Below are positions 1 to 64,000 of a stretch of 64,000 nt of DNA, piece after piece. The DNA is taken from the NCBI GenBank assembly GCA_964016885.1, contig CAXHJY010001554.1, positions 19,898-83,897 on the forward strand. The letters are read 5' to 3'. Under the pieces are notes generated by a model. It did not search any database. It saw only the letters and a program-made list of their open reading frames with translations, and was not told where the DNA came from. The translations under genes were made by a program, and so were the position numbers. Position 1 is the stretch's first letter; each line of letters begins with the position of its first letter. The stretch is from Eledone cirrhosa (taxonomy: Eukaryota).

Positions 1-228
1 ATAAATATATTTCATTATTTCTGAAGACGGCGTATATGTGTGTTTGGTATGTATATTTAATCTTGATAGTTTGTATAATTTTGTATAATTTTGTACATAG
101 ATCTGTTGAATATGCATGCCAATTCTAACACATATATATCCTAGAAACGATCGTTAAATAATGAACTTTTTTTGTTTAATATAAGGAACTGTTTCATTGT
201 TTTATTCATTATTTGTTTAATATTTTAT
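1..228 (+). mobile_element. 3' pLTR end of PLE-like family A (cut by window edge)
   Basis: Near-identical to 56605-56831 and to the reverse complement of 51053-51278; contains a hammerhead motif; ends in a TA tract. Confidence 0.75.
11..165 (+). ncRNA. Type I hammerhead ribozyme motif, family A (long stem II)
   Basis: TTCATTATTT-CTGAAGA-(116 nt, includes tatatgtgt..acacatata pairing)-GAAA-CGATCG-TT-AAATAATGAA; stem I pairs 10 bp; palindromic stem/loop III; GUU triplet. Confidence 0.7.
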
Positions 229-3468
<3,240 letters not shown>

Positions 3469-3512
3469 TACAATATTAAATAAATGGAAAACTATATTTA
3501 TAAAACCATATC

Positions 3513-3578
3513 TATTTCATTATATATATTTCGGGGATATCATATTAACAATATGCTATGCCTTCATCAGACAAAATA
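3513..3578 (-). ncRNA. Hammerhead motif, family B
   Basis: Reverse complement of 6881-6946. Confidence 0.7.
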
Positions 3579-3852
3579 CAATATAAACAGTTTTATAGAT
3601 AAATATATTCGACATACCGTAATAAACATCAACTTCATTTGAAGAGGTTTACTCTAGCAGTGAAAATACAGAGAGAAAGAAAGAGAGAAAGAAAAGAGGG
3701 AAAAACGAAAGAAAGAAAGACAAAACGAAGAGAAGGAAGAAAAAGAAGAAAAAGTTTAATTTGCCTAAACCACTCAACAACCTCTCCAGTTCCCCTCCAC
3801 AAGCTCAGGTTAGATACACAATCCAAGTTCTTAATTTGCAGTATCACCAAGA

Positions 3853-5396
3853 TTGGATTGTGTATCTAACCTGAGCTTGTGGAGGGGAACTGGAGAGGTT
3901 GTTGAGTGGTTTAGGCAAATTAAATATGACAATAATAATAGGTTTATTCAACTTGATATAGCTAACTATTATTCTTCTATTACCCCTAGTCTACTAAATA
4001 GGGCACTAAATTACGCATTCAAACATACGGACCTAACTAGCAAAGAAATGCATATTATATTATCGGCTAGGAAAACTCTGATAGAATTTAATGACAAATT
4101 ATGGACTAGAGCAGATAGAGATAGCAATTTTGACATAACTATGGGATCTTCCGACTCAGCTCAGGTAACTGACCTTGTGGGCTTATTTTTAATCAATTCG
4201 CTACATAGGAAAATACCTGGTACTACCGGAGGTTTATATAGGGATGACATGCTTTTACTTATTAATAATAATAACCCTGAACTAAATAGAAAATGTAAAC
4301 AAATTACAACATTTTTTAATTACTTTAACCTTAAAATAGAAATTGAGAACAACCATAGAATAGTCAATTTCCTAGATATAACATTAAATCTCAACACATG
4401 TCTCCACTATCCTTTTCACAAGTTGAATGAAAACTTAAACTATGTCAACTTTAACTCTAACCACCCCAGATCTGTCAAAAACACTATAGTAAACTCAGTC
4501 CAAAAACGTATCTCTAGGATCTCGTCGAATAGAAAGATTTTTGACGAAAAGGCCCAATACTATAATGAAGCACTAGCTAGGGCAGGGTATGCTGATAAGA
4601 TTGTATACATAGATAATGATAGACAAACTAAACAAAGTAACAACTTTTTTAATTACGGCAACAACATTAACAACTATAATAGAAAGCATTACAATAATTC
4701 CAAAGGACAAAAAAGAAATAGAACTAGGAACATAATTTGGTTTGCCCCCCCTTTCTCACTAAACATTAAAACCCACATCGCTAAATTATTTTTCAAAGCT
4801 CTTGATAATCGCTTCCCTAGAACACATAGGTATCACTCAATCTTCAATAGGCATACAATTAAATTAACCTACTCATCCACCAAAAATTTAGCACAAAATA
4901 TTAATAGAATAAATAATAGGAACTTAAAACCTACTGATAATAGCATAAATAATATACAAGTTAACAAATGTAACTGTAGAGATAGATCTAAATGTCCGTT
5001 AAATAACAACTGCTTAGTTAAAAATATAGTATACAATTGTAATGTTAATACTGACTCTAATTCTTTTAACTACGTCGGTTCCACATCGACGGAATTTAAA
5101 CTTCGCTATAATAACCACAAGAATTCTTTCACAGACCCAAATAAAAAATCTTCAACGGCACTATCAGGGTACTCTGGCAACTTAAGCTAGATAACGTTAG
5201 ATATTCGACGGCTTGGAATATAGTCTCAAGAGGGATTCCTTTTAATTCATCCTCTGAGACATGTGACCTCTGTGCAGAGGAGATATTCTTTATACTAAAA
5301 TCTAAAAACTCCCTTAACCTACGGACAAATTTATTCAGTTGTTGCAAACATAGATTAAACTCAACGTTTAAATATAAATTTAAATTTAAAATGTAG
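3853..5396 (+). pseudogene. PLE reverse transcriptase / GIY-YIG endonuclease, 5'-truncated, one frameshift near 5172
   Basis: Motifs LDIANYYSSI, ITMGSSDSAQ, GLYRDD, NFLDI, CNCRDRSKCPLNNNC, IVY..YVG, FKLRYNNH; after the frameshift the frame reads WQLKLD..WNIV..CDLCAEE..LNLR..CCKH to a stop. Confidence 0.9.
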
Positions 5397-6880
5397 TATA
5401 TTTAGTTTGATTTATATTTATATGAGAACTAGCCATAAATCTTTTGATTCCTAAATCTTTGATTCCCTCGTTTTACTCTTTTTATTGTTTATTTTATTTT
5501 ATTTATTTTTATTTTTATCTAAACATTCCTCATGAAAAATTAAGCTACCGTAAAAGCCGATGCTCCAAATTTTTTGAATTAACCTTACACTAGATAAACT
5601 TCTATATTAAACATAGGAACATATGTAGACATAATTGGACATCATAATCTTTTTTACGATATTCTTTGCTAGATGTGATTGATAGATAATTTTTGGCTTT
5701 GTCTTGTAGTGAACGTGGCAATATATTGTCAATTAACTTTGAAGGGTTGTTTTTTTGTGGTTTATTTTTATTTTTATTTTTTTTATTTTTATTATTTTAG
5801 TATTGTAGTATTCTATAATATTTTATTTTTTATTTATTTATTTTTTAATATTTTTATATATTTTTATATGTAAATTTTTATATGTAAATTTTTATATGTA
5901 TATTTTTATATGTAAATTTTACTATGTAAATCTTTAATACGTAATATTTTTTAATACGTAGTATTTTTAATATGCAATATTTTTATTATGTAATATTCTT
6001 TCGTAATATTTTTAGTTTTCTATTCTATATTTTTACTTATTATTATGTTTATAATATAATATATATTTTCGATTAGTATATTGAAATCTGCTCTCTATTT
6101 CTGCTTGATAGATAATCTTGTAGAGTAATCGCAAGAATAATAATACGCTCAAATTTTTATACCACGTTGAGAATGTTTTTCCGATAACAGAGTTTGCGGA
6201 GTGAATCAGTTGGATTCAAATTGAGATTTGTAGCTGTCACATAGACATATGAATTTTAAAACTAAACATAAGTTAATGAATTTTCACACATTGTGAATAC
6301 TTGTTTCATTCAGGAATACTGATATTTACAGTGTAGTGTAAGTTTTATAAATATATAAATACTAATACATTAAAACATAGGGTTTTCTACGCCTCGAATA
6401 TGTCTGGATATTTTAAATTTTTTTTCTCTCTCTATATCTCTCTATATCTCTCTATATATCTCCCTTACATTAATACTTGAGCTAAATAAATAAATAAATA
6501 AATAAATAAAATAAATGTATCATTGATACACTTACTCAAAATGACCTCCCACTACCTAATTTTCTATATATATATATGTATCTATCTCTATTTCCTCTCT
6601 CTATATATATATATATCTTTCTGTCTCTTTACATGAAGCTCTTCACTTTATCTATTTTTCCATCTCTCTATTTTGTTCCATGCATTTCTTCTTTTTCTTT
6701 TTTCTTCTTTCTTCTTTTTCTTCCTTCTCTTCGTTTTGTCTTTCTTTCTTTCGTTTTTCCCTCTTTTCTTTCTCTCTTTCTTTCTCTCTGTATTTCCACT
6801 GCTAGAGTAAACCTCTTCAAATGAAGTTGATGTTTATTACGGTATGTCGAATATATTTATCTATAAAACTGTTTATATTG

Positions 6881-6946
6881 TATTTTGTCTGATGAAGGCA
6901 TAGCATATTGTTAATATGATATCCCCGAAATATATATAATGAAATA
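6881..6946 (+). ncRNA. Hammerhead motif, family B
   Basis: TATTTTGT-CTGATGA-stem II-GAAA-TATATA-TA-ATGAAATA; stem I pairs with two G-U wobbles; AUA triplet. Confidence 0.72.
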
Positions 6947-7074
6947 GATATGGTTTTATAAATATAGTTTTCCATTTATTTAATATTGTAAATATACTCC
7001 AAATATTTGTCGAGTGCTTTTATATCAGTTATAAATATTTACTAGTTGTAACCCAACAATTTTAAATATAACTT

Positions 7075-7078
<4 letters not shown>

Positions 7079-7114
<36 letters not shown>

Positions 7115-7188
7115 TATATATATACAAATATATATATATATATATAAATATATATAAATATATATATATATATAAATATATATAAAAT

Positions 7189-7255
<67 letters not shown>

Positions 7256-7260
7256 ATATA

Positions 7261-7317
<57 letters not shown>

Positions 7318-7328
7318 TTTATATATAT

Positions 7329-7373
<45 letters not shown>

Positions 7374-7625
7374 TATATATATAAATAGATATATATACAA
7401 ATATATATATATATATATATATATAAATATACATATATACAAATATATATATATAAATATATATAAATATATATAAATATATATATATATATAAATATAT
7501 ATAAATATATATATATATATATAAATATATATAAATATATATATATATATAAATATATATATATATACAAATATATATATATATATATATATATAAATAT
7601 ATATAAATATATATATATATATATA
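7079..7625. repeat. (TA)n microsatellite
   Basis: Direct reading. Confidence 0.97.
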
Positions 7626-8353
7626 GAAAGATTTGAATGGATACAGTTTAGTTGAAAGGAATTTATTGACACGTGTTTCTATAACAGTTACATAACCTAA
7701 AACAGCTATCTACAAACTTTTAGTTATGCAGACATTCAATATTTCAATGTTATTATTTACTGTCATTTCATCAGAATAATATTACTGAGGACCTATTTAG
7801 TTTTTATAGAGAATATTAGGAGGGAGGGGTGAAGTTGTTAGAAGAATAGTTGAAGGAGTGGTTTTTCGTTAGCAGTGAGAATTCTTGGTGGCAGTGAGTA
7901 ATTAGATTCCCATCTGTTGTTTTGGACGTTTTTATAGAATATATTATTGGTTATTTTTCTAAATCTATAGAAGGATTAGAGATAGTAAAGATATTGCGTG
8001 GTTGGTTTTGTGTTTGCACTTAACATTCAGACTTAAATTTTTCTTTCAAGTGTACGTATTCTTTCACCCACGCATTCACACACAAATATATTTGCACACC
8101 TCTACAAAATACATATACTCACAATTCACATATTCATACTTACATATATATACACATGCATACACATATATATACACACATGTATTCATGTACATACATA
8201 CGCGCTCATGTGTATACATTTTCATACTCAACTTATCTTTATATATACACACGTATAGACACACACATATATACATACATACTCTAGTCCATGTGTACAC
8301 ACATACACATACATACACATCCATATACACATACATACATACACATATATATT

Positions 8354-8414
<61 letters not shown>

Positions 8415-8971
8415 CACATATATACATACACACACATATATATATTATATATATAAGCACTTTAATACATGAATACACTTACATCTAACTATACACATCA
8501 AACATATATATATATTTACTTATTTATATACATTTTCACATATATATACATACTTATGGACGTTTTTTAGACACATTCATTATCGCATATTTGTACTTAT
8601 TCTCATCAGCATATCTTTTCATTATTAGTATGGTAATTTAAGGTTATTAATATATGTTGAGAAGAGATTGTTTTTATATTTTTCTAACTAGATTAAGGTT
8701 TATATAGTTGGGGGATGTCCCTCTTTTATGTAATATTCAGCTTGTAGTGGGAAAAAAAGGGTTTAGTTCTGTGACGGCAGAATAATGTTCGTTCAATTCT
8801 GTTATTCAGCAGTTTCTTCTTGTGTGTGATTATGTAATAAATCTCAAGATTACACAATTTGCAGAAATTTTGGCTCCTGGAAAAGCTTTGGGTTTTAGCT
8901 AATTTTTCCCATTTTAGGGTAAACTTTGATTGCTATCCCTGAGCGTCCAAGCTTTTTCTGCTAAAGTTGTT
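7626..8971 (-). mobile_element. 3' fragment of a PLE (GIY-YIG C-terminus, microsatellite-bearing 3' UTR, pLTR), family C
   Basis: Minus strand 8970-8760 translates, with one frameshift, [41 protein letters not shown], homologous to the C-terminus of the 3853-5396 ORF; hammerhead near the 3' end. Confidence 0.8.
7663..7779 (-). ncRNA. Hammerhead motif, family C (long stem II)
   Basis: TTATT-CTGATGA-aATGACAGT..ACTGTTATa-GAAA-CACGTG-TC-AATAA; canonical GUC triplet; palindromic stem/loop III. Confidence 0.8.
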
Positions 8972-8997
8972 ATATATATATATATATATATATATAA

Positions 8998-9028
<31 letters not shown>

Positions 9029-9180
9029 AATATATATAAATATATATATATATAAATATATATATATAAATATATATAAATATAAATATATATATATAAA
9101 TATATATAAAATATATATAAAATATATATATATAAATATATATATATATAAATATATATATATAAATATATATATATATA

Positions 9181-9214
<34 letters not shown>

Positions 9215-9293
9215 AATATATAAATATATACATATATAAATATATATATATATATAAAAATATATATATATATAAATATATATATATATAAAT

Positions 9294-9324
<31 letters not shown>

Positions 9325-9327
9325 AAT

Positions 9328-9361
<34 letters not shown>

Positions 9362-9365
9362 TATA

Positions 9366-9407
<42 letters not shown>

Positions 9408-9412
9408 AATAT

Positions 9413-9539
<127 letters not shown>

Positions 9540-9640
9540 AATATATATATATAAATATATATATATAAATATATATATAAATATATATATATTATATATA
9601 AATATATATATATATATAATATATATATATATAAATATAT

Positions 9641-9723
<83 letters not shown>

Positions 9724-9969
9724 TATAAATATATATATATAAATATATATAAATATATATAAATATAAATATATATAAATATATTAAATATTAAATATAT
9801 ATATATATATTAAATATAAATATATATATATATAAATATAATATATATAAATATATATATATATAAATATATATATATAAATATAAATATATAAATATAT
9901 ATATATATAAATTACATATATATATATATATATATATAAATATATAATATATATATATATATATAAATA

Positions 9970-10283
9970 TATTAGTGAGAAAGAACAAAGGAACTATTAT
10001 GACATATATAACAAGTTTATTGACGACAGCCGTTTCGTCCGACCATATGGTGGGACTTTTCAAGGCATATAACATGTGATTGTAAGATCATTATTTACAT
10101 CAACGTATCACGAAACGGCTGTCGGCAATAAACTTGTTATAATGTCATAATAGTTCCTCTGTTCTTTCTCACTAATATTTCTGCTCTGCGTATACACATA
10201 GAGCTTAGCTAGCTACCGTCACATATTTTGGTAGGTCAGACGTGATCATCGCGATTCACATACGACCTACCATACATCTTGCT
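9970..10283. mobile_element. Short PLE pLTR remnant with inverted arms, family D
   Basis: 9970-10037 is an inverted repeat of 10110-10178; carries hammerhead-like GAAACGGCTGTC. Confidence 0.6.
10021..10067 (-). ncRNA. Hammerhead motif with U3-A8 core, family D
   Basis: TGCC-TTGAAAA-GTCC..GGAC-GAAA-CGGCTG-TC-GTCA; the other arm has GGCA, which restores stem I. Confidence 0.6.
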
Positions 10284-10699
10284 TATATAAATATAATATA
10301 TATAAAATATATATATATCTATAAATATATAAATATATAAATATTAATATATATCTATAAATATATAAATATAAATATATATATATAATATAAATATATA
10401 TATATAAATATTTATATATAAATATAAATATATATAAATATATATATATATAAATATATATATATATAAATATATATATATATAAATATATATAAATATA
10501 TATATATATAAATATATATATATATAAATATATATATATAACTATATATATATATAAATATATATATATAAATATATATATATATAAATATATATATAAA
10601 TATAAATATATATAAATATATATATAAATATAAATATATATAAATATAAATATAAATATATATATATATAAATATATATATATATAAATATATAAATAT

Positions 10700-10747
<48 letters not shown>

Positions 10748-11269
10748 TATATATATATAAATATAATATATAAATATATATAAATATATGGAAAGGTATA
10801 TTTAAATTGTTGGGTTACAACGAGTAAATATTTATAACTAATATTTATATATATATATATATATATAAATATAAATATATATATAAATATATATATAAAT
10901 ATATATATAAATATATATATAAATATAAATATATATATAAATATATATATAAATATAAATATATATAAATATATATATAAATATATATATAAATTTAAAT
11001 ATATATAAATATATATATATAAATATATGTATATATAAATATATATATATATAAATATATATATATTATAAATAGATATATATATAAATAGATATATATA
11101 TAAATAGATCATATATATAAATATATATATATATAATATATATATATATAAATATATATATATATAAATATATATATATATAAATATATATATATATAAA
11201 TATATATATATATAAATATATATATATATAAATATATATATATATAAATATATATATATATAAATAAAT

Positions 11270-11300
<31 letters not shown>

Positions 11301-11301
11301 A

Positions 11302-11332
<31 letters not shown>

Positions 11333-11335
11333 AAT

Positions 11336-11394
<59 letters not shown>

Positions 11395-11413
11395 AATATA
11401 TATATATATAAAT

Positions 11414-11462
<49 letters not shown>

Positions 11463-11604
11463 AATATATATATAAATATATAAATATATATATAAATATA
11501 TATATATATAAATATATATATATATAAATATATATAAATATATATATTATATAAATATATATATATATAAATATAAATATATATAAATATATATATATAT
11601 AAAT

Positions 11605-11637
<33 letters not shown>

Positions 11638-11673
11638 AAATATATATATAAATATATAATATATATATATAAT

Positions 11674-11762
<89 letters not shown>

Positions 11763-12459
11763 TAAATATATATATATATAAATATATATATATATAAATA
11801 TATATATATAAATATATATATAATATAAATATATATATAATAAATATATATATATATAAAATATATATATATATAAATAAATATATATATAAATATATAT
11901 ATATATAAATATATATAAATATATATATATATATATAAATATATATATATATAATAAATATATATATATATAATATATATAAATATATATATATATATAT
12001 TATATAAATATATATATATAAATATATATATATATAAGTATATATATATAAATATATATATAAATATATATATATAAATATATATATATATAAGTATATA
12101 TATATAAATATATATATATATAAATATATATATATATAAATATATATATATATAAATATATATATATATAAATATATATATATAAATATATATAAATAAA
12201 TATATATATATAAATATATATATAATATAAATATATATATATATAAATATATATATATATAAATATATATATATAAATATTATATATATAAATATATATA
12301 TATAAATATATATATATATAAATATATAATATAATATAAATATATATAAATATATATATATATAAATATATATAAATAAATATATATATATAAATATATA
12401 TATATATAAATATATATATATATAAATATATATAAATAAATATATATAAATATATAAAT

Positions 12460-12496
<37 letters not shown>

Positions 12497-12579
12497 CATT
12501 ATATATATATATAAATATATATATAAATATATATAATATAAGAATATATATATAAATATATATATAAATATATATATAA

Positions 12580-12729
<150 letters not shown>

Positions 12730-12836
12730 TATATATATAAATATAGTAATAATATAATAAAATTGAAGACTAAAATCCAAAGAGGGCTCGATAAGGAAAA
12801 TATATATCAAATATATAAGAACCGTAGAGCAAATAT

Positions 12837-14303
12837 TTATTAAAATAACAGATTAAAGTTTAAGCAAAGAATCGCTCCTTTCACCCTTAACGGGATCTTC
12901 TGAAACTAACAAAGTCAATCTGTAAACGCAGAACTGGATATTTCAAAAAACGTTGCAACCGGAGGAAGACAGGAAGACGATACTTACGTTCGTGGTAACG
13001 TTCGCTGTCAAAGAACGGGAAAAAAACGAATAATACGTCATTAATAGGAGCGGTGAAAAACAATTACGCGCAAAGACAAAACCACGTTTATGGTATAAAA
13101 GAGGTCGTATGGGAGATCCTAGCTAGGGCTAGATCGTATAACGGAAATAAAAGACCATGTGACCTCTGTGCCGCTGAGGCCCTGGAAATACTCTACGCTA
13201 CAGACCACATCTTAAACAAAATATCTGAGGCAATTTCGGCTTGTAAACATAAATTGCACAAAACTTTCCTGTATTACAGCCCCACGTTATACCTTAACGG
13301 ATAGCAAGATCTATACGTGGATATTTTACGTCTTGATGTGGGAGCTAAGTATATGTTTTGTTTATTCCTTTACGTATTTGCATAGGTAAGTATATAATAC
13401 CCGTATGTTTTGTGAAGGTATGTATACCTTCTCGTACGTATATTTGACTGTTATAGCGTATAATTTTACATATTCTGGTATTTAGGGTTTGGCTATGTGT
13501 ATACGGGAGTTTTGCGTCCGTGTGAGTGTGCAGGTTCGTACGTATGGTGGGTGTGTGTATATGTGTACTTCTTGTTTTAGTTGACTTACGTCTCCGAACA
13601 TTCGTGTATTTATATGTAGGTATGCGTGTGCGCTTGTTATATACGTATTTATTTACTTATATACGTTTATATAATTATTTATTTATTTGTACACAAACAT
13701 ACACACGCACACATATTTATATGTGCGTGGTTTTGTATACCCATGGTAAGGTTTTGCGTATGCTTGTGTATGTACGTATCTGTTTGCGTGTATGTATTTA
13801 TTTGTTCCTATTACTTCTGTATTGTATTTATTTACTTTGTTCTTAACTCTGTAGCGGAGATTCATTTGGTCTCCTAGTTAGAATTTTAGTCTACGATTTC
13901 TGATATACCATTTACGTGGTTTTGTCTTTGCGTGCTATTGTTCTCCACGCTCCACATATGACTTATTATCTTCGTTTTTTCGTTCATTGCCAGAGAACGT
14001 CTCTATGCACCACTTAAGAGAACATTAGTCTACGACCTCTTTTATACCATAAACGTGGTTTTGTCTTTGCGCGTAATTGTTTTTCACCGCTCATATTAAT
14101 GACGTATTATTCGTTTTTTCCCGTTCTTTGCCAGCGAACGTTACCACGAACCAAAGTATCGTCTTCCTGTCTTCTTCCGGTTGCAACGTTTTTTGAAATA
14201 TCCAGTTCTGCGTTTACAGATTGACTTTGTTAGTTTCAGAAGATCCCGTTAAGGGTGAAAGCAGCGATTCTTTGCATAAACTTTAATCTGTTATTTTAAT
14301 AAA
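12837..14303 (+). mobile_element. PLE 3' fragment with inverted 5' pLTR, family E
   Basis: 12837-13109 is the reverse complement of 14031-14303; 13107-13304 encodes VWEILARARSY..CDLCAAEALEIL..ILNKISE..CKH (GIY-YIG C-terminus). Confidence 0.8.
14232..14282 (+). ncRNA. Variant hammerhead-like motif, family E (second copy 12857-12907, minus)
   Basis: Consensus of the two copies: AGTTT-CAGAAGA-TCCC-GTTAA-GGGT-GAAA-GCA..TGC-TT-AAACT; core has A at position 4 in both. Confidence 0.45.
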
Positions 14304-14332
14304 TATATATAAATATATATATATATAAATAT

Positions 14333-15000
14333 ATGTAGATAAATCTACCAAAAGTTTACGGTAGTGTCCAATCCGTATGAAGAACTCAATGTAATCCGGA
14401 TATCATGGAAAGAGAAGATGCATTCAAAAACTACTTTCGGTGAAAAATAAACGGAAAACAGAGTCAAGATAAATTAATAAAATAATGAATAAACAAAGAA
14501 ACAGTTCCTTATATTAAAAAAATTCATCATTTTACGATCGTTTCTAGGATATATATGTGTTAGAGTTGGTATGCATATTCTATAGATCTATGTACAATAT
14601 TTATACAAACTATCAGAGGGAATATACATACCTACACATATATATGCTGTCTTCAGAAATAATGATATTTGTTTATTGAAAAAAACAAAGATTCAATACA
14701 ATAGGTCTGTTTGGGAACAGGTTTTGAATTGACCAATAGAGAGATAGTGAGGGTCAAGATAGTAATATAGTAGTAGAAGAACCTTAAATTATGGGTAGAG
14801 GAAGGTAGATTTCAGTTTTGGATGGAAAAGAATATTATGAATGAAGGATTATTTTAGGGAAGAAATAGGTTTTATGCTGACCTCAGAAATAATTTTATTT
14901 GTTCATTGAATAAAACCAACAAAGATCTAATATATTCTGTCTGTTTGGTAAGAGGTTTAGAATTAACCAATAGAAAGTTAATAATTGGCCAAATGGTAAA
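14333..15000 (-). mobile_element. Diverged family A pLTR copy
   Basis: 14333-14740 aligns by eye to the reverse complement of about 56550-56966 with many substitutions; 14875-14975 is a degenerate internal duplication. Confidence 0.7.
14524..14665 (-). ncRNA. Hammerhead motif, family A subfamily (GUA triplet)
   Basis: TCATTATTT-CTGAAGA..GAAA-CGATCG-TA-AAATGATGA. Confidence 0.72.
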
Positions 15001-15232
15001 ATTGTAGTAATTGAAGCTTATTTTAGGGGTGAAAATAGGTCAGGTGGTCAGTAAAAGGTATACAAGCAGTTGCTGTTATAAAAAATGGGATCGATTGTGC
15101 ATTGGATATCGAATGCTCTACTAAATATATAATATTATAGATGTAGCGAGATCTAGGCAAATTGATGTCTATTGAAACCTACGTAAGAACCGAATAAATC
15201 TCTTTTACTGCATCTTTCTGTTCTTTTTAATT

Positions 15233-15277
<45 letters not shown>

Positions 15278-15759
15278 TAAATAGGTCTTAGGAGTTCTTG
15301 GTTAACGTAGGAGGTATTGTTTCGTTTTTAGAACGACCTTTCAGGCTGAGGTGCGCTTGTCAAACTGATGTGTATGTGGTGTGTCGTTCTATATATAGGG
15401 ATTTAACATGTCTGTGGTGTGGTGGGGGTTTTTTCTCCCCCTTTTTAATAAGTGTATGGGTGTAGGTGTGTTGAAAACTGACAAGCGCATCTCAGCGTGA
15501 AAGGTCGTTCTAAAAACGAAACAATACCTCCTACGTTAACCAAGAACTCCTAAGACCTAACTTAATTTATAAAATAATTTTTTTTAAGAAAAACTTTTTT
15601 TTTCTAATCCGGAAAAAAATTCTTTTTGGATTTTGTGAAGAAAATAAATTTGTTGAAAGCACAAGTGAAGCCATTTTTTCTTCCCCCTGTCTTAATATAC
15701 CTAACTGTACCAAGGATTACACACATTTTCCAATATTCTATCCCCTTGTACAAGACAGA

Positions 15760-16974
15760 ATGGCTAACACACGTTCAAAATCCTCTACTGAATCCCTCAA
15801 ATCGGATACACTACTACAGGAAATATCAGAAAAACTCACCATAATAATAGATAAATATGATTCCCTTACGAATGCCGTACAAGAAATGGAACAACAAACA
15901 CGCAGCTATAGGGAAAAACTTGATTCACTAATTACAGACCGACAAAAACAAGAACAAACCTTTTCTCCTGAAATAGCTACACATGAACAGAACTCCATCA
16001 CCAATAATGCATTCAAAGAATGGAATGAACTGAATCTAGAAAAAGAAGCCTACAGAAAAAGAAACCAAATGAAAAACATTTGGAACCAACTATTAAATCA
16101 AAGGAAACAGGCATACTGGAAAGCCTTGAGGAGTGAAAACCTAGCAGACACATACGAAATATGGCGTAGCAAGGAACCAGTTATCCTCCCGAGAAAATTC
16201 CGAATTAAAGAAATACCATCGGAATCAAAGGAAGAAACTGCAACAAGACTAAATCTAGCACTCCAAACACTTGAGACCGAAATCACCCTACTCCGCCTAA
16301 GAGTGCCAAAATTCAAAGAGAAATTTGAAAAATGCGACACCACCATACAAGAGGAAATAAACAAAAGAAGCAGCGGCAATGTACGTGAAAAACTCCTTAA
16401 CCTATGGCAGACAGATACAACTAGAGAGGAGTTAAAATATAAGAAAATCTTGGAGTCAAGAACTCAATGGCTTCAATAATATGAAGATAACTATGGGAAA
16501 GACCAAATAAAACCCAGAAAACAAAACCATAGGAAACCCCAGAACTCAGGAAAATACAACAACACAAGAAATGAAGCACCCACACACAATAAACCAACAA
16601 CAACCAGATATTGGGTAACCCCAAACACACAACTACATACAGACCCAATACTCAACACCAGAACCAGATACAACCACTGCCATAACACCAAGAACAATTA
16701 CCGGAGACAAAATCAAAGACACATGAATACTGAACGAAACAACAGAAGAACCAGACCCCCATACAGCAACGACCACGCAAGAGTCTATCGCCCAACCAGT
16801 TACCGGCATGAAGTTCCGGCGGGCCAAAGGTTTCACCACAACAGAAACACCCCTATCCCAAATGGCACCCATTTTTTAGGACTAGGGGCCTCGCACCAAA
16901 TGAAAGAAAAAAAGAAAAAAGCACCACCTTTCAAGTGGCACCTGACGAGGAAGAACCAATCGAACCAAAAATAA
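15760..16974 (+). pseudogene. PLE upstream ORF1 (helical/coiled-coil-like N-half, basic N/T/R-rich C-half), one premature TAA at 16477
   Basis: ORFs 15760-16479 and 16723-16974 are in the same frame and the sequence between them has no further stop. Confidence 0.65.
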
Positions 16975-19200
16975 TCAATATATCAGCCAAGAAATTAACA
17001 CAACCAGAAATACAACTGTTAGAAAATGGACTGAAGTTCACTCCCACTCCAAAAGCAGATACAGCCGACGTTATAAAAGACACAGAAGAATACTGTCGAA
17101 AATTACGCTTAGGAGAATTTTCCAGGGTGTACAATACGAGGAAGAATCACTGGTGAAAAACAAAAAGAACTTCACACCCCCGCCAAATAGAGATAAATAC
17201 CTGGAGGAATACATAACCTGCCTTCGCCGATCAGCACGTACAAATACGGCCGAGACGAAACACAAACGCAACATCCCTACAGACCAACTACTAGCATTGA
17301 ACAAGCTACAAAGGGATTCCTCAATAATAATAAAAGAAGCGGACAAAGGTGAAGTAATCGTCATCATGGACAATAACCACTACAAAGATATGGTTCTAGC
17401 ACACTTGAATGACGAAAACTTCTACAGGAAAATCACTAAAAACGAAGAAAGGAAATCGAGGAACCAAATAGGCAAACTAACAACAAAGTACCAAAACAAC
17501 CTAACACCAAAAGAAATAGATTACCTAACCAACTTCGAAATGAAAACCAGCAATTTCTATGGATTACCAAAAATTCACAAATCCATAGAAATCCAAAACA
17601 ACATAAAAGGGAAAAATACATCATACATCGAAGCACCAAAACCGACAGACTTAAAATTACGCCCCATTATTGCTGGCCCAGCCTCAAGCACACAACGTCT
17701 TAGCAACCTATTAGACATCATACTCAAACCCCTATGTAAAAAAAGTTCCAAGCTACATCAGAGATGATATGGAATTCCTTAACTATATCCCCCAAAAAGT
17801 ACACCAGGATACAATCCTAGTCAGTTTTGATGTAATAAGCCTGTACACTAACATCCCACACGACCTAGGGATTGAAGCTGTGGACTTCTGGATTACAAAA
17901 CACTCAAGTCACATTTCAGAAAGATTCCCCAAAGAATTCATCTTGGAAGGACTTAAATTAGTATTGGAAAACAACCACTTCCTCTTTGACAACGAACTTT
18001 ATCTACAAATAAAAGGAACAGCCATGGGTACCAAAGTGGCCCCTACATATGCAACGCTCGTTATGGGTCACTTAGAGGCAAAATTATATTCCCAACTACA
18101 GATAACATTCAGTCACGACTTCGCCTTCTACATTAATAAAACTGGAAACGTTACCTAGATGACTGCTTCATCTTCTGGAACAGAAGCCAAACAGACCTAC
18201 AAAAATTTTATTCGATCTTAAACAGGCTTCATGAAGCTATACAATTCACTATGGAATGTAACGAAAAGGAACTGCCCTTTCTAGATATCCTCATCATTAA
18301 AGAAGGGGAAAATATCATAACGGACCTATTTTGCAAACCCACTGACACACACCAAAACTTAAATTTCCGGTCAGCACACCCCTCACATACGAAAAGGAAC
18401 ATTCCCTTCAACGTGGCAAGGCGCATCTGCACTATAGCAACACACCCCGTACTACAAGAAAAAAGATTATGTGACCTGAAAAAATTCCTTAAAAAACAAG
18501 AATACCCGATGAAACTCATCAACGCAGACATCTCCAAGGCTAAGAACATCCCAATAACAACACTGAGAAAACCAAACCCACAACATAAAAAAGAAAACCC
18601 TGCTATCTCTTTTGTCATCACTCACAACCCAGGGAACATCAACATTGTGAAAACTGCTAAGCAGTATCTCCCGATTCTACAGCAATCTACCAAAATGAAT
18701 GCACTCTTAAAAACACACAGATAATTTATAGCAGACGCCAAGCACCCAACCTTAAAAAACTAATTACCAAGGCAAAATTTACGACCAACATGGAATCAAT
18801 GCAAGTGACGAAATGCGGGGACCCTAGATGTGGAACCTGTGAACTCATCGAAGAGGGCAAACAGTTGTCCTTCAAAAACCATGATAATTTCAAGGTCAAT
18901 GCAAACATGAACTGCAAAACGAAAAACCTAATATATTGCGCAACATGTCCACAGTGTAAAGAGTATTACATTGGGGAAACCGGAACGGGATTACATGATA
19001 GAGTCCGGGTACATAAACAACAAATTAAAGACCCCACAGTCAGAAATACCACATGTAGCGCACACTTTGCATCATGCGGGAAGGGAAAATTCACAATCTT
19101 CCCTTTCTTCAAGATATGGTCGGATAACGAACATTTCCGCAGATATAAAGAAGAATTCTTCATTGAAAAATTTAATCCACTACTGAACACGAAAAAATGA
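16872..19200 (+). pseudogene. PLE RT + zinc knuckle + GIY-YIG ORF, about 4 frameshifts (near 17135, 17740, 18135, 18720)
   Basis: IINISAKKLT..GLKFTPTP, IKEADKG, FYGLPKIHK, RPII, SFDVISLYTNI, GTAMG, RYLDD, LPFLDI, CGDPRCGTC, IYCATCPQC..YIGETG, RVRVH..AHF, E..FI....P.LN. Confidence 0.92.
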
Positions 19201-19284
19201 ATTAACACTCGGAGGTAGAATTCCATTTCACTACCACCCCCCTATCTTCTTATGTGTACACATGAATATCTGAGTGAACGGTGA

Positions 19285-19420
19285 GACACACACATATGTG
19301 TGTAGGTATGTATGGATGTATGTACGTGTGGGTATATATGTATGTGGGTGTGTGTATGTGTGTGTGTATATATATGTATGGATGTGTGTATATATATGTA
19401 TGGATGTGTGTATGTTTGTA

Positions 19421-19451
<31 letters not shown>

Positions 19452-19502
19452 GTGTGTATGTGTGTATATATATGTATATGTATGTATGTGTATGTTTGTG
19501 TA

Positions 19503-19534
<32 letters not shown>

Positions 19535-19743
19535 GATATATGTTTATGTGTGTGTGTATGTATATGTATGTATCTATATGTGTGTGTGTGTGTATGTATG
19601 TGCATATATGTATATATGTGTGTACATATGTGTATGTTTCTGTATGTGTATATGTATGTATGTATGTAGATGTATGTATATATATGTATATATATATATA
19701 TGTATATATGTATGTATATATGTGTCTTTATGTGGTTGTGTGT

Positions 19744-19786
<43 letters not shown>

Positions 19787-19798
19787 CTTGTATGTGTA

Positions 19799-19831
<33 letters not shown>

Positions 19832-19935
19832 GTGTATATATATATATATAGATATATGTATGTGTATATGTATGTATATGTGTGTATGTGTCTGTATGTG
19901 TTTATGTGTACATATATGTATGTATGTATATATGT

Positions 19936-19979
<44 letters not shown>

Positions 19980-20392
19980 ATGCCTCTCTCTCTCTATATA
20001 TATATGTATATATATGTATGTGTGTATGTGTGTGTGTGTATGCATGTATGTGTGAACGGAGGTATATATACGGACATATGTATATATGTGTGTGTGTACA
20101 CGTGTGTGTGTGTGTGTGTGTGTGTGGGGGGGGGGGGGGTATATATGTATATTTAGTTATGTATCTTTATGTATGTATATGTATGTATGTATATATATAT
20201 ATACCCATGTGGAGGTATGAGTACATATTCGTGTGTGTACGTATGGGTATATGTGTTTTTGTATGTGTCTTTATGTTTTTGTGTATGTATGTGGATGTAT
20301 ATGTACATGGGTGTGTGATTGATGGTGTGTGCCTATATATTCCTACATATGCCCGTGTGTGTATGTACGTATATACGCACATATGTGTGTGT
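19285..20392 (+). repeat. (TG)/(TA)/(TATG) compound microsatellite inside the PLE 3' UTR
   Basis: Lies between the RT/EN stop and the 3' pLTR. Confidence 0.9.
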
Positions 20393-20722
20393 TGAACAAA
20401 GGACTAATTTTGGGATGGACGTAGAAAAATTCTTCATAAAAAAATAATTGTTTACAAACTTGGCAGGTGCGATTTGCTTGTGACCATTCTCAACACAAAG
20501 GAATCCCCTGAATAAAGGAATTTTTCGAGAATGACCGGGGCAGGCCACACTTGCTACATTTCTCCCCACCCACCCCTACTCACCGTCTCAACTCATTACT
20601 GCTATTAACACTTTTTCAACACACCTACACCCATACACTTATTAAAAAGGGGGAGAAAAAACCCCACCACACCACAGACATGTTAAATCCCTATATATAG
20701 AACGACACACCACATACACAAC

Positions 20723-20810
20723 AGTTTGACAAGCGCACCTCAGCGTGAAAGGTCGTTCTAAAAACGAAACAATACCTCCTACGTTAACCAAGAACTCCTA
20801 AGACCTAACT
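20723..20810 (+). ncRNA. Hammerhead motif with U3-A8 core and long stem III, family F (copies at 15282-15366 minus and 15478-15562 plus)
   Basis: AGT-TTGACAA-GCGC-acctca-GCGT-GAAA-GGTC-GTTCT..AGAAC..GACC-TA-ACT; CUA triplet; stem I only 3 bp. Confidence 0.6.
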
Positions 20811-20980
20811 TAATTTATAAAATAATTTTTTTTAAGAAAAAAAATTTTTTTCTAATCCGGAAAAAGTTCTTTTGGGATTTTGTGAAGAAAATAAATTTGT
20901 TGAACGTACAAGTGAAGCCATTTTTTCTTCCCCCCTGTCTAAATATACATATATATATAAATATATATATAAATATATAT

Positions 20981-22444
20981 GGAAAGTTATATTTAAAATT
21001 GTTGGGTTACAACTAGTAAATATTTATAACTGGTATAAAAGCACTCGACAAATATTTGGAGTATATTTACAATATTAAATAAATGGAAAACTATATTTAT
21101 AAAACCATATCTATTTCATTATATATATTTCGGGGATATCATTAACAATATGCTATGCCTTCATCAGACAAAATACAATATAAACAGTTTTATAGACAAA
21201 TAAGTTCGACATACCGTTATAACACCGACTTCATTTGAAGAGGTTTACTCTGGCTGTGAAAAAATTTTACACAGGGAGAAAGAAAAAGAGAGAAAACAGA
21301 AAGAAAGACAGAAAACGAAGAAAAGGAAGAAAAAGAAGAGAAAGAGGAAATGCATGGAACAAAATAGAGAGATGGAAAGATAGATAAAGCGAAGAACTTC
21401 ATGTAAAGAAACAGAAAGATATATATATATATATATAGAGAGAGAGGAAATAGAGATAGATACATATATATATATATAGAAAATTAGGTAGTGGGAGGTC
21501 ATTTTGAGTAAATGTATCAATGATACGTTTATTTATTTATTTATTTATTTAGCTCAAGTATTAATGTAAGGGAGATATATATAGAGAGAAAAAAATATAT
21601 AGAGAGAGGAGAGGAAAAAATATAGAGAGAGGAAAAAATAGCGAGAGAAAAAAATTTAAAAATAGCCAGATATATTCGAGGCGTAAAAACCCTATGTTTT
21701 AATGTATTAATATTTATAGATAATTAATTTTCACACATTATAGATACTTGTCTCATTCAGGAATACTGATATTTACAATATAGTGTAAGTTTTATAAATA
21801 TTAATACATTAAAACATAGGGTTTTTACGCCTCATATATATCTGGCTATTTTTAAATTTTTTTCTCTCGCTATTTTTTCCTCTCTCTATATTTTTTCCTC
21901 TCCTCTCTCTATATATTTTTTTCTCTCTCTCTATATATATCTCCCTTACATTAATACTTGAGCTAAATAAATAAATAAATAAATAAACGTATCATTGATA
22001 CATTTACTCAAAATGACCTCCCACTACCTAATTTTCTATATATATATATGTATCTATCTCTATTTCCTCTCTCTCTATATATATATATATATCTTTCTGT
22101 TTCTTTACATGAAGTTCTTCGCTTTATCTATCTTTCCATCTCTCTATTTTGTTCCATGCATTTCCTCTTTCTCTTCTTTTTCTTCCTTTTCTTCGTTTTC
22201 TGTCTTTCTTTCTGTTTTCTCTCTTTTTCTTTCTCCCTGTGTAAAACTTTTTCACAGCCAGAGTAAACCTCTTCAAATGAAGTCGGTGTTATAACGGTAT
22301 GTCGAACTTATTTGTCTATAAAACTGTTTATATTGTATTTTGTCTGATGAAGGCATAGCATATTGTTAATATGATATCCCCGAAATATATATAATGAAAT
22401 AGATATGGTTTTATAAATATAGTTTTCCATTTATTTAATATTGT
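20981..22444. mobile_element. Inverted pair of family B 3' ends (non-coding)
   Basis: 20981-21718 (minus) and 21730-22444 (plus) both match 6290-7078; hammerheads at 21112-21175 (minus) and 22336-22401 (plus). Confidence 0.85.
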
Positions 22445-22534
22445 ATATAAATATATATATATAAATATAAATATATATATGTGCGTGTGCGTGTGTGTGT
22501 GTGTGTATGCACGTGTGTGAGTACATAAATATGT

Positions 22535-22790
22535 CATCATCATCATTGTTTAACGTCTATCTTCCACGCTAGCATGGGTTTAGACGAGAATTGTCCTACT
22601 TGACACAAGATTGGGTGAGTGACCATGTCTCGCTCATATAAGACTATCTGGCAGGTTTTCTACGGTTGGATGCTCTTCCTAACACCAACCACACAGTGTA
22701 TATATATCTACGGCTGGATCCCCTTCCTAACACCAACCACACAGTGTATATATATCTACGGCTGGATCCCATTCCTAACACAGTGTATGT
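22535..22790 (-). mobile_element. SINE/LINE 3' tail fragment with (ATG)n end and an internal about 48-bp tandem triplication
   Basis: catcatcatcattgtttaacgtc tail; unit ctacggctggatccccttcctaacaccaaccacacagtg repeated at 22660-22785. Confidence 0.5.
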
Positions 22791-22899
22791 ATATATATAC
22801 ATATATAAATACAAGGGAACGCGCGAAAGCTTCAACAACATCATCATCTTTGTCGCTTCTCTTGGATTGCCTCTAGAACGTAACCTTATTATGTAAGAA

Positions 22900-22974
22900 G
22901 CTGTCTGATGAGATCATGGCACTGGTTAGATGGAATCACATGGCCACTGTAGTCCTTGAAATATGTATCACAGC
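22900..22974 (+). ncRNA. Hammerhead motif, family G, in an orphan pLTR fragment (22810-23025)
   Basis: GCTGT-CTGATGA-..-GAAA-TATGTA-TC-ACAGC; AUC triplet. Confidence 0.72.
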
Positions 22975-23039
22975 CTTATCAATAAAGAACTTCAACATCT
23001 GAAACTACTTCGCATTTTCTTATTTTATATATATATATA

Positions 23040-24580
23040 TATCACAGAAAAAAGAGAATCAGTGTTGCGACGAAAGGAATTTATTGGACATATTACAATC
23101 GTTTCTCTGGCGACCAGCTCGAGGCACGATCGATGCGATGATCGAACCTGACTCTGAAATCGCAAGGTCCTCAGATACGTCTCGATTCTTTAACATCGAA
23201 TTCCTTCGTTTGTTGATTTAGATTCTGTTGTTGTCATTCCATGAGTGGTCAAGAATTGTACACGACATCGGTATTTCAAGCCACTCATGGTTGCCCACTG
23301 TTTGGTTCTTCTCGTTCTCCACCTGTCAGTTAAAATATCTTCATGTATCCGAATTACTACTGTGGTGGGAAAGGGGCTGTGATCTTGAACGGCTGGCATC
23401 ACTTCGACGTGTTCAATGACCCAAGGCGCCCTATTCCACAGCGGTCAGGTATACACCCGCAATTATGCTGTATGCGGCAGTCATTGTAAATAATGTTTGG
23501 CGGGAATTCCTTTAAAAAACAAATCATAGGAATATTTAGCATAACATTTGGAACTGGATACAGGCCTACACCGACCATATCACAAGCCCAACGAGAACCT
23601 GCAGTATGTTAACAGGCACTCAAACCACTCCAAGTCGCTTATTGATGCTATAGTGAAGGGGGTATCCATCCGAGTATCCACACTCTCCGCCAACATTGAT
23701 GTGTTCAATCAGCACGCCGACTACTACAATGAGGCACTGGGCAGGGCCGGTACATAGAGGCCATAGTGTACACCCCGGATAAAGGCAGGCCGCAGAGTGA
23801 TGAACACAAACACCTAGACACCGCTAGTAATAACTTAGGTGTTTGCTTATGGGTAGGTTGTCTGCCTAACAGTATAGATAGGAGTATTAAACTTGACAGT
23901 GATGGCAGCACAGTGCATAGACAGTCGAGGGAGCTTGGGAACCCTAGGGACCACAACACATGGACTGAACAGTAGTAACACCTCGGACGAGGGCGGGTTA
24001 ACCATAGATAGTGAAGTAGATAACACAGCTCGGAGCTCTATGGTTAAAGGACAATAATTGCGGGTGTATACCTGACCGCTGTAGACTAAGGTCCCTGGGG
24101 GCAATGAAGACGTCGAAGTGATGCCAGCCGTTCAAGATCACAGCCCCTCTCCCACCACAGTAGAAATTCTGATATATGGAGAAATTCTGATTGACAGGTG
24201 GAGAATGAGAGGAAGCAAGAAGTGGGCAACCATGAGTGGCTAGAAATACCGGTGACGTGTACAATTCTTGACCACTCATGGAATGACAACAACAGGATCT
24301 AAATCAACAAACGAAGGAATTCGATGTTAAAAGACAATAGGAAAATCTGCTTCGTAGAATCGAGACGTTTCTGAGGACCGCGCGATTTCAGAGTCAGGTT
24401 CGATCATCAAATCCATCGTGCCACGAGCTGGTCACCCGAGAAACGATTGTAATATGTCCAATAAATTGCATTCGTCGCAACACTGATTCTCTTTTTTTCT
24501 GTGATATCATACTCTGTTCTACGAGAGCATCGAGTGCTCATACGGTCTACCGCATACGGGCGCTTTAAGCATCCAACACC

Positions 24581-24585
<5 letters not shown>
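23040..24585 (+). mobile_element. Deleted PLE with diverged inverted pLTR arms, family H
   Basis: 23040-23465 is an imperfect inverted repeat of 24055-24506; 23548-23757 encodes LHRPYHKPNENLQYVNRHSNH..YYNEALGRAG, homologous to the RT thumb of 3853-5190. Confidence 0.82.
24364..24458 (+). ncRNA. Hammerhead motif, family H (second copy 23087-23181, minus)
   Basis: GACGT(A/T)T-CTGAGGA-(62 nt)-GAAA-CGATTG-TA-ATATGTC; GUA triplet. Confidence 0.75.
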
Positions 24586-24635
<50 letters not shown>

Positions 24636-24668
24636 TAAGTATGTTTTGAAACAGTGAGCAGGTTTGAA

Positions 24669-24800
24669 ATTAGAAAATTGAATAGCTTTCACCCTATTTT
24701 TGACTAAAGAAATTTTAGTCTGATAATGGGGTTTAAACCCCATTATCAGACTAAAATTTCTTTAGTCAAAAATACGGTGAAAGCTATTCTATTTTCTAAT
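24669..24800. repeat. Near-perfect about 130-bp palindrome heading a pLTR fragment (24640-25110)
   Basis: Centre ggggtttaaacccc at 24728-24741; arms differ at two positions. Confidence 0.9.
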
Positions 24801-24809
24801 TATTGGGCA

Positions 24810-24936
24810 CCCACTGAAGAATTCTAAGAGCCCACTTGAATATGTATCTGTTGATCTTATACAAGCTCCTACATAAATTGATATAATTTCACCCAAATTG
24901 TAGGAATCTTATAATGAAACGAGACGTCCGTCTGGG
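24810..24936 (+). ncRNA. Hammerhead motif, family I (long stem II)
   Basis: CCCA-CTGAAGA-ATTcTAAGA..TCTTAtAAT-GAAA-CG-agacgtc-CG-TC-TGGG; GUC triplet. Confidence 0.68.
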
Positions 24937-25106
24937 AAGAGATATATTCGATATATCTCATATGAAATAATACAGCCAATTTTCCACACAATACAATTAG
25001 TTAGCACCCCGAACGTTTAATTAGGAATATACTCACTTATTTCCTAATGTTTGTTGAGTGAGTTGGGATTTGGCCGGACTATCGCTATAAGCTTTCTCCG
25101 ATAATG

Positions 25107-25158
<52 letters not shown>

Positions 25159-25999
25159 AAACTAATATCTCATATATCAGACTCTGTATCTGAAGGATTG
25201 ACTGAGGGAAACACGGAACCAATCTCTGGATCTCACTGAACTACTGGCTAACGGAATACATTGAGTTCTAACTACGGTATAGACCCTAGCATAAAAGGTA
25301 GAACTCACTACAAGTAGCTGACTGCTGTAGCTGGTCACGTGACAGTTGACAGGTCAAAGGTGAGACGAAGAATGTACAGTGTATTGTAGCAAGACACTAA
25401 ATGACACGAGTTCTAACCCCTTCAACTCCCCCTAACAGTACCCCCCAACCGTATCCCCCCCTTCAACTGTAGCACCCCCACCCCTTCAATGTCCTTTCTC
25501 TCTCTCTCCCTCTTACTTTTACGAGAGTCATCTGAATAGTTCATAGACTGACTATAGAGGAGTGATGCTAGAGCTGTGAAAATCTTGTATGCATTAATTT
25601 CAACTCCTCTTATTAATAAACTGCCTTATTTTTATCCAGGGACTATGTTGAAAAATAAACCTCATTTGGTCATTCCATGAGAGTATCTTGGTTAATCTAT
25701 CAACTTTGAAGCCAACCCTTGTAAACCCTGAAGACGAAAACCCTTCATACATCACCACCCTTTCAATTCTTCTTTGCTCTTGCTTGAGGGGACTATAATT
25801 TTCCTAGGTCAGCGATCCCAGGGGTATCATTGTATTTAGAACTGACCAGGTCCACAAGTTCCCTCCATCTTCACAGCAGCTACAGCTAAAACAATTTTTT
25901 GTAGTCAAACAACACTGATGCTGCTTTGAAATTTACAAACTTCTTATCAGCTCAATCTACATATAAATTTGACAGACTTCCGTCTGCCCGTGCGTCACA

Positions 26000-26292
26000 C
26001 AATGTGTGTGTGAATGTATGTGTGTAAAAGGAAGGAAGGGGATGGTGAAAAAAACTATAGCAAAACAGCGGCTGGCATTCCATTCGCTACACTGTATGTG
26101 AATGTATGCATTTGTGTTTGTGTGAGTGTATGAGTGTGTTTGTGTGAATGTATGTGTGTGTTTGTGTGAATGTATGTGTAAATGTATGTATGTGTGTCTT
26201 TGTGTGCATGTGTTTGTGTAAATATATGTGTGTGTTTGTGTGAATGTATGTGTGTTTGTGTAAATGTATGTGTATGTGTGTGTGAATGCATA
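26000..26292. repeat. (TG)-rich microsatellite
   Basis: Direct reading. Confidence 0.85.
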
Positions 26293-26347
26293 TCTGTCAG
26301 TGTTTATTATTGTAAGTGAGCCTGCGTTTGAGCATTTATATATATAT

Positions 26348-26595
26348 GTTGTTGTTGTTACAGCTCACACCTATGCAGGTTTAGCTGGCCTCCTCCAAGG
26401 TATATCTCGGAGATTTCTTGGTTGATTTAATGATAGGGACCCCAGTCCTATAATCTCATTTCTACAGCTGAGTAAACTGGAGCAATGTGAAATAAAATGT
26501 CTTGCTCAAGGAAACAACGCATCACCCAGTCTGAGAATTGAACTAACAACCTTTCGATTGCAAGGCCAATGCTCTAACCACTAAACCATGCGCCT
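26348..26595 (-). mobile_element. tRNA-derived SINE with (AAC)n tail
   Basis: Minus strand begins GGCGCATGGTTTAGTGGTTAGAGCA (A box) .. GTTCAATTC (B box), then ccttgagcaagaca..ctcagctgta core, ends aacaacaac. Confidence 0.75.
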
Positions 26596-26978
26596 ATATT
26601 TATATACTCATCCATATAAATGTATGCACATACACACATATACACATATGCGTGAGCATGTTGAACAAAATTCGAGTAAATCTAATATTAGATAAATAAA
26701 TTTCCACTTACTCAGTAAAGACAGTTGATCTGATGAAAGGAAATTGTCTCTGCTTTCGAATAGTTTTCTGTTGTAACATGTTTCCTGATACCAACCATCT
26801 TTTGGAGAGGAATAAATATAAACATAAATATATAAACACAGATATATAAACCAAAAAATATATAAACAGATCTTTACATCTTCTCTGCTACTAACATATT
26901 GAGTACTTTATTTAACTGAGGTTTCCTCACAATCTACAATCCCCTTTGGTAAACAGTTCTTGATTATATATATATATA

Positions 26979-28714
26979 TACTAGCAGCTGATCCCGGTTG
27001 CACCCGGGGCCACTTTTTATTAAGTTAATAATTTGAAAAATATTATTGAAAGTTTATTATAAAGAAGCAGTTTCAGGAAAAAAAAATAGAAATATGCACT
27101 TGGGGCTGGACGGCGTACAATAAGAAGTGAAGCGACGTGAAAAGCGTTGTTTATTAACAGCGAAATAGCAATGTCGATGATATGCAATTTGAAAAATACT
27201 ACTTACTGTTAGTGGTGGTTAACATGTATTAGAATTAAAATAAAAACACGCGTCCCTTCTTCGCAATTTAAGGGTTTAGCGATACTTGGTTTTAGTGTCC
27301 TAAATTATCATTATCGACATTCAATTATTAGCTCCACCCACTACACGATACGTCACGACACGTCATCAGCTGATGCTTGATTTTTACATGTTCATTTTCT
27401 TACATGCTACATTTTTACACGAAAAAACATTGAATTTTTAGAATAAATATTTATTAAAATATTAAGAGAAAATTAGATTTTTGATTTATTTTTTGAACAA
27501 AATAAATATTTATTTACAGTTTTTCACAGAAAAACTATGCTTCATTTTTACATGAATATTTATTTACAGGTTTTAACAGAAAAAAAAATTGCTGCGAAAT
27601 CCATTTTTTTTTAACACACGATACGTCACGAAGGTAAATGTTTCGAAAAAATGTTAAACTGTATATCGCAACAATATATTGTTTAAAGAAATTTTTTTTC
27701 TGTTGTTTAAAACTGTAAATCTGTTAAAAAAATGTATTTAACCGAAACACTATGCTTCATTTTTACATGAATATTTATTTACAGTTTTTAACAGAAAAAA
27801 ATTGCTGCGAAATACATTTTTTTTAAACAGATTTACAGTTTTTAACAACAGAAAAAAAATTTCTTTAAACAATATATTGTTGCGATATACAGTTTAACAT
27901 TTTTTCGAAACATTTTTTCGAAACATTTACCTTCGTGGCGTATCTTGTAGTGGGTGGAGCTAATAATTGAATGTCGATGATGATAATTTAGGACACTAAA
28001 ACCAAGTATCGCCAAGTATTATTTCTTTTGATGGCGGTGGATTGGCAGTATCGGTAGAAGGTCGGACGCCATGCTTTCTAGCATAGTTACGCCCCTTTAC
28101 GATTTGAGTTCAAATCCCGCCGAGGTTGACTTTGCCTTTCATCCTGACGGGGTCGATAAAATAAAGTACCAGTAATGCACTGGGTAATTGCTGGCCTTGT
28201 GCCTAAAGTAGAAACAATTATTTCTTTTGATGGAAAACAGTGACCGTACTGCAGAATTGATTTCATAAAACTTAACTGTATGATCGTTAAATGTAAAAGG
28301 ATGATAGTTTATTAACAGCGAAATAGCAATGTCGATGATATGCAAGTTTAAAAATGCATATTATGAAGGTTTGTATGATAGTTTACACTTTTTCCTGAAA
28401 CTGCTTCTTTATAATAAACTTTCAATAATATTTTTCAAATTATTGGTACTGTATGTTAACAGCGAAAGAACGTTGATGAAATTGTAAATAAGACAAAAGT
28501 ATTAGAACAGGGGGAAATAACTCACCGAACGTGATAGTTTTGGGGCTCCAGGGACCACATTTTTCAAGTTAGAGATTTGAGACCTCGTCTATTTGCTTCT
28601 TTGGCACTTTTTACATAGGTGTGTAAATTTTCATGTCAGTCCGACCACGTCTACTACCATTTAACCGTGCACATTTGAATTTCAACCACCGCTATTTCAC
28701 AAATATATATTAGA
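26979..28714 (+). mobile_element. Putative non-autonomous Helentron/HINE-like element with internal inverted duplications
   Basis: Starts TACTAGCAGCTGATCCCGG-ttgca-CCCGGG (terminal hairpin), ends aaatatatattagat; internal inverted blocks 27028-27083/28389-28444 and 27279-27359/27934-28012. Confidence 0.5.
28033..28220 (+). mobile_element. tRNA-derived SINE with target-site duplication
   Basis: GGCGGTGGATTGGCAGTATCGG (A box), GAGTTCAAATCCC (B box), core gcctttcatcct..ggggtcgataaaataaagtaccag; ATTATTTCTTTTGAT duplicated at 28018 and 28217. Confidence 0.85.
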
Positions 28715-29605
28715 TAAGCAAGTATTGCACCAAGAAAAATAAAATGTCGGATGAAGAAATTTGGAATTTATTTGCTTTGATATATAATACACACACACGT
28801 GTGTGTGTGCGTGTGTGCGTGTGCGTGTGCGTGTGCGTGTGTGTGTGCGCGCGCGCGCTTTGTTTTTGTATTTGTTTTATAAGATTTCTTATCTGAAACT
28901 ATGTGTTTAAACAGATATTGTTATACATTGGGAGGATCATGTTCCCAATAAAAACACCCGCACCAGTTGTATTCGCTTCAATTTATTATAAATCTCTGGT
29001 TGTTTGAATAACTGGAGGGTTGTTTATTTGTAATTGTCATTAATTTTAGTATCAACCTAACCGTTTAGTTTTGAGGAAACTGACGCAGATCTGACTAATG
29101 TGTTCTGCCCAGGCCACCTTGTCGCCTATTAGGTTCACTCCTACTAATATATATATTGGTCACTCTACCAATATATATATTGGTCACTCTACCAATATCT
29201 ATATTGGTCACTCTACCAATATCTATATTGGTCACTCTACCAATATCTATATTGGTCACTCTACCAATATATATATATATTGGTCACTTTACCAATATAT
29301 ATATTGGTCACTCTACCAATATATATATTGGTCACTCTACCAATATATATATTGGTCACTACCAATATATATATATTGGTCACTCCACCTACTTGTGGAT
29401 ATGGTGTGGTGTGCGGTCGCCGGAAGCTGAGGAGTGGTCGACCGGAAGAGTGCTTGACCGGAAGGGTTCTTGACCGGAAGGGTGCTCGACTGGAAGGACC
29501 AGCAGGTCGGTCGCTCTCTCTAGTAGTGGACGTCAGTTTTGTACGCACGTGGAAGACAAGAAACCAACCATGGGATCTAGCGGCGCCTGTAAAGGGCGGT
29601 AAGTG

Positions 29606-29799
29606 AGGCAGCTTCTTCTAACCACTATTTCAGCCTTTCCCAAAATGGTCTTGAGGACTGCCGCCATGATCTTCGGTGCGGAGCTCAGCCCGAAACCGAG
29701 CCTGGTCAGGCAATATGTCCGGCCCTTATACCTGACCAGCTGATACTGCCAGAGTTTCTCATCTATATGCAATTGCAAGTATGCCGACTTTAGATCTAC
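29606..29799 (-). pseudogene. LTR-retrotransposon (Gypsy/DIRS-type) RT fragment
   Basis: VDLKSAYLQLHIDEKLWQYQLVRYKGRTYCLTRLGFGLSSAPKIM matches the DL..AY.Q and L.FGL..AP RT motifs; truncated before YxDD. Confidence 0.75.
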
Positions 29800-30357
29800 G
29801 ATTGGTCACTCCACCTACTAATATATATATTGGTCACCTCACCTACTAATATATATATTGGTCTCTCCACCAATTAATGTATATACTGGTCACTCCACCT
29901 ACTAATATATTGGTCACTCCACCTACTAATATATATATTAGTCACTCCACCTACTAATATATATATTGGTCACCTCACCTACTAATATATATATTGGTCA
30001 CTTCATCTACTAATATATATACTGGTCACTCCACCTACTAATATATATACTGGTCACTCCACCTACTAATATATATATTAGTCACTCCACCTACTAATAT
30101 ATATATTGGTCACCTCACCTACTAATATATATATTGGTCACTCCACCTACTAATATATATATTGGCACTGCTACTAATATATATATTAGTCACTCCACCT
30201 ACTAATATATATATTGGTGGCCTCTCCTACTAATATATATATTTATCACCGCACGTACTAATATATATATTGGTCACTCCACCTACTAATATATATATTG
30301 GTCAGCTCACCTAATAATATATATATTGGTCACTCCACCTAATATATATATTGGTCA

Positions 30358-30676
30358 TGTAGCAGGAGTTGCCTCCCTTGTTGTGACACTCACATCACCA
30401 ATAGCTTAACGCTCTCTAGATAGGAAGTAGAACCCTTTCTGTAACTTCCGGCAGAACCCTATAAAGGGAATAACTTTAAGCTCTCTACCTCTCATTTGCC
30501 TGTTCGGCTCCTGGCCTTCGGCCAGGCGCGTTTGCCTGGAGACCAAACGGTAACTAATAATTTTGCTTCATTCTCTCATCTATTCATTGACATGTCAACT
30601 ATACTGTTCTATATATCCACAAATTGTTAATTAAATATTATACACACAAACCACGTCTCATGTTATACTTATAACA
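30358..30676 (+). mobile_element. LTR (TG...CA)
   Basis: Begins TGTAGCAGG, ends ATAACA; TATAAA near 30460; ATTAAA near 30630. Confidence 0.6.
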
Positions 30677-30686
30677 AAATACTGGG

Positions 30687-31962
30687 TTGTATAAGTATAA
30701 CATGAGACGTGGTTTGTGGATATATAGAACAGTATAGTTGACATGTCAATGAATAGATGAGAGAATGAAGCAAAGTTATTAGTTACCGTTCGGTCGCCGG
30801 GCAAATGAGAGGTAGGGAGCTTAAAGTTATTCCCTTTATAGGGTTCTGCCGGAAGTTACAGAAAGGGTTCTACTTCCTATCTAGAGAGCGTTAATATATT
30901 GGTGATGTGAGTGTCACAACAAGGGAGGCAACTCCTGCTACATTATCCCCCGCCAGATTTTTAAAATATAAAAATCGAATGAAATATGTATGTAGTAAGT
31001 TGGCGAGAATGTTGTAACAGGCATGAAAATTACGAAAAAACTAATGTTTGCAATAATCAATGATAGAGAACGACTGGACATCTCTCTATCCATCACCCAA
31101 AGATACAATGTAATCAAAGTAAGAAAAGAGCTCAAAGTTCAAATGTTCAAAATGCAGTTCACAGGTGTGCAATCACATGACAGCATGAAAGAAAGTGTGT
31201 TCCAGAGAATAAATGCAGGTGGTTTCTGTTCTGTGGTATAACGTGAAATTTCCAACCTCCGAATGGATTTTCTCACAGGAAGAGTGCTGCAAAAATAAAT
31301 TCTCTGGCTTGTTCTGCTGGTTTTGGTTGTTGATGAAGCTGTGTTGCTGTTGATGTTGTTGTCTCGCGGGGTGAGCGTATTCGATGTTTAAATTCACAGG
31401 AAAAAACTTTTTCAGAAAAAATGAGTTGCGCAAAGTGCTAGAAATAACAGACGAAGTTGATGGTCGATGTTGAGAATGCGTTGACCTGGAAGGGTCAAGA
31501 GGCCAAAGAAATGAGCATTCTGAATAAATGTGCAGTTTTCAACGGCAAATTTACGTGGTAAATTTTTAAACCGGCAAATAGGAGAATATAGCTTAAGGCT
31601 GGAGAATCCTTGGCGAGAAACGTTATCTCATGGCGTGTGGTTATCTCCGTAAGTCGAGAATTTTGCTGCCTACACGTGCCAAAACAAGGTTAAAAAAAAA
31701 ATTTCTATTGCACGAGAAAATGGCGCGAAAAAGATAGTGCAACAGGCCGTTGGCAGCCATTTTGAAAAAAATGTGTGTGTGAAAGTGACAATGATGAAAA
31801 AGAAAGAAAGTCTTGACTTAGTATAACGAATATGGCGAGTTCAATTTTATTATTTTTTTTTTTTTTTGTGTATAATATTTAATTAATAATTTGTGGATAT
31901 ATAGAACAGTATAGTTGACATGTCAATGAATAGATGAGAGAATGAAGCAAAGTTGTTGGTTA
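30687..31962 (-). mobile_element. LTR element remnant: LTR piece + poly(A), non-coding internal region, polypurine tract, 3' LTR
   Basis: 30687-30942 is the rc of the 30358 LTR and is preceded on the minus strand by GGCGGGGGATAA; 31868-31962 is a third partial copy. Confidence 0.6.
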
Positions 31963-34589
31963 CTAATATATATATTGGTCACCTCACCTACTAATATATA
32001 TATATTAGTCACTCCACTTACTAATATATATATTGGTCACTCCACCTGCTAATATATATACATTGGTAACTCCACCTACTAATATATATATTGGTCACCT
32101 CACCTACTAATATATATATTGGTCACTCCACCTACTAATATATATATTGGTCACTCCACCTACTAATATATATATTGGTTACCTCTCCTACTAATATATA
32201 TATTGGTCACTCCACCTACTGATATATATATTGGTCACTCCACCTACTAATATATATATTGGTCACCTCATCTAATATATATTTTGGTCACTCCACCTAC
32301 TAATATATATCTATATTGGTCACCTCACCTACAATATATCTATATTGGTCACTCCACCTACTAATATATATATTGGTCACTCCACCTACTAATATATATA
32401 TTGGTCACTCAACCTACTAATATATATATTAGTCACTCAACCTACTAATATATATATATTGGTTACTCAACCTACTAATATATATATTAGTCACTCCACC
32501 TACTAATATATATATTGGCACTGCTACTAATATATATATTGGTCACTCCACCTACTCATATATATATTGGTCACCTCACCTACTAATATATATATTGGTC
32601 ACTCCACCTACTAATATATATATTGGTCACTCAACCTACTAATATATATATATTGGTTACTCAACCTACTAATATATATATTAGTCACTCCACCTACTAA
32701 TATATATATTGGCACTGCTACTAATATATATATTGGTCACTCCACCTACTCATATATATATTGGTCACCTCACCTACTAATATATATATTGGTCACCTCA
32801 CCTACTAATATATATATATTAGTCACCTCACCTACTAATATATATATATATTGGTCACCTCACCTACTAATATATATATATTAGTCACCAAACCTACTAA
32901 TATATATATATTAGTCACCTCACCTACTAATATATATATATATTGGTCACCTCACCTACTAATATATATATTGGTCACTCCACCTATTAATATATATATT
33001 GGTGGCCTCTCCTACTAATATATATATTGGTCTCTCCGTCTACTAATATATATATTGGTCACCTCACCTACTAATATATATATTGGTCTCTCCACCTACT
33101 AATATATATATTGGTCACTCCACCTACTAATATATATGTATATTGGTCACTTCACGTACTAATATATATATTGGTCACCTAACCAACTAATATATATATT
33201 GGTCACCTCACCTACTAATATATAGATTGGTCACTCTACTAATATATATATTGGTCACCTCACCTACTAATATATATATATATTGGTCACCTCAACTACT
33301 AATATATATATTGGTCCCCTCACATACTAATATATATATTGGTCACCTCACCTACTAATATATATATTGGTCACTCCAACGACTAATATATATATCGGTC
33401 ACTCCACCTACTAATATATATATATTGGTCACCTCACCTACTAATATATATATATTGGTCACCTCACCTACTAATATATATATATTGGTCACCTCACCTA
33501 CTAATATATATATTGGTCACTCCACCTACTAATATATATATCGGTCACTCCACCTACTAATATATATATATTGGTCACCTCACCTACAAATATATATATT
33601 GGTCACTCCACCTACTAATATATATATCGGTCACTCCACCTACTAATATATATATATTGGTCACCTCACCTACAAATATATATATTGGTCACTCCACCTA
33701 CTAATATATATATTGGTCACTCCACCTACTAATATACATATTAGTCACCTCACCTACTAATATATATATTGGTCACCTCATCTACTAATATATATATTGG
33801 TCACCTCACCTACTAATATATATATATATTGGTCACTCTACCTACTAATATATATATTGGTCACCTCACATACTAATATAAATATTGGTCACCTCACCTA
33901 CTAATATATAGATTGGTCACTCTACTAATATATAAATTGGTCACATCACCTAATATATATATATATATTGGTCACTCTACCTACTAATATATATATTGGT
34001 CACCTCACATACTAATATAAATATTGGTCACCTCACCTACTAATATATAGATTGGTCACTCTACTAATATATATATTGGTCACCTCACCTACTAATATAT
34101 ATATATATTGGTCACCTCACCTACTAATATATATATTGGTCTCTCCACCTACTAATATATATATTGGTCACCTCACCTACTAATATATATATTGGTCACT
34201 CCACCAACTAATATATATATTAGTCACTCCACCAACTAATGTATATATTGGTCACCTCACCTACTAATGTATATATTGGTCACTCCACCTACTAATATAT
34301 ATTGGTCACTCCACCTACTAACATATATATTGGTCACCTCACCTACTAATATATATATTGGTCACCCCACCTACTAATATATATATTAGTCACCTCACCT
34401 ACTAATATATATATTGGTCATTCCACCTACTAATATATATATTGGTCATTCCACCTACTAATATATATATTGGTCACCTCACCTACTATTATATATATTG
34501 GTCACTCCACCTACTAATATATATATTGGTCACTCCACCTACTAATATATATATTGGTCACCTCACCTACTATTATATATATTAGTCAC

Positions 34590-34778
34590 GGCGGTGGATT
34601 GGCAGTATCGGTAGAGGGTCTGACGCTATGCTTTGCAGCAAAGAGTTACGCCCCTTTATGGTTTGAGTTCAAATCCCACCGAGGTTAACTTTGCCTTTCA
34701 TCCTTACGGGGTCGATAAAATAAAGTACCAGTAATGCACTGGATAATTGCTGGCCTTGTGCCAAAAGCAGAAACAATT
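34590..34778 (+). mobile_element. tRNA-derived SINE (same family as 28033) inserted in array 1
   Basis: Aligns end to end with 28033-28220; ATTATATATATTAGTCAC on both flanks. Confidence 0.88.
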
Positions 34779-35816
34779 ATATATATTAGTCACTCCACCT
34801 ACTAATATATATATATTGGTCACTCCAATTACTAATATATATATTGGTCACTCCACCTACTAATATATATATTGGTCACCTCACATACTAATATAAATAT
34901 TGGTCACTCCACCTACTAATATATATATTAGTCACTCCATTTATTAATATATATATTGGTCACTCCACCTACTAGTATATATATTGGTCACTCCACCTAC
35001 TAATATATATTAGTCACTCCACCTACTTACATATATATTGGTCACCTCACCTACTATTATATATATTAGTCCCTCCACCTACTAATTTATATATTGGTGG
35101 CCTCTACTACTAATATATATATATCGGTCACTTCACATACTGATATATATATATTGATCACTCCACCTACTAATATATATATTAGTCACCTCACCTACTA
35201 ATATATATATTTGTCACCTCACTTACTAATATATATATTAGTCCCTCCACCTACTAATATATACTGGTCACTCCACCTACTAATATATATATTGGTCACA
35301 ATACCTACTAATATATATATTAGTCCCTCCACCTACTAATATATATATATTAGTCCCTCCACCTACTAATATATATATTGATCACCTCACATATTGATAT
35401 ATATATATTGGTCACTCCACCTACTAATATATATATTGGTCACTCCACCTACTAATATAGATATTGGTCACTCCAACTACTAATGTATATATTAGTCCCA
35501 CCTACTAATATATATATTGGTCTCTCCACCTACTAATATATATATTGATCTCTCCAACTACTAATATATATATTGATCTCTCAACCTACTAATATATATA
35601 TTGATCTGTCCACCTACTAATATATATATTGTTCACTCCACCTACTAATATATATATTGGGCACTCCACCTACTAATATATATTGGTCACTCCACCTACT
35701 AATATGTATATATTGGTTACACCACCTACTAATATATATATTAGTCACTCCACCTACTAATATATATATTAGTCACTCCACCTACTAATATATATATTGG
35801 TCACACCACATACTAA

Positions 35817-38800
35817 TAAACTATGTTACTCAGGTAAACTATATTATGAGGTAAACTATATTAATGAGGTAAACTATGTTACTCAGGTAAACAATGTTAC
35901 TAAGGTAAACTATATTACTCAGGTAAACTATGTTACTGAGGTAAACTATATTACTCAGGTAAACTATGGTACTCAGCTAAACTATATTACTGAGGCAAAC
36001 TATATTACTCAGGTAAACTAGATTACTGAGGTAAATTATATTACTCAGGTAAACTATGTTACTCAGGTAAACTATGTTACTCAGGTAAACTATGTTACTC
36101 AGGTAAACTAGATTACTGAGGTAAACTATGTTACTCAGGTAAACTATGGTACTCAGCTAAACTATATTACTGAGTCAAACTATGTTACTCAAGTAAACTA
36201 TGCTACTTAGGTAAACTATATTACGGAGGTAAACTATATTACGGAGGTAAACTATATTACTGAGGTAAACTATATTACTGAGGTAAACTATATTACGGAG
36301 GTAAACTATATTACTCAGGTAAACTATATTACGGAGGTAAACTATATTACGGAGGTAAACTATATTACGGAGGTAAACTATATTACGGAGGTAAACTATA
36401 TTACGGAGGTAAACTATATTACTCAGGTAAACTATATTACTCAGGTAAACTATATTACTGAGGTAAACTATATTACGGAGGTAAACTATATTACGGAGGT
36501 AAACTATATTACGGAGGTAAACTATATTACTCAGGTAAACTATATTACTCAGGTAAACTATATTACTCAGGTAAACTATATTACACAGGTAAACTATATT
36601 ACTCAGGTAAACTATATTACTGAGGTAAACTATATTACTGAGGTAAACTATATTACTCAAGTAAATTATGTCACTCAGGTCAACTATATTACTGAGGTAA
36701 ACTATTACTCAGGCAAACTATATTACTCAGGCAAACTATATTACTCAGGTAAACTATATTACTCAGGTAAACTATATTACTGAGGTAAACTATGTTACTG
36801 AGGTAAACTATATTACTCAAGTAAATTATGTCACTCAGGTAAACTATATTACTCAGGTAAACTATATTACTCAGGTAAACTATATTACTCAGGTAAACTA
36901 TATTACTCAGGTAAACTATATTACTGAGGTAAACTATATTACTCAGGCAAACTATATTACTCAGGTAAACTATATTACTGAGGTAAACTATATTACTCAG
37001 GCAAACTATATTACTCAGGTAAACTATATTACTCAGGTAAACTATATTACTGAGGTAAACTATATTACTCAGGCAAACTATATTACTCAGGCAAACTATA
37101 TTACTCAAGTAAATTATGTCACTCAGGTCAACTATATTATTGAGGTAAACTATATTACTCAGGCAAACTATATTACTCAGGTAAACTATATTACTCAGGT
37201 AAACTATATTATTCAGGTAAATTATGTCACTCAGGGAAACTATATTACTGAGGTAAACTATATTACTCACGTAAACTATATTACTCAGGTAAACTATATT
37301 ACTCAGGTAAGTTATGTCACTCAGGGAAACTATATTACTGGAATAAACTATATTACTGAGGTAAAATATATTACTGAGGTAAACTATATTACTGAGGTAA
37401 ACTCTATTACTCAGTTAAAGTATGTTACTCAGGTAAACTCTATTACTCAGGTAAACTATGTTACTCAGCTAAACTTTGTTACTAAGGTAAACAATGTTAC
37501 TCAGGTAACTATATTACTCCCCTAAATTATATTGCACAGGTAAATTATATTACTGAGGTAAAGTATGTTACTGAGGTAAACTGTATTACACAGGTAAACT
37601 ATATCACTCAGGTAAACTATATTACTGAGTTAAACTATGTCACTCAGGTAAACTATATTACTGGCGTAAACTATATTACTCAGGTAAACTATATTACTCA
37701 GGTAAACTATATTACACAGGTAAACTATGTTACTCAGGTAAACTATATTACTCAGGTAAACTATATTACTCAGGTAAACTATATTACTCAGGTAAACTAT
37801 GTCACTCAGGTAAACTATATTACTGAGGTAAACTATATTACTGAGGTACACTATATTACTGAGGTAAACATTATTTCTCACGTATACTATGTTGCTCCGG
37901 TAAACTATACTCAGGTAAACTATATTACTCAGGTAAACTATATTACTGAGCTAAACTATATTGCTCAGGTAAACTATATTACTCAGGCAAACAATATTAC
38001 TCAGGTAAAGTAGATTACTGAGGTACACTATATTACTGAGGTAAACTAGATTACTGAGGTACACTATATTACTGAGGTAAATCATATTACTCAGGTAAAC
38101 TATATTACTCAGGTAAACTATATTACTCAGGTAAACTATGTTAATCAGGTAACTTTGTTACTCAGGTAAACTTTGTTACTCAGGTAAACTATGTTACTGA
38201 GGTAACTATATTACTCAGGTAAATTATATTACTCAGGTAAACTGTAACAGGTAAACTATATTACTGAGGTAAACTGTTACTCAGGTAAACTATATTACTC
38301 AGTTAAACTATATTACTCAGGTAATTATATTACACAGGTAAATTATATTACTGAGGTGAAGTATGTTACTGAGGTAAAATATGTTACTGAGGTAAACTAT
38401 ATTACACAGGTAAACTATATTACTCAGGTAAACTATATTACTGAGTCAAACTATGTTACTCAGGTAAACTATGCAACTGAGGTAAACTTTATTACACAGG
38501 TAAACTATATTACTGAGGTAAACTATATTACTGAGGTAAACTATATTACTCAGTTAAACAATATTACTCAGTTAAACTATATTACTCAGTTAAACTATAT
38601 TACTCAGGTAAACTATATTACTGAGGTAAACTATATTACTGAGGTAAACTATATTACTCAGGGAAACTATATTACTGGAGTAAACTATATTACTCGGGTA
38701 AACTATATTACTCAGGTAAATTATGTCACTCACGGAAACTATATTACTGAGGTAAACTATTACTCAGGTAAACTATATTACTCAGTTAAAGTGTGTTACT

Positions 38801-41800
38801 GAGGTAAACTATATTACTGGGGTAAACTATATTACTCAGCTAAACTTTGTTACTCAGGTAAACAATGTTACTTAGGTAACTATATTACTGGCGTAAACTA
38901 TATTACACAGTTAAACTATATTACTCAGGTAAACTATACTCAGGTAAACTATATTACTCAGGTAAACTATATTACTCAGGTAAACTATATTACTCGGGTA
39001 AACTATATTACACAGGTGTACTATATTACTGAGGTAAACATTATTTCTCACGTTTACTATGTTGCTCGGGTAAACTATATTACTCAGGTAAACTATATTA
39101 CTCAGGGAAACTATATGACTGAGGTAAACGATATTACTCAGGTAAACTATATTACTCAGGTAAACTATGTTACTGAGGTAAACTATATTACTGAGGTACA
39201 CTATATTACTGAGGTAAACTATATTACTGAGGTAAACTATATTACTGAGGTAAACTATATTACTCAGGTAAACTATATTACTCAGATAAACTATGTTACT
39301 GAGATAAACTATATTACTCAGGTAAATTATGGTACTCAGCTAAACTATATTACTTAGGCAAACTATATTACTGAGGTAAACTATATTACTGAGGTAAACT
39401 ATATTACTGAGGTAAACTATATTACACAGGTAAACTATATTACACAGGTAAACTATATTACTGAGGTAAACTATATTACTGAGGTAAACTATATTACTGA
39501 GGTAAACTATATTACTGAGGTAAACTATGTTAATCAGGTAAACTATGTTAATCAGGTAAACTCTGTTACTCAGGTAAACTTTGTTACTCAGGTAAACTTT
39601 GTTACTCAGGTAAACTTTGTTACTCAGGTAAACTTTTTTACTCAGGTAAACTTTTTTACTCATTAAACTTTGTTACTCAGGTAAACTTTGTTACTCAGGT
39701 AAACTATGTTACTGAGGTAACTATATTACTCAGGTAATTATATTACACAGGTAAATTATATTACTGAGGTGAAGCATGTTACTGAGGTAAAATATGTTAC
39801 TGAGGTAAACTATATTACTGGCGTAAACTATATTACTCAGTTAAACTATATTACTCAGTTAAACTATATTACTCAGTTAAACTATATTACTGAGGTAAAC
39901 TATATTACTCAGTTAAACTATATAATTGAGGTAAACTATGTTACTCAGGTAAACTATATTACTGAGGTAAACTATATTACTCGGGTAAACTATATTACTC
40001 GGGTAAATTATGTCACTCAGGTCAACTATATTACTGAGGTCAACTATATTACTCAGTTAAAGTATGTTACTCGGGTAAACTATATTACTGAGGTAACCTA
40101 TATTACTCATGTAAACTATGTTACTCAGCTAAACTTTGTTACTCAGGTAAACAATGTTACTGAGGTAACTATATTACTCAGGTAAATTATATTACACAGG
40201 TAAATTATATTACTGAGGTAAAGTATGTTACTGAGGTAAACTGTATTACACAGTTAAACTATATCACTCAGGTAAACTATATTACACACGTATACTATAT
40301 TACTGAGGTAAACATTATTTCTCACGTAAACTATGTTGCTCGGGTAAACTATATTACTCAGGTAAACTATATTACTCAGGCAAACTATATTACTCAGGCA
40401 AAGTATATTACTCAGGCAAAGTATATTACTCAGGTAAACTATATTACTCAGGTAAACTATATTACTGGGGTAAACTATGTTACTCAGCTAAACTATATTA
40501 CTCAGGTAAACTATGTTACTCAGCTAAACTGTTACTCAGGTAAACTATATTACTCAGGTAAACTATATTAATCAGGTAAACTATATTACTCAGGTAAACT
40601 ATATTACTGTGGTAAACTATATTACTGAGGTAAACTATATTACTGAGGTAAACTATATTACTGAGGTAAACTATGTTACTCAGCTAAACTATATTACTCA
40701 GGTGAACTATGTTACTCAGGTAAACTGTTACTCAGGTAAACTATATTACTGAGGTAAACTATGTTACTCAGGTAAACTATATTCTCAGGTAAACTATATT
40801 ACTGATGTAAAGCATATTACTGAGGTAAACTATATTACTCAGGTAAACCATATTACTGAGGTAAAATATATTACTGAGGTAAAATATATTACTGAGGTAA
40901 ACTATATTACTCAGGTAAACTATATTACTCAGGTAAACTATGTTACTGAGGTAAACTATGTTACTGAGGTAAACTAAGTTACTCAGGTAAACTATGTAAC
41001 TCAGGTAAACTATGTTACTCAGGTAAACTATAGTACTCAGGTAAACTATATTAGCGAGTCAAACTATATTACTCAGGTAAACTAGAATACTCAGGTAAAC
41101 TATGTTACTGAGGTAAACTATATTACTCAGGTAAATTATATTACACAGGTAAATTATATTACTGAGGTAAAGTATGTTACTGAGGTAAAATATGTTACTG
41201 AGGTAAAATATGTTACTGAGGTAAACTATATTACAGAGGTAAACTATATTACTCAGGTAAACTATATTACTCAGGTAAACTATATTACTGAGTCAAACTA
41301 TATTACTGAGTCAAATTATGTTACTCAGGTAAACTATGCTACTGAGGTAAACTATATTACTGGCGTAAACTATATTACTCAGGTAAACTATATTACTCAA
41401 ACTATATTACTGAGGTAAACTGTATTACTCAGTTAAACTATATTACTGAGGTAAACTATGTTAATCAGGTAAACAATGTTAATCAGGTAAACAATGTTAA
41501 TCAGGTAAACAATGTTAATCAGGTAAACAATGTTAATCAGGTAAACTATATTACTCAGGTAAACTATATTACTGGGGTAAACTATATTACTCAGTTAAAC
41601 TATATTACCCAGTTAAACTATATTACCCAGTTAAACTATATTACACAGGTAAACTATGTTACTCAGGTAAACTATATTACTCAGGTAAACTATATTACTC
41701 AGGTAAACTATATTACTCAGGTAAATTATATTACTCAGGTAAATTATATTACTCAGGTAAACTATATTCTCAGGAAAACTATATTACTCAGGTAAACTAT

Positions 41801-44800
41801 ATTACTCAGGTAAACTATATTACTCAGGTAAATTATATTATGAGGTAAACTATATTACTGAGGTAAACTATATTACACAGGTAAACTATATTGTTGAGGT
41901 AAACTATATTATTCAGGTAAACTGTAACAGGTAAACTATATTACGGAGGTAAACTGTTAGTCAGGTAAACTATACTACTCAGGTAAACTATATTACACAG
42001 GTATACTATATTACTGAGGTAAACATTATTTCTCACGTAAACTATGTTGCTCGGGTAAATTATATTACTCAGGCAAACTATGTTACTCAGGTCAACTATA
42101 TTACTGAGGTGAACTATATTACTGAGGTGAACTATATTACTGAGGTAAAGCATATTACGGAGGTAAACTATATTACTCAGGTAAACCATATTTATGAGGT
42201 AAACTATGTTACTGAGGTAAACTATGTTACTCAGGTAAACTATGTTACTCAGGTAAACTATATTCCTCAGGTAAACTATATTACTCAGACAAACTATATT
42301 ACTGAAGTACACTATATTACTGAGGTAAACTATATTACAGAGGTAAACCATATTACTGAGGTAAACTATATTACAGAGGTAAACCATATTACTGAGGTAA
42401 ACTATATTACTGAGGTAAACTATATTACTGAGGTAAACTATATTACTGAGGTAAACTATATTACTCAGTTAAAGTATGTTACTCAGGTAAACTATATTAC
42501 TGAGATAAACTATATTACTCAGGTAAACTATGTTACTCAGGTAAACTTTGTTACTGAGGTAACTATATTACTCAGGTAAATTATATTACACAGGTAAATT
42601 ATGTTACTGAGGTAAATATGTTACTGAGGTAAACTATATTACACAGGTAAACTATATTACACAGGTAAACTATATTACACAGGTAAACTATATTACACAG
42701 GTAAACTATATTACTCAGGTAAACTATATTACTCAGGTAAACTATATTACTCAGGTAAACTATATTACTCAGGTAAACTATGGTACTCAGCTAAACTATA
42801 TTACTGAGGTAAACTATATTACTCAGGTAAACTATATTACTGAGGTACACTATATTACTCAGGTAAACTATATTACTCGGGTAAAGTATGTTACTGAGGT
42901 AAACTATATTACTGAGGTAAACTATATTACTCAGGTAAACTATGTTAATCATTTAAACTTTGTTACTCATGTAAACTATGTTACTGAGGTAACTATATTA
43001 CTCAGGTAAATTATATTACACAGGTAAATTATATTACTGAGGTAAAGTATGTTACTGAGGTAAAATATGTTACTGAGGTAAACTATATTACACAGGTAAA
43101 CTGTATTGCTCAGGTAAACTATATTACTGTGTCAATCTATGTTACTCGGGTAAACTATGCTACTGAGGTAAACTATATTACTGGCGTAAACTATATTACT
43201 CAGTTAAACTATATTACTGAGGTAAACTATATTACTGAGGTAAACGATATTACTCAGGTAAACTATGTCACTCAGGTAAACTATATTATTGAGGTAAACT
43301 ATATTACTCAGGCAAACGATATTACTGACGTAAACAATATTACTCAGGTAAACTATATTACTCAGGTAAACTATATTACTCAGGTAAACTATATTACTCA
43401 GGTAAACTATATTACTCAGGTAAACTATATTACTCAGGTAAACTATATTACTCAGGTAAACTGTAACAGGTAAACTATATTACTGAGGTAAACTGTTACT
43501 CAGGTAAACTATATTACTCAGGTAAACTATATTACTCAGGTAAACTATATTACTCAGTTAAAGTATGTTATTCAGGTAAACTATATTACTGAGATAAACT
43601 ATATTACTCAGGTAAACTATGTTACTCAGGTAAACTTTGTTACTCAGGTAAACTTTGTTACTCAGGTAGACTTTGTTACTCAGGTAAACAATGTTACTGA
43701 GGTAACTATATTACTCTGGTAAATTATATTACACAGGTAAATTATATTACTGAGGTAAATATGTTACTGAGGTAAACTATATTACACAGGTAAACTATAT
43801 TACTGAGTTAAACTATGTTACTCAGGTAAACTATGTTAGTGAGGTAAACTATATTATTCAGGTAAACTGTAACAGGTAAACTATATTGCGGAGTTAAACT
43901 GTTACTCAGGTAAACTATATTAGTCAGGTAAACTATATTACACAGTTATACTGTATTACTGAGGTAAACATTATTTCTCACGTAAACTATGTTGCTCGGG
44001 TAAACGATATTATTCAGGTAAACTATATTACTCAGGTAAACTATATTACTCAGGTAAACTATATTACTCAGGCAAACTATATTACTCAGGCAAACTATGT
44101 TACTCAGGCAAACTATATTACTGAGGTAAACTATATTACTGAGGTAAACTATATTACTCAGCTAAATTATGTTACTCAGGTAAAATATGGTACTCAGCTA
44201 AACTATATTACTGAGGTAAACTATATTACTCAGGCAAACTATATTATTCAGGTAAAGTATGATACTGAGGTAAACTATATTACTGAGGTAAACTATGTTA
44301 ATCAGGTAAACTTTGTTACTGAGAAAACTATATTACTTAGGTAAATTATATTACACAGGTAAATTATATTACTGAGGTAAAGTATGTTACTGAGGTAAAA
44401 TATGTTACTCAGGTAAACTATATTACACAGGTAAACTATATTACTCAGGTAAACTATATTACTGAGTCAATCTATGTTACTCAGGTAAACTATGCTACTG
44501 AGGTAAACTATATTACTGGCGTAAACTATATTACTCAGTTAAACTATATTACTGAGGTAAACTATATTACTGAGGTAAACGATATTACTCAGGTAAACTA
44601 TGTCACTCAGTTAAACTATATTATTGAGGTAAACTATATTACTCAGGCAAACTATATTACTGAGGTAAACAATATTACTCGGGTAAACTATATTACTGAG
44701 GTAAACATTATTTCTCACGTAAACTATGTTGCTCGGGTAAACTATATTACTCAGGTAAACTATATTACTGAGGTAAATTATTACTGAGGTAAACTATTAT

Positions 44801-46266
44801 TGAGGTAAATTATGTTACTCAGGTAAACTGTTACTCAGGTAAACTATATTACCCACGTAAACTATATTACTCACGTAAACTATATTACTCAGGTAAACTA
44901 TATTACTCAGGTAAACTATTTTACTCAGGTAAACTATATTACTCAGGTAAACTATATTACTCATGCAAACAATGTTAATCAGGTAAACTATATTACTCAG
45001 GTAAACTATATTACTGAGGTAAACAATACTACTGAGGTAAACTATATTACTCACGTAAAATATATTACTCAGGTAAACTATATTACTCAGGTAAACTATA
45101 TTATTCAGGTAAACTATACTATTCAGGTAAACTGTTATTCAGGTAAACTATATTACTCAGGTAAACTATAATACTCAGGTAAACTATATTACTCAGGTAA
45201 ACTGTAACAGGTAAACTATATTACTGAGGTAAACTGTTACTCAGGTAAACTATATTACTGAGGTAAACTATATTACTCAGGTAAACTATATTACTCAGGT
45301 AAATTATGTCACTCAGGTAAACTATATTACTGAGGTAAACTATATTACTGAGGTAAACTATATTACTCAGGCAAACTATATTACTGAGGTAAACAATATT
45401 ACTCAGGTAAACTATATTACTCAGGTAAACTATATTACTCAGGTAAACTATATTACTCAGGTAAACTATATTACTGGGGTAAACTATATTACTCAGTTAA
45501 ACTGTAACAGGTAAACTATATTACTGAGGTAAACTGTTACTCAGGTAAACTATATTACTCAGGTAAGATATATTTTACACAGGTAAACTATATCACACAG
45601 GTATACTATATTACTGAGGTAAACTATGTTACTGAGGTCAACTATATTACTCAGGCAAACTATGTTACTCAAGTAAACTGTTTGGAGGTAAGCTATATTA
45701 CTCAAGTAAATTATATTACTCAGTTAAACTATATTAATCAGGCAAACTATATTACTCACGTAAACTATACTCAGGTAAACCATATTACTCAGGTAAACTA
45801 TATTACTCAGGTAAACTATATTACTCAGGTAAACTATATTACTCAGGTAAACTATATTACTCAGGTAAACTATATTACTCAGGTACACTATATTACTCAG
45901 GTAAACTATGTTACTCAGGTAAACTATGTTACTCAGGTAAATTATTTTACTCAGGTAAACTATATTACTCAGGTAAACTATCTTACTTAGGTAAACTATA
46001 TTACTCAGGTAAACTATATTACTCAGGCAAACTATGTTACTCAGGTAAATTATTTTACTCAGGTAAACTATATTACTCAGGTAAACTATCTTACTTAGGT
46101 AAACTATATTACTCAGGTAAACTATGTTACTCAGGTAAACTATATTACTGAGGTACACTATATTACTCAGGTAAATTATATTACTCAGGTAAACTGTAAC
46201 AGGTAAACTATATTACTGAGGTAAACTGTTACTCAGGTAAACTATATTACTCAGTTAAACTATATT
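35817..46266. repeat. Minisatellite array 2, 18-bp unit AAACTATATTACT(C/G)AGGT, roughly 580 units by length
   Basis: Direct reading; no foreign insertion seen across about 10.4 kb. Confidence 0.98.
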
Positions 46267-46793
46267 AAAATATTAAAATATTTAAAATATTAAAAATGAG
46301 AAGCAAAACACTCTTTTGCTTCTCACTTTTAATATTTTTAATATTTCTCTGCACACAAGCTTCTATATCATACATATAAAATACTTTACCAATACAACCC
46401 CCATAATACTCTTGATTGCCCGTTTAAAGTGCTTGTATTCCTTATAACACCTTACCGCGCTTTAATCTTATATAAATAAGACACACGTGCATGCCCCACA
46501 TATACATATATATATACATATATATATACATATATATATATATACATATATATATACATATACATATATATATATACATATATATACATATATATACATA
46601 TATATACATATATATATATATACATATATATATACATATACACATATATATATACATATACATATACATATACATATATATATACATATATATATACATA
46701 TACATATACATATATATATACATATATATATACATATATATATACATATATATATACATATATATATACATATATATATACATATATATATAC

Positions 46794-46828
<35 letters not shown>

Positions 46829-47133
46829 CATATATATATACATATATATATACATATATATATACATATATATATACATATATATATACATATATATATA
46901 CATACATATATATATACATATATATAGTTTTAATATAGATGAGATTCTACAGGACTAGAACTGTTTCATTCATTAGAAATCATCATTCATTAGAAATCAT
47001 CATTCCTGATGATTTCTAATGAATGAAACAGTTCTAGTCCAGTAGAATCTCATCTATATTAAAACTGTTATACTCTGCTATGTATTGAGTACCTTACTTA
47101 CTGTGGTTACCTCCGATTCAACCCGGAATAACG

Positions 47134-47184
<51 letters not shown>

Positions 47185-47360
47185 ACATATACATATACAT
47201 ATATATATATACAAGCTTCTATATCATACATATAAAATACTTTACCAATACAACCCCCATAATACTCTTGATTGCCCGTTTAAAGTGCTTGTATTCCTTA
47301 TAACACCTTACCGCGCTTTAATCTTATATAAATAAGACACACGTGCATGCCCCACATATA
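46267..47360. mobile_element. PLE-like pLTR remnants: hairpin, 150-bp direct repeat and inverted arms, family J
   Basis: Hairpin 46278-46335; direct repeat 46355-46505/47211-47360; inverted arms 46926-46985/47007-47066; CTGATGA-TTTCTAATGAAT-GAAAC..GTC at 47006-47039. Confidence 0.55.
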
Positions 47361-47380
47361 CATATATATATACACATATA

Positions 47381-47434
<54 letters not shown>

Positions 47435-47457
47435 CATATACATATATATATATACAT

Positions 47458-48068
47458 ATGGTGGCTGCCAACTCGTTTTCGAGTACGGCCACTACCTTAT
47501 ATCCATGTAGGAGAACCCCTACCGATGCGCTGAACGAGTGTGACTTTTTAGTCCAGCCAGCGACTTGAAAACTCTGGTACAAACACTACACTTGTGACAA
47601 TTACTGACACATAGTGCTGGGCCCATGGTACCATGTGACGACAAGTGCAGAGAGATCTCCAGATATAAAGCAATGCCTGTGCCGTGAAGCTTTTATAGTG
47701 AGCAAAGGCACTGCACAAAGCCAGTCCCACTCTCTTAACCAAGATGATATTTACCAAAAAGAAGAACAAGTCAACATCATTGGATACCATCAGGGTTGCA
47801 GGTGTTATATCAGAGTTTTCCTTCTCCTAGAATTCTGCCTTGACAAAGGCTAAGGGGTCATCTCTCCCGGTGATTTTGGATGGCTATTGACTCTTAAGAG
47901 CTCCTTTGCCCTTTGACAGGTTTTGTTTTTAGTCCTGCAGGATGTCCAAAGTCACCCTCCTCACCAAGAAACCTTGGTGGGGTTGCCAGTTTAGTCGCCA
48001 ACGACCCGACCATGGGACAGGTTGTACTGGGATACATGTTACCAGTAGCACCAACTGGTGACCTGACA
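47458..48068. mobile_element. GC-balanced repeat fragment, possibly RTE-LINE 5' region
   Basis: Contains gttttccttctcctag..caaaggctaa, a motif I associate with RTE-derived repeats; no coding evidence. Confidence 0.3.
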
Positions 48069-48188
48069 TATGTATATGTATATGTATATATATATATGTA
48101 TATGTATATATATATATGTATATGTATATATATATGTATATATATATGTATATGTATATGTATATATATGTATATGTATATATATATG

Positions 48189-48260
<72 letters not shown>

Positions 48261-48491
48261 CATATATATATACATATACATATATATATATACATATACA
48301 TATACATATATATATATACATATACATATACATATATATATACATATATATATACATATACATATATATATATACATATACATATATATATATACATATA
48401 CATATACATATATATATATATACATATATATATATACATATACATATACATATATATATACATATATATATATATACATATATATATATAC

Positions 48492-48538
<47 letters not shown>

Positions 48539-48585
48539 CATATATATATATACATATACATATATATATATGCATATACATATAC

Positions 48586-48622
<37 letters not shown>

Positions 48623-48822
48623 CATATATATATACATATATATATATACATATACATATATATATATATATATATACATATATATATACATATATATATA
48701 TACATATACATATATATATATATATATATATACATATATATATACATATATATATATACATATACATATATATATATATATATATACATATATATATACA
48801 TATATATATATACATATACATA

Positions 48823-48862
<40 letters not shown>

Positions 48863-49147
48863 CACATATATATACATATATATACATATATATATACATA
48901 TACATATATATACATATATATATATACATATACATATATATATACATATACATATATATATACATATATATATACATATATATACATATATATATACATA
49001 TACATATATATACATATATATATACATATACATATATATACATATATATATACATATACATATATATATACATATACATATATATATACATATACATATA
49101 TATATATACATATATATATATACATATATATATACATATATATATAC

Positions 49148-49184
<37 letters not shown>

Positions 49185-49861
49185 TATATACATATATATA
49201 TATATACATATATATATACATATATATATACATATATATATACATATATATATACATATATATATATATACATATATATATACATATATATATACATATA
49301 TATATACATATATATATACATATATATATACATATATATATATATACATATATATATACATATATATATACATATATATATACATATATATATACATATA
49401 TATATACATATATATATACATATATATATACATATATATATACATATATATATACATATATATATACATATACATATATATACATATATATATACATATA
49501 TATATACATATACATATACATATATATATATATATACATATATATATACATATATATATACATATACATACACATATATACATATATATATACATATATA
49601 TATATACATATACATATACATATATATACATATATATATACATATATATATACATATACATATATACATATACATATATATACACATATATATACATATA
49701 TATATATATATACACATATATATATACATATATATATATACACATATATATACATATATATATATACACATATATATATATATATACACATATACATATA
49801 CATATATATATACATATATATATACATATACATATACATATATATATACATATACATATAT

Positions 49862-49906
<45 letters not shown>

Positions 49907-49967
49907 CATATACATATATATATACATATACATATATATATACATATATATACATATATATATGTAC

Positions 49968-49999
<32 letters not shown>

Positions 50000-50063
50000 G
50001 TAAGTATATATATATGTATATATACATATATATATACATATATATATACATATATATATGTAC

Positions 50064-50098
<35 letters not shown>

Positions 50099-50127
50099 TA
50101 CATATATATATACATATATATATGTAC

Positions 50128-50161
<34 letters not shown>

Positions 50162-50665
50162 GTAAGTATATATATATGTATATATACATATATATATACA
50201 TATATATATACATACATATATACATACATATATATATACATATATATATACATACATATATACATACATATATATATACATATACATATACATATATATA
50301 TACATATACATATACATATATATATACATATATATATACATATATATATACATATATATATACATATATATATACATATATATATATATACATATATATA
50401 TACATATACATATATATATACATATATATATATACATATATATATATACATATATATATATACATATATATATATACATATATATATATACATATATATA
50501 TACATATATATATACATATATATACATATATATACATATATATATACATATATATACATATATATATACATATATATATATACATATATATATACATATA
50601 TATATACATATATATACACATATATATATACATATATATACATATATATACATATATATATATAC

Positions 50666-50712
<47 letters not shown>

Positions 50713-51052
50713 CATATATATATACATATATATATACATATATATATACATATATATATACATATATATATACATATATATATACATATACATATATATA
50801 CATATATATATACATATATATATACATATATATATACATATACATATATATACATATACATATATATATACATATACATATATATACATATATATATACA
50901 TATATATATACATATACATATATATACATATATATACATATACATATATATACATATATATATACATATACATATATATACATATATATATACATATATA
51001 TATACATATACATATATATACATATATATACATATACATATATATACATATA
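48069..51052. repeat. (TA)n/(TACATA)n microsatellite
   Basis: Direct reading; source of the about 1000-aa IY/HM pseudo-ORFs. Confidence 0.98.
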
Positions 51053-51919
51053 TAAAATATTAAACAAATAATGAATAAAACAATGAAACAGTTCCTTATA
51101 TTAAACAAAAAAAGTTCATTATTTAACGATCGTTTCTAGGATATATATGTGTTAGAATTGGCATGCATATTCAACAGATCTATGTACAAAATTATACAAA
51201 ATTATACAAACTATCAAGATTAAATATACATACCAACACATATATACGCCGTTTTCAGAAATAATGAGATATATTTATTGATAATAACAACAATTCAAAA
51301 TTTCAGGTCCGTTTGGGAACAAAATTGACCAATGAAAATACAAAAGGTTTAATGCAGTTCGGTGTGTGTATATACATGTAACTACCCTTACACATATTTT
51401 ACAAAAATGTATGCTCAACTTGTATACGCATACCAAAAGGATGGATGCAAATACAAAATTTCAAGGTTAATGTCTCTGTAAGTTTATAATGCACAGATAA
51501 GATGCGTATAGACACATAAATATGAAATAAGTGTATACACATATTCTCATACTCACACATATCCGTACAATCACACACACACGCGCGTATATGCATAAAC
51601 ATACACATAACTACGAACATACAAACACACACACACCCCCACTCACATATATATATGTGGATATAAAATCCTAAGCACATGGATATTAATTCACTCACAT
51701 AAACACTGGCACACACATTTAGATCAAGATACAGAAATTAGGTGGGAGGGGGGGAGAGGTAAGTATTCAACGGTTTGGGCAGACTGCTTATTATAGATGT
51801 ATCTATAAACTAAGAAAATAAAAAATAATAAATAATAAATAAACATTAAAAAGGAAAGAAAAGAAAAAGAAAAAAGAAAAAAGAAATATATCAAGAAAAT
51901 ATATATATATATATATACA

Positions 51920-51967
<48 letters not shown>

Positions 51968-52075
51968 AACACATACATACATTTACACACATCTACACTT
52001 AGAACATACATACACACACATATATAAACATATACATATACACACATACATACATATACACACATACATATAAAT

Positions 52076-52116
<41 letters not shown>

Positions 52117-52419
52117 TATATACACATATAATCACACATACTATATAGACACACATATATATACACACATACACGCACATATACATACACTTACATACTT
52201 ATATATATACAGATATACACATACATACCTATATATACACACAAATACATACAGACATACATACATACATACAGACAAATACTTACGCATCCATAAATCG
52301 GTATATACATACAAACACCACTACACTCTCACACAACTCAGACATACAAAGAAAAAGGTATATATCTATACACATATACATATACAAATAGAGAAACATA
52401 TACATATATATATATACAC

Positions 52420-52459
<40 letters not shown>

Positions 52460-52656
52460 ATATATATACATATATATATATATACATACACATATACACA
52501 CATACACATACATACACATACATACATGTACACACACATAGATATATATACATACACACATACACACACGTACACCTACACGAACATACACATACACATA
52601 TATAAAGATATATATACACACACACACACATACACACACACACATATATAAAATAA

Positions 52657-52693
<37 letters not shown>

Positions 52694-53021
52694 CATATAC
52701 ATACACACATACATAGACATATATGTACATACATACACATACATACATACATACACACTCATACATACATATATATATACACACATAGCCATATACATAC
52801 ATACACACACAACATACATACACACACATATATACTCATACATAGAATTAGATATATATTCATACATACATACGCACTTACATATACTCATATATACAAA
52901 TACATACGCATCCATATATGCGTATATACATAGAAACACCACTACACCCTCACACAACTCAGACATACAAAGAAAAGGCATATACATATACATATATACA
53001 CGCATTAATAGAGATATATAT

Positions 53022-53060
<39 letters not shown>

Positions 53061-53253
53061 CACTTATATATATAGACCCACACACACATACAAACACCCA
53101 CATATACATATATATACACATATATATATATACACACACATAAAAAACAGACATGCACATATATATTTTTTTACACATATATATACACATATATATACAC
53201 ACACACACACCCTCACATATACACACATACACATAAGTTATATTATGATAATA

Positions 53254-53294
<41 letters not shown>

Positions 53295-53324
53295 TGTATA
53301 TGTATATATGTATGTGTATGTGTA

Positions 53325-53377
<53 letters not shown>

Positions 53378-53380
53378 GTG

Positions 53381-53411
<31 letters not shown>

Positions 53412-54130
53412 TAATTTTGATTTCTATTTGCATATAATTATATTCTGCTATTGATAAAATACAATATCTGTTTTATTTATTATATACCTAATTAACATAT
53501 ACTATAGAAATAAATATATAATTTTTAATTTAGTTAACCTATAATTTATATTCTACTACCGATGTAATACTTTATTTGTTTTTTCCCTATTACTAAATTC
53601 ATTTCCTAATATTGATACCATAACGTTATTAACTTTAATTTAGTTATACTATAATTAATACTCTACTACTATTTAACTTCAAAATTCTGCTTCAAATATT
53701 ATAAACCTAACTAATTTACACCTTAGAAATCAATATGTTAACTATCTTTATTTTAGTTAACATATAATTAATGGTATACTTATTTATTTTGAAATGCATA
53801 AATTTTGCCTTATTTCTTATTTATTGTATTTCCTAACACTGAAACTATGTAAAAACATACATTGGATCCAGATACGGATAATATTCTATGTTTCTTGAAA
53901 CATATATTTACTATAATCCCCTTCTCCACCCCCCCCCCCTTTTCCCCCATACTATTATCATCTGTGTTTGTAAGCGTGTATGTATGAATATATATGTAGG
54001 TAGGTGTATATATGTTTGGGTATTTATATCTGAATATAAAAATACATATATGCGCATGCAAATAAGAATGTAAGATTGTGTGTGTATATATATGTGTGTA
54101 TGTATATATATATGTGTATATATGCATGTC

Positions 54131-54161
<31 letters not shown>

Positions 54162-54416
54162 ATGTATGTATGTATATATGTGTGTGTATATATATGTATG
54201 TCTCTCTATTTATATGTCTATCTTCGTATCTATGTGGATATATGTGTGTGTGTGCATGTATACACATATATGTGTTTACGTGTATATGTGTGTATGTGTA
54301 TATATGTGTGTGTGCACACACATATATATGTGAGTGTGTGTATGTGTGTGTGTATATGTATGTGTATATATATATATATATATCTATGTGTGTATATATG
54401 TCTATATTCGTATGTG

Positions 54417-54463
<47 letters not shown>

Positions 54464-54672
54464 TATTATTATAATATAACTTATGTGTATGTGTGTATAT
54501 GTGAGGGTGTGTGTGTGTATATATATGTGTATATATATGTGTAAAAAAATATATATGTGCATGTCTGTTTTTTATGTGTGTGTATATATATATATGTGTA
54601 TATATATGTATATGTGGGTGTTTGTATGTGTATTTATGGTTGTATGTGTGTGTGGGTCTATATATATAAGTG

Positions 54673-54709
<37 letters not shown>

Positions 54710-55037
54710 ATATATATCTCTATTAATGCGTGTATATATGTATATGTATATGCCTTTTCTTTGTATGTCTGAGTTGTGTGAGGGTGTAGTGGTGTTTCTA
54801 TGTATATACGCATATATGGATGCGTATGTATTTGTATATATGAGTATATGTAAGTGCGTATGTATGTATGAATATATATCTAATTCTATGTATGAGTATA
54901 TATGTGTGTGTATGTATGTTGTGTGTGTATGTATGTATATGTCTATGTGTGTATATATATATGTATGTATGTGTGTGTATGTATGTATGTATGTGTATGT
55001 ATGTACATATATGTCTATGTATGTGTGTATGTATATG

Positions 55038-55098
<61 letters not shown>

Positions 55099-55321
55099 TT
55101 ATTTTATATATATGTGTGTGTGTGTATGTGTGTGTGTGTGTGTATATATATCTTTATATATGTGTATGTGTATGTTCGTGTAGGTGTACGTGTGTGTATG
55201 ACTATATATGTATGTGTGTATGTGTGTATGTATATATATCTATGTGTGTGTACATGTATGTATGTGTATGTATGTGTATGTGTGTATATGTGTATGTATA
55301 TATATATATATGTATATATAT

Positions 55322-55353
<32 letters not shown>

Positions 55354-55630
55354 GTTTCTCTATTTGTATATGTATATGTGTATAGATATATACCTTTTTC
55401 TTTGTATGTCTGAGTTGTGTGAGAGTGTAGTGGTGTTTGTATGTATATACCGATATATGGATGCGTAAGTATTTGTCTGTATGTATGTATGTATGTCTGT
55501 ATGTATTTGTGTGTATATATAGGTATGTATGTGTATATCTGTATGTATATAAGTATGTAAGTGTATGTATATGTGCGTGTATGTGTGTATATATATGTGT
55601 GTCTATATAGTATGTGTGATTATATGTGTA

Positions 55631-55685
<55 letters not shown>

Positions 55686-55799
55686 ATTTATATGTATGTG
55701 TGTATATGTATGTATGTGTGTATATGTATATGTTTATATATGTGTGTGTATGTATGTTCTAAGTGTGGATGTGTGTATATGTATGTATGTGTTTGTGTG

Positions 55800-55830
<31 letters not shown>

Positions 55831-55831
55831 G

Positions 55832-55876
<45 letters not shown>

Positions 55877-55877
55877 G

Positions 55878-55944
<67 letters not shown>

Positions 55945-55945
55945 G

Positions 55946-55987
<42 letters not shown>

Positions 55988-56966
55988 CTTGATATATTTC
56001 TTTTTTCTTTTTTCTTTTTCTTTTCTTTCCTTTTTAATGTTTATTTATTATTTATTATTTTTTATTTTCTTAGTTTATAGATACATCTATAATAAGCAGT
56101 CTGCCCAAACCGTTGAATACTGACCTCTCCCCCCCTCCCACCTAATTTCTGTATCTTGATCTAAATGTGTGTGCCAGTGTTTATGTGAGTGAATTAATAT
56201 CCATGTGCTTAGGATTTTATATCCACATATATATATGTGAGTGGGGGTGTGTGTGTGTTTGTATGTTCGTAGTTATGTGTATGTTTATGCATATACGCGC
56301 GTGTGTGTGTGATTGTACGGATATGTGTGAGTATGAGAATATGTGTATACACTTATTTCATATTTATGTGTCTATACGCATCTTATCTGTGCATTATAAA
56401 CTTACAGAGACATTAACCTTGAAATTTTGTATTTGCATCCATCCTTTTGGTATGCGTATACAAGTTGAGCATACATTTTTGTAAAATATGTGTAAGGGTA
56501 GTTACATGTATATACACACACCGAACTGCATTAAACCTTTTGTATTTTCATTGGTCAATTTTGTTCCCAAACGGACCTGAAATTTTGAATTGTTGTTATT
56601 ATCAATAAATATATCTCATTATTTCTGAAGACGGCGTATATATGTGTTGGTATGTATATTTAATCTTGATAGTTTGTATAATTTTGTATAATTTTGTACA
56701 TAGATCTGTTGAATATGCATGCCAATTCTAACACATATATATCCTAGAAACGATCGTTAAATAATGAACTTTTTTTGTTTAATATAAGGAACTGTTTCAT
56801 TGTTTTATTCATTATTTGTTTAATATTTTATCTTGACTCTGTATACCGTTTATCTTTCACCGAAAGTGATTTTTCATTACATCTCTTCTTTCCATGATAT
56901 CCGGAATACATTGAGTTCTTCATACGGATTGGACACTACCGTAAACTCTTGGTAGATTTATCTACA
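51053..56966. mobile_element. Family A non-coding PLE derivative forming a large inverted repeat
   Basis: Left arm 51053-53285 is the rc of right arm about 54440-56831; right copy extends to 56966; hammerheads at 51116-51267 (minus) and 56616-56767 (plus). Confidence 0.8.
56616..56767 (+). ncRNA. Hammerhead motif, family A
   Basis: TCATTATTT-CTGAAGA..GAAA-CGATCG-TT-AAATAATGA. Confidence 0.7.
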
Positions 56967-56991
56967 TATACATATATATACATATACATAC

Positions 56992-57025
<34 letters not shown>

Positions 57026-57059
57026 ATATATATATATATACATATATATATACATATAC

Positions 57060-57091
<32 letters not shown>

Positions 57092-57305
57092 ATATACATA
57101 TACATATACATATATATATACATATACATATACATATACATATATATACATATACATATATATATATATACATATACATATATATACATATACATATATA
57201 TACATATATATATATACATATATATATACATATACATACATATACATATATATATACATATATATATACATATATATATACATATACATATATATATACA
57301 TATAT

Positions 57306-57340
<35 letters not shown>

Positions 57341-57557
57341 TATATATATACATATACATATATATATACATATATATATACATATACATATATATATATA
57401 CATACATATATATATACATATACATATATATATATACATATACATATATATATATACATATACATATATATATACATATATATATATATACATATACATA
57501 TATATATACATATATATATATATACATATACATATATATATATACATATACATATAC

Positions 57558-57588
<31 letters not shown>

Positions 57589-58130
57589 CATATACATATA
57601 CATATATATACATATATATATATATACATATATATATACATATACATATATATATATATACATATACATATATATACATATATACAAATATATATACATA
57701 TATATATACATATATATATACATATATATATACATATATACATACATATATATATATATACATATATACATACATATATATATATATATACATATATACA
57801 TACATATATATATATATATACATATATACATACATATACATATATACATACATATATACATATATACATACATATACATATATATATACATATATACATA
57901 CATATATATATACATATATAATATACATATATATGTACATTATATATATATATACATATATAATATACATATATATGTACATATATATATACATATATAT
58001 GTATATATATATATACATATATACATACATATATATATATACATATATACATATATACATACATATATATATATACATATATACATACATATATATATAC
58101 ATATATACATACATATATATATACATATAT
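56967..58130. repeat. (TA)n/(TACATA)n microsatellite
   Basis: Direct reading. Confidence 0.97.
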
Positions 58131-58152
58131 AGGCTTGGCACTTGTTGGTATA

Positions 58153-58159
58153 AGACGTG
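58153..58159 (+). promoter_or_regulatory. DPE-like AGACGTG motif near the LINE 5' end
   Basis: About 23 nt from the inferred 5' end; matches the internal-promoter motif known from Drosophila jockey/I-type LINEs. Confidence 0.35.
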
Positions 58160-58778
58160 AATTGTCGTCTCTCCGGATTTGAAATTTTAATATTTTAAAT
58201 CGACAGTAATCGGATTTATGTATGGTTTTAATTCTTCAGAGGACAAGGAAAACATACAAAAAAGATAAGTTTTTGTGCTTTGACGCAATTATTTTGAAGT
58301 ATATTTTACATATATTACCGTTTTGAACATGTTTATTTTCACTGTATGATTCATTCATGGGAGACAACACACACAGGTGCTTTCTATTTTTGTTTCATAC
58401 AGAGCATTTTGGTTTAGCTTAAGCAATTTTGTATTAATTTTGATATTTCTGAGTAACATAATTTAATTTGATATAATCTTGTTTGATTTTGTATAATCTT
58501 ATCTGTATTTGACCCGATTTCGTTGTTTCTTGTATGATATGCTGATATTACAATAACTCCGTATATTTGTAAACAGACATTTACATCGTGTTTCTATATC
58601 TCTGTTTCCGGTTTCTTCCATTCATTAATTTAAATTTAGATTTAAAAATTTATTTTTATATTTATGAACTGCAGTTGCTCACGCTCTCACGCTGTCTCTA
58701 TCTCTCTCCTTCCTCTCTCTCTCTCCCTCTCTTTCTCGATCAACGAGCTCTCTTTCTCCCTCTCTCTAGATCAACGAG

Positions 58779-58810
<32 letters not shown>

Positions 58811-59019
58811 TCTCTCTCTCCCTCTGACCCCCCCCCACTCTTCCCGCTATCTCTCTCGCTCCCCTCTTCTGTCTCCCCCTTTTCTTTTCTTTTCTTCTGT
58901 TTCTCTTTCTTTCTTTTTCTCTCGCTGGAGTTATATCTCTATCTCCCTCCCTCACCCTGTCCCTCTCTAACCTCTACTCTACACCTCCCACTGTCCCTCT
59001 TTCTCCCCTCCACAGCGAA

Positions 59020-59988
59020 ATGGACTGCATGCAGGAAAAATGGGAAAAATGTGAAATCAGGAGTCAGCGAAACTGGTCGAAGATTGAACTAGCGGTTTTG
59101 ATCAAGGGGTGGACTATGGCTGATGGGTCTCCACCAAGCAAAAAGATGGCGGAGAACCTGAAGAGCCATGGGTTTATGAGGACCCTGGTACAGATAGAGA
59201 GAAAGAGAAAAGAAATTGAGAAGGCGTATGTCCTCATAGCGCCTCATATGGCGATGCTAAGCCGTGTCCTCAGGGAGGAGAAAATCGAAGGGAGGGATGA
59301 GGAGAAGGAGAGGGAAAAGGAAGAGGAAAAGGAAAGGGAAAAAGAAAAGGAGGAGAGCACAAGCACGGACCTGAAAGAAAATGATATACCCTCCGCTACA
59401 GGCAGGGAGGGCAGGCCGGGCAACCAACAAGCTAAGGGCAAAGGTGAAAAGCGAAATCACCTTCCGAAGGAGAACCAAGCGCAGAGGGACCAGTGGACAA
59501 CTGTTCAAAGAAAGAACAGAAAGCACCGAGACACTGGGAGCAAAAAACACCAAGTAATGTGCAAGTTTTTCAAGAACGGGACATGCTGGCATGGAGAGAC
59601 AGGGATGGGATGCAGATTCGCCCACCCTAGGTCTCAAACGAACTATGCCCATCATACTCGCGCAACATGCCCCAGCCAAAGCCGAAGCCGAAATAAGCCG
59701 CTCCAGAAGTATGCTGATGTCGCGCGTGCTGCACCAACAAGGAGAAGGCACGCACATGCCGACGAGATACAGATGGCAGCAGCAGATCAGAAAAATTTTT
59801 TAGTGATGGCAGAGAAGATTGTGGGACAGCTGACCTGGCTGCATCGTCTCCAGAGCCAGGGTCATCCACACCAGCACTCGAGACCACCGCAGTTAAGGGA
59901 CCCAGAGTGGCCGCCGCTGACACCAGACCAGGTGTCATACCGACAGCCATTACTGGCACCCCAAAAGTCACACCAGTGCTGCTGCTGA
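59020..59988 (+). CDS. LINE ORF1: Myb/SANT-like N-terminus, charged linker, CCCH zinc finger
   Basis: WSKIELAVLIKGW..MAENLKSHGFMRTLVQIERKRKEI; CKFFKNGTCWHGETGMGCRFAHP; uninterrupted 322 aa. Confidence 0.8.
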   Translation: MDCMQEKWEKCEIRSQRNWSKIELAVLIKGWTMADGSPPSKKMAENLKSHGFMRTLVQIERKRKEIEKAYVLIAPHMAMLSRVLREEKIEGRDEEKEREKEEEKEREKEKEESTSTDLKENDIPSATGREGRPGNQQAKGKGEKRNHLPKENQAQRDQWTTVQRKNRKHRDTGSKKHQVMCKFFKNGTCWHGETGMGCRFAHPRSQTNYAHHTRATCPSQSRSRNKPLQKYADVARAAPTRRRHAHADEIQMAAADQKNFLVMAEKIVGQLTWLHRLQSQGHPHQHSRPPQLRDPEWPPLTPDQVSYRQPLLAPQKSHQCCC

Positions 59989-62948
59989 ATGTCAGGGGCC
60001 TGGTGAAACTCAGCAACATGAGTAAAATTTCCTACCTGGGAGACTTAGCCATAAGCAATCAAGCACTATGCATGGCACTAACCGAAACGCACCTGACAAG
60101 CAGTATAGCAGATGCAGAAATACATATACCGAAATATACTGTATTTCGTTCGGACAGGAAGGAGAGAACTCATGGTGGGGTTGCTCTGTATATCCGTGAA
60201 GATGTCACACCAATTGTACTGTTGACACATTCAAACTCAGTCTGTGACACACTGATAATACATATGAAGCAACTACAGACGGTAATATGTGTCACATATC
60301 GGCCGCCCGATGCCCCCAGTCATGAGGGTAAATTTGAGGATAGCCTAAGTAGGATAGAAGAGGTCCTTGACAAACTGGACCAGGGTCTCAACATCCTACT
60401 GCTGGGAGACTTCAACCTACCAAAGGTCAAATGGCCTGAGGGCCACCTCCTCCCTGGAATGACGTCAATAGAACAGAGAGAGACGGAATCCCTGCTGGCC
60501 CTCACACACAGGCTGTTCATGGAGCAAGCAATACTCCTCCCAACAAGAGGCGAAAATGTCCTGGACCTCTGTTTTACAAACAACGAAGTGCTCATCCACA
60601 ATGTAAAGGTGACACCAACAATTCTCTCGGATCATAACTTGGTAGAGCTAATGATATGTGGTCCAAGAGAACCAACAGAGACAAAACCACCAAGAAGCTC
60701 CGGGACGCTATCCAGCCTTAACTTCTACGGGGCTGACTGGAAGAAGATTAAGAGTGAAATCCGGAAGCAAACATGGAGTGCAAACATCGCCACACAAGAC
60801 ACTAACACACAATTTCAACACTTCATGACAACGATACACACCATATGCAAAAAGTGTGTCCCGGAGAAAGAGGCAAACAGACACAAAAATCTTATTCCCA
60901 GAGATAGGAAAATCCTTATGAGACGTAGAACTAAACTCTCAAACCAGTTGAATAGTCAACAAAACCAAAACAAGAAGGAATCCTATTTGAAACGTGCACT
61001 ACTTGACACCGAGATTGCACTCAAGCTTTCACATGAGAATGAGAGGGCAAGGAAAGAGAACAGGGCCATAGAAAACATTAAAACAAACCCTAAGGCCTTC
61101 TTTAAATTTGCAAAAGAAACTGCCTCAGTACACTGCAAGATTGGACCACTCTTCCACACGGACGGTTCATTAATCGAAAATCCCCAAGAGATATGTGAAA
61201 TACTGAACGAACAGTACAAAAGTGTCTTCACATGTCCACTGAGGCACATGCAAATAACGAAGCCAGAGGAGTTCTTTGATGCCACAACACTACATCAAGA
61301 AATGGCAACCATCAACCACATAGACATAACGGAGGAGGATGTGGTGTACGCCATTGATGAAATTAGAACAGACTCGGCTGCTGGACCTGATGGATTCCCA
61401 GCAGTTCTCCTAAAAATATGTAAGCGGGCCTTAGCAACTCCACTGAAGATGCTCTTCAGAAGCTCCTTGGCTAGCGGTGTACTACCCAGGGAGCTGAAAG
61501 AAAGCACAATATGCCCTATCCATAAAGGAGGTAGTAGAGCGGAGGCCAAGAACTATAGGCCAGTCTCCCTGACGTCGCATATCAGTAAGGTCATGGAGCG
61601 AGTCGTCAGAAAGAAACTAATCACTTTCCTCGAAGAAAATGACTGCCTGACTAGCACGCAACATGGCTTCCGCCCAGGAAGAAGCTGCCTTACACAGCTG
61701 CTACATCACTACGACTGGGTACTGAGACAGCTACTAGACAGCTCACATGTAGACGTGATATATCTTGACTTTGCGAAGGCCTTTGACAAGGTCGACCACG
61801 GAATGATATGTCACAAACTACACGGACTCGGCATAACTGGAAAAGTAGGTGAGTGGCTGCATGGCTTCCTGAGGGACAGAAGCCAGGCAGTCGCAGCAAA
61901 TGGGGCCCTCTCGAGGGAAACACCGATAACAAGTGGGGTGCCTCAGGGGACAGTCCTGGGACCACTACTGTTTTTGGTGGCTCTCTCGGACATGCCCTCT
62001 GTGGTGCATGCAACAACATCCCTCACTAGCTATGCTGATGACACTAAGGTAGCACAGGCAATCAAAAACCCAGCTGACGCTGCCCTCTTACAGCAGGATC
62101 TGGATGCCATATACAGATGGGCAGAAGAAAACAACATGCAGTTTAATGCTGGCAAATTCCAAGCCCTACAATACAAACCTGCAAACACAAACACAAATAT
62201 AGCGGAACACAGCTACACAGGACCAGGAGGTACCGATATCCCCGTGTCAAAATCGATACGAGACCTGGGCATAGACATGAGCGATGATGCATCTTTTTCT
62301 TCACACATCATGAAGGTGGCGACAGCATGTAGACGATTCGCTGGCTAGATCTTGAGGACTTTCCTTACAAGAGATCGAGACACCATGTTGACACTGTGGA
62401 GGACTTTTGTCCTAAGCCGCCTGGACTACTGCTCCCAGCTGTGGTCACCCCATAGTGTCAAACTAACCACAGAGCTTGAGGCAATCCAGCGAAGCTACAC
62501 CAAGAGGATTGCCAAGATGAGGGAGACAAGCTACTGGGAGAGGCTGAAGGAACTGAACCTCTACTCCTTGGAGCGAAGACGGGAGAGATACGCAGTGATC
62601 TACATGTGGAAAATCCTGGAGGGACTAGCACCAAACTTTGGCATTGGGAGCTGGACCAACCGTCGAACAGGACGTCACTGTGTGGTGCCAAAGGTCCCGT
62701 CTTCCACATCTAGAATAAGGAGCAGGTATTGCAATAGCCTGGGATTCAAGGGCCCTCAACTCTTCAACAGGCTGCCGAGGCATCTGCGAGACTTGCATGA
62801 CGTGGAGGTGGATGTCTTTAAGAAACATCTCGACAACTTGTTATCCAGGATCCCGGATGAGCCCACAGCAAGACACGAGGGAAACCTAAGGGCAGCAGCA
62901 ACAAACTCCCTCCTACACCAGTGGCCAACCTATACAGGCTGGAGATAA
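59796..62948 (+). pseudogene. LINE ORF2 (APE endonuclease + RT), single in-frame TAG at 62346-62348
   Basis: LLNVRGL, LTETHL, GGVALY, YRPP, GDFN, LDL, SDH; GPDG, YRPVSLTS, QHGFR, DFAKAFDKV, GVPQG, YADD; 62352-62948 continues in the same frame. Confidence 0.93.
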
Positions 62949-63022
62949 AATGTGTAGCAACAAGGGCGGTGCCCCAGCATGGCCTCAGCCGGATGGCTGA
63001 AACAGGTAAAAGAGTAAAAGAG

Positions 63023-63110
<88 letters not shown>

Positions 63111-63114
63111 TATA

Positions 63115-63178
63115 TAAAATAAAGTACCAGTAATGTACTGGGTAATTGCTGGCCTTGTGCCTAAAGTAGAAACAATTA
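63115..63178 (+). mobile_element. 5'-truncated copy of the 28033/34590 SINE
   Basis: taaaataaagtaccagtaatgtactgggtaattgctggccttgtgcctaaagtagaaacaatta. Confidence 0.8.
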
Positions 63179-63437
63179 TATATATATATATATACATATA
63201 TATATGTATATTCATTATATATATACACACACACATCTATATATATATATACATTATATATATATACATTATATATATATATATATACATTATATATATA
63301 TGTATATATACATTATATATATACACACATATATATATATATATACATTATATATATACACACATATATATATATATATACATTATATATATATACACAC
63401 ATATATATATATATATACATTATATATATACACACAC

Positions 63438-63486
<49 letters not shown>

Positions 63487-63642
63487 ACATATTATATATA
63501 TATATACATTATATATACACACAAACACACACACACACACATATATATACATATATATATATATATACATTATATATACACACACATATATATATATATA
63601 TACATTATATATATACACACACACCTATATATATACACACAC

Positions 63643-63713
<71 letters not shown>
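63179..63713. repeat. (TA)/(CA) microsatellite
   Basis: Direct reading. Confidence 0.95.
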
Positions 63714-63714
<1 letters not shown>

Positions 63715-64000
63715 CAACTAGAAATTGATTAACATAAATAAACATATGAAACAATCACAAGGAATAATTTTTACAAGTGTGTAAGCACACATAGCTAGGT
63801 AGGTAACTAAATAAAGTTAACTAGAATTTCAAAAATAGATACCTTATAATATGACCATATGTAATCATATTATAACATGCACACATATATATATGCACGT
63901 ATCGGTTTACTGAACATTTATTATAATGCCCGGTTTGTTCGTTTGTTTGTAAACAAACAAACAGCCCGAATTACGCCGTACAGTGTTTAGGCAACCACGT

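Follow-up and report, generated by a model that had tools for sequence, protein, structure and literature searches.

A conserved U_UUU_UUA heptamer at the ORF1-ORF2 junction of CR1-clade LINEs points to translation of ORF2 by programmed -1 frameshifting

How LINEs translate ORF2 is treated as an open question in review passages on the subject. For SART1 and L1, such passages describe UAAUG coupling and reinitiation, respectively, on a bicistronic RNA, with low ORF2 output that depends on translation of ORF1; a passage of PMC5009743 mentions frameshifting in the gag of HeT-A and non-frameshift routes for TART and L1, and one in a further review (PMC5911963) states that ORF2 of the Dictyostelium elements TRE5-A and TRE3-A depends on a -1 frameshift. 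The HIV shift site is U_UUU_UUA, which yields both Leu and Phe forms and is often followed by G (passages of PMC5009743), and the usual spacer at -1 sites is given in a review passage as 5-9 nt, with 3-14 nt in other cases and 11-14 nt at arterivirus and cardiovirus sites. Here we examine a LINE in the window, by which we mean the whole 64,000-nt stretch of DNA analysed, that resembles HIV-1 gag-pol in having the same heptamer in the same phase, with a nucleic-acid-binding ORF upstream and an RT-bearing ORF in the -1 frame. Unlike HIV-1, the element is a non-LTR retrotransposon with an APE endonuclease and no protease or integrase, its ORF1 and those of its relatives run on for 63-164 codons past the site, there is no constant stem at 5-9 nt, and the frameshift is a prediction from sequence. 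TRE5-A and TRE3-A, whose ORF2 is said to require such a shift (PMC5911963), are likewise non-LTR elements of APE type, but are amoebozoan and target tRNA genes, and the review passage names no heptamer or stimulator for them, whereas the defined heptamer described here is conserved across an animal CR1 subclade. SART1 and L1 differ in giving a separate ORF2 protein; here an overlap of 193 nt from the heptamer predicts a fusion. An original prediction made for this locus had held that studied LINEs make ORF2 by reinitiation or coupling, which agrees with the review passages on L1 and SART1 but not with that on the two Dictyostelium elements.

The element is a full-length, young LINE on the + strand (58132..63025), with a 5' start and 3' tail common to copies in the genome, a 5' UTR containing a CT-rich tract (58132..59019, +), and a 3' tail (63005..63025, +) of two copies of the 8-nt unit AAAAGAGT followed by (TA)n, which was found at 12/12 3' ends including the window's own. 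Its anatomy is of CR1 type (APE plus RT in ORF2, a separate ORF1, a short tandem-repeat 3' tail and 5'-truncated copies), and its RT motifs, compared by eye with a published alignment rather than by a tree, closely match O.sinensis_114_LINE, listed as Jockey/CR1 in Table S7 of PMC10294476. Judged from these motifs, the LINE is a member of the CR1 clade; Proto2, a first guess at its identity, was dropped, because at each core motif seen its RT departs from the Proto2 sequences of the published alignment. With the CR1-clade families of O. sinensis and O. bimaculoides (Jockey superfamily; PMC10294476) it shares two ORFs, APE plus RT and the short tandem-repeat tail; in contrast to them, the subclade to which it belongs combines a PHD finger with several CCCH-like ones in its ORF1. 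The source of the nearest named ORF1 homologue is Octopus vulgaris, and the LINE itself is most probably octopod. The 1076-codon ORF2 frame is open in 52 of the 150 listed genome copies (counted by hand), indicating that the family is young and that the junction is neither a sequencing error nor a decayed frame. Amongst distinct copies the heptamer is kept in 39/43 at identities of at least 97%, 20/25 at 90-97% and 10/18 below 90%. The young copies are about 98-99% alike and their first set was picked by identity across the site; they were accordingly dropped as a conservation test and used for anatomy only. Separately, (TA)n flanks the LINE at both ends (12/12 3' ends and 11/13 5' ends, the other two being cut by the edge of the locus), with (TA)n microsatellites holding copies at both ends (58132 and 63025 in the window; L259-L270), the 5'-truncated L032 and L035 included, a setting that is likely to reflect a target preference.

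ORF1 (322 aa; 59020..59988, +) runs from the ATG at 59020 to a TGA at 59986-59988 and comprises, in order, an N-terminal domain, one CCCH-type finger, the FL motif that coincides with the shift site, a segment likely to be helical and a tail rich in Q and P. Its relatives carry a PHD finger and several CCCH-like fingers, as judged from weak Pfam CCCH and PHD matches among them, and the window ORF1 has kept one finger and has an N-terminus (59020-59260) unlike theirs. This N-terminal region weakly resembles a Myb/SANT-like domain (PF13837, E 0.14, one alignment member), and some ORF1 homologues of the subclade (P0083, P0086) have an extra PF02338 domain, presumably an OTU-like protease; the ESM Atlas gave no usable match for ORF1. 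The ORF2 frame (59718..62948, +) encodes a linker, the APE endonuclease (from about 59985), RT and a C-terminal region, and in the window copy is open over 59718-62348, where it meets a premature TAG (62346-62348). Its first ATG, at 60018, is residue 101, and the Pfam Exo_endo_phos match begins at residue 90; we take the first Asn of the endonuclease to be the APE residue, an assumption that rests also on this Pfam match, as searching the PDB by sequence returned no structure of an APE.

The two frames are both open over 193 nt (59796..59988, +), of which frame 0 encodes the ORF1 tail and frame -1 a linker rich in S, T, A and P. At the start of this overlap lies U_UUU_UUA in -1 phase (59796..59802, +), ORF1 reading AAT TTT TTA GTG (NFLV) so that TTTTTTA sits in the X_XXY_YYZ arrangement; in the window LINE's family alone, it is overlapped by an in-phase A_AAU_UUU placed one codon upstream. 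A single TTTTTTA is present within 59020-62948, as in every one of six related contigs (2.9-5.1 kb) that were checked, and always at the junction site. The NFLV reading, an overlap of about 190 nt and a -1 frame open into the APE domain with its first AUG inside that domain had all been claimed in the original prediction, and all three are borne out.

A metagenome scan with an alignment of five endonuclease sequences returned at least 41 loci. The closest twelve among the matches listed were designated L121-L132, of which L128 and L132 stop short of the junction; the other ten, with endonucleases 30-47% identical to that of the window LINE, all have TTTTTTA in -1 phase within a long ORF1, 2-48 codons downstream of the last stop in the ORF2 frame, so that the in-phase heptamer is present at 11/11 readable junctions (the window and these ten loci, among the matches listed). 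A second LINE family of the same genome, with an APE domain 38% identical to that of the window LINE, has the heptamer in 30/30 copies and no AUG before the domain. All 12 lineages with a readable junction (window, second family and the ten loci among the matches listed) therefore share heptamer and phase, and in an endonuclease tree of 40 rows, from which L132, L156 and L161 were left out as short matches, they form one clade together with the truncated L128 (support 98/91). Amongst the other 29 loci in the matches listed, less seven with under 100 nt of upstream sequence, the heptamer was found in phase in 0/22 informative outgroup LINEs; conservation of heptamer and phase, which had been put forward as a check, is thus seen within the clade and in none of these outgroups. 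A scan of viral contigs gave 385 pattern matches, none of them related.

Given fixed ORF1 residues and the element's own codon usage, the chance of the heptamer is 0.003-0.048 per lineage, and control FL dipeptides in these ORF2s are encoded as T_TTT_TTA at 0/34 sites. In 11/11 no stop interrupts the -1 frame between the heptamer and the end of ORF1 (chance 0.0002-0.16 each under synonymous recoding), and upstream of the heptamer the ORF2 frame shows 2-15 stops per 40-100 codons. Multiplied over the 11 lineages these chances come to 1e-19.9 for the heptamer and 1e-17.2 for the open frame, products that are not true P values and overstate the number of independent events because the lineages share ancestry. 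The codon before FL varies (AAT, TCT, GAT, CAT, CCT and AGT, for N, S, D, H and P), and always ends in T. At the protein level FL follows the last finger in 116/118 ORF1 homologues (a further 2/120 had no parsed finger) and in 103/108 of a second, partly independent set (10/118 unparsed), counts that may be biased because the search profile contained the FL columns; the residue before FL almost always permits an NNU codon, the two exceptions being earlier chance FLs with the proper site further on. With E <=1e-10, the ORF1 profile matched 2,095 clusters among 50%-identity representatives, and an ORF2 homologue with the same PHD finger is named from Mnemiopsis leidyi (protein level only). Against a frameshifting reading stand the old, decayed copies of the same genome, which keep the full heptamer in 13/30 of one set and in the 10/18 given above, and the S, D or N before the helix, which also fits N-capping.

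Taken together, we consider programmed -1 frameshifting at U_UUU_UUA, producing an ORF1-ORF2 fusion, to be highly probable; the heptamer and its phase, conserved across the CR1 subclade, argue strongly, at the level of sequence, for the fusion that had been predicted. Most ribosomes would end ORF1 at 59986 and give the 322-aa product, and a minority would slip back one base at the heptamer to read ...QKNF(L/F)-SDGRED.... In intact copies the fusion would be about 1,309 aa long, made up of 261 residues of ORF1 with its CCCH finger and 1,048 that begin SDGRED and include the linker, APE and RT. Slippage would then fix a low ORF2:ORF1 ratio, and the fusion would equip the enzyme with an RNA-binding module that keeps it on its own RNA, the part played by Gag in Gag-Pol.

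The distribution of start codons bears on the principal competing explanation, in which ORF2 is translated by termination-reinitiation or coupling, as in SART1 and L1, through restart at an AUG or near-cognate codon adjoining the ORF1 stop. Between heptamer and first APE Asn, 9/12 lineages are AUG-free, and L121, L123 and L125 have one or two in-frame AUGs there, so that the predicted lack of an in-frame AUG before APE holds for nine lineages and fails for three; one further lineage has an in-frame AUG upstream of the heptamer. In L123 and L125 an AUG lies two codons before the Asn, next to the ORF1 stop, and in the window CUG CUG CUG (59979-59987) overlaps the ORF1 UGA and might permit a near-cognate restart; reinitiation is moreover the route given for SART1 and L1 in review passages, with AUG-independent initiation noted for L1 in a passage of PMC5009743. 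In 11/11 the ORF1 stop itself precedes the APE Asn codon by 2, 11 or 20 nt, whatever the length of the overlap (63-164 codons), a placement that frameshifting does not require and for which linker recoding gives a product of 1e-9.9, although it is partly expected because hydrophilic linkers rarely create +1-frame stops (per-locus P 0.01-0.53). Reinitiation nevertheless leaves unexplained both the invariant in-phase heptamer and a -1 frame open for 64-171 codons upstream of APE, and there is no conserved start codon at the ORF1 stop. As the means of making ORF2 we consider it improbable, though it could also serve as a second route beside frameshifting, and the placement of the stop may reflect either such a route or selection on the ORF1 tail itself. 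Many database ORF2 proteins of the subclade have been called from inside the endonuclease domain, and some callers fuse the ORFs.

Two further explanations place the change of frame at the RNA level. In one, ORF2 would be translated from a spliced mRNA, with TTTTTTAG acting as the 3' acceptor for splicing or trans-splicing; a G follows the heptamer in 12/12 lineages, creating a U tract plus AG, but the next base in the older subfamily is A in 24/30 copies, TTTTTTAG is present there in 0/30 and the next AG lies at scattered distances, and in 11/116 homologues the residue after FL cannot be encoded by a codon starting with G. Among loci L001-L120 (60 of them fetched without requiring ORF1) neither a young copy nor a deletion has an end point at 59804, and no joint at the junction site was present among the joints listed from three sequencing runs of unspecified kind. 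Splicing at TTTTTTAG is thus very unlikely, since the older subfamily lacks the AG (0/30) and no spliced copy was seen. In the other, some transcripts would gain an extra U as RNA polymerase slips on the T6 run, and the frames would thereby be joined. This would account for a homopolymer run as the conserved feature and for the unstable run length in old copies, but polymerase slippage does not depend on codon phase and should select for longer runs, whereas exactly six T occur in the same phase in 12/12. A six-nucleotide run is short for Pol II slippage. Modest slippage of HIV RT at the same heptamer is noted in a passage of PMC5009743; we nonetheless rate polymerase slippage as low as splicing.

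It is less probable still, and largely refuted by these sequence comparisons, that FL is conserved purely for the protein, as a motif with which an ORF1 helix begins, and that the heptamer is a by-product, for whilst FL does open a conserved helix-like segment and S/D/N-F-L-E resembles what we take to be a capping box, T_TTT_TTA is found in 11/11 lineages despite its low chance in each and in none of the control FL sites, and ORF2 would be left without a start.

We return to frameshifting at the heptamer and to the RNA downstream of it. The minimum-free-energy fold of the window contains a predicted stem-loop (59820..59870, +; 59820-24/59866-70 and 59831-40/59854-64), most of whose pairs have probabilities above 0.9, beginning 17 nt after the heptamer and so farther away than even the 11-14 nt of the arterivirus and cardiovirus sites. 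Comparison of the window family with an older subfamily (30 copies, 72-90% identical to an old query copy) shows 20 differing columns over 59803-59880, and the four of these that fall in the stem-loop's 30 paired positions make up two compensatory pairs, 59824:59866 and 59835:59860, with G-C to A-T in 28/30 copies and C-G to T-A in 26/29 (two events, from one comparison). The region is no stabler than its shuffles (z +0.14), and the stem-loop may be regarded as a candidate stimulator or protein-binding site. Stable stems, taken as those for which any of three window sizes gave z <= -2, are predicted about 6-9 nt downstream in 5/12 lineages (L124, L126, L129, L130 and L131; z -2.0 to -3.7), and none was found at a 5-9 nt spacer in the other seven (the window, L121, L122, L123, L125, L127 and L166; z -1.1 to +1.4). 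A positional folding scan of 11 junctions gave no clear peak, the mean z never falling below -1.0, and RNAalifold found no structure in a 31-row alignment of decayed copies.

An H-type pseudoknot had been proposed in the original prediction, and its four arms are present at the stated coordinates, each stem needing a bulge, but stem 1 would start at a distance of 2 nt from the heptamer, nearer than the usual 5-9 nt. Of the seven pairs of stem 1, two are disrupted in the older subfamily (4/27 and 2/30 copies pair), and its pairing probability is 0.0 in a nested ensemble computed by a program that cannot model pseudoknots; the pseudoknot was rejected. The proposed stem 2 fared better: it falls within the longer hairpin at 59820-59870 and is kept, with a compensatory pair. 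The stimulator would accordingly vary between lineages, five relatives having a near stem at about 6-9 nt and the window family, as a putative stimulator, the conserved stem-loop that starts at 17 nt.

The window also contains a Penelope-like element (15514-19200; RT and GIY-YIG, the latter by a match) with a long upstream ORF, in which TTTTTTA occupies 16872-16878 in -1 phase and the RT frame begins without a preceding Met. The heptamer is kept in 24/30 copies of this element, in 1/2 at about 82% identity and in 2/4 copies of a family 50-61% identical (L253, L255), and intact 796-codon Penelope-like frames exist elsewhere in the genome. These counts are suggestive of Penelope-like elements sharing the frameshift strategy. 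The original prediction had seen in the two unrelated classes a shared, overlooked strategy; the Penelope-like counts of 24/30 and 2/4 support the first half of that claim at the level of sequence, but the strategy is not wholly overlooked, because TRE5-A and TRE3-A are said in the review passage to need a -1 frameshift (PMC5911963). Elsewhere in the window, sequence from the 5' region of the Penelope-like element recurs downstream and, in partly inverted form, upstream (15340-15720, 20600-20950), as expected for Penelope pseudo-LTRs, and several + strand frames within 36200-43500 weakly match the Pfam LED repeat (below cut-off), forming a degenerate, tandem coding-like repeat.

Frameshift-made ORF2 is a route rarely described for LINEs, the precedent of TRE5-A and TRE3-A notwithstanding. 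Full-text searches of the literature, whose scope did not extend to subscription journals or Repbase Reports, where an earlier annotation could lie, turned up no account of a slippery site conserved in CR1 elements or in animal LINEs of other kinds, nor was one present in the passages located by search terms in PMC5009743, PMC3894237, PMC2881922, PMC4120745, PMC10294476 (plus parts of its supplements), PMC5911963, PMC5006619, PMC11203168 and bioRxiv 2021.01.24.427974. By term search, the words CCCH, frameshift and overlap are absent from the ORF1 survey PMC4120745, and 'frameshift' is absent from the main text of PMC10294476.

More broadly, and with less assurance than for frameshifting at the heptamer itself, we lean towards the view that throughout a very large animal CR1 subclade, with about 2,100 ORF1 clusters (50% identity) and a range extending from octopods at least as far as a ctenophore, ORF2 is produced exclusively in Gag-Pol-like fusion with ORF1, by way of an HIV-type slippery site that does not vary; that the distant stem-loop of the window family may bind the CCCH-finger ORF1 protein and so tune shifting, as in cardioviruses; and that Penelope-like elements of the same genome use the same heptamer independently. 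A defined slippery site found clade-wide makes the translation of LINE ORF2 directly testable, and a fusion would offer a simple route to both cis preference and stoichiometry. If frameshifting is indeed used, ORF2 is mis-annotated, its real N-terminus being ORF1 with its zinc fingers, and the subclade would provide a large natural collection of eukaryotic -1 cassettes that share a single heptamer but differ in the 3' stimulator.
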